This document shows positions 1-64,000 of a DNA stretch of 64,000 nt, in pieces. Position 1 is the stretch's first letter. The number at the start of each line of letters is the position of its first letter. The stretch is taken from assembly GCF_988242995.1 (NCBI RefSeq), contig NZ_OZ547043.1; one strand, written 5' to 3'. The notes beneath the pieces were generated by a model that did no database searches, was not told the DNA's origin, and saw nothing but the letters and a program-made list of their open reading frames with translations. Both the position numbers and the translations under genes were made by a program.

Positions 1-425
1 GTGTCTTTATCCAGACGATGGACGATGCCCGCACGCGGTACATCGGCAATGGGCGGATAGTAATGAAGCAACGCATTCAGTACCGTGCCATCCGGGTTAC
101 CCGCGCCAGGATGTACCACCAGGTCGCGTGGTTTATTAATGACGATGATATCTTCATCTTCATAGACGATATCCAGCGGGATATCCTGCGGTTCAAAACG
201 CGCTTCTTCTTCAATCTCAGCGTTGATGGCCACCTGCTCGCCACCCAATACTTTTTCTTTCGGCTTATCACAAACTTTGCCGTTAACCAGCACGCGCTGG
301 TCGAGGATCCATTCTTTTATCCGCGAACGTGAATAATCCGGGAACATTTCGGCCAAAGCCTGATCTAAGCGTTGACCGAGTTGGTTTTCGGACACCGTTG
401 CAGTGAGCTGTACTCGTTGTGCCAT
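1..425 (-). CDS. rluD: 23S rRNA pseudouridine synthase RluD, 5' part (gene continues past window start)
   Basis: Reverse complement from 425 reads MAQRVQLTATVSENQLGQRLDQALAEMFPDYSRSRIKEW..., matching recalled RluD N-terminus; not in ORF track because no stop in window. Confidence 0.85.
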   Translation of the reverse strand, partial: MAQRVQLTATVSENQLGQRLDQALAEMFPDYSRSRIKEWILDQRVLVNGKVCDKPKEKVLGGEQVAINAEIEEEARFEPQDIPLDIVYEDEDIIVINKPRDLVVHPGAGNPDGTVLNALLHYYPPIADVPRAGIVHRLDKD

Positions 426-559
426 ATATACTGCTTCTTCGTTTATCGTTGGGGTTTTACGGCTTTGCCGTTTAATATAGTGTGCTATTGTAGCTGGTCT
501 TAACCGGGAGCAGGAACAGAGAATCTCCCGTATTACATTTTGAGGAAAGTCAAAACGTC

Positions 560-1297
560 ATGACGCGCATGAAATATCTGGTGGCAGCCGCCACACTAAG
601 CCTGTTTTTGGCGGGTTGCTCGGGGTCAAAGGAAGAAGTACCTGATAACCCGCCAAATGAAATTTACGCGACTGCACAACAAAAGCTGCAGGACGGTAAC
701 TGGAGACAGGCAATAACGCAACTGGAAGCGTTAGATAATCGCTATCCGTTTGGTCCGTATTCGCAGCAGGTGCAGCTGGATCTCATCTACGCCTACTATA
801 AAAACGCCGATTTGCCGTTAGCACAGGCTGCCATCGATCGTTTTATTCGCCTTAACCCGACCCATCCGAATATCGATTATGTCATGTACATGCGTGGCCT
901 GACCAATATGGCGCTCGATGACAGTGCACTGCAAGGGTTCTTTGGCGTCGATCGTAGCGATCGCGATCCTCAACATGCACGAGCTGCGTTTAGTGACTTT
1001 TCCAAACTGGTGCGCGGCTATCCGAACAGTCAGTACACCACCGATGCCACCAAACGTCTGGTATTCCTGAAAGATCGTCTGGCGAAATATGAATACTCCG
1101 TTGCCGAGTACTATACAGAACGTGGTGCATGGGTTGCCGTCGTTAACCGCGTAGAAGGCATGTTGCGCGACTACCCGGATACCCAGGCTACGCGTGATGC
1201 GCTGCCGCTGATGGAAAATGCATACCGTCAGATGCAGATGAATGCGCAAGCTGAAAAAGTAGCGAAAATCATCGCTGCAAACAGCAGCAATACATAA
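560..1297 (+). CDS. bamD: Outer membrane protein assembly factor BamD (lipoprotein, TPR-like)
   Basis: 245 aa ORF; lipobox LAGC; sequence recalled as YfiO/BamD; position next to rluD and raiA. Confidence 0.95.
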
Positions 1298-1513
1298 CAA
1301 AAACCTGAAACACAAAACGGCAGCCCTTGAGCTGCCGTTTTTTTATTCTGTTAGTTGTGAAACTGAAGCGATTTAGTCACTATCGATCTCATCAAATATG
1401 GCTCGCTTTGAGATATTCCTCAAGTAAAAAAACACCTCTTCCTGCGATTTCTCACAAAAAAGATTCGTTGACAAAAAGTGACAAAATTATGAGATTTCCA
1501 TCACACATTTTGA

Positions 1514-1909
<396 letters not shown>

Positions 1910-1932
1910 TCCTTTATATTGAGTGTATCGCC

Positions 1933-1956
1933 AACGCGCCTTCGGGCGCGTTTTTT
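1933..1956 (+). terminator. Rho-independent terminator after raiA
   Basis: GC stem aacgcgcc/ggcgcgtt with ttcg loop followed by T-run. Confidence 0.6.
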
Positions 1957-2012
1957 GTTGACAGCGTGAAAACAGTACGGGTACTGTACTGAAGTCACTT
2001 AAGGAAACAAAC

Positions 2013-2060
2013 ATGAAACACACACCGTTTTTCTTCGCATTCTTTTTTACCTTCCCCTGA
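2013..2060 (+). CDS. pheL: pheA leader peptide (Phe-rich, 15 aa)
   Basis: ATG at 2013 encodes MKHTPFFFAFFFTFP*, 7 Phe codons; precedes attenuator hairpin and pheA. Confidence 0.85.
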   Translation: MKHTPFFFAFFFTFP

Positions 2061-2107
2061 ATGGGAGGCGTTTCGTCGTGTGAAACAGAATGCGAAGACG
2101 AACAATA

Positions 2108-2135
2108 AGGCCTCCCAAATCGGGGGGCCTTTTTT
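2108..2135 (+). terminator. pheA attenuator terminator hairpin
   Basis: aggcctccc-aaatc-ggggggcct stem-loop followed by TTTTT, between pheL and pheA. Confidence 0.7.
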
Positions 2136-2158
2136 ATTGATAACAATAAGGCAACACT

Positions 2159-3319
2159 ATGACATCGGAAAATCCATTACTGGCGCTGCGAGAGAAAATC
2201 AGCGCGCTGGATGAAAAATTATTAGCATTACTGGCAGAGCGGCGCGAACTGGCCGTCGAGGTGGGAAAAGCCAAACTGCTCTCGCATCGCCAGGTACGTG
2301 ATATTGATCGTGAACGCGATTTACTGGAAAGATTAATTACGCTCGGTAAAGCGCACCATCTGGACGCCCATTACATTACTCGCCTGTTCCAGCTCATTAT
2401 TGAAGATTCCGTATTAACTCAGCAGGCGTTGCTCCAGCAACATCTCAATAAAATTAATCCGCACTCAGCACGCATCGCTTTTCTCGGCCCCAAAGGTTCT
2501 TATTCCCATCTTGCGGCGCGCCAGTATGCTGCCCGTCACTTTGAGCAATTCATTGAAAGTGGCTGCGCCAAATTTGCCGATATTTTTAATCAGGTGGAAA
2601 CCGGCCAGGCCGACTATGCCGTCGTACCGATTGAAAATACCAGCTCCGGTGCCATAAATGACGTTTATGATCTGCTGCAACATACCAGTTTGTCGATTGT
2701 TGGCGAGATGACGTTAACTATCGACCATTGTTTGTTGGTCTCCGGCACTACTGATTTATCCACAATCAATACGGTCTACAGCCATCCGCAGCCATTCCAG
2801 CAATGCAGCAAATTCCTTAATCGTTATCCGCACTGGAAGATTGAATATACCGAAAGTACGTCTGCGGCAATGGAAAAGGTTGCACAGGCAAAATCACCGC
2901 ATATTGCTGCGTTGGGAAGCGAAGCTGGCGGCACTTTGTACGGTTTGCAGGTACTGGAGCGTATTGAAGCGAATCAGCGACAAAACTTCACCCGATTTGT
3001 GGTGTTGGCACGTAAAGCCATTAACGTTTCTGACCAGGTTCCGGCGAAAACGACGTTGTTAATGGCGACCGGACAACAAGCTGGTGCGCTGGTTGAAGCA
3101 TTGCTGGTACTGCGCAACCACAATCTGATTATGACCCGTCTGGAATCACGCCCGATTCACGGTAATCCGTGGGAAGAGATGTTTTATCTGGATATTCAGG
3201 CCAATCTGGAATCCACAGAAATGCAAAAGGCGTTAAAAGAGTTAGGGGAAATCACCCGTTCAATGAAGGTATTGGGCTGTTACCCAAGCGAGAATGTAGT
3301 GCCTGTTGATCCAACCTGA
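2159..3319 (+). CDS. pheA: Bifunctional chorismate mutase / prephenate dehydratase
   Basis: 386 aa ORF; recalled PheA sequence; synteny with pheL and tyrA. Confidence 0.95.
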
Positions 3320-3362
3320 ATGAAAAGGTGCCGGATGATGTGAATCACCCGGCACTGGATTA

Positions 3363-4484
3363 TTACTGGCGACTGTCATTCGCCTGACGCAATAACACGC
3401 GGCTTTCACTCTGAAAACGCTGTGCGTAATCGCCGAACCAGTGCTCCACCTTGCGGAAACTGTCAATAAACGCCTGCTTATCGCCCTGCTCCAGCAACTC
3501 AATCGCCTCGCCGAAACGCTTATAGTAACGTTTGATTAACGCCAGATTACGCTCTGACGACATAATAATGTCGGCATACAGTTGCGGATCTTGGGCAAAC
3601 AGTCGCCCAACCATCGCCAGCTCAAGGCGGTAAATCGGCGAAGAAAGTGCCAGAAGTTGCTCAAGCTGAACATTTTCTTCTGCCAGGTGCAGCCCATAAG
3701 CAAAAGTAGCAAAGTGGCGCAGAGCCTGAATAAACGCCATATTCTGATCGTGCTCGACGGCGCTAATACGATGCAGCCGAGCGCCCCAGACCTGAATTTG
3801 CTCCAGAAACCATTGGTATGCTTCCGGCTTACGTCCATCACACCAGACCACAACTTGCTTTGCCAGGCTACCGCTGTCCGGGCCGAACATCGGGTGTAAC
3901 CCCAGCACCGGACCATCATGCGCCGCCAGCATGGCCTGTAATGGTCCATTTTTCACCGATGCCAGATCGACCAGAATACAATCTTTCGGTAAAGGCGGTA
4001 ATTTGCCAATAACTTGTTCAGTAACGTGGATGGGCACACTAACAATCACCATTCCGGCATCGGCAACAATATCAGCCGCTCGATCCCAGTCATGTTGCTC
4101 CAGAATCCGCACCTGATAACCCGAGAGTGTCAGCATCTTCTCGAACAGACGTCCCATCTGACCGCCACCACCGACGATAACCACCGGGCGCAGTGACGGA
4201 CAAAGCGTTTTAAATCCTTTGTCGTTTTCACTGGAGTAAGATTCACGCATCACCCGACGCAAAACATCCTCAATCAGATCTGGCGGTACACCCAGAGCTT
4301 CCGCCTCTGCACGACGCGAGGCCAACATAGATGCCTCGCGCTCCGGAACATAAATAGGCAGTCCAAAGCGGCTTTTCACCTCGCCCACTTCAGCAACCAG
4401 TTCCAGACGCTTCGCTAATAAATTCAGCAGCGCTTTATCGACTTCATCAATTTGATCGCGTAATGCGGTCAACTCAGCAACCAT
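3363..4484 (-). CDS. tyrA: Bifunctional chorismate mutase / prephenate dehydrogenase
   Basis: 373 aa ORF; GGGGQMG NAD-binding motif; convergent with pheA as in E. coli. Confidence 0.95.
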
Positions 4485-4494
4485 AATAAACCTC

Positions 4495-5565
4495 TTAAGC
4501 CACGCGCGCCGTCAGCTGCCCGTTGAGATCATGATGGATCTCACGCAGTAAGGCATCGGTCATTTCCCAGCTAATGCAGGCATCGGTTACAGACACGCCG
4601 TATTTCATTTCGCTACGCGGCTGTTCGGAAGACTGATTACCTTCGTGGATATTACTTTCAATCATCAGACCAATAATGGAGCGATTACCATCTTTGATCT
4701 GAGCAACCACGGACTCTGCCACCGCAGGCTGACGGCGATAATCTTTATTGGAATTACCGTGGCTGCAATCTACCATCAGAGACGGGCGCAGTCCCGCCTG
4801 TTCCATCTCTTTTTCACATTGCGCAACATCCGCAGGGCTATAGTTCGGCGCTTTACCACCGCGCAGGATCACATGCCCGTCCGGATTCCCCTGAGTTTGT
4901 AGCAACGCCACCTGCCCTGCCTGGTTAATGCCAACAAAACGGTGCGGCTGGGCGGCGGCGCGCATAGCGTTAATTGCTGTTGCCAGACTGCCGTCGGTGC
5001 CGTTTTTAAAACCAACCGGCATGGAAAGCCCGGAGGCCATTTCACGGTGAGTTTGCGATTCCGTTGTACGAGCACCAATTGCTGACCAGCTAAACAGATC
5101 GCCCAGGTATTGCGGGCTATTTGGATCTAACGCTTCCGTCGCCAGTGGCAGTCCCATATTCACCAGCTCAAGCAGCAATTTACGCGCGATCTGCAGCCCG
5201 GCTTCTACATCAAAAGAGCCATCCATATGGGGATCGTTAATCAACCCTTTCCAACCGACAGTGGTACGGGGTTTTTCAAAATAGACGCGCATTACCAGAT
5301 AGAGGCTATCGCTGACCTCTGCGGCAAGGGCTTTAAATCGACGAGCATATTCCAGAGCAGTTTCCGGATCATGAATGGAACAAGGACCACATACTACCAA
5401 CAGACGAGGATCGCGCCCGGCGATAATATCTGAAATGGTTTTACGCGAGTCAGCAATCTGGGCTTCTTGTTGCAGGCTTAATGGAAAAGCGGCCTTCAGT
5501 TGTTCCGGAGTCATTAAAACTTGTTCGTCGGTAATATGTACGTTATTCAGCGCGTCTTTTTGCAT
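4495..5565 (-). CDS. aroF: Tyr-sensitive DAHP synthase
   Basis: ORF track gives 379 aa; start chosen at internal Met ([11 protein letters not shown]...) to give 356 aa as recalled for AroF. Confidence 0.9.
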
Positions 5566-5710
5566 GATGGCGATCCTGTTTATGCTCGTTTGCGATAGTT
5601 GATCCTCAGCGAGGATGACGTAACGATAACACATAAAGTAAAGTTTTCAATCCATATTTCGTACATTTCTCTTTACACAAGCAATTTATTCGCGCTTTTA
5701 ACCCTTGTTT

Positions 5711-5728
5711 ATGTATAAATAAATTTAC
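5711..5728. promoter_or_regulatory. Candidate TyrR box (TGTAtA-N6-TTTACA) upstream of aroF
   Basis: tgtataaataaatttaca fits the TGTAAA-N6-TTTACA consensus; a weaker box-like sequence lies near 5659-5680. Confidence 0.5.
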
Positions 5729-5774
5729 ACCGCCTTTGAAAACAATCCGCTATGCTTTGAAAAAGGAGAAAGAA

Positions 5775-6140
5775 ATGATGAAAAAGTTTATCGCCCCCTT
5801 GTTGGCTTTACTGGTTAGCGGATGTCAGATTGATCCTTATACTCACGCGCCAACCTTGACCAGCACCGACTGGTATGATGTTGGTATGGAAGATGCGATA
5901 TCGGGCAACGCCATAAAAGATGACGATGCATTTAGCGATTCACAGGCGGATCGCGGTCTATACCTTAAAGGATATGCCGAAGGACAAAAGAAAACTTGCC
6001 AGACCGATTTTACTTATGCCCGAGGACTTTCCGGTAAAAGCTTTCCTGCCAGCTGCAACAATGTTGAAAATGCCAGCCAACTGCATGAAGTATGGCAAAA
6101 AGGGGCTGATGAAAATGCCAGCACAATACGATTAAATTAA
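5775..6140 (+). CDS. yfiL: Small lipoprotein YfiL
   Basis: Start chosen at MMKKFIAPLLALLVSGC (lipobox) after aggag RBS; ORF track starts 13 codons upstream. Confidence 0.8.
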   Translation: MMKKFIAPLLALLVSGCQIDPYTHAPTLTSTDWYDVGMEDAISGNAIKDDDAFSDSQADRGLYLKGYAEGQKKTCQTDFTYARGLSGKSFPASCNNVENASQLHEVWQKGADENASTIRLN

Positions 6141-6289
6141 TTAACCCCCCACAAATAAATTAAACATGAGATTCTACTCATTGTGTTTTATTTCTCACAT
6201 TGATGACGACCGCATGAAAGAATGATATTTTAATGAGCATTCTGAAAAAATATCGATGCATTTCGAGCGAAGATGGTGAGGATCCCTGA

Positions 6290-6808
6290 ATGCGTTTTTC
6301 TCACCGACTGTTCTTACTGCTGATTCTCCTGCTGACGGGAGCACCAATACTCGCTCAGGAACCTTCTGACGTTGCGAAAAACGTGCGTATGATGGTTTCC
6401 GGTATTGTCAGTTACACCCGCTGGCCTGCGCTATCAGGGCCACCAAAGTTATGTATCTTTTCATCTTCACATTTTAGTAACGCCCTACAAGAGAATGGTA
6501 CGACATCTTTGCCTTATCTGCCTGTCATCATTCACACTCAACAAGAGGCGATGATTTCAGGCTGCAATGGTTTTTATTTTGGCAACGAGTCACCGACATT
6601 CCAGATGGAATTAACCGAACAATATCCGTCAAAGGCGTTATTATTAATTGCCGAACAAAATACCGAGTGCATTATTGGTAGCGCCTTTTGTCTGATCATC
6701 CACAATAATGACGTCAGATTTGCCGTAAACCTGGATGCCTTATCGCGTAGCGGTGTAAAGGTCAACCCAGATGTCTTGATGCTCGCACGGAAGAAAAATG
6801 ATGGATAA
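6290..6808 (+). CDS. yfiR: Periplasmic repressor of diguanylate cyclase DgcN (YfiR)
   Basis: 172 aa ORF with signal peptide; first gene of yfiRNB operon. Confidence 0.9.
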
Positions 6809-8024
6809 CGATAATTCTCTTAATAAGCGCCCCACGTTTAAAAGAGCATTACGCAACATCAGTATGACCAGCATATTTATCACTATGATGCTGATCTGGT
6901 TGCTGCTTTCCGTGACCTCGGTGCTGACCCTGAAACAGTACGCGCAAAAAAACCTGGCACTGACAGCAGCAACAATGACTTACAGTCTGGAAGCAGCGGT
7001 CGTTTTTGCCGATGGCTCTGCAGCAACTGAAACACTGGCAGCGCTGGGGCAGCAAGGCCAATTTTCAACTGCAGAAGTGCGTGATAAGCAGCAAAATATT
7101 CTGGCATCCTGGCATTACACCCGTAAGGATCCAGGCGATACTTTCAGTAATTTCATAAGCCACTGGCTCTTCCCTGCCCCCATCGTTCAGCCGATTCGTC
7201 ACAATGGTGAAACCATTGGCGAAGTTCGCTTAACCGCTCGCGACAGTTCAATCAGCCATTTCATCTGGTTTTCGCTCGCTGTCCTGACCGCCTGCATTCT
7301 GCTGGCATCAGGCATCGCAATTACCCTCACCCGCCATTTGCACAATGGTCTGGTTGAAGCGTTAAAAAACATCACCGATGTCGTACATGATGTGCGTTCC
7401 AACCGCAATTTTTCCCGACGAGTTTCGGAAGAACGTATCGCAGAGTTTCACCGCTTCGCTCTCGACTTCAACAGTCTGCTGGATGAAATGGAAGAGTGGC
7501 AGCTTCGTTTACAGGCCAAAAATGCGCAGCTTCTGCGTACCGCGCTACATGACCCATTAACCGGGCTGGCTAACCGCGCAGCGTTTCGTAGCGGTATCAA
7601 TACGTTGATGAACAATTCCGATGCCCGAAAAACGTCGGCGTTACTATTTCTTGATGGCGATAATTTCAAATATATCAATGATACCTGGGGTCATGCGACG
7701 GGCGATCGTGTCTTGATTGAGGTAGCAAAACGGTTAGCTGAATTTGGCGGGCTGCGACATAAAGCATACCGCCTGGGCGGCGATGAATTCGCGATGGTGC
7801 TCTATGATGTACAGTCGGAATCTGAAGTGCAGCAGATATGCTCAGCACTGACACAAATCTTTAATCTCCCGTTTGATCTTCATAATGGCCATCAGACCAC
7901 CATGACATTAAGCATTGGTTACGCGATGACCATTGAGCACGCCTCTGCGGAAAAATTACAAGAGCTTGCCGATCACAATATGTATCAGGCCAAACACCAG
8001 CGTGCCGAAAAGCTGGTGAGATAA
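6798..8024 (+). CDS. dgcN: Membrane diguanylate cyclase (GGDEF)
   Basis: 408 aa ORF, two TM segments, GGDEF motif [10 protein letters not shown]; overlaps yfiR stop. Confidence 0.9.
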
Positions 8025-8039
8025 CAAGGATATATCGAT

Positions 8040-8522
8040 ATGATAAAGCACCTGGTAGCACCCCTGATTTTCACCTCACTAATACTGACTGGCTGCCAGT
8101 CCCCTCAGGGAAAGTTTACTCCTGAGCAAGTCGCCGCTATGCAATCTTATGGATTTACTGAATCCGCCGGCGACTGGTCGCTGGGCTTATCAGATGCCAT
8201 TCTGTTCGCAAAAAATGACTACAAATTGCTCCCGGAAAGCCAGCAACAGATCCAAACCATGGCAGCCAAATTGGCCTCGACAGGGCTAACACATGCCCGT
8301 ATGGATGGACACACCGATAACTATGGTGAAGACAGTTACAACGAAGGCTTATCATTGAAACGGGCGAATGTCGTGGCCGATGCATGGGCTATTGGTGGAC
8401 AAATTCCACGCAGCAATCTCACCACACAGGGTTTAGGAAAAAAATATCCCATAGCCAGTAACAAGACCGCCCAGGGCCGCGCCGAGAACCGCCGCGTCGC
8501 AGTGGTGATTACAACCCCTTAA
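8040..8522 (+). CDS. yfiB: OmpA-family outer membrane lipoprotein YfiB
   Basis: 160 aa ORF, lipobox LTGC, OmpA-like C-terminus (NRRV). Confidence 0.9.
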   Translation: MIKHLVAPLIFTSLILTGCQSPQGKFTPEQVAAMQSYGFTESAGDWSLGLSDAILFAKNDYKLLPESQQQIQTMAAKLASTGLTHARMDGHTDNYGEDSYNEGLSLKRANVVADAWAIGGQIPRSNLTTQGLGKKYPIASNKTAQGRAENRRVAVVITTP

Positions 8523-8540
8523 AACACGAGCAAACAGATA

Positions 8541-8570
8541 AAAAAGGGCCAGCCAATTGGCCAGCCCTTC
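8541..8570 (-). terminator. Probable terminator downstream of rplS
   Basis: Palindromic GC stem (aagggc...gccctt around gccaattggc) flanked by an A-run, which is a U-run on the minus strand. Confidence 0.5.
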
Positions 8571-8597
8571 TTAACAGGATGTCGCTTAAGCGAAACC

Positions 8598-8948
<351 letters not shown>

Positions 8949-8986
8949 TTAATCTCTTATCCTGGGTAAACTGATATCTCGGGGGC

Positions 8987-9754
8987 TTACGCCATCCCAT
9001 CATGTTTATGTTGCTGTTGTGCGTGTTCCGTTTTGAACTCCGCCAGCAACCTTGCTTGCTCTTCAGTCAGAGCCAGGTTTTCCAGAAGTTCAGGTCTTCT
9101 AAGCCAGGTACGGCCCAGCGACTGTTTCAAACGCCAGCGACGTATCTCGGCATGGTTGCCCGACAGTAACACTGGCGGAACTTCCATCCCTTCTAACACC
9201 TCAGGCCGCGTATAGTGCGGGCAATCCAGCAATCCTTCAGCAAAGGAATCTTCCGTTGCTGAGGCTTCATGTCCCAGTACTCCCGGAATAAACCGGGAAA
9301 CGGAGTCAATCAGCGTCATTGCTGGTAACTCACCACCACTGAGAACGTAATCGCCGATTGACCATTCTTCGTCAATTTCGGTTTGGATCACGCGCTCATC
9401 TATACCTTCGTAGCGACCGCACACCAGAATCAATTTTTGATTCGTTGCCAGTTCGCTGACGCCCGCTTGATCAAGCTTGCGTCCCTGTGGTGACAGATAA
9501 ATCACCTTTGCGCCTTCACCCGCCGCGGCTTTTGCTGCATGAATGGCGTCCCGCAAGGGTTGCACCATCATTAACATCCCCGGTCCGCCGCCGTAAGGAC
9601 GATCGTCCACGGTACGGTGCCGGTCATGCGTGAAGTCGCGAGGACTCCAGCTCTGGATGCTCAGCAGGCCATTTTTAACTGCCCGGCCAGTTACCCCGTA
9701 ATCGGTAATTGCGCGGAACATTTCAGGAAACAGGCTAATTATGCCAATCCACAT
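8987..9754 (-). CDS. trmD: tRNA (guanine37-N1)-methyltransferase
   Basis: 255 aa ORF; recalled TrmD; operon position. Confidence 0.97.
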
Positions 9755-9784
9755 AGCGCCGTCTTTTACCGTTTATCCGGTGGT

Positions 9785-10333
9785 TTAAAAACCAGGATCC
9801 CAATCTACTTCGATTGAACGAGTAGTGAGATCGACTTTCTTGATAACCTGCCCATCGAGGAACGGTACGAGACGTTCCTTGATACCAAACGCATCTTTCA
9901 GGTTTGCCTTAATGACGAGAACATCATTAGATCCGGTTTCCATCATATCGACGACTTTACCGAGATCGTAGCCTTCAGTGGTTACTACCTGGCAGCCCAT
10001 CAGGTCTTTCCAGTAGTAGTCACCCTCTTCAAGCTGAGGCAGCTGCGATGAATCCACGACAATTTCACAATTCGTCAGCAGGTTCGCCGCATCACGATCG
10101 TCAACGCCTTTCAGCTTGATGATCATGTCCTGATTGTGGTGCTTCCAGCTTTCCAGCTGGACTTGCTGCCACTGACCCGCCTTCTGGATAAACCAGGGCT
10201 GATAGTCAAAAATGCTTTCGGCGTCTTCGGTGGAAGAAAACACTCTGAGCCACCCACGAATACCGTAAGACGAACCCATTTTTCCCAAAACGATGGGATC
10301 AACAGGTGCTTGCGCGGTGAGTTGTTTGCTCAT
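9785..10333 (-). CDS. rimM: Ribosome maturation factor RimM
   Basis: Start chosen at [13 protein letters not shown] (182 aa); ORF track begins 3 codons upstream. Confidence 0.92.
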
Positions 10334-10351
10334 CATGACCACCGTGACAGA

Positions 10352-10678
<327 letters not shown>

Positions 10679-10848
10679 TTACTCATTTTTGCGGAAATTG
10701 CAATCAGCAGTTGCTAACTCTGCTGTAAAAGGCCGTCGGCGGTGCAGCCAGTTTGGTGCCGGAGTGCGCGCAGTCACCGGAGCGTACACGCAGTACGTGA
10801 GGATGACGAGCACACCCCGGTGCCAAAATGGCAAACAAGCCAGGCCGA

Positions 10849-12210
10849 TTAGCGACCAGGAAATCCCGGCGGCATCATACCCTTCATGCTTCTCATCATC
10901 TTCGCCATTCCGCCCTTCTTCATTTTCTTCATCATGCGCTGCATGTCGTCGAACTGTTTCAGAAGACGGTTAACGTCCTGTACCTGCATCCCGCAACCGG
11001 CGGCGATACGACGCTTACGTGAACCTTTGATGATTTCTGGCTTAGCGCGCTCTTTCATCGTCATTGAGTTGATGATGGCTTCCATACGCACCAGCACTTT
11101 ATCGTCCATCTGCGACTTGACGTTATCCGGGATCTGCCCCATGCCCGGCAGCTTGCCCATCAGGCTAGCCATGCCGCCCATATTTTTCATCTGGCGCAGC
11201 TGCTCAAGAAAGTCGTTGAGATCGAAGCCGTCGCCTTTTTTCAGCTTGCTGGCTAATTTCTCTGCCTGCGCGCGGTCAACTTTGCTTTCGATATCTTCGA
11301 TCAGTGACAGTACGTCGCCCATGCCGAGAATACGCGACGCGATGCGGTCAGGATGGAACGGCTCCAGCGCCTCAGTTTTCTCGCCAACACCGAGGAACTT
11401 GATCGGTTTGCCAGTGATGTGACGAATAGAGAGCGCCGCACCGCCGCGGGCATCGCCGTCCACTTTGGTCAACACTACGCCGGTAAGCGGTAACGCTTCA
11501 TTGAATGCTTTTGCCGTATTGGCCGCATCCTGACCGGTCATGGCGTCAACCACAAACAGGGTTTCAACCGGATTAATCGACGCATGGACTTGTTTGATCT
11601 CATCCATCATCGCTTCGTCAACGTGCAGACGACCAGCGGTATCCACCAGCAGCACGTCGTAGAATTTCAGTTTGGCTTCTTTCAGCGCCGCGTTAACGAT
11701 ATCTACCGGCTTCTGACCAACATCAGAAGGGAAGAAATCAACGCCCACCTGCTCTGCCAGCGTCTCAAGCTGTTTGATTGCCGCCGGGCGATAAACGTCG
11801 GCGGAAACCACCAGCACTTTCTTCTTGTGCTTCTCGCGCAGGAACTTACCGAGTTTACCAACGCTGGTTGTTTTACCGGCACCTTGCAGGCCCGCCATCA
11901 GCACGACCGCAGGCGGTTGCGCAGCCAGGTTCAGGGTCTGGTTCTCTTCGCCCATCGCCGCAACCAGTTCGTTACGGACGATTTTGACGAACTCCTGCCC
12001 CGGCGTCAGGCTCTTATTAACTTCATGACCAACCGCTTTCTCTTTTACGCGATTGATAAACTCACGCACTACCGGCAGAGCGACATCCGCCTCCAGCAGC
12101 GCCATGCGCACTTCGCGCAGCGTATCTTTTACGTTGTCTTCAGTGAGGCGTCCACGGCCACTGATATTGCGCAGCGTGCGCGACAAACGATCGGTTAAAT
12201 TATCAAACAT
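10849..12210 (-). CDS. ffh: Signal recognition particle protein Ffh
   Basis: 453 aa ORF; GTPase motifs GLQGAGKTT and DTAGR; Met-rich C-terminal M domain. Confidence 0.97.
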   Translation of the reverse strand: MFDNLTDRLSRTLRNISGRGRLTEDNVKDTLREVRMALLEADVALPVVREFINRVKEKAVGHEVNKSLTPGQEFVKIVRNELVAAMGEENQTLNLAAQPPAVVLMAGLQGAGKTTSVGKLGKFLREKHKKKVLVVSADVYRPAAIKQLETLAEQVGVDFFPSDVGQKPVDIVNAALKEAKLKFYDVLLVDTAGRLHVDEAMMDEIKQVHASINPVETLFVVDAMTGQDAANTAKAFNEALPLTGVVLTKVDGDARGGAALSIRHITGKPIKFLGVGEKTEALEPFHPDRIASRILGMGDVLSLIEDIESKVDRAQAEKLASKLKKGDGFDLNDFLEQLRQMKNMGGMASLMGKLPGMGQIPDNVKSQMDDKVLVRMEAIINSMTMKERAKPEIIKGSRKRRIAAGCGMQVQDVNRLLKQFDDMQRMMKKMKKGGMAKMMRSMKGMMPPGFPGR

Positions 12211-12376
12211 TGTCTCTCGCCTGGGGTGGAAACGGTTGGCCGCAATCGCGACACATCATCAGTATTTTGCCGCAGTATAACATGAAGGCGTCTTTGTTGT
12301 TATGCAACGGTTGGAGCAGCGTTCACCTGACGCTATACTGCTTCTCTTTCTTATTGCTCAAACTGTCGACATCACT

Positions 12377-13168
12377 ATGCCCGTTTTTGCTCTGCTCGCG
12401 CTTGTCGCCTACTCCGTCAGTCTTGCGCTGATTGTTCCCGGTCTGCTGCAAAAAAACGGCGGCTGGCGGCGCATGGCTATTATTTCTGCGGTCATTGCGC
12501 TGGTCTGCCACGCAATCGCTCTGGAAGCCCGCATCCTGCCCGACGGTGATAGCGGACAAAACCTCAGCCTGCTGAACGTTGGTTCATTGGTCAGTTTGAT
12601 GATCTGTACGGTAATGACCATTGTGGCTTCTCGCAATCGTGGCTGGTTGCTGCTACCCATTGTCTATGCCTTTGCGCTTATCAACCTGGCGCTGGCGACC
12701 TTCATGCCCAATGAATACATCACTCATCTGGAAGCAACGCCTGGGATGCTGGTGCACATTGGCTTATCGCTCTTTTCCTATGCCACGCTGATTATCGCCG
12801 CCCTGTACGCGCTGCAACTGGCGTGGATTGATTACCAACTGAAGAACAAGAAGCTGGCGTTTAACCAGGAAATGCCGCCATTAATGAGTATCGAGCGTAA
12901 AATGTTCCACATCACGCAGATTGGCGTGGTGCTGCTAACGCTCACGCTTTGCACTGGCCTGTTCTACATGCACAACTTATTTAGCATGGAAAATATCGAC
13001 AAGGCCGTGCTCTCTATCGTGGCGTGGTTTGTCTATATTGTGCTGCTGTGGGGACATTATCATGAAGGATGGCGTGGACGTCGCGTCGTCTGGTTTAACG
13101 TTGCGGGTGCAGTCATTCTGACACTGGCCTACTTCGGCAGCCGAATTGTCCAGCAGTTAATCAGCTAA
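12377..13168 (+). CDS. ypjD: Inner membrane protein YpjD (cytochrome c assembly/CcsA-like family)
   Basis: Multi-TM ORF; start chosen at internal Met to give 263 aa as recalled; ORF track starts at 12302. Confidence 0.75.
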   Translation: MPVFALLALVAYSVSLALIVPGLLQKNGGWRRMAIISAVIALVCHAIALEARILPDGDSGQNLSLLNVGSLVSLMICTVMTIVASRNRGWLLLPIVYAFALINLALATFMPNEYITHLEATPGMLVHIGLSLFSYATLIIAALYALQLAWIDYQLKNKKLAFNQEMPPLMSIERKMFHITQIGVVLLTLTLCTGLFYMHNLFSMENIDKAVLSIVAWFVYIVLLWGHYHEGWRGRRVVWFNVAGAVILTLAYFGSRIVQQLIS

Positions 13169-13212
13169 ACCCAGAAAAGGAGTTTCCCCTGGAACACATT
13201 TCTACTACTACG

Positions 13213-14475
13213 TTGATCATTATTCTGATCATCATGGTGGTCATTTCAGCCTATTTTTCCGGGTCCGAAACCGGAATGATGACCCTCAACCGCTATCGTC
13301 TGCGACATATGGCGAAACAGGGTAATCGCTCGGCCAAGCGCGTCGAAAAATTGCTGCGTAAGCCAGACCGCCTGATAAGCCTGGTATTAATCGGCAATAA
13401 CCTGGTCAATATTCTTGCCTCCGCGCTCGGCACTATTGTTGGGATGCGTTTGTACGGCGATGCGGGCGTGGCAATTGCGACTGGTGTGCTGACTTTTGTC
13501 GTACTGGTTTTTGCTGAGGTATTGCCGAAAACCATTGCCGCGCTGTACCCGGAAAAAGTCGCTTATCCGAGTAGTTTTCTGCTGGCTCCGCTGCAAATTT
13601 TGATGATGCCGCTGGTCTGGTTGCTGAATGCTATCACCCGTATGCTGATGCGCATGATGGGTATCAAAACCGATATCGTGGTTAGCGGCTCTTTGAGCAA
13701 AGAAGAGTTGCGCACTATCGTGCATGAGTCGCGCTCACAAATTTCCCGTCGCAATCAGGATATGCTGCTGTCTGTGCTCGATCTGGAAAAGATGACCGTT
13801 GATGACATCATGGTGCCGCGCAGTGAAATTATCGGTATTGATATCAACGATGACTGGAAATCGATTCTGCGCCAACTATCCCACTCACCTCACGGGCGCA
13901 TCGTGCTCTACCGTGATTCGCTGGACGACGCCATCAGTATGCTGCGAGTACGTGAAGCCTGGCGGTTGATGTCGGAGAAAAAAGAGTTCACCAAAGAAAC
14001 CATGCTGCGCGCCGCGGACGAGATCTATTTTGTCCCGGAAGGTACGCCCCTCAGCACGCAGTTGGTGAAGTTTCAGCGCAACAAAAAGAAAGTCGGCCTG
14101 GTCGTCAACGAATATGGAGACATTCAGGGGCTGGTGACGGTTGAAGATATTCTGGAAGAGATAGTTGGTGATTTCACCACGTCGATGTCGCCAACACTTG
14201 CCGAAGAAGTCACTCCGCAAAACGACGGTTCGGTGATTATTGATGGCACTGCCAACGTGCGGGAAATCAACAAAGCCTTTAACTGGCATCTACCGGAAGA
14301 TGATGCCCGCACGGTTAATGGCGTCATTCTTGAGGCACTGGAAGAGATCCCTGTCGCAGGCACCCGCGTGCGTATTGGCGAGTACGATATTGATATTCTC
14401 GACGTACAGGACAATATGATTAAGCAGGTAAAAGTTTTTCCTGTGAAACCGCTGCGCGAGAGTGTGGCGGAGTAA
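13213..14475 (+). CDS. yfjD: CNNM/CorC-family membrane protein (DUF21-CBS-CorC_HlyC)
   Basis: 420 aa ORF from a TTG at 13213; reading frame stays open upstream to a CTG at 13189 six nt after an AAGGAG RBS; true start uncertain. Confidence 0.8.
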   Translation: MIIILIIMVVISAYFSGSETGMMTLNRYRLRHMAKQGNRSAKRVEKLLRKPDRLISLVLIGNNLVNILASALGTIVGMRLYGDAGVAIATGVLTFVVLVFAEVLPKTIAALYPEKVAYPSSFLLAPLQILMMPLVWLLNAITRMLMRMMGIKTDIVVSGSLSKEELRTIVHESRSQISRRNQDMLLSVLDLEKMTVDDIMVPRSEIIGIDINDDWKSILRQLSHSPHGRIVLYRDSLDDAISMLRVREAWRLMSEKKEFTKETMLRAADEIYFVPEGTPLSTQLVKFQRNKKKVGLVVNEYGDIQGLVTVEDILEEIVGDFTTSMSPTLAEEVTPQNDGSVIIDGTANVREINKAFNWHLPEDDARTVNGVILEALEEIPVAGTRVRIGEYDIDILDVQDNMIKQVKVFPVKPLRESVAE

Positions 14476-14529
14476 CGAAAACGGCCCTGCATTCGCATGC
14501 AGGGCCGTGAATTATTACGAAAACAGAAA

Positions 14530-15156
<627 letters not shown>

Positions 15157-15245
15157 CTAACTTCGCTTATTATGGGGATCAGTTTCAGGGTTTCAAGGGA
15201 AGCACTCACATTGTCATCAATCTTCGCAACAAGGACCTCGGAAAA

Positions 15246-16124
15246 ATGAATAATCATTTCAAGTGTATTGGCATTGTGGGACACCCACGGCACCCCACTG
15301 CACTGACAACACATGAAATGCTCTACCGCTGGCTGTGCACAAAAGGTTACGAGGTCATCGTTGAGCAACAAATCGCTCACGAACTGCAACTGAAGAATGT
15401 GAAAACTGGCACGCTCGCGGAGATTGGGCAACAGGCTGATCTCGCGGTTGTCGTTGGCGGCGACGGTAATATGCTGGGCGCGGCGCGCACGCTCGCCCGT
15501 TACGATATTAAAGTTATTGGAATCAACCGTGGCAACCTGGGTTTCCTGACCGACCTTGATCCCGATAACGCCCAGCAACAGTTAGCCGATGTGCTGGAAG
15601 GCCACTACATCAGCGAAAAACGTTTTTTGCTGGAAGCGCAAGTCTGTCAGCAAGATTGCCAGAAACGCATCAGCACGGCGATTAACGAAGTGGTACTTCA
15701 CCCTGGCAAAGTGGCGCATATGATTGAGTTCGAAGTGTATATCGACGAGATCTTTGCGTTTTCTCAGCGTTCTGATGGCCTGATTATTTCGACGCCAACA
15801 GGTTCCACCGCTTATTCCCTCTCAGCGGGAGGTCCGATTCTGACACCGTCTCTGGATGCGATTACCCTGGTGCCCATGTTCCCGCATACGTTGTCAGCAC
15901 GACCACTGGTTATAAACAGCAGCAGCACGATCCGTCTGCGTTTTTCGCATCGCCGTAACGACCTGGAAATCAGTTGCGACAGCCAGATAGCACTACCTAT
16001 TCAGGAAGGTGAAGATGTCTTGATTCGTCGCTGTGATTACCATCTGAATCTAATTCATCCGAAAGATTACAGTTATTTCAATACATTAAGCACCAAACTC
16101 GGCTGGTCAAAAAAATTATTCTAA
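15246..16124 (+). CDS. nadK: NAD kinase
   Basis: 292 aa ORF with [11 protein letters not shown] motif. Confidence 0.95.
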
Positions 16125-16209
16125 TTTTACGCCAGCCTCTTTACTGTATATAAAACCAGTTTATACTGTACACAATAACAGTAATGGTTTTTCATACAGG
16201 AAAACAACT

Positions 16210-17871
16210 ATGTTGGCACAACTGACCATCAGCAACTTTGCTATCGTTCGTGAGCTTGAGATTGATTTTCATAGCGGCATGACCGTAATAACTGGCGAGA
16301 CCGGCGCGGGTAAATCTATTGCAATAGATGCCCTCGGCCTTTGTCTCGGTGGTCGCGCTGAAGCCGACATGGTGCGTACCGGCGCTGCTCGTGCCGACCT
16401 GTGCGCCCGTTTTTCACTGAAAGATACGCCAGCGGCTCTGCGCTGGCTGGAAGAAAACCAACTGGAAGATGGCCGTGAATGTCTGCTTCGTCGCGTAATC
16501 AGCAGCGATGGTCGCTCACGAGGTTTTATCAACGGTACAGCTGTTCCTCTGTCACAACTGCGCGAACTAGGTCAGTTGCTGATTCAGATCCATGGTCAGC
16601 ATGCTCATCAGTTACTTACCAAACCCGAGCACCAAAAATTCCTTCTTGATGGCTATGCCAATGAAACCTCTCTGCTCCAGGAAATGACCGCACGTTATCA
16701 GTTGTGGCATCAAAGCTGCCGTGACCTCGCGCATCATCAACAGTTAAGTCAGGAACGTGCTGCCCGTGCGGAATTGCTGCAATACCAATTAAAAGAACTT
16801 AACGAATTTAATCCGCAGCCCGGAGAGTTTGAGCAAATCGACGAAGAGTACAAACGTCTGGCGAATAGCGGCCAATTACTGACCACCAGCCAGAATGCAT
16901 TGGCATTAATGGCCGATGGTGAAGACGCAAACCTGCAAAGTCAGCTTTACACGGCTAAACAACTGGTGAGCGAATTGATTGGCATGGACAGCAAACTGTC
17001 CGGCGTACTTGATATGCTGGAAGAAGCTACCATCCAGATTGCTGAAGCCAGCGATGAACTGCGCCACTACTGCGATCGTCTGGATCTCGATCCCAACCGA
17101 CTGTTTGAACTTGAACAGCGCATCTCAAAACAGATTTCGCTGGCACGTAAACATCACGTCAGCCCTGAGGCATTGCCACAGTATTACCAGTCGCTACTGG
17201 AAGAACAGCAGCAACTGGACGATCAGGCCGACTCACAAGAAACGCTCGCGCTGGCGGTAACGAAACATCATCAGCAGGCACTGGAAACCGCGCACGCATT
17301 ACACCAGCAACGCCAGCACTATGCAGAAGAACTTGCACAGCTGATCACCGACAGTATGCATGCACTCTCTATGCCGCATGGGCAGTTTACGATTGATGTT
17401 AAATTTGACGAGCATCACCTGGGCGCTGACGGCGCTGATCGTATTGAGTTTCGGGTAACCACCAACCCAGGTCAGCCAATGCAGCCTATTGCCAAAGTTG
17501 CATCCGGTGGTGAATTGTCCCGCATCGCATTGGCAATTCAGGTCATCACGGCGCGTAAAATGGAAACCCCGGCACTGATTTTTGATGAAGTGGATGTAGG
17601 GATTAGCGGTCCAACAGCGGCAGTTGTCGGCAAACTGCTGCGTCAACTTGGCGAATCAACTCAGGTGATGTGTGTTACCCACCTGCCACAAGTCGCGGGA
17701 TGTGGTCATCAACACTATTTTGTCAGCAAAGAAACCGATGGTGCGATGACAGAAACGCATATGCAATCCCTGGATAAAAAAGCGCGGTTACAAGAGCTGG
17801 CGCGCCTGCTTGGTGGCAGTGAAGTCACACGTAACACACTGGCGAATGCGAAAGAACTACTTGCGGCGTAA
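16210..17871 (+). CDS. recN: DNA repair protein RecN (SMC-like ATPase)
   Basis: 553 aa ORF; Walker A GETGAGKS; coiled-coil middle. Confidence 0.97.
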
Positions 17872-18019
17872 ACTTTTTTCCTGCTTCACGGTCAGAGTAA
17901 ACAGCAAAACGCCGTAAGACCGGAAAGCAAAAGGTTTTAAAGTGATGAAAGGTCTATTATCATCGGCATATTACAGATGAGCCACGTACTGCTCGGGCCC
18001 GAAAAGGAATCAAATCACT

Positions 18020-18361
18020 ATGCGCTGTAAAACGCTGACTGCTGCAGCAGCAGTACTATTGATGTTGACCGCAGGCTGTTCCACTCTGGAGCGAGTGGTT
18101 TACCGTCCTGACATCAACCAGGGGAACTATCTGACCGCTAACGACGTATCCAAAATACGTGTTGGCATGACGCAACAACAAGTTGCGTACGCATTGGGTA
18201 CACCGCTGATGTCCGATCCATTTGGTACGAATACCTGGTTCTATGTCTTCCGCCAGCAACCAGGTCATGAAGGTGTAACGCAGCAAACGCTGACGCTGAC
18301 CTTTAACAGTAGCGGAGTGTTGACCAACATTGATAATAAACCTGCGCTGAGTGGTAACTAA
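18020..18361 (+). CDS. bamE: Outer membrane protein assembly factor BamE (SmpA)
   Basis: 113 aa ORF with lipobox LTAGC. Confidence 0.92.
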
Positions 18362-18421
18362 TCATAAAGTTGCCCTCAAAGACGTTAAAAAGGTGCTCAA
18401 TGAGCACCTTTTTTCTGTCTG

Positions 18422-18712
18422 TTATTTATTCGCTGATTTTTCTGCTCGTTGCCTGCGCAGCTCTTTCGGATCGGCAATGAGAGGACGATAAATCTCCACC
18501 CGATCGCCATCATGCACAATATCGCTGAGTTTTGCCGGACGGCTGTAAATGCCGACTTTGTTTTTAGTTAAATCGATATCGGTACGCAATTCCAGCAAGC
18601 CACTGGCACGAATAGCTTCTTCAACCGTCGCACCCTCCTGCAGCGTCACGCGCTGCAGGTACTGCTTCTCAGGTAGCGCATAAGCCACCTCAACGGCAAT
18701 TTTACCTGGCAC
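18422..18712 (-). CDS. ratB: RnfH-family protein YfjF (RatB)
   Basis: Start chosen at GTG (…[18 protein letters not shown]) giving 96 aa; ORF track extends 28 codons upstream. Confidence 0.8.
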
Positions 18713-19178
18713 TGTAAACCTCTTTCGCACGAACCGTAAAAGCCTGGACCATATTAGCCGCCAGCTCTTTAAACACGCGACCAAAGGCGAGTTCAATCAA
18801 CTTATTGGTAAACTCAAAGTCGAGATGAAACTCGATACGACACGCCTCCTGGCTCAGCGGCGTAAACTTCCATCCACCGATCAATTTCTTGAACGGCCCA
18901 TCCACCAGATTCATAAGAATACTTTGGTTACTGGTCAACTGGTTGCGGGTAGTAAACGTTTTGCTGATCCCAGCCTTAGAGACATCTACCGCTGCAGTCA
19001 TCTGCCCAGGAGTGGACTCCAGAATCCGACTTCCGGTACAACCCGGCAAAAACTGAGGATAAGACTGAACGTCATTCACTAACTGATACATTTGCTCCGC
19101 GCTGTAGGGTACCAGTGCGGTCCGGCTAATCTGAGGCATAACAATTTCCATCAACAAAAATCCAACAAATAATATCAT
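18702..19178 (-). CDS. ratA: Ribosome association toxin RatA (YfjG, SRPBCC family)
   Basis: 158 aa ORF; overlaps ratB start; synteny upstream of smpB. Confidence 0.9.
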
Positions 19179-19309
19179 TTATCCTGCTGTAAAAAAAACG
19201 CTATCCCGGCGCTGGGTAACATCGGGTTCATGCTAAGATAGAGCCTTGTCCCCCGCAGGATTGATATGGGGTGTTTTCGATTTCAGATTACCGATGATTC
19301 ACGACGCTT

Positions 19310-19792
19310 ATGACGAAGAAAAAAGCACATAAACCTGGTTCAGCGACCATCGCGCTTAACAAGCGCGCCCGGCACGAATACTTTATCGAAGAAGAGTTCG
19401 AAGCGGGACTTGCCCTGCAAGGCTGGGAGGTTAAATCCCTGCGCGCAGGAAAAGCCAATATCAGCGACAGCTACGTCCTTCTACGTGATGGAGAAGCATT
19501 TCTGTTTGGCGCTAACATCACGCCAATGGCTGTGGCCTCCACGCATGTGGTGTGCGATCCTACCCGTACCCGCAAGTTACTTCTCAACCAGCGCGAACTG
19601 GACTCATTGTACGGTCGCGTCAATCGAGAAGGCTATACCGTAGTGGCGCTCTCCCTGTACTGGAAAAATGCCTGGTGCAAAGTGAAAATCGGCGTCGCCA
19701 AAGGTAAGAAACAGCACGATAAACGTTCAGATATCAAAGAACGCGAATGGCAGGTGGATAAAGCGCGTATCATGAAAAACGCCCACCGTTAA
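19310..19792 (+). CDS. smpB: SsrA-binding protein SmpB
   Basis: 160 aa [37 protein letters not shown]... Confidence 0.97.
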
Positions 19793-20006
19793 ACCTGCAC
19801 TGCAATTATTGACCCGCTCCTCACCGCGCCTCCCTCTCCGGCGGCGCGAATGCACATCTTATTGGCTATCACATCCGACACAAATGTTGCCATCCCATTG
19901 CTTAATCGAATAAAAATCAGGCTACATGGGTGCTAAATCTTTAACGATAACGCCATTGAGGCTGGTCATGGCACTCATGAATCTGGTATACTTACCGTTA
20001 CACATT

Positions 20007-20369
20007 GGGGCTGATTCTGGATTCGACGGGATTTGCGAAACCCAAGGTGCATGCCGAGGGGCGGTTGGCCTCGTAAAAAGCCGCAAAAAATAGTCGCAAA
20101 CGACGAAAACTACGCTTTAGCAGCTTAATAACCTGCTTAGAGCCCTCTCTCCCTAGCCTCCGCTCTTAGGACGGGGATCAAGAGAGGTCAAACCCAAAAG
20201 AGATCGCGTGGAAGCCCTGCCTGGGGTTGAAGCGTTAAAACTTAATCAGGCTAGTTTGTTAGTGGCGTGTCCGTCCGCAGCTGGCAAGCGAATGTAAAGA
20301 CTGACTAAGCATGTAGTACCGAGGATGTAGGAATTTCGGACGCGGGTTCAACTCCCGCCAGCTCCACCA
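20007..20369 (+). ncRNA. ssrA: tmRNA (transfer-messenger RNA)
   Basis: Begins ggggctgattctggattcgacggg, contains tag-peptide reading frame (…gcaaacgacgaaaactacgctttagcagcttaa), ends …gggttcaactcccgccagctccacca. Confidence 0.97.
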
Positions 20370-20402
20370 CTTGCTCTTCCGGATACGTCCGGAGAAATCC
20401 TG

Positions 20403-20437
20403 AAAGCCCGCATGGCGCAAGCCCTGTGGGCTTTTTT
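20403..20437 (+). terminator. Probable ssrA terminator
   Basis: aaagccc…gggcttt inverted repeat followed by T-run just 3' of ssrA. Confidence 0.5.
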
Positions 20438-20480
20438 GTGTCTACCGTTGTCCGAGGATATCCAGCTGAGTCCAGTGATT

Positions 20481-20534
20481 ATTGGTATACGTTTAGGTAT
20501 ACGGTAAGATGTATACCTAAATGCGTATACCAAT
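20481..20534. repeat. Imperfect 54-bp palindrome of GGTATACGTTTAGGTATAC motifs upstream of int (candidate Int arm-type / operator sites)
   Basis: attggtatacgtttaggtatac … gtatacctaaatgcgtataccaat; same motif recurs at 32027-32049 near attR. Confidence 0.55.
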
Positions 20535-20553
20535 TCATGAAGGAACGGCCAAA

Positions 20554-21753
20554 GTGGCAAGAACGACACGTCCCCTGACCAACACTGAAGTTCTGCGCGC
20601 TAAAGCGTTAGAAAAGGATCTAACGTTGCATGATGGCGATGGCCTTTTTCTGCTCGTTAAAACGAACGGTAAGAAATTATGGCGTTTCCGCTACCAAAAG
20701 CCAGTAACAAAACAGCGGACCATGATTAGTTTAGGAACCTTCCCTGCACTATCCTTGGCTGAAATCAGAAATGTGCGAGCTAAGTATCTTTCCTTGTTAG
20801 CCAAGGGGATCGATCCACAAACACACAATGAACAAGTCACACAACAACAACAAATTGCAGTAGAAAGTATTTTTTCAAACGTTGCTAAAAATTGGTTTGC
20901 CATTAAACGCAATAGCGTTACACCTGATTATGCAAAGGATATATGGCGATCCTTAGAGAAGGACATTTTCCCTGCTATCGGAGAGATTCCTGTTCAGGAA
21001 ATAAAAGCACGTATATTAATTGAAGCCCTAGAACCAATTAAGGCCCGCGGTGCACTCGAGACTGTTCGTCGTTTGGTGCAACGTATTAACGAAATTATGA
21101 TCTACGCTGTCAATACCGGATTAATTGAGGCTAATCCTGCGTCAGGTATTGGCATGGCTTTTGATAAACCCAAAAAGCAAAATTTGCCAACGCTGCGGCC
21201 AGAAGAATTACCTAAACTGATGCATTCTCTAGTAATGTCAAACCTGTCTATTCCTACTCGTTGTCTGATCGAATGGCAACTACTGACACTCGTTCGCCCT
21301 TCAGAAGCCTCTGGCGCCCGCTGGGATGAGATCGATTTAGAATCCAAACTTTGGAGAATTCCTGCTGAAAGGATGAAAGCAAAGCGCGAACATATAGTTC
21401 CTTTATCATCTCAAGCTTTAATTATTCTTGAAGTAATGAAACCCATAAGTGCTCATCGTGAACATATATTTCCTAGCAGGAATAACCCTCAAGAACCGAT
21501 GAATAGCCAAACAGCAAATGCAGCATTAAAACGCATAGGGTACGGAGGAAAGTTAGTTGCACATGGACTCCGTTCTATTGCCAGCACTGCATTAAATGAA
21601 GCCGAATTTAATTCTGACATTATTGAATCAGCTCTTGCACATGTTGATAAAAATGAGGTGAGAAGAGCATATAACCGCTCCACTTATCTTGATAAACGTA
21701 AAGAGATGATGGCTTGGTGGGGAAATTTTATATATAAAAATAATTCATTATAA
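20554..21753 (+). CDS. int: Tyrosine recombinase, P4-type integrase
   Basis: Start chosen at GTG after aggaa RBS giving 399 aa (…ARTTRPLTNTEVLRAKA…), typical of P4-family integrases; ORF track starts at 20521; C-terminal catalytic region (HGLRS…, …Y). Confidence 0.88.
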   Translation: MARTTRPLTNTEVLRAKALEKDLTLHDGDGLFLLVKTNGKKLWRFRYQKPVTKQRTMISLGTFPALSLAEIRNVRAKYLSLLAKGIDPQTHNEQVTQQQQIAVESIFSNVAKNWFAIKRNSVTPDYAKDIWRSLEKDIFPAIGEIPVQEIKARILIEALEPIKARGALETVRRLVQRINEIMIYAVNTGLIEANPASGIGMAFDKPKKQNLPTLRPEELPKLMHSLVMSNLSIPTRCLIEWQLLTLVRPSEASGARWDEIDLESKLWRIPAERMKAKREHIVPLSSQALIILEVMKPISAHREHIFPSRNNPQEPMNSQTANAALKRIGYGGKLVAHGLRSIASTALNEAEFNSDIIESALAHVDKNEVRRAYNRSTYLDKRKEMMAWWGNFIYKNNSL

Positions 21754-21764
21754 AAGGTATTACA

Positions 21765-22799
21765 ATGAATATTGATTCTATAAAACTTCATTTACAAAAT
21801 TTTTTCACAAATAATCCAACTGTTCTTATCGGTTCTGGCCTCTCTCTCGGTGAGGGGATTCCAGGTATGAAAACATTGGGAGAACATCTTAATACAACTA
21901 TCCCCAAATTAGTAAGCGGGGATCTTATAAGAGAATGGGGTATCATAAGTTCCAAACTAAATAATGGTATGGGACTTGAAGATGCCATGGCATTTCTTAA
22001 AGATGAAAGTGAACTTATCCCATTAATTATTCAGCACACCGCAGATCTTATTTTAAAGCATGAAAATACTGTAATATGCTCTGTAATCAATGGAGAAAAA
22101 AATCTAGCATTTACATCTTTATTGAATCACTTAACTTTTAATCAAAATGAATTGATAATTATAACTCCAAACTATGATAGACTAATTGAAATAGCATGTG
22201 AAATTGCTGGTCTAGAAATTTCAACAGGATTTATCAATAGTTATCATTGTATAAATAATCCTGAAGTTGAGTTAGATAAATTCAAAATCACCCACTCTAT
22301 CAAAACCACACGAGGTAAATCTACAGTTCAAATTAGAACTAAAAAACACGTTAAAATATTTAAACCTCATGGTAGTCTTGATTGGTTCAAGGCTGACGAT
22401 AAAATTATCAGGACCAGCTTTCAAAATAAACATAAAAGATTAATTATTACACCAGGTACAAGTAAATTCAGAGCTGGATATCAGCAGCCTTTTGATTGGC
22501 ATAGAGAAAAAGCAAACCATTATATCAAAAGAGCAAAATCACTATTAATTATTGGCTATGGGTTTAATGATGAGCAGTTAGAAGTACATTTGAAATCAAA
22601 AATACGTGAAAAAATACCTGTTTTATTAATGACATATGAATTGACATCAAACGCTCAAAAAATATGTGATGATAATCCTTCTATAACATATGTTATTGCA
22701 GAAGGAAACAATTCCATCGTTTGTATCGATGGCATTAAATATAAAATCGAAAAGAATATTTGGTCTTTAAATGAGTTTGTTAAAGAGGTACTTAAATAA
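21765..22799 (+). CDS. SIR2-like (NAD-binding/NADase family) protein, putative defence effector
   Basis: 344 aa; Rossmann-like VLIGSGLS, TPNYD and KPHGSL motifs as in SIR2/DUF4020 defence proteins; AT-rich; 11 bp after int stop. Confidence 0.75.
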   Translation: MNIDSIKLHLQNFFTNNPTVLIGSGLSLGEGIPGMKTLGEHLNTTIPKLVSGDLIREWGIISSKLNNGMGLEDAMAFLKDESELIPLIIQHTADLILKHENTVICSVINGEKNLAFTSLLNHLTFNQNELIIITPNYDRLIEIACEIAGLEISTGFINSYHCINNPEVELDKFKITHSIKTTRGKSTVQIRTKKHVKIFKPHGSLDWFKADDKIIRTSFQNKHKRLIITPGTSKFRAGYQQPFDWHREKANHYIKRAKSLLIIGYGFNDEQLEVHLKSKIREKIPVLLMTYELTSNAQKICDDNPSITYVIAEGNNSIVCIDGIKYKIEKNIWSLNEFVKEVLK

Positions 22800-24583
22800 T
22801 GGAATATTACGTCATTAACACTGATGAAACATGCTTTATCGGACGAATCGCAAATGTTGATACCGATCGTGCTATTATCATTTCAGAGTCTCCAGAGATC
22901 ATACAAGAACTAACCGTTTTTGACTTGGTTGCTATTGAAGGCAATACCCCCACAGAGTTTCTTGTTGGTATCATTGAAAAAGTAAAACGCTCTATTGGAG
23001 AAATACAAACTATTGATACTGAAGAAAATATTGAAGATGACAGTGAAAAAGATTTCGATAATATCTTCCAAACTTATTCTATCGATCATGATATTCTTCA
23101 AGTAGCTCTTATCGGCACTTTCTGGGAGGTTTACGGGGATAGAAGGAAAATTTTTAAAAGAGGAGCACAATATTTTCCAAAAGTTGAAAAACAAGCATTT
23201 CTTATAAAAAAAGACAGTCTTGAGAAATTAATGTCGGCAGTCGACAATGATACTCCTGATGAGCTAAAACTCATACTAGGCAACTATGGAAATACCAATT
23301 CACGAGCAGTTGCAAATGGGGATAAATTATTTCAGAGACATGCTGCCCTATTGGGGAGTACTGGTTCAGGTAAAAGTTGGACAGTTGCGTCATTACTAGA
23401 ACAAGCCTCAAAATTAAAATACAACAATATTGTACTTTATGATCTTCATGGTGAATACAAAACTTTATCTGATACACATAATAAATCGAACCGCCCGAGC
23501 ATAGCCGATTATTTTAAAATTGCAAGCCCAGGAAATATCGACGATGTAAATAGTATTTATGTACCTCATTGGTTATTAAACAAAGAAGAAATGCTATCAC
23601 TGTTGTTAGATAGAAGCGATAGCAATGCACCTAATCAGGCAGCAAGATTTAGCTACCACGTGAGAGAGCTAAAAAAAGAATACATCACACACAACAGATT
23701 AATACACTTAGAAGATTGTTTGACTGTTGATGCTCCAATACCCTACTCTATCGAGGATCTTATTAGCAGACTGCACGATGATGATCAAGGTATGAAAAAA
23801 GGTACTAATAATAAAGAAATAAAAGGTGATTGGAATGGAAAACTAACAAGATTCATAAGCAGGTTAAGAACAAAAGTAGACGACAAGAGGAACTGTTTTC
23901 TATTCTCAAATAAACCAGAACACAACCAATATGATTGGTTGGAGAAATACGCTTGTAAAATTTTAAAATCAGATAGCACAGATCATGGCATTAAAATAAT
24001 TGATTTTTCTGAAGTTCCTTCAGATATTATGCCTATTGTTATTGGTGTATTGACCAGATTTTTATACAACGTCCAATTTTGGAGATGTGAGACCGAACGA
24101 ACCCCTATAGCATTCGTTTGTGACGAAGCTCATATTTATTTACCCGCTAAGGATACCACTGAGGCTGAAACAAAAATATCCTTATCAATATTCGAGAAAA
24201 TTGCTAAAGAAGGCAGAAAGTACGGAGTATCTTTATTAGTCGTCAGCCAAAGACCTTCTGATGTTAGCAGAACAATACTAAGTCAATGTAATAACATAAT
24301 TTCTCTCAGACTAAGTAATTATAGAGATCAACAGGTAGTTAGTCGGTTAATGCCTGATTCATTGAGTTCATTAACATCCATACTACCAATTCTTGATACT
24401 GGGGAAGCAATAGTTCTTGGCGACTCTGTTCTATTACCAGCTAGAATAAAATTGAATCCACCAACACTCAAGCCCGATAGCGCAACCAGAGCTTTTTGGA
24501 ATGAGTGGGGGGCAATTGAAGCAAAAGAAATCTCTATAGCAAATGCTGTTGAATCACTCAGGAGACAATCTCGTAATCGCTAA
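22799..24583 (+). CDS. HerA-like P-loop ATPase (FtsK/HerA superfamily), partner of the SIR2 protein
   Basis: 594 aa; Walker A GSTGSGKS, Walker B FVCDEAH; start overlaps SIR2 stop (TAATG). Confidence 0.75.
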   Translation: MEYYVINTDETCFIGRIANVDTDRAIIISESPEIIQELTVFDLVAIEGNTPTEFLVGIIEKVKRSIGEIQTIDTEENIEDDSEKDFDNIFQTYSIDHDILQVALIGTFWEVYGDRRKIFKRGAQYFPKVEKQAFLIKKDSLEKLMSAVDNDTPDELKLILGNYGNTNSRAVANGDKLFQRHAALLGSTGSGKSWTVASLLEQASKLKYNNIVLYDLHGEYKTLSDTHNKSNRPSIADYFKIASPGNIDDVNSIYVPHWLLNKEEMLSLLLDRSDSNAPNQAARFSYHVRELKKEYITHNRLIHLEDCLTVDAPIPYSIEDLISRLHDDDQGMKKGTNNKEIKGDWNGKLTRFISRLRTKVDDKRNCFLFSNKPEHNQYDWLEKYACKILKSDSTDHGIKIIDFSEVPSDIMPIVIGVLTRFLYNVQFWRCETERTPIAFVCDEAHIYLPAKDTTEAETKISLSIFEKIAKEGRKYGVSLLVVSQRPSDVSRTILSQCNNIISLRLSNYRDQQVVSRLMPDSLSSLTSILPILDTGEAIVLGDSVLLPARIKLNPPTLKPDSATRAFWNEWGAIEAKEISIANAVESLRRQSRNR

Positions 24584-24608
24584 TAAAAATATTATCTAGC
24601 AACGCGCA

Positions 24609-24627
24609 GTGCTTTCCCCGCCTCGCC
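24609..24627 (-). other. P2/P4-type cos site (19-nt cohesive end sequence)
   Basis: gtgctttccccgcctcgcc is the exact reverse complement of the recalled P2/P4 cohesive end GGCGAGGCGGGGAAAGCAC. Confidence 0.75.
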
Positions 24628-24727
24628 CGCCCGCTTTGCGGGGCGGTTTCAGTGCAGTTGCACTGACACGCTCAGGCCGCGCCGGGAATGGCGCGGTCTG
24701 CAGAAAATGAGGCAGGAAAACGCATGC

Positions 24728-24762
24728 AAAGCCATGCACCTTATCGATGCATGGCTTTTTTC
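24728..24762 (+). terminator. Rho-independent terminator between cargo operon and psu
   Basis: gccatgca-ccttatcga-tgcatggc hairpin followed by TTTTTT. Confidence 0.6.
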
Positions 24763-24791
24763 AGTAAAAACGGGCGGATTTTCGGGGAATT

Positions 24792-25364
24792 TTACACAGA
24801 CTGATGTGATGCCAGTTGCGCACTTTTACGCGAAAAAATCATGTTCTGCGCAGGAGTGAATTTTTCACGGCTGTCATCCACCGAAGCCGCGTCAGGCCTG
24901 AATCCGATGGTCGTTAAAATGTCGCTATCCTGTGCGGAATAATTAATTTTTTCACCCTTCGCAAGCCAGGACTGGAGGGCTTCACGCAGGGCATCTGTGG
25001 CACGCTGTATGGCACAGTTTCGGGCAATGGCCGTCAGCTCACTGTAGCCCATCAGCTCCGGTGCCAGTGCCGCCGCCAGTGCTGTGCCGTGCTGCTGCAT
25101 AAAATCATTCAGCCGGTCGCGGATGCTGATGTGCTGAACGGCTTCATGCGAACGAATATAACGACCGGCGGCCTGATTCACCTGCCATTTTCTGACTTCG
25201 ATAATATTGCGTAATTCGTCCAGGCGACTGACGTTTCTGCCTTCTCCTGACAGAAGCCGCAGGTATTCCTGTTCGGCCGCTGCCAGCTCATTTTTGCGTT
25301 GCAGCCATGCTGCTTTGTTATTCTGACAGGTGTCAAAGGCCTGCTGTAAGGCTGTGCTTTCCAT
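24792..25364 (-). CDS. psu: Polarity suppression protein Psu (P4-like)
   Basis: 190 aa ORF MESTALQQAFDTCQNNKAAWLQRK…, recalled as P4 Psu; length matches. Confidence 0.85.
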   Translation of the reverse strand: MESTALQQAFDTCQNNKAAWLQRKNELAAAEQEYLRLLSGEGRNVSRLDELRNIIEVRKWQVNQAAGRYIRSHEAVQHISIRDRLNDFMQQHGTALAAALAPELMGYSELTAIARNCAIQRATDALREALQSWLAKGEKINYSAQDSDILTTIGFRPDAASVDDSREKFTPAQNMIFSRKSAQLASHQSV

Positions 25365-25437
25365 CGTTATCTCTTTCTCATCATGCTGAAGAATAAAAAT
25401 ACGGTGTGCGGCGACGGCCGGTGTTAACCGGCAGCCC

Positions 25438-25938
25438 TCATTCCAGACGCAGCGAATATGATTGTGTTTTTAACCGTACTGGCGGCAGTTCCTGTTTTTC
25501 ATGCAGGCGTTCTGCCAGTTCGTCCGGCGTGACCGGGCGGACAATGAAACGGTTGATGGTCTGAAGCGTTTTAAACACCAGACCACAGCCCGGATCCGTG
25601 CACACATAAAAACGCTCGGTGACTTCCTGAGACAGACGCCGCGATGTTCTTGACAGTGCAAGGCCTTTACATCTCCGACAACAATATCCGGTAACAAGCA
25701 TTCTTTTCGGCCGTTTCATACTGCCGGAGGCTGACGTCAGTGAATCGCGGTATCTCTGTTTGCCTGAAATGTATTCCATTCCTGAATCTTTACAGTCAGA
25801 GAAAAAGCTTTCACTCGCTTCAAATGTCGCAGAGCAATAAATATTCCGGCACTGTGCAATCATTATCTTGGTGCCATCGTCCATGAAATGTGCGCGACGG
25901 GTGTGAGCAACATGTCCACACGACGGGCAGTAAATCAT
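25438..25938 (-). CDS. delta: Late-gene transcriptional activator Delta (Ogr/Delta zinc-finger family)
   Basis: 166 aa; CPSCGH…C…C zinc-finger at N-terminus and a second Cys cluster; same size as P4 Delta. Confidence 0.85.
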   Translation of the reverse strand: MIYCPSCGHVAHTRRAHFMDDGTKIMIAQCRNIYCSATFEASESFFSDCKDSGMEYISGKQRYRDSLTSASGSMKRPKRMLVTGYCCRRCKGLALSRTSRRLSQEVTERFYVCTDPGCGLVFKTLQTINRFIVRPVTPDELAERLHEKQELPPVRLKTQSYSLRLE

Positions 25939-26669
25939 GACAGCAGCCCTCTGGCCTTAAGCTCTGCTCCCTGCTGGTCTATTTTGTCCTGCCACACCTT
26001 GCGCTGTGCCGGTGTGCCTGCCACCTCATAATCCATGTGCGGGAGTGTTGCCGCTGACAGTCCGGCCAGCCGGAGAACCGGCTCGCCGGTGAGGCTGATT
26101 TGCATCTGTTTTATTTTCTGTTCCAGCGATGATTTCACCTGCTGCATGACAGCCTTTTCCGGCGCGACGTAGCCCTGATGGCCGGTGGTGTTGGCGAGCG
26201 GATTTTCCTGTACCAGGATGCTCAGATGCATTGCCCGGACAAGCGCCTCACAGGTTTCATTCAGGGCGTGTTCCAGCTCATGCTCTGCATACAGACTCAG
26301 CAGGTGATGATGTGCCTTCCGGTAGGCGGTGGCCGTGCTGTCACACGCCCCTTTCAGGCGTTCACATTCAAAATTCAGCACCACGGCCAGATTGTCATAT
26401 TCCTGTACCAGCTCCCGGCGTGCCACGCGCTCAATGTGGCGCTGTTTCAGCTCATCGCTCAGGACACCACCGGCTGCACGAAAGGCCGTGCGCCAGTCGT
26501 CAGCGTCGTTTCCGTCGGCCTGCGTCAGCGCATTTTTTTCCTGCTCTGCCCGTTCAATGGCCGTGATGGTCTCATCCATCAGGCGGGCGTTCTCAAGATG
26601 AGCGGCTCTGGCCTTTTCCAGTTGTGCCAGCGCGGGTTGCAGATATTCAGGGATGGTGTTGTCAGACAT
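25935..26669 (-). CDS. sid: Capsid size determination protein Sid (P4-like)
   Basis: Start chosen at MSDNTIPEYLQPALAQLEKAR (244 aa); ORF track extends 22 codons upstream; overlaps delta start. Confidence 0.8.
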   Translation of the reverse strand: MSDNTIPEYLQPALAQLEKARAAHLENARLMDETITAIERAEQEKNALTQADGNDADDWRTAFRAAGGVLSDELKQRHIERVARRELVQEYDNLAVVLNFECERLKGACDSTATAYRKAHHHLLSLYAEHELEHALNETCEALVRAMHLSILVQENPLANTTGHQGYVAPEKAVMQQVKSSLEQKIKQMQISLTGEPVLRLAGLSAATLPHMDYEVAGTPAQRKVWQDKIDQQGAELKARGLLS

Positions 26670-26703
26670 TTTCCGGCTCCTCGTCACTTCAGGTTGAGAA
26701 AAT

Positions 26704-26759
26704 TGTGACGTACACCGGACAACAACACGACGCATTGCAGATGTGCCAGCCCTGACACA
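26704..26759 (-). promoter_or_regulatory. Candidate Psid late promoter with two TGT-N12-ACA Delta/Ogr-type dyads
   Basis: tgt-gacgtacaccgg-aca (26704-26721) and tgt-gccagccctgac-aca (26742-26759), centres 38 bp apart, immediately upstream of sid. Confidence 0.6.
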
Positions 26760-26838
26760 GGAGACTCATCCTCAGACCGGCAAGCCAGGAAAAGGTCGCA
26801 GGAAAAACCGGCTTACTGTTTGTTTTTTTATATTTTAC

Positions 26839-26942
26839 TGTTCACCTCTGTTCACCTTAAGAAAAAAGATAAGTAATACAGTAAGTTAAAGGATGAACAA
26901 TCGCAGTAATGACTGTTCACCGTCTGTTCACCACTGTTCACC
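26839..26942. repeat. Cluster of five direct TGTTCACC octamers (P4 ori-like alpha-binding iterons)
   Basis: tgttcacc at 26839, 26849, 26914, 26925, 26935; same octamer recurs in repeats downstream of alpha. Confidence 0.7.
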
Positions 26943-27101
26943 CGCTCATGGACTTTTTGTGCTGTTTACTACTGTTTGTTTTTATTAATTCGCCGGGAAT
27001 GAATAAGAAGAAACGATTTGTATTTCACTATAAAAATTACGAATTGCTTTAAGTGGCTTTAAATGACTTTAAGTGGAGATGAACAAAAAATACACAAGCA
27101 T

Positions 27102-27119
27102 TGTAAGGCTGCCGGAACA
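27102..27119 (+). promoter_or_regulatory. Candidate Delta-dependent leftward-operon promoter element (TGT-N12-ACA)
   Basis: tgt-aaggctgccgga-aca upstream of the AlpA/Vis-like gene; an imperfect second dyad follows. Confidence 0.35.
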
Positions 27120-27221
27120 AATCCCCCCTGTTGCGTCTGCCGAAAATATTCACAAAATAAAGCGCTACCCGAAGCCGGACGGACTTATCCGGTGCTGTAT
27201 GGACATTAACGAGGTAGCCCG

Positions 27222-27488
27222 ATGCAATCTGTTTTTTCTTCCCCGTCTCCCGCCCCAGTGACGCCACTGATGCCGCTGCCGGACATCACGCAGGAGCGTT
27301 TTTTACGTCTGCCGGAAGTGATGCACCTGTGCGGCCTGTCACGCTCGACCATCTATGAACTTATCCGTAAGGGGGAATTTCCGCCGCAGGTGAGTCTTGG
27401 CGGTAAAAATGTGGCCTGGCTGCACTCTGAAGTCACCGCATGGATGGCCGGGCGCATTGCCGGACGCAAACGGGGGTACGACGCATGA
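27222..27488 (+). CDS. AlpA/Vis-family small DNA-binding protein (excisionase/regulator)
   Basis: …[52 protein letters not shown] is AlpA-like HTH; a later start at Met-17 (27270) is possible. Confidence 0.75.
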
Positions 27489-27886
27489 TGATGCCCGCTC
27501 TGCAAAAAGTCCCTTTTTCTGGCTTGCCTTTTTCCGGCATTTGCGGATATAGTTTTTCCGCTGCCGCAAAATCGGCAGCCGGGCGTGGAAACCCGAGTAT
27601 GTTATCGGCGACATATGACGCGCCATGCGTCTTTTTTTGTGTCGCAATCAACGCCACAGAGCGCCAGATTATGGTGTGGTGTGTGGTCAGTCGAGCAAAT
27701 GGCACTCCGTGCATTCTGCCCGCGTCCGCTCATTATACCGCAGAGTCAATGGTAGCTCAGGCGGGGCAGCCTCCGCGCTGGCCGGTTTCCGATAACGCCG
27801 GTATTTCCACCCCCGTCTGGGCTATCGCCATCGAGCGTGGAAACTCCGGCGATAGCGTCATTTACGCTGTTATCGGAGGTTGCCTT

Positions 27887-28084
27887 ATGGCTACGACCCT
27901 TATCCCCTCACACCCTGAATTTGTCTTTGTGTTTGCGGCTGTCCGTCGCGCAGACCGTCATCCCCGTATCTGTATGCTTCGCACCGTCGCCGGTGATGAA
28001 CGCAGCGCCCGCCGTTCCCTTGTCCGTGACTATGTGCTCTCCCTTGCTGCCCGTCTGCCGGTGGTGGAGGTGTCCCGTGCGTAA
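27887..28084 (+). CDS. Small hypothetical protein (65 aa) in satellite left operon
   Basis: ATG 7 nt after GGAGG; lies within long frame 27440-28084; overlaps next gene start. Confidence 0.35.
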
Positions 28085-28364
28085 TAAAAAAGCCCCTCAG
28101 ACCGTCTCAGCACGTCATGACGCCCGTGAACACCTCAGCATTGAGGCTTACCATAAGCTCAACCGCGCCAGCGCCGTATCCCAGTTTGTTGGGGGTGATT
28201 TGATTCACCGTGAACTCTCCGGCCTGCATCAGCTCTACATTCCGCATATTTTCAGCTACCTGAATGAAGATATTGATTTTGTGCTGAATGAGCTGAAAGC
28301 CAAAGGCCTGTGCCGCGATTTTCTCGCCCAGCAGAAAGACCGGGGAGACAGGACGCATGTTTGA
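28077..28364 (+). CDS. Hypothetical 95-aa protein, candidate P4 epsilon-like (anti-repressor) by position and size
   Basis: GTG start after ggagg; 95 aa, same size as P4 epsilon and directly upstream of a 151-aa ORF; sequence identity not verified. Confidence 0.4.
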
Positions 28365-28812
28365 TTTTCCCCAGCCCGGTGAGATTTACCGTTCTGCCGG
28401 TTTTCCCGATGTGGCCGTGGTCGGCATTCTGGAAGACGGTATTCCGTGGGAAATGCCGTACCGCTGCCCGGACATTGTCTGGAACCCGTACCGCCGTAAA
28501 TTCAGTATCCTTGTGCGTATCCTCGCTGACGGGCGCACCACAGACATCCCGCTGGGGCGTTTTCTGCGGGAATTTACCTGTGACCGTCCTGACCTGTTTA
28601 AACGCAGCCCCGTAAACCGGCATGCGGTACTGAAAGAAATGGCCGGAGACCCGGAATTACAGAAATGGCGGGAGAAATATCTGGATATTTACCCGCAGGA
28701 CCCTGTTCCGGTCAGCCGGGCGGCACCGGTGGCGCGGGAATGGCGGGAAATTCCCCGCACGGAGCCTGACCCGGAAACCACCCCGGATAACAGTTACCGC
28801 AATTATCTGTAA
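28357..28812 (+). CDS. Hypothetical protein, P4 orf151-like
   Basis: 151 aa ORF, start overlaps preceding stop (ATGTTTGA); position and length match P4 orf151. Confidence 0.55.
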   Translation: MFDFPQPGEIYRSAGFPDVAVVGILEDGIPWEMPYRCPDIVWNPYRRKFSILVRILADGRTTDIPLGRFLREFTCDRPDLFKRSPVNRHAVLKEMAGDPELQKWREKYLDIYPQDPVPVSRAAPVAREWREIPRTEPDPETTPDNSYRNYL

Positions 28813-28947
28813 TTAAAAAACGACACCCGAAAAATTAAATGTGCGTATTCGCGCAGGGATACGCACGTCTTCAGGAGACGCAGATATGCCTTATCAGTTA
28901 ATGCAACCGGCACGGAATGCAGTCATCTGTCACAGGGAGGAAAACAA

Positions 28948-29268
28948 ATGAAAACACCCTTACCGCCCGTCTTACGCGCTGCCCTTTACCGTCGCGCTGT
29001 CGCCTGTGCCTGGCTGACCGTGTGCGAACGTCAGCACCGCTACCCGCATCTCACCCTTGAGTCACTGGAGGCGGCCATCGCCGCTGAGCTGGAAGGCTTT
29101 TATCTGCGCCAGCACGGTGAGGAAAAAGGGCGTCAGATAGCCTGTGCCCTGCTGGAAGATTTAATGGAATCCGGCCCCCTGAAGGCCGCGCCGTCGCTGT
29201 CCTTTCTCGGGCTGGTTGTGATGGATGAACTCTGTGCCCGTCACATAAAAGCGCCGGTACTGCACTGA
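28948..29268 (+). CDS. Hypothetical 106-aa protein, candidate Cnr-like copy-number regulator
   Basis: 106 aa ORF immediately upstream of alpha, as for P4 cnr; assignment by position and size only. Confidence 0.4.
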
Positions 29269-29282
29269 AGGAGAACAACACC

Positions 29283-31616
29283 ATGAAAATGAACGTAACC
29301 GCCACCGTCAGCCATGCGCTCGGCCACTGGCCGCGTATTCTCCCGGCGCTGGGGATTCAGGTGCTGAAGAACCATCATCAGCCCTGTCCGGTCTGTGGCG
29401 GGAGTGACCGCTTCCGTTTTGATGACAGGGAGGGGCGCGGCACCTGGTACTGCAATCAGTGTGGTGCCGGTGACGGCCTGAAACTGGTTGAAAAGGTGTT
29501 TGGTGTCTCCCCGTCCGACGCGGCCGCAAAGGTGGCTGCCGTGACCGGCAGTCTGCCCCCGGCTGACCCGGCAGTGACGGCTGCCGCCGTTGCTGAAACA
29601 GACGCTGCCCGGAAGAACGCCGCCGCACTGGTACAAACCCTGATGGCAAAAACCCGTCCCGGAACCGGTAACGCCTACCTGACCCGCAAGGGCTTTCCCG
29701 GCCGGGAATGCCGGATGCTGACCGGCACACACAGAGCCGGTGGCGTGAGCTGGCGCGCCGGTGACCTTGTGGTGCCACTGTATGACGACAGCGGCGAACT
29801 GGTTAACCTTCAGTTAATCAGTGCTGACGGCCGTAAGCGCACCCTGAAAGGCGGACAGGTCAGGGGCACCTGTCACACCCTTGAAGGACAGAATCAGGCC
29901 GGAAAACGTCTGTGGATAGCGGAGGGATACGCGACCGCACTTACCGTGCATCACCTGACCGGTGAAACGGTGATGGTGGCGCTTTCTTCCGTGAATCTCC
30001 TTTCTCTGGCCAGCCTTGCCCGGCAGAAGCATCCGGCCTGTCAGATTGTCCTTGCTGCTGACCGTGACCTCAGCGGTGACGGCCAGAAAAAAGCCGCCGC
30101 AGCCGCAGATGCGTGTGAAGGTGTTGTTGCCCTGCCGCCGGTCTTCGGTGACTGGAATGATGCCTTCACGCAGTACGGCGGGGAAGCCACCCGTAAGGCC
30201 ATTTATGATGCCATCCGGCCACCGGCTGAAAGCCCGTTCGACACCATGAGCGAAGCGGAGTTTTCCGCCATGAGTACCAGCGAAAAGGCCATGCGTATCT
30301 ATGAGCATTACGGCGAGGCGCTCGCGGTCGATGCCAACGGCCAGCTTCTGTCCCGCTATGAAAATGGTGTCTGGAAGGTGCTGCCGCCACAGGACTTTGC
30401 CCGGGATGTGGCCGGGCTGTTTCAGCGTCTGCGAGCGCCGTTCTCCTCCGGGAAGGTGGCCTCCGTGGTGGACACCCTGAAGCTGATTATTCCGCAGCAG
30501 GAAGCCCCCTCCCGCCGCCTGATTGGCTTTCGTAACGGCGTGCTCGACACGCAGAACGGCACGTTCCACCCGCACAGTCCGTCACACTGGATGCGCACCC
30601 TGTGCGATGTGGATTTCACCCCGCCGGTGGACGGTGAAACGCTGGAAACCCACGCCCCCGCCTTCTGGCGCTGGCTTGACCGTGCCGCCGGTGGCCGTGC
30701 GGAAAAACGCGACGTGATTCTGGCTGCACTGTTTATGGTGCTGGCAAACCGCTACGACTGGCAGCTCTTTCTGGAGGTGACCGGTCCCGGCGGCAGCGGC
30801 AAAAGTATCATGGCCGAAATCGCCACCCTGCTGGCCGGGGAGGATAACGCCACGTCGGCCACCATCGAGACGCTGGAATCCCCGCGTGAACGTGCCGCGT
30901 TAACTGGCTTCTCACTGATACGCCTGCCGGATCAGGAAAAATGGAGCGGCGACGGTGCCGGACTCAAGGCCATCACCGGCGGCGATGCGGTGTCCGTTGA
31001 CCCGAAATACCGGGATGCGTACTCCACGCACATCCCGGCGGTGATTCTGGCCGTGAACAATAACCCGATGCGCTTCACCGACCGCAGCGGCGGCGTGTCA
31101 CGCCGGCGGGTGATTATTCACTTCCCGGAACAGATAGCCCCGCAGGAGCGCGACCCGCAGCTTAAGGACAAAATCACCCGCGAGCTGGCGGTCATCGTGC
31201 GTCACCTGATGCAGAAGTTCAGCGACCCGATGCTCGCCCGGTCACTGCTTCAGTCCCAGCAGAACTCAGACGAGGCACTGAACATCAAACGGGATGCCGA
31301 CCCGACGTTTGATTTTATCGGCTATCTGGAAACCCTGCCGCAGACCAGCGGCATGTATATGGGGAACGCCAGTATCATCCCGCGTAATTACCGTAAATAC
31401 CTCTATCACGCCTATCTGGCCTACATGGAGGCAAACGGCTACCGGAATGTACTCAGTCTGAAAATGTTCGGACTGGGGCTGCCGGTGATGCTGAAAGAAT
31501 ACGGGCTGAATTACGAGAAGCGCCATACCAAACAGGGGATACAGACCAACCTGACGCTGAAAGAAGAAAGCTACGGCGACTGGCTGCCAAAATGTGACGA
31601 CCCTGCAACAGCCTGA
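29283..31616 (+). CDS. alpha: Alpha primase-helicase replication protein (P4-like)
   Basis: 777 aa, same length as P4 alpha; zinc-binding primase motif CPVCGGSDRFRF…YCNQCG; Walker A GPGGSGKS. Confidence 0.9.
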   Translation: MKMNVTATVSHALGHWPRILPALGIQVLKNHHQPCPVCGGSDRFRFDDREGRGTWYCNQCGAGDGLKLVEKVFGVSPSDAAAKVAAVTGSLPPADPAVTAAAVAETDAARKNAAALVQTLMAKTRPGTGNAYLTRKGFPGRECRMLTGTHRAGGVSWRAGDLVVPLYDDSGELVNLQLISADGRKRTLKGGQVRGTCHTLEGQNQAGKRLWIAEGYATALTVHHLTGETVMVALSSVNLLSLASLARQKHPACQIVLAADRDLSGDGQKKAAAAADACEGVVALPPVFGDWNDAFTQYGGEATRKAIYDAIRPPAESPFDTMSEAEFSAMSTSEKAMRIYEHYGEALAVDANGQLLSRYENGVWKVLPPQDFARDVAGLFQRLRAPFSSGKVASVVDTLKLIIPQQEAPSRRLIGFRNGVLDTQNGTFHPHSPSHWMRTLCDVDFTPPVDGETLETHAPAFWRWLDRAAGGRAEKRDVILAALFMVLANRYDWQLFLEVTGPGGSGKSIMAEIATLLAGEDNATSATIETLESPRERAALTGFSLIRLPDQEKWSGDGAGLKAITGGDAVSVDPKYRDAYSTHIPAVILAVNNNPMRFTDRSGGVSRRRVIIHFPEQIAPQERDPQLKDKITRELAVIVRHLMQKFSDPMLARSLLQSQQNSDEALNIKRDADPTFDFIGYLETLPQTSGMYMGNASIIPRNYRKYLYHAYLAYMEANGYRNVLSLKMFGLGLPVMLKEYGLNYEKRHTKQGIQTNLTLKEESYGDWLPKCDDPATA

Positions 31617-31623
31617 CCCACCT

Positions 31624-31648
31624 GACCGGCATCTGCCGGTCTTTTTTT
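31624..31648 (+). terminator. Rho-independent terminator after alpha
   Basis: gaccggca/tgccggtc stem followed by TTTTTTT. Confidence 0.6.
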
Positions 31649-31666
31649 ATCCCTGAATCCCCCGAA

Positions 31667-31962
31667 GGTGAACAATCCAGTGTTCACCCTTCACCGTATA
31701 TTCACCCGTTATCACACTGAAATTAAAAGAGAAAAACGAAAGGTGAACAGTGTGAACAATCAAATCAAAAAAAACTTTTTTTCTTCCTGTGTGATTTTCA
31801 GCACGGGAAATTAATCCCCTGCACAAGTCACACCGGCAGAATGCCGGAGGTGAAGAATCGAATGTTCACCCTTCACCCATTATTCACCACCTATCACTCT
31901 GAAATAAAAGGAGAAAACAGAAAGGTGAACAGTGTGAACAGTTCTTTCGAAAAAAAATTTTT
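31667..31962. repeat. crr-like region: two ~115-bp direct repeats carrying TGTTCACC / GGTGAACA iterons
   Basis: Repeat units at ~31667-31790 and ~31849-31962 (ggtgaa.aatc..atgttcacccttcacc…aaaggtgaacagtgtgaaca…aaaaaa.ttttttt), period ~182 bp. Confidence 0.75.
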
Positions 31963-32026
31963 TTCCTGTACGATATAGCATCAATCCAAGTAAAAATGCG
32001 CTTTCATTTCACATTAACTTACAGCC

Positions 32027-32049
32027 ATTGGTATACGATTAGGTATACG
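32027..32049. repeat. Distal copy of GGTATACG(A/T)TTAGGTATACG motif near attR
   Basis: attggtatacgattaggtatacg, direct repeat of 20481-20503. Confidence 0.55.
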
Positions 32050-32106
32050 CACAAAAAATGAATTAAACAAAATCATTAAAAATCAAAGCAATACAATATT
32101 TATTCA

Positions 32107-32124
32107 AACTCCGCCAGCTCCACC
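32107..32124 (+). repeat. attR: imperfect direct repeat of ssrA 3' end
   Basis: actccgccagctccacca versus ssrA end actcccgccagctccacca (20351-20369). Confidence 0.75.
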
Positions 32125-32285
32125 AATCATGATTGAACGGTGCAAGGACAACACCAACAAAAACAGGAAGTTATAAGTCTCAGCAAGACACCGACCAGAC
32201 GGTGAGGAGACAAAAAAGGATACGCAAAGGAGCCGCGGCTCCTGGTGATATGAAAGCCCACAGATGTGGGCTTTTTCGTTGATGG

Positions 32286-44161: not shown

Positions 44162-45430
44162 ATGTATGATTTTGTGATTATTGGCGGCGGCATCATCGGC
44201 ATGTCGACCGCCATGCAACTGATTGATGTTTATCCGGATGCCCGCATTGCGTTGCTGGAAAAAGAGTCCGGTCCGGCCTGTCATCAGACAGGCCACAACA
44301 GCGGCGTGATCCATGCCGGGGTCTATTACACGCCCGGCAGCCTGAAGGCGCAGTTTTGCCTGGCGGGAAACCGCGCCACCAAAGCCTTTTGCGATCAAAA
44401 CGGCATTCGCTATGACAACTGCGGCAAGATGCTGGTCGCCACCTCTGAACTTGAAATGGAACGGATGCGCGCGTTGTGGGAACGCACGGCGGCGAACGGT
44501 ATCGAGCGCGAGTGGTTAAACGCCGAGGAACTGCGCGAGCGCGAACCGAATATCACCGGGCTCGGCGGCATTTTTGTGCCGTCCAGCGGCATTGTCAGCT
44601 ATCGCGAAGTGACGGCGGCGATGGCAAAAATCTTCCAGGCCAGAGGCGGCGAGATTATTTATAACGCCGAAGTCAGCGCCCTCAGTGAGCATAAAAACGG
44701 CGTGGTGATACGTACCCGTCAGGGCGGTGAATATGAAGCATCGACGCTGATTAGCTGTTCCGGGCTGATGGCTGACCGGCTGGTGAAAATGCTCGGCCTC
44801 GAACCGGGCTTTATTATCTGCCCGTTCCGTGGCGAGTATTTCCGCCTTGCGCCGGAGCATAACCAGATTGTTAACCACCTGATTTACCCCATTCCCGACC
44901 CCGCGATGCCATTTTTGGGCGTGCATCTCACCCGCATGATCGATGGCAGCGTGACCGTCGGGCCAAACGCGGTGCTGGCTTTTAAACGCGAAGGCTATCG
45001 CAAGCGCGATTTCTCGTTTAGTGACACGCTGGAGATTTTAGGCTCGTCGGGGATTCGCCGGGTGCTGCAAAACCATCTACGCTCAGGACTGGGCGAGATG
45101 AAAAACTCGCTGTGCAAAAGCGGCTATCTGCGGCTGGTGCAAAAGTATTGTCCCCGGCTTTCGTTAAGCGATCTCCAGCCCTGGCCCGCCGGTGTGCGGG
45201 CGCAGGCGGTATCGCCGGACGGCAAGCTGATTGACGATTTTCTGTTTGTCACCACCCCGCGCACGATCCACACCTGCAATGCGCCCTCCCCGGCAGCGAC
45301 ATCAGCAATTCCTATTGGTGCGCATATTGTCAGCAAGGTACAAACGCTGTTGGCAAGCCAGAGTAACCCCGGACGCACGCTGCGAGCGGCACGTAGTGTG
45401 GATGCCTTACACGCCGCATTTAATCAATAA
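44162..45430 (+). CDS. lhgO: L-2-hydroxyglutarate oxidase/dehydrogenase (FAD)
   Basis: Start chosen at MYDFVIIGGGIIG (FAD-binding GxGxxG), 422 aa. Confidence 0.92.
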   Translation: MYDFVIIGGGIIGMSTAMQLIDVYPDARIALLEKESGPACHQTGHNSGVIHAGVYYTPGSLKAQFCLAGNRATKAFCDQNGIRYDNCGKMLVATSELEMERMRALWERTAANGIEREWLNAEELREREPNITGLGGIFVPSSGIVSYREVTAAMAKIFQARGGEIIYNAEVSALSEHKNGVVIRTRQGGEYEASTLISCSGLMADRLVKMLGLEPGFIICPFRGEYFRLAPEHNQIVNHLIYPIPDPAMPFLGVHLTRMIDGSVTVGPNAVLAFKREGYRKRDFSFSDTLEILGSSGIRRVLQNHLRSGLGEMKNSLCKSGYLRLVQKYCPRLSLSDLQPWPAGVRAQAVSPDGKLIDDFLFVTTPRTIHTCNAPSPAATSAIPIGAHIVSKVQTLLASQSNPGRTLRAARSVDALHAAFNQ

Positions 45431-45452
45431 CCTTTGAAAACAGGACGTAACA

Positions 45453-46901
45453 ATGAAACTTAACGACAGTAACTTATTCCGCCAGCAGGCGTTGATTAAC
45501 GGGGAATGGCTGGACGCCAACAATGGCGAGGTCATCGACGTCACCAATCCGGCGAACGGCGACAAGCTGGGTAGCGTGCCGAAAATGGGCGCTGATGAAA
45601 CCCGCGCCGCTATCGACGCCGCCAACCGCGCCCTGCCCGCCTGGCGTGCGCTCACCGCCAAAGAACGCGCCAACATTCTGCGCAACTGGTTCAATTTGAT
45701 GATGGAGCATCAGGACGATTTAGCGCGCCTGATGACCCTCGAACAGGGCAAACCACTGGCCGAAGCGAAAGGCGAAATCAGCTACGCAGCCTCTTTTATT
45801 GAGTGGTTTGCCGAAGAAGGCAAACGTATTTATGGCGATACCATTCCCGGTCATCAGGCCGACAAACGCCTGATTGTTATCAAACAGCCGATTGGCGTTA
45901 CCGCCGCCATCACGCCGTGGAACTTCCCGGCGGCGATGATTACCCGTAAAGCCGGTCCGGCGCTGGCGGCAGGCTGCACGATGGTGCTGAAACCTGCCAG
46001 TCAGACGCCGTTCTCTGCGCTGGCGCTGGCGGAACTGGCGATTCGCGCAGGCGTTCCGGCTGGCGTATTTAACGTGGTCACCGGTTCGGCGGGCGCGGTC
46101 GGTAACGAACTGACCAGCAATCCGCTGGTGCGCAAGCTGTCGTTTACCGGCTCGACCGAAATTGGCCGCCAGTTAATGGAACAGTGCGCGAAAGACATCA
46201 AGAAAGTGTCGCTGGAGCTGGGCGGCAACGCGCCGTTTATCGTCTTTGACGATGCCGACCTCGACAAAGCCGTGGAAGGCGCACTGGCCTCGAAATTCCG
46301 CAACGCCGGGCAAACCTGCGTCTGCGCCAACCGTTTATATGTGCAGGACGGCGTGTATGACCGCTTTGCCGAAAAATTACAGCAGGCGGTGAGCAAACTG
46401 CACATCGGCGACGGGCTGGAGAATGGCGTCACCATCGGGCCGCTGATTGATGAAAAAGCGGTAGCAAAAGTGGAAGAGCATATTGCCGATGCGCTGGAGA
46501 AAGGTGCGCGTGTGGTTTGCGGCGGTAAAGCACACGAACGCGGCGGCAACTTCTTCCAGCCGACCATTCTGGTGGACGTTCCGGCCAACGCCAAAGTGTC
46601 GAAAGAAGAGACATTCGGCCCCCTCGCCCCGCTGTTCCGTTTTAAAGATGAAGCCGATGTGATCGCGCAAGCCAATGACACCGAATTTGGTCTTGCCGCC
46701 TATTTCTACGCCCGTGATTTAAGCCGCGTCTTCCGCGTGGGCGAAGCGCTGGAGTACGGCATCGTCGGCATCAATACCGGGATTATTTCCAATGAAGTGG
46801 CCCCGTTCGGCGGCATTAAAGCCTCGGGTCTGGGTCGTGAAGGTTCGAAGTATGGCATCGAAGATTACTTAGAAATCAAATATATGTGCATCGGTCTTTA
46901 A
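45453..46901 (+). CDS. gabD: Succinate-semialdehyde dehydrogenase (NADP+)
   Basis: 482 aa aldehyde dehydrogenase family ORF; synteny. Confidence 0.95.
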   Translation: MKLNDSNLFRQQALINGEWLDANNGEVIDVTNPANGDKLGSVPKMGADETRAAIDAANRALPAWRALTAKERANILRNWFNLMMEHQDDLARLMTLEQGKPLAEAKGEISYAASFIEWFAEEGKRIYGDTIPGHQADKRLIVIKQPIGVTAAITPWNFPAAMITRKAGPALAAGCTMVLKPASQTPFSALALAELAIRAGVPAGVFNVVTGSAGAVGNELTSNPLVRKLSFTGSTEIGRQLMEQCAKDIKKVSLELGGNAPFIVFDDADLDKAVEGALASKFRNAGQTCVCANRLYVQDGVYDRFAEKLQQAVSKLHIGDGLENGVTIGPLIDEKAVAKVEEHIADALEKGARVVCGGKAHERGGNFFQPTILVDVPANAKVSKEETFGPLAPLFRFKDEADVIAQANDTEFGLAAYFYARDLSRVFRVGEALEYGIVGINTGIISNEVAPFGGIKASGLGREGSKYGIEDYLEIKYMCIGL

Positions 46902-46914
46902 CTGGAGAACGCGA

Positions 46915-48195
46915 ATGAGCAGCAATAAAGAGTTAATGCAGCGCCGCAGTCAGGCAGTTCCTCGTGGCGTTGGGCAAATTCACCCCATTTTCGCTGATCG
47001 CGCGGAAAACTGCCGGGTGTGGGACGTTGAAGGCCGTGAGTATCTTGATTTCGCGGGCGGGATTGCGGTGCTCAATACCGGGCACCTGCATCCGAAGGTG
47101 GTTGCGGCGGTGGAAGCGCAGTTGAAAAAGCTGTCGCACACCTGCTTCCAGGTGCTGGCCTACGAGCCGTATCTGGAGCTGTGCGAAATAATGAATCAGA
47201 AGGTGCCGGGCGATTTCGCCAAAAAAACGCTGCTGGTGACGACTGGTTCCGAAGCGGTGGAAAACGCGGTGAAAATCGCCCGCGCCGCCACCAAACGTAG
47301 CGGTACTATCGCCTTTAGCGGCGCGTATCACGGGCGTACGCACTACACGCTGGCGCTGACCGGCAAGGTAAATCCGTACTCTGCGGGTATGGGGCTGATG
47401 CCAGGCCATGTTTATCGCGCGCTTTATCCTTGCCCGCTGCACGGCATAAGCGAGGATGACGCTATCGCCAGCATCCACCGGATCTTTAAAAATGACGCTG
47501 CGCCGGAAGATATCGCCGCCATCGTGATTGAGCCGGTTCAGGGCGAAGGCGGTTTCTACGCCGCGACGCCAGCCTTTATGCAGCGTTTACGCGCGTTGTG
47601 TGACGAGCACGGGATCATGCTGATTGCCGATGAAGTGCAGAGCGGCGCGGGGCGTACCGGCACGCTGTTTGCGATGGAGCAGATGGGCGTTGCGCCGGAT
47701 CTTACCACCTTTGCGAAATCGATCGCAGGCGGCTTCCCGCTGGCGGGCGTCACCGGGCGCGCGGAAGTGATGGATGCCGTCGCTCCAGGCGGTCTGGGCG
47801 GCACCTATGCGGGTAACCCGATTGCCTGCGTGGCTGCGCTGGAAGTGTTGAAGGTGTTTGAGCAGGAAAATCTGCTGCAAAAAGCCAACGATCTGGGGCA
47901 GAAACTGAAAGACGGATTGCTGGCGATAGCCGAAAAACATACTGAGATCGGCGACGTACGCGGGCTGGGAGCGATGATTGCCATCGAGCTGTTTGAAGAT
48001 GGCGATCACAGCAAACCAGACGCAAAACTCACCGCCGAGATCGTGGCGCGTGCCCGCGATAAAGGCCTGATTCTTCTCTCCTGCGGCCCGTATTACAACG
48101 TGCTGCGCATCCTTGTACCGCTCACCATTGAAGACGCTCAGATCCGTCAGGGTCTGGAGATCATCAGCCAGTGTTTTGCAGAGGCGAAGCAGTAG
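46915..48195 (+). CDS. gabT: 4-aminobutyrate aminotransferase
   Basis: 426 aa class-III aminotransferase ORF. Confidence 0.95.
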   Translation: MSSNKELMQRRSQAVPRGVGQIHPIFADRAENCRVWDVEGREYLDFAGGIAVLNTGHLHPKVVAAVEAQLKKLSHTCFQVLAYEPYLELCEIMNQKVPGDFAKKTLLVTTGSEAVENAVKIARAATKRSGTIAFSGAYHGRTHYTLALTGKVNPYSAGMGLMPGHVYRALYPCPLHGISEDDAIASIHRIFKNDAAPEDIAAIVIEPVQGEGGFYAATPAFMQRLRALCDEHGIMLIADEVQSGAGRTGTLFAMEQMGVAPDLTTFAKSIAGGFPLAGVTGRAEVMDAVAPGGLGGTYAGNPIACVAALEVLKVFEQENLLQKANDLGQKLKDGLLAIAEKHTEIGDVRGLGAMIAIELFEDGDHSKPDAKLTAEIVARARDKGLILLSCGPYYNVLRILVPLTIEDAQIRQGLEIISQCFAEAKQ

Positions 48196-48202
48196 ATCCG
48201 TA

Positions 48203-48368
48203 CCCATGCCGGAGGCGACGCTGCGCGTCTTGTCCGGCCCACGAAAATGTAGGTCGGATAAGGCGTTTACGCCGCATCCGACATTCGGCGCACCATGCCG
48301 GAGGTGACGCTTTGCGTCTTGTCCGGCCTACGAGAATCCAGGTCGGGTAAGGCGGAGCCGCTCTCCGG
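48203..48368. repeat. REP/BIME-type palindromic repeats between gabT and gabP
   Basis: Two near-identical units gccggaggcgacgctgcgcgtcttgtccggcc…aggtcggataaggcg / gccggaggtgacgctttgcgtcttgtccggcc…aggtcgggtaaggcg. Confidence 0.8.
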
Positions 48369-48458
48369 CAAAAAGAATCAATAACAATTACACGCGTGAC
48401 CCGACGCGGGAAATGTCGGGGCGCTCTCCCAAGTGACACACTTTCGAGAGGATTCAGG

Positions 48459-49859
48459 ATGGGGCAATCATCGCAACCACATGAGTTAGGCGGCGGGCTG
48501 AAGTCACGCCACGTCACCATGTTGTCTATTGCCGGTGTTATCGGCGCAAGTCTGTTTGTCGGTTCCAGCGTCGCCATCGCCGAAGCGGGCCCGGCGGTAT
48601 TACTGGCCTATCTGTTCGCCGGATTACTGGTGGTTATGATTATGCGGATGTTGGCGGAAATGGCGGTTGCCACGCCCGACACGGGTTCGTTTTCCACCTA
48701 TGCAGATAAAGCTATTGGTCGTTGGGCGGGCTATACCATCGGCTGGTTGTACTGGTGGTTTTGGGTACTGGTTATCCCGCTGGAAGCCAACATCGCCGCC
48801 ATGATCCTGCACTCGTGGGTTCCAGGCATTCCCATCTGGTTATTTTCCCTCGTCATTACCCTCGCCTTAACTGGCAGTAATTTATTAAGCGTTAAAAACT
48901 ACGGCGAATTTGAGTTCTGGCTGGCGCTGTGCAAAGTCATCGCTATCCTGGCCTTTATTTTCCTTGGTGCAGTCGCAATTAGCGGTTTTTACCCTTATGC
49001 CGAAGTGAGCGGGATCTCAAGATTGTGGGATAGCGGCGGCTTTATGCCCAACGGCTTCGGCGCGGTATTAAGCGCGATGTTGATCACTATGTTCTCGTTT
49101 ATGGGCGCAGAAATTGTCACCATTGCCGCCGCGGAATCCGACACGCCGGAAAAACATATTGTCCGCGCCACCAACTCGGTTATCTGGCGTATCTCTATTT
49201 TCTATTTGTGTTCTATTTTTGTCGTTGTGGCATTAATACCGTGGAATATGCCGGGGCTGAAAGCCGTTGGATCTTATCGCTCGGTTCTGGAGTTGCTCAA
49301 TATTCCCCATGCGAAATTAATCATGGACTGCGTGATATTACTTTCCGTAACCAGTTGCCTGAACTCGGCGCTGTATACCGCTTCCAGAATGCTCTACTCC
49401 TTAAGCCGTCGCGGTGATGCGCCCGCAGTAATGGGTAAAATCAACCGCAGTAAAACCCCGTACGTGGCGGTGTTACTCTCCACCGGAGCGGCATTTTTAA
49501 CGGTGGTGGTGAATTATTACGCGCCTGCGAAAGTGTTTAAATTCCTGATCGACAGCTCCGGCGCTATCGCCCTGCTGGTTTATTTAGTCATCGCCGTTTC
49601 ACAATTGCGGATGCGCAAAATTCTGCGAGCAGAAGGAAGCGAAATTCGCCTGCGGATGTGGCTTTATCCGTGGCTCACCTGGCTGGTAATCGGCTTTATT
49701 ACCTTTGTGTTGGTAGTGATGCTATTCCGCCCGGCGCAACAGTTAGAAGTGATCTCCACCGGCTTATTAGCGATAGGGATTATCTGTACCGTGCCAATTA
49801 TGGCTCGCTGGAAAAAGCTGGTATTGTGGCAAAAAACACCCGTTCATAATACGCGCTGA
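48459..49859 (+). CDS. gabP: GABA permease (APC family)
   Basis: Start chosen at MGQSSQPHELGGGLKSRH (466 aa); 12-TM permease. Confidence 0.93.
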   Translation: MGQSSQPHELGGGLKSRHVTMLSIAGVIGASLFVGSSVAIAEAGPAVLLAYLFAGLLVVMIMRMLAEMAVATPDTGSFSTYADKAIGRWAGYTIGWLYWWFWVLVIPLEANIAAMILHSWVPGIPIWLFSLVITLALTGSNLLSVKNYGEFEFWLALCKVIAILAFIFLGAVAISGFYPYAEVSGISRLWDSGGFMPNGFGAVLSAMLITMFSFMGAEIVTIAAAESDTPEKHIVRATNSVIWRISIFYLCSIFVVVALIPWNMPGLKAVGSYRSVLELLNIPHAKLIMDCVILLSVTSCLNSALYTASRMLYSLSRRGDAPAVMGKINRSKTPYVAVLLSTGAAFLTVVVNYYAPAKVFKFLIDSSGAIALLVYLVIAVSQLRMRKILRAEGSEIRLRMWLYPWLTWLVIGFITFVLVVMLFRPAQQLEVISTGLLAIGIICTVPIMARWKKLVLWQKTPVHNTR

Positions 49860-49879
49860 TAATGATCAGGAGTCACACC

Positions 49880-50542
49880 ATGACCATTACGTCTCTGGAT
49901 GGCTATCGCTGGCTGAAGAACGATATTATTCGCGGTAATTTTCAACCGGATGAAAAATTACGGATGAGTTTGCTGACATCGCGTTATGCACTTGGCGTTG
50001 GGCCGTTACGGGAAGCTCTTTCGCAACTGGTGGCGGAACGGCTGGTCACGGTGGTGAATCAAAAAGGGTATCGGGTGGCGTCTATGTCAGAGCAGGAGCT
50101 GCTCGATATTTTCGACGCCCGCGCCAATATGGAAGCGATGCTGGTCAGTCTGGCGATTGCCCGCGGTGGCGATGAATGGGAGGCAGACGTTCTCGCAAAA
50201 GCGCATCTGCTCAGTAAGCTGGAGGCGTGTGACGCCAGTGAGAAAATGCTTGATGAGTGGGATCTGCGTCATCAGGCGTTTCATACGGCAATTGTGGCGG
50301 GCTGTGGTTCTCACTATTTGCTGCAAATGCGTGAACGGTTGTTTGATCTGGCGGCGCGCTATCGATTTATCTGGCTGCGGCGAACAGTGCTTTCGGTGGA
50401 AATGTTGGAAGATAAACGCGATCAGCACCAGACCCTGACTGCGGCGGTACTGGCGCGAGATACCGCGCGCGCCAGTGAGTTAATGCGCCAGCATTTACTG
50501 ACGCCAATTCCCATTATCCAGCAGGCAATGGCTGGCAATTAA
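49880..50542 (+). CDS. csiR: GntR-family repressor of csiD-gab operon
   Basis: Start chosen at MTITSLDGYRWLKNDII (220 aa). Confidence 0.88.
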   Translation: MTITSLDGYRWLKNDIIRGNFQPDEKLRMSLLTSRYALGVGPLREALSQLVAERLVTVVNQKGYRVASMSEQELLDIFDARANMEAMLVSLAIARGGDEWEADVLAKAHLLSKLEACDASEKMLDEWDLRHQAFHTAIVAGCGSHYLLQMRERLFDLAARYRFIWLRRTVLSVEMLEDKRDQHQTLTAAVLARDTARASELMRQHLLTPIPIIQQAMAGN

Positions 50543-50992
50543 CTACTCTTCAGGAATACGCAACACTTGCCCCGGGTAAATTTTATCCGGGCTTTTTAAC
50601 ATCGGTTTATTCGCTTCGAAGATTTTATTGTACAGATTGGCGTTACCGTAGACCTGTTTGGAAATGGCACTCAGAGTGTCGCCAGACTTAACGGTATAAA
50701 ACTGGCTGGCAGCGGCTGGTGTCGCCGTTTTCACCTGATCATCGACACTGGCAATACCGGAAATATTCCCCACCGCAACAAGGATTTTCTCCTTCGCCTC
50801 CTGACTTAAGCCGTCACCCGTGACCGTCGCTTTGCCGTCGGCGATTTGAATGTTCACTTTATCGGCATCAGGTATACCGGTTTTGTTCAGATGCTCCTGC
50901 ACCTTCTTCGCCTGATCGTCTTTATCGTGCTGACCTGTAACCGCGTCCCAGAGTTTTTCTCCGGCATCTTTCACAAAATTGAACAGACCCAT
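50543..50992 (-). CDS. ygaU: BON/LysM-domain potassium-binding protein
   Basis: Start chosen at [14 protein letters not shown] (149 aa); LysM-like C-terminus. Confidence 0.9.
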
Positions 50993-51075
50993 AGCTACCT
51001 CATTCGTTAACGGAAACACTCAGAAAGTGTAGCAGAGGAACGCGGCGCGTTAACGCCGCGGGGGTGAGGACAGGT

Positions 51076-51234
51076 TTAATCGCGGGTTTGCACCCAGAAC
51101 GCGTGAATCAAACCGGGGATATACCCAAGCAGTGTCAGCAGAATATTAATAATGAACGCCCAACCGAACCCTTTACCGAGCAGTACGCCGAGCGGCGGCA
51201 GAATGATGGTGATGACGATTCTCCAGAAACCCAT
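51076..51234 (-). CDS. yqaE: Small membrane protein YqaE (Pmp3/UPF0057 family)
   Basis: Minus strand encodes MGFWRIVITIILPPLGVLLGKGFGWAFIINILLTLLGYIPGLIHAFWVQTRD; the ORF-track call 51064-51249(+) is on the wrong strand. Confidence 0.85.
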   Translation of the reverse strand: MGFWRIVITIILPPLGVLLGKGFGWAFIINILLTLLGYIPGLIHAFWVQTRD

Positions 51235-51416
51235 ATGTACTCCCTATAAGAAAATTACTCATTGTTTAAAAAGAGATTTTATCTCTTAAGCGTAGTAATT
51301 TTAGCGGAGCCTGCCAGTTTCAGCTTACGCTTTTACTCTCATTTACGCTGCTGATGCTGGCATATGTTATATTTTTAGTTTAGAGTTTACTTAATTTAGA
51401 AAATGCTTAAATAACT

Positions 51417-51716
51417 ATGACTGAACTCGCGCAATTACAGGCCAGTGCCGAACAGGCAGCGGCCTTATTGAAAGCAATGAGCCACCCTAAACGGTTGCTG
51501 ATTCTGTGCATGCTTAGCGGTTCCCCCGGCACCAGCGCGGGAGAGCTGACGCGCATTACCGGACTGAGTGCCTCTGCGACATCACAGCATCTCGCTCGTA
51601 TGCGGGACGAAGGGCTTATCGACAGCCAACGGGATGCCCAACGCATTCTATATTCCATTAAAAATGAGGCGGTAAATGCCATTATCGCCACCCTGAAAAA
51701 TGTCTATTGTCCGTAA
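51417..51716 (+). CDS. ygaV: ArsR/SmtB-family transcriptional regulator
   Basis: 99 aa wHTH ORF. Confidence 0.9.
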   Translation: MTELAQLQASAEQAAALLKAMSHPKRLLILCMLSGSPGTSAGELTRITGLSASATSQHLARMRDEGLIDSQRDAQRILYSIKNEAVNAIIATLKNVYCP

Positions 51717-51725
51717 GGAGTCACT

Positions 51726-52250
51726 ATGGCTTTGACAACCATTTCGCCGCATGATGCACAAGAATTAATCGCACGCGGCGCAAAGTTAATCGATATTCGT
51801 GACGCTGATGAATATCTTCGTGAACATATTCCTGAAGCAGATCTGGCTCCATTATCCGTGCTGGAACAGTCAGGTCTTCCGGCTAAATTACGTCGCGAGC
51901 AAATTATATTCCACTGCCAGGCAGGTAAACGCACCAGTAATAACGCCGATAAATTAGCAGCGATTGCCGCCCCCGCAGAAATCTTTTTACTCGAAGATGG
52001 GATTGATGGCTGGAAAAAAGCAGGATTACCAGTAGCGGTAAATAAATCTCAACCCTTGCCGTTAATGCGCCAGGTGCAGATCGCTGCGGGTGGTTTAATA
52101 TTAATCGGCGTTATACTGGGCTATACCGTAAATAGCGGTTTCTTCTTATTAAGCGGCTTTGTTGGTGCCGGGTTACTGTTTGCAGGAATTAGCGGTTTTT
52201 GTGGGATGGCAAGGTTGTTAGATAAGATGCCGTGGAACCAACGAGCTTGA
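51726..52250 (+). CDS. ygaP: Membrane-anchored rhodanese-domain sulfurtransferase
   Basis: 174 aa; active-site CQAGKR; C-terminal TM helices. Confidence 0.9.
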
Positions 52251-52292
52251 GAAGCGACGCCGGACGCGCCATAGCGGCGGCATCCGGCCTCA
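52251..52292. repeat. REP element between ygaP and stpA
   Basis: gaagcgacgccggacgcgcc…gcggcggcatccggcctca palindromic unit. Confidence 0.7.
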
Positions 52293-52296
52293 GTAA

Positions 52297-52701
52297 TTAG
52301 ATCAGGAAATCGTCGAGAGATTTACCTTCTGCCAGCGCCTGAGCGATTGGCTTCGGTGTACGGCCCTGACCGGTCCAGGTTTTAGTTTCACCGTTAACAT
52401 CAGTGAATTTATATTTTGCCGGACGCGGCTGGCGTTTTTTACCAGCGCGTGGTGCAGCAGCAGAGCTATTACCCAATAACTCTTCCGGGTTAATTCCGTC
52501 AGCTTTCATCAGCTCCAGCCAGGTACTAATTTTTTCCTGGCGCTCTGCCAGTTCACGCTGCTGCTGTTCTTCTTCTTCACGTCTTTCTTTAGTGACAACC
52601 CTGAATTTTTCGAGCATTTCTTCAAGAACGTCAATGGAGAATTCGCGAGCCATCGCACGGAGAGTGCGAATGTTATTTAAACTTTGTAACATTACGGACA
52701 T
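52297..52701 (-). CDS. stpA: H-NS paralogue / RNA chaperone StpA
   Basis: 134 aa [36 protein letters not shown]…. Confidence 0.95.
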
Positions 52702-53368
52702 AATAAAGAAAACCTTTTAACGCCAAAACAAAAAAGTATTTCGTCGCGTAGTGTAAGCGATCACTTATTATATTTCCACAAAATTTAATCTATTTACAGT
52801 CCTGCGCGAGATTATTTCAGCTGTTATTTTCTGAAACTCTCAGAATAATTTCAAGATTATATATTAGCCATTTTGATGAGTAATTTAGGTTATTTGTGAG
52901 CAGAGCGGCGCTCTCTGCTCGCTAATTCCGCAAGCCTGACAAAACCAAAGTGAATAAAAATGCAACTCAACAGAATAAAAGAAAACATCTATCACTGGTG
53001 CTTTCTGCTGTCAATGTACATTATCTGGCATAAAAAATGCTGAAAATGACCCGGCCACGACATACACCGAATTCTCTACGCTTATAGCGTTACCTCCCCC
53101 CCAAACCTTCATGAGTGAAAATAAAGGTAAACACATATCCAATTGATTTAATTAAAAATAAATCATATTGGCATGTAAAAATCCACAATGTACAAAAAAC
53201 GCGCCGTTACGGAATATTTTATCTACAAAAACAGATTAAATAAAAATTTTTCACTAATTGATTAGTCATAGCCAGCGATATACGCTATGCGAAAATGCAG
53301 ATGGCAATGAGATCCACTGCTTTCATCTCCATTCACATCCCATTACGCTTTTATTAAGGAGCATTAGC

Positions 53369-53818
53369 ATGTTCTCACCGCAGTCACGCTTGCGTCATGC
53401 AGTTGCAGATACGTTCGCGATGGTTGTTTACTGTTCTGTCGTGAACATGTGTATTGAAGTTTTCCTCTCCGGAATGAGCTTCGAACAGTCTTTTTATTCC
53501 AGATTGGTAGCGATTCCGGTGAACATCTTAATTGCATGGCCATACGGTATGTACCGCGATCTGTTTATGCGCGCAGCACGCAAAGTTAGCCCGTCGGGCT
53601 GGATAAAAAATCTGGCGGATATCATGGCTTATGTGACGTTCCAGTCACCGGTGTATGTGGCGATCTTGTTAGTGGTGGGCGCAGACTGGCATCAGATTAT
53701 GGCGGCGGTCAGTTCAAACATCGTTGTTTCGATGTTGATGGGGGCGGTTTATGGCTACTTCCTCGATTATTGCCGCCGACTGTTTAAAGTCAGCCGTTAC
53801 CAGCAGGTAAAAGCCTGA
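53369..53818 (+). CDS. alaE: L-alanine exporter
   Basis: Start chosen at [15 protein letters not shown] (149 aa); ORF track begins 37 codons upstream. Confidence 0.88.
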
Positions 53819-53854
53819 CCCTTCTTTTCGCGACTGGCATCGCCAGTCGCGTCT

Positions 53855-54199
53855 TTAACTGGCTTCGCCAAATAAACCATTCAAATAACGTTCAAGCGCA
53901 ACACGCGAACTAAAGCCATGCGGGATACCGTAATGCTCATGACGTTCACCCGCTAAATAGAGCGGAAATTGCTGGTAATGATCGCAAGTTTTAATATCGG
54001 AAGCGGGTTCAGCCAGTGTTGAACTGCGTTCTTTTAATGTTGGATGAATCACCAGGGCGGTACGTCCCATTCGCGCTTCGCGATTAACATAGACATAATT
54101 TTCCCCACGGCGGTAACCATACGCTTTCTGGGTTACCACATCGACAGTAAAACCGACTTTTTCAAGTACGCGCGCCACCTCGTCTGGTCGTAAATACAT
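53855..54199 (-). CDS. ygaC: DUF2002-family protein YgaC
   Basis: 114 aa ORF; synteny. Confidence 0.85.
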
Positions 54200-54350
54200 A
54201 TTTGATCCTCGTTATTATCAACCGCGGGCCTACCTTACCTGATTGCGCATTCACAACGCTTTCAGAAAAGTCCATAAAGCCGCGATGAACCTCAGTTAAG
54301 AAAATTATGGTCTACACTGAAAATTACATCGAATTCTAATGGGGGATCAT

Positions 54351-54680
54351 ATGTTTAACCGACCGAACCGCAACGACGTTGATGATGGCGTACAGGATAT
54401 CCAGAATGATGTCAATCAATTAGCTGATAGCCTCGAATCTGTATTGAAGTCCTGGGGCAGCGACGCCAAAGGGGAAGCCGAAGCCGCTCGTAGTAAAGCG
54501 CAGGCTCTACTGAAAGAAACCAGGGCGCGAATGCATGGTCGTACTCGCGTCCAGCAAGCCGCGCGTGATGCCGTTGGCTGCGCGGATTCTTTTGTTCGTG
54601 AAAGACCCTGGTGTAGCGTGGGTACAGCAGCTGCGGTAGGTATTTTTATCGGCGCACTGTTAAGCATGCGCAAATCGTAG
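54351..54680 (+). CDS. ygaM: DUF883 (ElaB/YqjD-like) membrane-anchored protein
   Basis: Start chosen at MFNRPNRNDV (109 aa); C-terminal TM anchor. Confidence 0.85.
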   Translation: MFNRPNRNDVDDGVQDIQNDVNQLADSLESVLKSWGSDAKGEAEAARSKAQALLKETRARMHGRTRVQQAARDAVGCADSFVRERPWCSVGTAAAVGIFIGALLSMRKS

Positions 54681-54711
54681 TGCAATAATGATAATAAATA
54701 CGCGTCTTTGA

Positions 54712-54738
54712 CCCCGAAGCCTGGCTTCGGGGTTTTTT
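54712..54738. terminator. Bidirectional rho-independent terminator between convergent ygaM and MocR-like gene
   Basis: ccccgaagc-ctgg-cttcgggg hairpin flanked by T-run. Confidence 0.6.

Positions 54739-64000: not shown

Follow-up and report, generated by a model that had tools for sequence, protein, structure and literature searches.

A P4-type CI RNA gene with altered recognition elements in the probable immunity region of a satellite prophage at ssrA

Positions 27490-28084 of the 64,000-nt stretch of contig NZ_OZ547043.1 (assembly GCF_988242995.1) analyzed here, hereafter called the window, very probably control the immunity of a satellite prophage that derives from P4 and is integrated at ssrA, with a mechanism that would be that of P4 by homology. 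The region holds members of known RNA families with the characteristic CI structure, complementarities that co-vary among relatives, and nested open reading frames. An initial annotation had expected a P4-type CI RNA and its target sites here in place of a protein repressor, and three Rfam matches together with 96.2% identity to P4 bore this out. The kind of system is already known, and the window copy, found by standard Rfam models, is a case in which an inference about a known system was correct; new are only the specificity allele, the breadth of the specificity polymorphism among relatives, and a conserved alternative helix.

Results

Setting of the region

The P4-like satellite prophage adjoins the ssrA tmRNA gene (20007-20369). 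Its first part, the integrase (20521-21753), differs from that of P4, as do the integration at ssrA and the SIR2-HerA defence pair carried as hotspot cargo (21765-24583). The genes psu, delta, and sid lie on the minus strand between the SIR2-HerA pair and vis/alpA; orf151 and a cnr-like orf106 lie between epsilon and alpha, and the alpha primase gene (29283-31616) comes after the cnr-like orf106. The psu, delta, sid, vis, kil, epsilon, and alpha genes are all full length, and the 7.3-kb backbone (window 24628-31963 compared to P4 4291-11624) is 98.0% identical to that of P4. The identity to the P4 immunity region is 96.2% over 1301 nt (window 27150-28450). Given these two values, the region is the P4 leader itself in a slightly different version, and not a distant analogue. 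The immunity region as a whole was found in 1,038 of 5,426 complete E. coli genomes.

Both flanking genes were as initially annotated, one AlpA-like and the other epsilon-like. The upstream gene, vis/alpA (27222-27488, plus strand), encodes 88 residues matching Pfam Phage_AlpA with 74.2 bits and corresponds to P4 ORF88, labeled "excisionase and transcriptional regulator" in NC_001609. It is the first gene 3' of the upstream late promoter, and its TGA stop overlaps the ATG of eta (ATGA). The downstream gene, epsilon (28077-28364, plus strand), encodes a helper derepression protein of 95 residues (PF25738, 170 bits) and has the same place in P4; it would be the downstream gene silenced by the immunity system. 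The region thus has the position of the left-operon leader in P4, following vis, 3' of a promoter motif, and preceding kil, epsilon, and alpha. The order vis - eta[PLE-seqA-t1-CI-seqC-kil] - epsilon is common to the window and the P4 immunity region (NC_001609, about 8,170-8,760), and the promoter and terminator positions, the CI stems, the 65-aa kil, and the 199-aa eta also agree. The region had been called GC-rich, which holds only moderately, with a GC content of 0.48-0.69 in 80-nt intervals that is highest over the CI gene.

The leader RNA

A promoter scan located a PLE-like sigma-70 promoter at 27524-27553 on the plus strand, with a -35 hexamer TTGCCT (27524-27529), an 18-nt spacer, and a -10 hexamer TATAGT (27548-27553) at the position where P4 record X02534 also has its -10. 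Among relatives, the hexamers are constant and the spacer is variable. Transcription would plausibly start near 27560, the position at which the match to the isrK model begins.

Rfam covariance models revealed a SeqA/IsrK-like leader RNA at 27560-27638 on the plus strand. The isrK model (RF01394) matched 27560-27637 with 74.7 bits against a gathering score of 50, and the c4-a1b1 model (RF03163) matched 27547-27599 with 51.5 bits against a gathering score of 46.7, both on the plus strand. The leader comprises, in order, a hairpin at 27560-27579, a second hairpin at 27580-27595 with the b1 element in its loop, a1/seqA, and t1. The last was recognized in a terminator scan as an intrinsic terminator (27617-27638, plus strand; GACGCG-CCA-UGCGUC followed by U7), its stem (27617-27631) being the third hairpin of the isrK model, and the homologous site is annotated as a terminator in phiKO2. 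IsrK and C4 have been named as seqA and CI (PMC3632133), IsrK has been described as a structural homolog of P4 SeqA RNA (PMC4825925), and the Rfam C4 and isrK models are reported to detect P4 CI and seqA (PMC10111431).

The CI RNA

The covariance-model search suggested in the initial annotation identified a CI (C4-type) antisense RNA gene at 27745-27832 on the plus strand, where the Rfam C4 model (RF01695) matched over positions 1-87 of 87 with 70.4 bits compared to a gathering score of 45. The models RF01695 and RF03163 reportedly derive from Weinberg et al. 2010. The mature CI RNA would span approximately 27751-27829, or 79 nt, and P4 record X02534 marks a dyad at the equivalent of 27751-27826. 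Two hairpins, hairpin 1 (27767-27780) and hairpin 2 (27781-27802), are enclosed by a long closing stem, which is acceptor-like and has a 3' tail (GCCA, 27827-27830) whose CC is invariant. RNA folding, which had also been suggested, gave a divided result. The 79-nt core (27751-27829) folded with a minimum free energy (MFE) of -42.5 kcal/mol and a z score of -3.7, but the MFE structure of the whole 341-nt leader was without the canonical CI fold. Long-range MFE predictions were held to be unreliable, and the covariance model and pair counts were used instead. Across 39 specificity types of the relatives described below, 99.8% of 1052 cells of the C4 structure were paired, with six compensatory pairs and none of 500 shuffles scoring as high, although the pairs of hairpin 2 and some of those in the closing stem were prescribed by the scan pattern and cannot vary.

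Specificity elements and their targets

The a' (seqB) specificity loop UUUCCGAUAACG (27786-27797, plus strand) is the 12-nt loop of CI hairpin 2. Its core is CCGAUAAC, and the equivalent loop in P4 is UAUCCUGUGAAG. The complement of the a' core, GUUAUCGG, forms the core of both seqA (27601) and seqC (27869). The a1/seqA target UGUUAUCGG (27600-27608, plus strand) can form eight Watson-Crick pairs and one G-U pair with the a' loop, and the a2/seqC target UGUUAUCGGAGG (27868-27879, plus strand) nine Watson-Crick and three G-U pairs, a pairing contiguous over 12 pairs when G-U is included. This second target overlaps the kil Shine-Dalgarno sequence GGAGG (27875-27879). The complementarity had in part been noticed before: GTTATCGG does occur at 27601 and 27869 as reported, but its complement CCGATAAC sits at 27789-27796 and not at 27790.

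A second triplet of complementary elements had been overlooked (in DNA letters, TTTCCAC at 27804 against GTGGAAA at 27585 and 27837). The b' specificity element UUUCCAC (27804-27810, plus strand), which is UUCUCAC in P4, lies in an unpaired junction of CI. The b1 target GUGGAAA (27585-27591, plus strand) occupies the loop of the second leader hairpin and makes 7 bp with b', and the identical b2 target (27837-27843, plus strand), part of seqC, also makes seven pairs. The order of the elements fits antiparallel pairing of CI with its targets. As in P4, the CI loop is complementary to one upstream site (seqA) and one downstream site (seqC) in the same transcript.

A single base change, G27776C, breaks the innermost pair of CI hairpin 1, which closes the tetraloop, leaving C-C at 27771/27776. 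A C at this position was seen in just 1 of 125 sequences, the pair being invariant in the other 124, and it was absent from all 5,426 complete E. coli genomes, 90 of which carry the window CI allele with G at 27776 (88/88 identity). The MFE of CI is -42.5 kcal/mol with the C allele compared to -47.4 kcal/mol with the G allele, a cost of about 5 kcal/mol. The change may weaken the RNA, may be neutral, or may reflect an error in sequencing. Since an otherwise invariant pair is broken, the CI RNA could be less stable or less well processed.

The uniqueness of C27776, with the loss of the tetraloop-closing pair and the energy that goes with it, is what speaks for the CI system being inactive or weakened in the window, as in a cryptic prophage whose CI is destabilized by a private mutation. 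We consider this unlikely. No damage is seen in the a' and b' elements, their four targets, the promoter, t1, or the closing stem, and none of the backbone genes, which are 98% identical to those of P4, is truncated. The C4 score is still 25 bits over threshold, and C27776 itself may be a sequencing error.

A conserved alternative helix

The strand GGCGAUAGC (27848-27856, plus strand) is a perfect complement of 27821-27829 (GCUAUCGCC), the 3' strand of the CI closing stem with its tail. This helix was paired in 270 of 270 cells among 30 types, with four compensatory pairs, and nine of nine pairs were present in 74 of 86 unique loci; the most divergent locus has it too, as do N15-like phages. 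In isolation the hairpin has a predicted energy of -18.8 kcal/mol and shows b2 in an 8-nt loop CGUGGAAA identical to the upstream b1 loop. The helix would exclude the mature CI fold and also a predicted hairpin at 27844-27878 (-25 kcal/mol) that sequesters the kil Shine-Dalgarno sequence. The co-variation of that latter hairpin did not exceed that of shuffles (75.6% versus 75.0% paired), in part owing to a shift of the alignment register in this stretch. Briani et al. 2000 are said to have placed an atypical Rho-independent terminator, t4, between cI and kil, and a Rho-dependent terminator, timm, within kil. The alternative helix could underlie such an atypical terminator between cI and kil, or it could act in precursor processing. 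In the literature available on C4/CI systems, we found no description of this helix.

The alternative helices conserved near seqC hint at a switch between conformations, and they bear on the further reading that the leader also, or instead, acts like IsrK of Gifsy-1, that is, as a short t1-terminated RNA that works in trans on the long transcript and activates translation of a downstream ORF and antirepressor. The isrK model was matched in full length (74.7 bits), Salmonella IsrK activates the translation of orf45-anrP through pairing with the region equivalent to the C4-like RNA (PMC4825925), and IsrK-like elements of P4-like prophages were required in S. Typhi TraDIS (PMC3632133). P4 seqA, however, is described solely as a target of CI (PMC4825925, PMC10111431), the set of genes downstream in Gifsy-1 is a different one, and the sequence does not discriminate the direction of control. 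IsrK-like action in the window is therefore given a minor chance, and we continue to read the leader as a target of CI.

The kil and eta genes

The overlapping frames previously set aside as low-confidence ORFs are the nested genes kil and eta of P4. The 65-aa ORF at 27887, which had been noted for its good ribosome-binding site (GGAGG, 27875-27879), is kil (27887-28084, plus strand), an Icd-like cell-division inhibitor gene (NCBIfam NF033153, 76.1 bits, cut-off 25). It would be the first gene translated from PLE transcripts. Among relatives, the pN/pS value in the kil frame was 0.51 compared to 1.30 and 1.12 in the other frames, a frame-specific synonymous excess. Toward its 5' end, kil is rich in C and poor in G (GC skew about -0.2), which is compatible with a Rho loading site.

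The eta-like ORF of 199 aa (27485-28084, plus strand) begins 5' of PLE and runs across PLE, seqA, t1, the CI RNA gene, and seqC. Its last part is kil, which is nested in it in the same frame, the arrangement found in P4. In an E. coli locus of 99.7% identity, PGAP annotated the same 600-nt CDS from the ATG. Approximately 33 of 40 immunity types keep the eta frame open, and in subsets lacking indels (6-29 unique sequences per region) it had zero stops, whereas the other frames had many. The pN/pS values in the part of eta that lies 5' of kil ranged from 0.7 to 1.1 and carried no frame-specific signal. The nesting of eta and kil in P4 and a translation-dependent read-through are described in PMC10111431, and our crude pN/pS result fits the view that the act of translating eta, not its product, permits read-through from the late promoter (PMC10111431). 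A conserved coding frame in place of the RNA had initially been named as the finding that would refute a CI RNA here. This was a false alternative, because the eta frame and the RNA gene are both present and overlap.

Could one of these overlapping frames, either the "cI 137 aa"/Ash frame or Eta, encode a protein repressor that is the immunity determinant? RefSeq NC_001609 still calls the old 137-aa P4 frame "transcriptional repressor", Pfam PF10554 Phage_ASH matched the long ORF with 80.8 bits (cut-off 26), and the eta frame is stop-free in most relatives. The Phage_ASH match, however, spans the stretch from the PLE -10 hexamer to the start of kil and so comprises the RNA-regulatory elements themselves. 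The pN/pS values there lack the frame signal seen in kil, most of the variation falls in positions whose co-variation is that of RNA duplexes, and P4 immunity has been assigned to CI RNA (PMC4825925, PMC10111431, PMC3632133). A protein repressor is thus very improbable, and the CI RNA stays the preferred determinant.

Statistics and co-variation of the complementarities

We then examined the occurrence of the complementary sequences. GTTATCGG or its complement was present seven times in the 64-kb window, compared to 1.63 expected, a count reached in none of 100 shuffles, and three of the seven occurrences fall within 276 nt. The specified 8-mer GTTATCGG appeared twice in only 0.015% of mononucleotide shuffles of 595 nt. 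The 10-mer GCGTGGAAAC was found in the 64-kb window only at the two GTGGAAA places (27585 and 27837).

A pattern scan of viral contigs returned 120 loci/contigs with 32 a' loops and four b' elements in 39 combinations. In nearly all of these loci, the reverse complement of the locus's own loop stands at the seqA and seqC positions, and most of the apparent exceptions are G-U pairs. Over all 39 types, the median match of targets to their own loop was 8-9 nt, compared to 4-5 nt for the loops of other types. Pairing was counted in alignment A3 of 30 types, in which seqA:CI was 95.2% paired with 11 of 16 pairs compensatory and CI:seqC was 91.7% paired with 10 of 19 compensatory, percentages that are slightly favorable because nine types are absent from A3, namely L007 (of the same specificity type as the window), two hybrids in seqA, and six loci that are divergent or rich in indels. 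A check on all 39 types led to the same conclusion. For both helices, 0 of 500 shuffles reached the observed percentage paired or the covariation score, and slid controls gave at most 54%. Taken by element across the 30 types, 8 of 9 a1:a' pairs and 7 of 12 a2:a' pairs were compensatory, and the b1:b' helix (7-13/104-110 of A3) and the b2:b' helix were each 100% paired with three compensatory pairs.

The comparison with P4 revealed the same behavior in a single pair of sequences. The window and P4 differ at 49 of 1301 nt, and 20 of the 49 differences lie inside the 54 nt of the six recognition sites (Fisher p 6e-17, odds ratio 25). None of the six sites is the same as in P4, and the changes compensate one another, pairing being kept by every one of them. 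In P4, CCUGUGAA pairs with UUCACAGG and UUCUCAC with GUGAGAA; in the window, the a' loop is changed at 5 of its 12 bases and b' at 2 of its 7, giving CCGAUAAC in place of CCUGUGAA for a' and UUUCCAC in place of UUCUCAC for b', and the targets are changed to match. Summed over the duplexes, the predicted energy of the cognate pairing is -49.0 kcal/mol and that of P4 CI on the window targets -24.3 kcal/mol, such that cross-pairing has about half the cognate energy. With seqA, seqB, and seqC sequences that differ from those of P4, the window element appears to lie outside the immunity group of P4 itself, and it is predicted to be heteroimmune to P4 because the six recognition sites differ compensatorily.

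The complementarity of a' and b' with their targets is a specificity determinant and not a product of chance, as concluded from the occurrence statistics and the comparative evidence, the comparative part being decisive. Although each match is just 7-9 nt long and had first been judged within chance expectation, the idea of accidental matches in a GC-rich spacer devoid of functional RNA can be set aside on the strength of three Rfam families above their gathering thresholds, the count of 7 versus 1.63, the second triplet, and the six-site compensatory change relative to P4, and it had already been refuted by the co-variation over 30-39 types.

Discussion

Expression, processing, and termination of the CI system in the window copy would follow those of P4, by homology. 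In the mechanism we propose, PLE, located inside the eta frame, would constitutively transcribe the leader in the order b1, a1 (seqA), t1, CI RNA gene, b2, a2 (seqC), kil, epsilon, and replication genes. Transcripts passing t1 would be processed to a stable CI RNA about 79 nt long, whose 5' end would be generated by RNase P. The single-stranded a' and b' elements of CI would then pair with seqA and seqC of new transcripts, and pairing at seqC would mask the kil ribosome-binding site. With kil untranslated, transcription would stop early, leaving epsilon and alpha off and the element lysogenic and immune to superinfecting satellites that share its specificity. Transcripts that start at the late promoter upstream would escape CI control, as we propose, because ribosomes translating vis and then eta traverse the whole region. 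Briani et al. 2000 reportedly found that CI-seqA pairing raises termination at t1 and so autoregulates CI. Antisense-controlled termination by CI with seqA and seqC in P4 is described in PMC4825925, and PMC5499578 lists CI RNA among the substrates suggested for E. coli RNase P.

All sequence and structure tests applied to the window RNA place it in the C4/CI family, and its synteny, the arrangement of its targets, and the nested genes are those of the P4-type architecture. Several known systems share parts of this arrangement. The retronphage phiR73 resembles the window element in being a P4 relative in which the CI loop and its targets determine specificity; it is reported to be a P4-like satellite that is heteroimmune to P4 via CI RNA (Sabbattini et al. 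1996, Virology), and it was absent from the phage-database hits. The immI region of P1 and P7 reportedly encodes a c4 antisense RNA and its a1b1 and a2b2 targets, with icd and ant behind them (Citron and Schuster 1990). It has in common with the window the RNA family, by covariance model, and two-element recognition by a' and b', and, as here, one target set lies upstream and one over the ribosome-binding site of an Icd-like gene that is followed by an antirepressor-type gene. P1 is, however, a plasmid prophage, and its effector is Ant, in contrast to epsilon and alpha in the window. The N15-like linear plasmid-prophages phiKO2, KpLi5, and Kpn74 have the order leader-C4-icd-antA-antB, with matches to isrK and C4, and have kept the helix between the C4 3' strand and a downstream segment. 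Their gap between leader and C4 is approximately 25 nt, compared to approximately 107 nt in P4-like elements, and they are without an eta-type ORF. An eta-type ORF running through the RNA gene is a trait of P4-like elements and is absent in more distant loci. RNase P processing would be common to the P1/P7 system and P4-type CI (PMC5499578). Salmonella Gifsy-1 has, in isrK-orf45-anrP, an isrK-family leader, a C4-like processed RNA (STnc1160), a small ORF, and an antirepressor (PMC4825925). The Gifsy-1 leader RNA was shown to be an activator in trans, whereas the window leader is read as a CI target by homology with P4.

The approximately 600 bp between vis and epsilon are accounted for by an RNA immunity switch and the nested kil and eta genes. 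Genome annotation pipelines miss the CI RNA and label the region only as "Icd-like protein". Relative to P4, the window element carries one private stem mutation along with the different integrase and cargo, and its changed recognition elements amount to a naturally occurring swap of immunity in a backbone that is otherwise 98% P4. Its lysogens are therefore predicted not to exclude P4, and the two elements provide a ready-made pair for exclusion tests of loop and target.

The relatives surveyed here point to a highly polymorphic specificity. The large censuses of P4-like elements do not cover this diversity, and PMC8628076 contains no mention of CI RNA. We suggest tentatively, as a possibility that merits attention even if the odds may be somewhat against it, that P4-like satellites have a large combinatorial immunity code and that the helix formed by 27848-27856 with the 3' strand of CI serves as a switch between conformations. 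The pattern among relatives suggests that a' and b' assort independently and that the seqA of occasional natural hybrids mismatches their own CI, and it further suggests diversifying selection for heteroimmunity among satellites that share hosts and helpers. If this reading of the code is true, the window element would be one allele of it.

Protein annotations over the CI RNA gene

Examination of the long ORF at 27440-28084 revealed a match to the Pfam family Phage_ASH covering 27548-27922 of the window, a span that takes in the -10 element of the promoter PLE, seqA, the intrinsic terminator t1, the CI gene, and seqC. The substitutions within this stretch were searched for frame-specific protein constraint, and none was seen. 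The Pfam Ash family may largely model translated conserved RNA elements. Legacy or automatic CDS annotations also overlie the CI/C4 RNA gene in three of the related loci, namely phage P4 itself (L001, 2019-2435, P4p10 of NC_001609), L124 (1626-1802), and L125 (1462-1596). The RefSeq record of P4 still labels the old 137-aa cI frame a "transcriptional repressor," and the records of phiKO2 and KpLi5 carry small CDSs labelled "repressor" or "Icd-like" where Rfam places C4.

Structural features of the CI RNA and its leader

The 3' strand and tail of CI can pair with a segment 18 nt downstream, forming a 9-bp helix (27821-27829 with 27848-27856) whose conservation is perfect and whose pairs co-vary. 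This helix and the mature CI fold are mutually exclusive, and the Rfam C4 model does not take the helix in. The pairing would put the b2 target into a hairpin loop that exactly matches the b1 loop upstream.

Within hairpin 1 of CI, the window has a private G-to-C substitution at 27776 that creates a C-C mismatch at a cost of approximately 5 kcal/mol. Only 1 of the 125 related sequences has the C, which was absent from all 5,426 complete E. coli genomes. The change may weaken the RNA, or it may be an error of sequencing.

The distance from the isrK-type leader to the C4 gene was compared between the window and loci L012, L003, L038, and L124-L126. In these N15-like and other phages the two are approximately 25 nt apart, whereas the P4-like elements have a spacer of approximately 107 nt (27638-27745 in the window), which is variable in both length and sequence and stays open in the eta frame.

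Surroundings of the satellite at ssrA

The integrase adjoins ssrA and is followed by an anti-phage defence pair, SIR2 (344 aa) and HerA (594 aa), the whole lying at 20521-24583. Its position is the satellite's variable int-psu hotspot, which holds different genes in P4. A short attR-like repeat of the ssrA 3' end, matching the "tmRNA pseudogene / attP" of a phage record, lies at 32103-32276 and precedes a minus-strand ORF of 1565 aa (32286-36983) that is autotransporter-like in appearance. Together, the repeat and ORF may mark another island inserted in tandem at ssrA.

Assortment of the specificity elements

Across the viral-contig loci L003-L122, the CI specificity elements a' and b' assort independently. 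For example, CCGATAAC was found alongside TTTCCA and alongside TTCTCA as b', and TTCGAG alongside three b' types. A single restrictive pattern scan returned 32 a' loops and four b' elements, in 39 combinations overall. To switch b' alone, three sites that lie apart must change in concert.

Two loci proved to be natural hybrids, in which the upstream seqA is mismatched to the locus's own CI RNA. In L037 (CI match 8820-8858, plus strand) the seqA type is GTGAGAA/TCTAACGG, but CI and seqC belong to type CCTGTGAA/TTTCCA; L039 (CI match 6955-6993, plus strand) has the a' loop TCATTGAG against an a1 site of CTTATTGG. These hybrids suggest recombination inside the immunity region, as well as tolerance of a non-cognate seqA.

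What the first reader, a model, noticed from the sequence alone, without database searches (positions are those of the whole stretch)
48203..48368. REP/BIME repeats between gabT and gabP, and a single REP after ygaP
Two near-identical GC-rich palindromic units lie in the gabT-gabP spacer and one at 52251-52292. These are ordinary E. coli extragenic palindromes that may act as transcript stabilisers.
Basis: partly seen in the sequence, partly recalled or inferred. Interest (0 to 1): 0.15.

Follow-up and report, generated by a model that had tools for sequence, protein, structure and literature searches.

The report
Ordinary REP/BIME repeats between gabT and gabP
The gabT-gabP spacer holds an ordinary E. 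coli cluster of four palindromic REP repeats (a BIME), in a rare copy-number variant, while the palindrome after ygaP only resembles a REP and is single-copy.

Summary
Window 48208-48370 is a BIME made of four REP hairpin units in alternating orientation (Z, Y, Z, degenerate Y), not two. A 62-nt direct repeat (87% identical, period 89 nt) reflects the duplicated Z-Y pair. The Y-Z pair at 48252-48328 exceeds Rfam's gathering score for naRNA4, the family built on the REP325 pair. A 46-nt probe from one unit hits at least 40 places in every E. coli genome.

The BIME lies inside the csiD-lhgO-gabDTP operon, 12 nt after the gabT stop codon. No promoter or intrinsic terminator consensus is present. 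The locus is highly polymorphic:
- K-12 has 3 units.
- Other strains have 5 or 7 units.
- About 20-25% of genomes carry a different dispersed repeat instead.
- The window's junction occurs in only 41 of 5,426 genomes.

The most likely function, inferred rather than shown, is that of a 3'-UTR-like mRNA stabiliser and read-through attenuator that favours gabT over gabP.

The palindrome after ygaP (52259-52289) has the REP-type foot. It is single-copy in every genome and lacks the GTAG/CTAC signature, so REP membership is only borderline.

Next to the BIME, a conserved two-hairpin gabP leader that pairs with the Shine-Dalgarno sequence has no Rfam match.

The parts
48193..48195 (+). gabT stop codon (TAG), 12 nt upstream of the first REP stem
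   Evidence: ORF 46915-48195. Annotated as gabT in matching E. coli records. Sequence read.
48208..48242 (+). REP unit U1, Z-type: GCCGGAGGCGACGCTGCGCGTCTTGTCCGGCCCAC. The tail is CCAC instead of CTAC.
   Evidence: Score 24 against the Z2 half of the Rfam naRNA4 consensus and 20 against the published Y consensus. Matches the foot pattern. Located.
48249..48283 (-). REP unit U2, Y-type. GTAG reads on the + strand; the published consensus orientation reads on the - strand. GGTCGG/CCGACA replaces the consensus GGCCGG/CCGGCA, which is a compensatory change.
   Evidence: Score 28, with 30 of 32 aligned positions matching the published consensus. Inverted repeat I1. A 46-nt probe gives at least 40 places per genome.
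48297..48331 (+). REP unit U3, Z-type, with an intact CTAC tail. Near-identical to U1 (31 of 35).
48341..48370 (-). REP unit U4, a degenerate Y-type: GGTCGGGTAAGGCGGAGCCGCTCTCCGGCA. CCA replaces GTA. An intact counterpart sits at the same position in Citrobacter, and a diverged one in Salmonella.
   Evidence: Score 14 against the consensus. Orthologous GTAGGCCGGATAAGGCGGAGCCGCCATCCGGCA lies upstream of gabP in Citrobacter; the Salmonella diarizonae counterpart is the more diverged GTAGGCCGAATAAGCGAGGCGCCATCCGGTA. Located.
48204..48354 (+). Span of the 62-nt direct repeat (48204-48265 and 48293-48354; period 89 nt), which is the duplicated Z-Y period
48252..48328 (+). Y-Z pair matching Rfam RF02564 (naRNA4, the REP325-type pair)
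   Evidence: 68.8 bits against a gathering score of 59.5; E 4.5e-10 for the whole window
48371..48458 (+). gabP leader, adjacent to the BIME and not itself a REP. It has a CA-rich stretch CAATAACAAT and two conserved hairpins; the second hairpin pairs with the Shine-Dalgarno sequence GAGAGG.
52259..52289 (.). Solitary REP-like palindrome between the convergent genes ygaP (stop 52248-52250) and stpA (stop 52297-52299): GCCGGACGCGCCATAGCGGCGGCATCCGGCC
   Evidence: Foot pattern. Fold. One place per genome. Conserved at this position in Escherichia species but not in Citrobacter or Salmonella.

Best explanation
**What it is**
- Window 48208-48370 is a bacterial interspersed mosaic element (BIME).
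- It has four repetitive extragenic palindromic (REP) units in alternating orientation: Z-type, Y-type, Z-type, then a decayed Y-type. Short linkers separate them.
- It lies within the csiD-lhgO-gabDTP operon, between gabT and gabP.

**How it arose (DNA level)**
- It belongs to the non-autonomous REP/REPIN repeat family.
- It changes copy number by recombination between its own units.
- The window's allele looks like a 5-unit allele, as in E. albertii, in which the second Y unit recombined with the last unit. That event would have deleted about 65 nt, including a 34-nt non-REP linker.

**How it most likely works (RNA level; inferred, not shown)**
- It is transcribed as part of the polycistronic mRNA and folds into very stable hairpins.
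- The hairpins block 3'-to-5' exonucleases and partly stop read-through.
- The upstream gabT part of the message would then be more abundant than the gabP part.
- The first hairpin starts 12 nt after the gabT stop codon, so it may also slow terminating ribosomes.

**The palindrome at 52259-52289**
- It is a solitary, fixed, REP-like hairpin, possibly a decayed REP.
- It most likely marks and protects the 3' ends of both convergent transcripts, ygaP and stpA.
For: **Identity as a BIME (shown)**
- Direct repeat.
- Alignment to REP consensus sequences.
- Rfam naRNA4 match above the gathering score.
- At least 40 copies per genome for a 46-nt probe.
- Alternating orientation with short linkers.

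**Transcribed context**
- Same-strand genes 263 nt apart.
- No sigma-70 promoter-like site and no intrinsic terminator on the + strand within the spacer.

**Stable RNA structure**
- The halves fold at -43.5 and -43.2 kcal/mol, z -3.6 and -3.0.
- The whole spacer folds at -121 kcal/mol, z -4.4.

**Function by analogy**
- REP325 acts as an mRNA stabiliser and a partly Rho-dependent terminator. REP-containing tandem gene pairs show upstream-biased expression (bioRxiv 10.64898/2026.03.23.713779).
- The same preprint's K-12 RNA-seq table gives baseMean values of 794.7 for gabT and 89.6 for gabP.
- REPs within 15 nt of a stop codon reduce translation (Liang et al. 2015, as cited in PMC12306157). Here the gap is 12 nt.

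**Copy-number dynamics**
- Alleles exist with 3, 4, 5 and 7 units.

**ygaP-stpA hairpin**
-.
Against: - No expression, 3'-end or half-life data exist for this strain or this allele.
- The K-12 counts come from a 3-unit allele. Causes other than the BIME could also explain them.
- The preprint reports wide scatter and no general effect of REPs on mRNA half-life.
- About 20-25% of E. coli genomes have no REP at this site and carry another repeat instead. No particular BIME architecture is therefore required.
- For the ygaP-stpA hairpin, the two E. coli allele differences in the inner stem are not compensatory. The common K-12 allele has the weaker stem.
Confidence: 0.8

Rival explanations
1. The repeats are selfish or neutral passengers (REPIN-type non-autonomous elements) with no locus-specific function. 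They sit here only because this intra-operon spacer tolerates insertions.
For: - The locus is extremely polymorphic, with 3, 4, 5 or 7 units, or complete replacement by another dispersed repeat with a median of 16 places per genome.
- The window's junction is present in only 41 of 5,426 genomes.
- Two of the four units have lost the GTAG/CTAC signature.
Against: - A REP counterpart of U4 sits at the same position upstream of gabP in Escherichia, several Citrobacter species and Salmonella diarizonae. This suggests long retention.
- Published data show measurable local effects of REPs on neighbouring genes.
Confidence: 0.3
2. The Y-Z pair is processed into an naRNA4-like nucleoid-associated RNA that works with HU to condense the chromosome.
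For: Rfam RF02564 match above the gathering score at 48252-48328.
Against: - The family model is simply a Y+Z2 REP pair, so the match shows sequence and structure class, not function.
- The 2026 preprint reports that REP325/naRNA4 does not measurably compact the nucleoid and that REP-REP contacts are absent.
Confidence: 0.05
3. The BIME acts mainly on DNA, as a strong DNA gyrase site and a substrate for the REP-associated transposase TnpA-REP, and not on the mRNA. This is not exclusive of the best explanation.
For: - Gyrase cleavage sites are over-represented in BIME-2 elements, and gyrase prefers Y-type units (PMC6379681).
- TnpA-REP binds REPs that have a GTAG and a stem mismatch, and it cleaves and recombines BIMEs in vitro (PMC3333891).
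- U2 and U3 keep GTAG/CTAC.
Against: - No gyrase or TnpA-REP data exist for this locus.
- Only a subset of BIME-2 elements bind gyrase.
- The Z units here have a GCCGGA foot instead of the Z2 GCCTGA foot.
Confidence: 0.2
4. The palindrome after ygaP is a true, diverged member of the REP family.
For: - It has an exact REP-type foot, GCCGGA...TCCGGCC, with REP-like length. There are 3 matches in the window against 0.01 expected, and the other two are bona fide REPs.
- In other Escherichia species the head reads GCCGGATGCGCC, closer to the consensus GCCGGATGCGGCG.
- It is extragenic, lies between convergent genes, and is 7-8 nt from both stop codons.
Against: - It has one place per genome at blastn word 11 and E<=10, against at least 40 for a same-length REP probe.
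- Its consensus score of 13 is matched by five other loci in the window.
- It has no GTAG/CTAC, and the tail varies (CTCAG, GCCAG, AGCAG, TCCAG, TCAAG) across Escherichia.
Confidence: 0.45

Closest known systems
E. coli BIME-2 / atypical BIME (for example REP325 between yjdM and yjdN; Rfam RF02564 naRNA4)
   Same: - Alternating Y- and Z-type REP hairpins in tandem periods of about 90-100 nt.
- A short head-to-head linker of 12-13 nt and a short tail-to-tail linker.
- Located between tandem genes of one operon.
- Strain-to-strain copy-number variation.
- Full-length match to the family model above the gathering score.
   Different: - The Z units have the foot GCCGGAGG...TTGTCCGGCC instead of the Z2 consensus GCCTGATG...TTATCAGGCC.
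- The Y units carry a compensatory GGTCGG/CCGACA variant.
- There are only two periods, and the last unit is decayed.
- U1 and U4 lack GTAG/CTAC.
malE-malF type intra-operon REPs, the classical mRNA stabiliser (recalled from the literature: Newbury et al. 1987; Stern et al. 1988)
   Same: REP hairpins sit between two co-transcribed genes, and the upstream gene is expressed more strongly than the downstream one.
   Different: No experiment exists for gabT-gabP. The comparison rests on position, on predicted structure and on K-12 read counts from a preprint supplement.
REPs between convergent genes acting as bidirectional terminators or decay blocks (bioRxiv 10.64898/2026.03.23.713779)
   Same: The ygaP-stpA palindrome is a GC-rich hairpin without a U-tract. 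It fills a 46-nt gap between convergent genes and has a REP-type foot.
   Different: It is single-copy, lacks the GTAG/CTAC signature, and has an interior unlike the Y and Z consensus sequences.

Membership tests
REP (E. coli Y/Z repetitive extragenic palindromes) | 30-40 nt imperfect palindrome with a mismatch in the stem | tested here: met
   U1-U3 are 35 nt with internal mismatches. U4 is 30 nt and degenerate. The ygaP-stpA unit is 31 nt with a bulged stem.
REP (E. coli Y/Z repetitive extragenic palindromes) | Similarity to the published consensus | tested here: met
   - U1-U3 score 22-28, against a background 99.9th percentile of 13.
- U4 scores 14 and the ygaP-stpA unit 13. Both lie within the range of chance loci, so the feature is met for U1-U3 only.
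REP (E. coli Y/Z repetitive extragenic palindromes) | Conserved GTAG (CTAC) tetranucleotide at the foot | tested here: inconclusive
   - Present in U2 (GTAG, 48249-48252) and U3 (CTAC, 48328-48331).
- Changed in U1 (CCAC) and U4 (CCAG).
- Absent in the ygaP-stpA unit (CTCAG).
REP (E. coli Y/Z repetitive extragenic palindromes) | High copy number, dispersed in the genome | tested here: met
- The same test on the ygaP-stpA 46-mer gives exactly 1 place per genome, so the feature is NOT met for that unit.
REP (E. coli Y/Z repetitive extragenic palindromes) | Extragenic, at the 3' ends of genes | tested here: met
   Both sites lie between annotated genes, in tandem (gabT-gabP) and convergent (ygaP-stpA) arrangements.
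BIME (bacterial interspersed mosaic element) | Two or more REPs in alternating orientation separated by short linkers | tested here: met
   Orientation is + - + -, with linkers of 6, 13 and 9 nt.
BIME-2 | Y plus Z2 units in tandem copies with a short S linker | tested here: inconclusive
   - Full-length naRNA4 (Y+Z2) match at 68.8 bits, with an S-like 13-nt linker.
- The Z units carry GCCGGA, not the GCCTGA of Z2.
- The y/z1/z2 consensus figure of PMC3333891 is not available as text. The element is therefore best called atypical or BIME-2-like.
BIME-1 | Single Y-Z1 pair with a long L linker carrying an IHF site | tested here: not met
   There is no WATCAANNNNTTR match in the spacer, and the element is a tandem duplication.
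Rfam RF02564 naRNA4 | Score at or above the curated gathering threshold | tested here: met
   68.8 against 59.5 bits. This shows membership of the sequence and structure class only, not the proposed HU-related function.
Intrinsic (Rho-independent) terminator | GC-rich hairpin followed by a U-tract | tested here: not met
   No terminator-like site was found on the + strand within the gabT-gabP spacer. None was found at the ygaP-stpA hairpin on either strand.

The most novel reading that the evidence does not exclude
The gabT-gabP spacer may be a modular, evolvable control region for the permease gene. It would have three parts:
- An ancient REP (U4), retained at the same site from Salmonella and Citrobacter to Escherichia.
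- Lineage-specific expansion, contraction or replacement of repeat units, which tunes the gabT:gabP ratio between strains.
- An unannotated, conserved two-hairpin gabP leader RNA (48392-48451). Its second hairpin sequesters the Shine-Dalgarno sequence, so it could be a new cis-regulatory element that senses a metabolite, a protein or an sRNA.
Probability: 0.2. Interest if true: 0.45.

Novelty: already known. Interest (0 to 1): 0.12.

Why it matters
As filed, it matters little. REPs and BIMEs are the most abundant and longest-known intergenic repeats of E. coli, and this is one more locus.

The modest added value has two parts:
- **A natural allelic series.** At one intra-operon site, genomes carry 3, 4, 5 or 7 REP units, or a different repeat. 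Such a series could test directly whether REP copy number sets the upstream:downstream expression ratio. The literature still treats that question as context-dependent.
- **The neighbouring gabP leader.** It is conserved, pairs with the ribosome-binding site, and has no Rfam family.

Tried and rejected
1. **K-12 RefSeq annotation.** The copy of NC_000913.3 lists no repeat features at gabT-gabP or ygaP-stpA. It also lists none at REP325, so the absence says nothing.
2. **Supplements and papers.**
   - Supplements of PMC3333891, PMC4550694, PMC6061677 and PMC12306157 were searched for locus-level REP or 3'-end tables. None is held as text, or none had a hit.
   - Liang et al. 2015 is not held, so its 15-nt rule is cited second-hand from PMC12306157.
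   - A literature search for gabT, gabP, REP and extragenic together found nothing.
3. **Consensus alignment for the ygaP-stpA unit.** It is ambiguous: the score of 13 is the same as chance loci. I therefore used copy number with a matched control and the foot pattern. These two tests point in opposite directions, so the call stays borderline.
4. **Compensatory changes in the ygaP-stpA hairpin among E. coli alleles.** None was found. The two differences weaken the stem in the common allele.
5. **Separate gabP promoter or gabT terminator.** No consensus match.
6. **IHF site (BIME-1).** None.
7. **GcvB targeting of the CA-rich CAATAACAAT stretch.** In a search for gabP, GcvB and sRNA, none of the 12 papers listed mentions gabP. 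The idea was dropped.
8. **gabP leader model in about 60 Pseudomonas gabP loci.** No hits.
9. **Coding extension of gabP from GTG 48396.** The extension is in frame, but I rejected it. Relatives have a 1-nt deletion and a 13-nt insertion in this stretch.

Full report
**Setting**

The window is E. coli chromosome. Rfam finds the pheA leader, tmRNA, and the prophage RNAs isrK and C4. BLAST of 48100-48560 hits gabT and gabP in 5,425 of 5,426 complete E. coli genomes. gabT ends with TAG at 48193-48195. gabP starts at ATG 48459, which leaves a 263-nt spacer. Further on, ygaP (stop at 52248-52250) and stpA (minus strand, stop at 52297-52299) converge on a 46-nt gap.

**Checking the observation**

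- The repeat finder reports a 62-nt direct repeat, 48204-48265 and 48293-48354, 87% identical with 89-nt spacing. It also reports a hairpin at 48253-48282.
- Scanning both strands shows four units, not two:

| Unit | Coordinates | Type | Foot signature |
|---|---|---|---|
| U1 | 48208-48242 | Z-type, + strand | tail CCAC |
| U2 | 48249-48283 | Y-type | GTAG on the + strand |
| U3 | 48297-48331 | Z-type, + strand | tail CTAC |
| U4 | 48341-48370 | decayed Y-type | CCA in place of GTA |

- The foot pattern GCCGGA-N16-28-TCCGGCC occurs three times in 64 kb against 0.01 expected. The matches are U1, U3 and the palindrome at 52259-52289.

**Are they REPs?**

- Against the published consensus GCCGGATGCGGCGTGAACGCCTTATCCGGCCTACGA (quoted in PMC12306157) and the Z2 half of the Rfam naRNA4 consensus, U1-U3 score 22-28. 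The 99.9th percentile of window positions is 13.
- No other locus in the window reaches 16.
- The U2-U3 pair matches Rfam RF02564 over its full length at 68.8 bits, above the gathering score of 59.5. RF02564 (naRNA4) is the Y+Z2 pair of REP325.
- The arrangement fits the definition of a BIME in PMC3333891: alternating orientation with linkers of 6, 13 and 9 nt.
- It is BIME-2-like, with tandem periods and a short head-to-head linker. The Z units carry GCCGGA/TCCGGC where Z2 has GCCTGA/TCAGGC, and the Y units carry a compensatory GGTCGG/CCGACA variant. There is no IHF core site, which BIME-1 would have. 'Atypical BIME' is the safest label.

**Polymorphism at the locus**

| Allele | Spacer | Unit order |
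|---|---|---|
| K-12, THO-015, E. whittamii | 236-237 nt | Z-Y-linker-U4, with a 34-nt non-REP linker |
| E. albertii | 328 nt | Z-Y-Z-Y-linker-U4 |
| Strain 32F4, Escherichia sp. E1V33 | 415-416 nt | Z-Y-Z-Y-Z-Y-linker-U4 |
| Window, strains C4 and 042 | 263 nt | Z-Y-Z-U4 |
| BL21-derived C41(DE3) and about 20-25% of genomes | 310 nt in C41 | no REP; another repeat |

- The window allele is what a recombination between the left arm of the second Y unit and the left arm of U4 would leave. Such an event would delete about 65 nt. This origin is inferred.
- The window's diagnostic U3-U4 junction is found in 41 of 5,426 genomes.
- The repeat in the BL21-type allele is itself dispersed, with a median of 16 places per genome.
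- A REP counterpart of U4 sits at the same position upstream of gabP. It is intact in several Citrobacter species (GTAGGCCGGATAAGGCGGAGCCGCCATCCGGCA) and more diverged in Salmonella enterica subsp. diarizonae. One unit is therefore old, and the Z-Y periods are an Escherichia addition.

**How it most likely works**

*Shown:*
- The element lies between same-strand genes of one operon.
- The + strand of the spacer has no sigma-70 promoter-like site and no intrinsic terminator.
- The RNA is predicted to fold very stably. The two halves fold at -43.5 and -43.2 kcal/mol (z -3.6 and -3.0). The whole spacer folds at -121 kcal/mol (z -4.4).

*Inferred from the family:*
- REP325 stabilises the upstream yjdM message and acts as a partly Rho-dependent attenuator of yjdN. 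Genome-wide, tandem gene pairs separated by REPs show upstream-biased expression (bioRxiv 10.64898/2026.03.23.713779).
- That preprint's K-12 RNA-seq table gives gabT 794.7 and gabP 89.6. This is consistent with the model but is not a test of it.
- U1 starts 12 nt after the gabT stop codon. That is within the 15-nt range in which REPs were reported to lower translation of the upstream gene (Liang et al. 2015, cited in PMC12306157).
- DNA-level roles remain possible but are untested here. They are gyrase binding at BIME-2 Y units (PMC6379681) and serving as a TnpA-REP substrate (PMC3333891).
- The nucleoid-RNA role that gave the Rfam family its name is disputed by the 2026 preprint.

**The palindrome after ygaP**

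- GCCGGACGCGCCATAGCGGCGGCATCCGGCC (52259-52289) folds at -23 kcal/mol on the + strand and -28.2 kcal/mol on the - strand.
- It lacks a U-tract on either strand.
- It lies 8 nt from the ygaP stop and 7 nt from the stpA stop.

*For REP membership:*
- It has the exact REP foot on both arms.
- It has REP-like length and position.
- Other Escherichia species have a head closer to the consensus, GCCGGATGCGCC.

*Against REP membership:*
- It has exactly one place per genome in 5,417 genomes, under the same search that gives at least 40 for U2.
- Its consensus score of 13 is equalled by five other loci in the window.
- It has no GTAG/CTAC, and its tail differs in every Escherichia species examined.
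- The differences between E. coli alleles are not compensatory.

In C. amalonaticus, C. werkmanii, C. youngae and Citrobacter sp. Cu233 a different hairpin, GCGGTGAGG...CCTCACCGC, follows stpA. In C. werkmanii, C. youngae, Cu233 and Salmonella diarizonae a small extra gene also lies between ygaP and stpA. I read the element as a fixed, solitary, REP-like hairpin, possibly a decayed REP, that serves both convergent transcripts as a 3'-end structure. REP membership is about even odds.

**Noticed next to the BIME: the gabP leader**

- The 88 nt between U4 and the gabP start are conserved upstream of gabP in Escherichia, Citrobacter, Pseudocitrobacter, Pluralibacter, Shimwellia and Hafnia. This holds even where the REPs are replaced.
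- RNAalifold predicts two hairpins.
  - The first hairpin has three pairs with changes on both sides. Zero of 500 shuffles reach the observed value, and the slid controls fall to 30-58% paired against 98.9% observed.
  - The second hairpin is nearly invariant. It tolerates G-U pairs and a 13-nt loop insertion in Shimwellia, and its 3' arm is the Shine-Dalgarno sequence GAGAGG.
- Indels that are not multiples of three rule out a coding extension.
- No Rfam family matches.
- A covariance model built from the alignment finds the motif only at enterobacterial gabP loci and not at about 60 Pseudomonas gabP loci.
- The motif is missing in C. amalonaticus and Salmonella diarizonae.
- The evidence is thin: 15 distinct, closely related sequences. 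It is a candidate cis-regulatory leader and lies outside the finding as filed.

**Verdict**

The finding is correct and ordinary. It is a known kind of element at a locus that carries it in most E. coli, here as a rare copy-number variant. Interest is low.

Noticed in passing
window 48371-48458: Conserved gabP leader with two hairpins. The first hairpin shows covariation. The second pairs with the Shine-Dalgarno sequence GAGAGG. It is preceded by a conserved CA-rich CAATAACAAT. It has no Rfam match, is found upstream of gabP in six enterobacterial genera, and is absent from Pseudomonas gabP loci.
   Followed up: partly
L004 397-706 (C41/BL21) and L015 5692-6000 (Pseudocitrobacter faecalis): In about 20-25% of E. 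coli genomes the REPs of the gabT-gabP spacer are replaced by a different dispersed repeat that contains CCCTCTGGGGAGAGGGTTAGGGTGAGGGG. That repeat has a median of 16 places per genome. From memory it resembles the 'Box C' family; this was not verified.
   Followed up: partly
L014, L015 (Pseudocitrobacter): The Pseudocitrobacter faecalis gabP is 99% identical to E. coli at the protein level. Its gabT-gabP spacer is almost the same as the BL21-type allele. This suggests recent horizontal transfer of the gab region or a shared mobile segment.
   Followed up: no
L020, L021, L023, L024 between ygaP and stpA: Citrobacter species and Salmonella diarizonae carry an extra small ORF between ygaP and stpA, beginning MFKPGDLVQPRMGGPKLKVVEV. 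Escherichia lacks it. In the three Citrobacter loci, stpA is followed by a different hairpin, GCGGTGAGG...CCTCACCGC.
   Followed up: no
window 20007-20369 and 27547-27832: A tmRNA gene is followed a few kb later by isrK, C4 antisense RNA and c4-a1b1 matches. This looks like a prophage or island integrated next to ssrA.
   Followed up: no
L011 (E. coli P276M): In this strain the sequence upstream of the ygaP-stpA palindrome is rearranged: only the 3' half of the hairpin remains. The stpA homologue is annotated as frameshifted.
   Followed up: no
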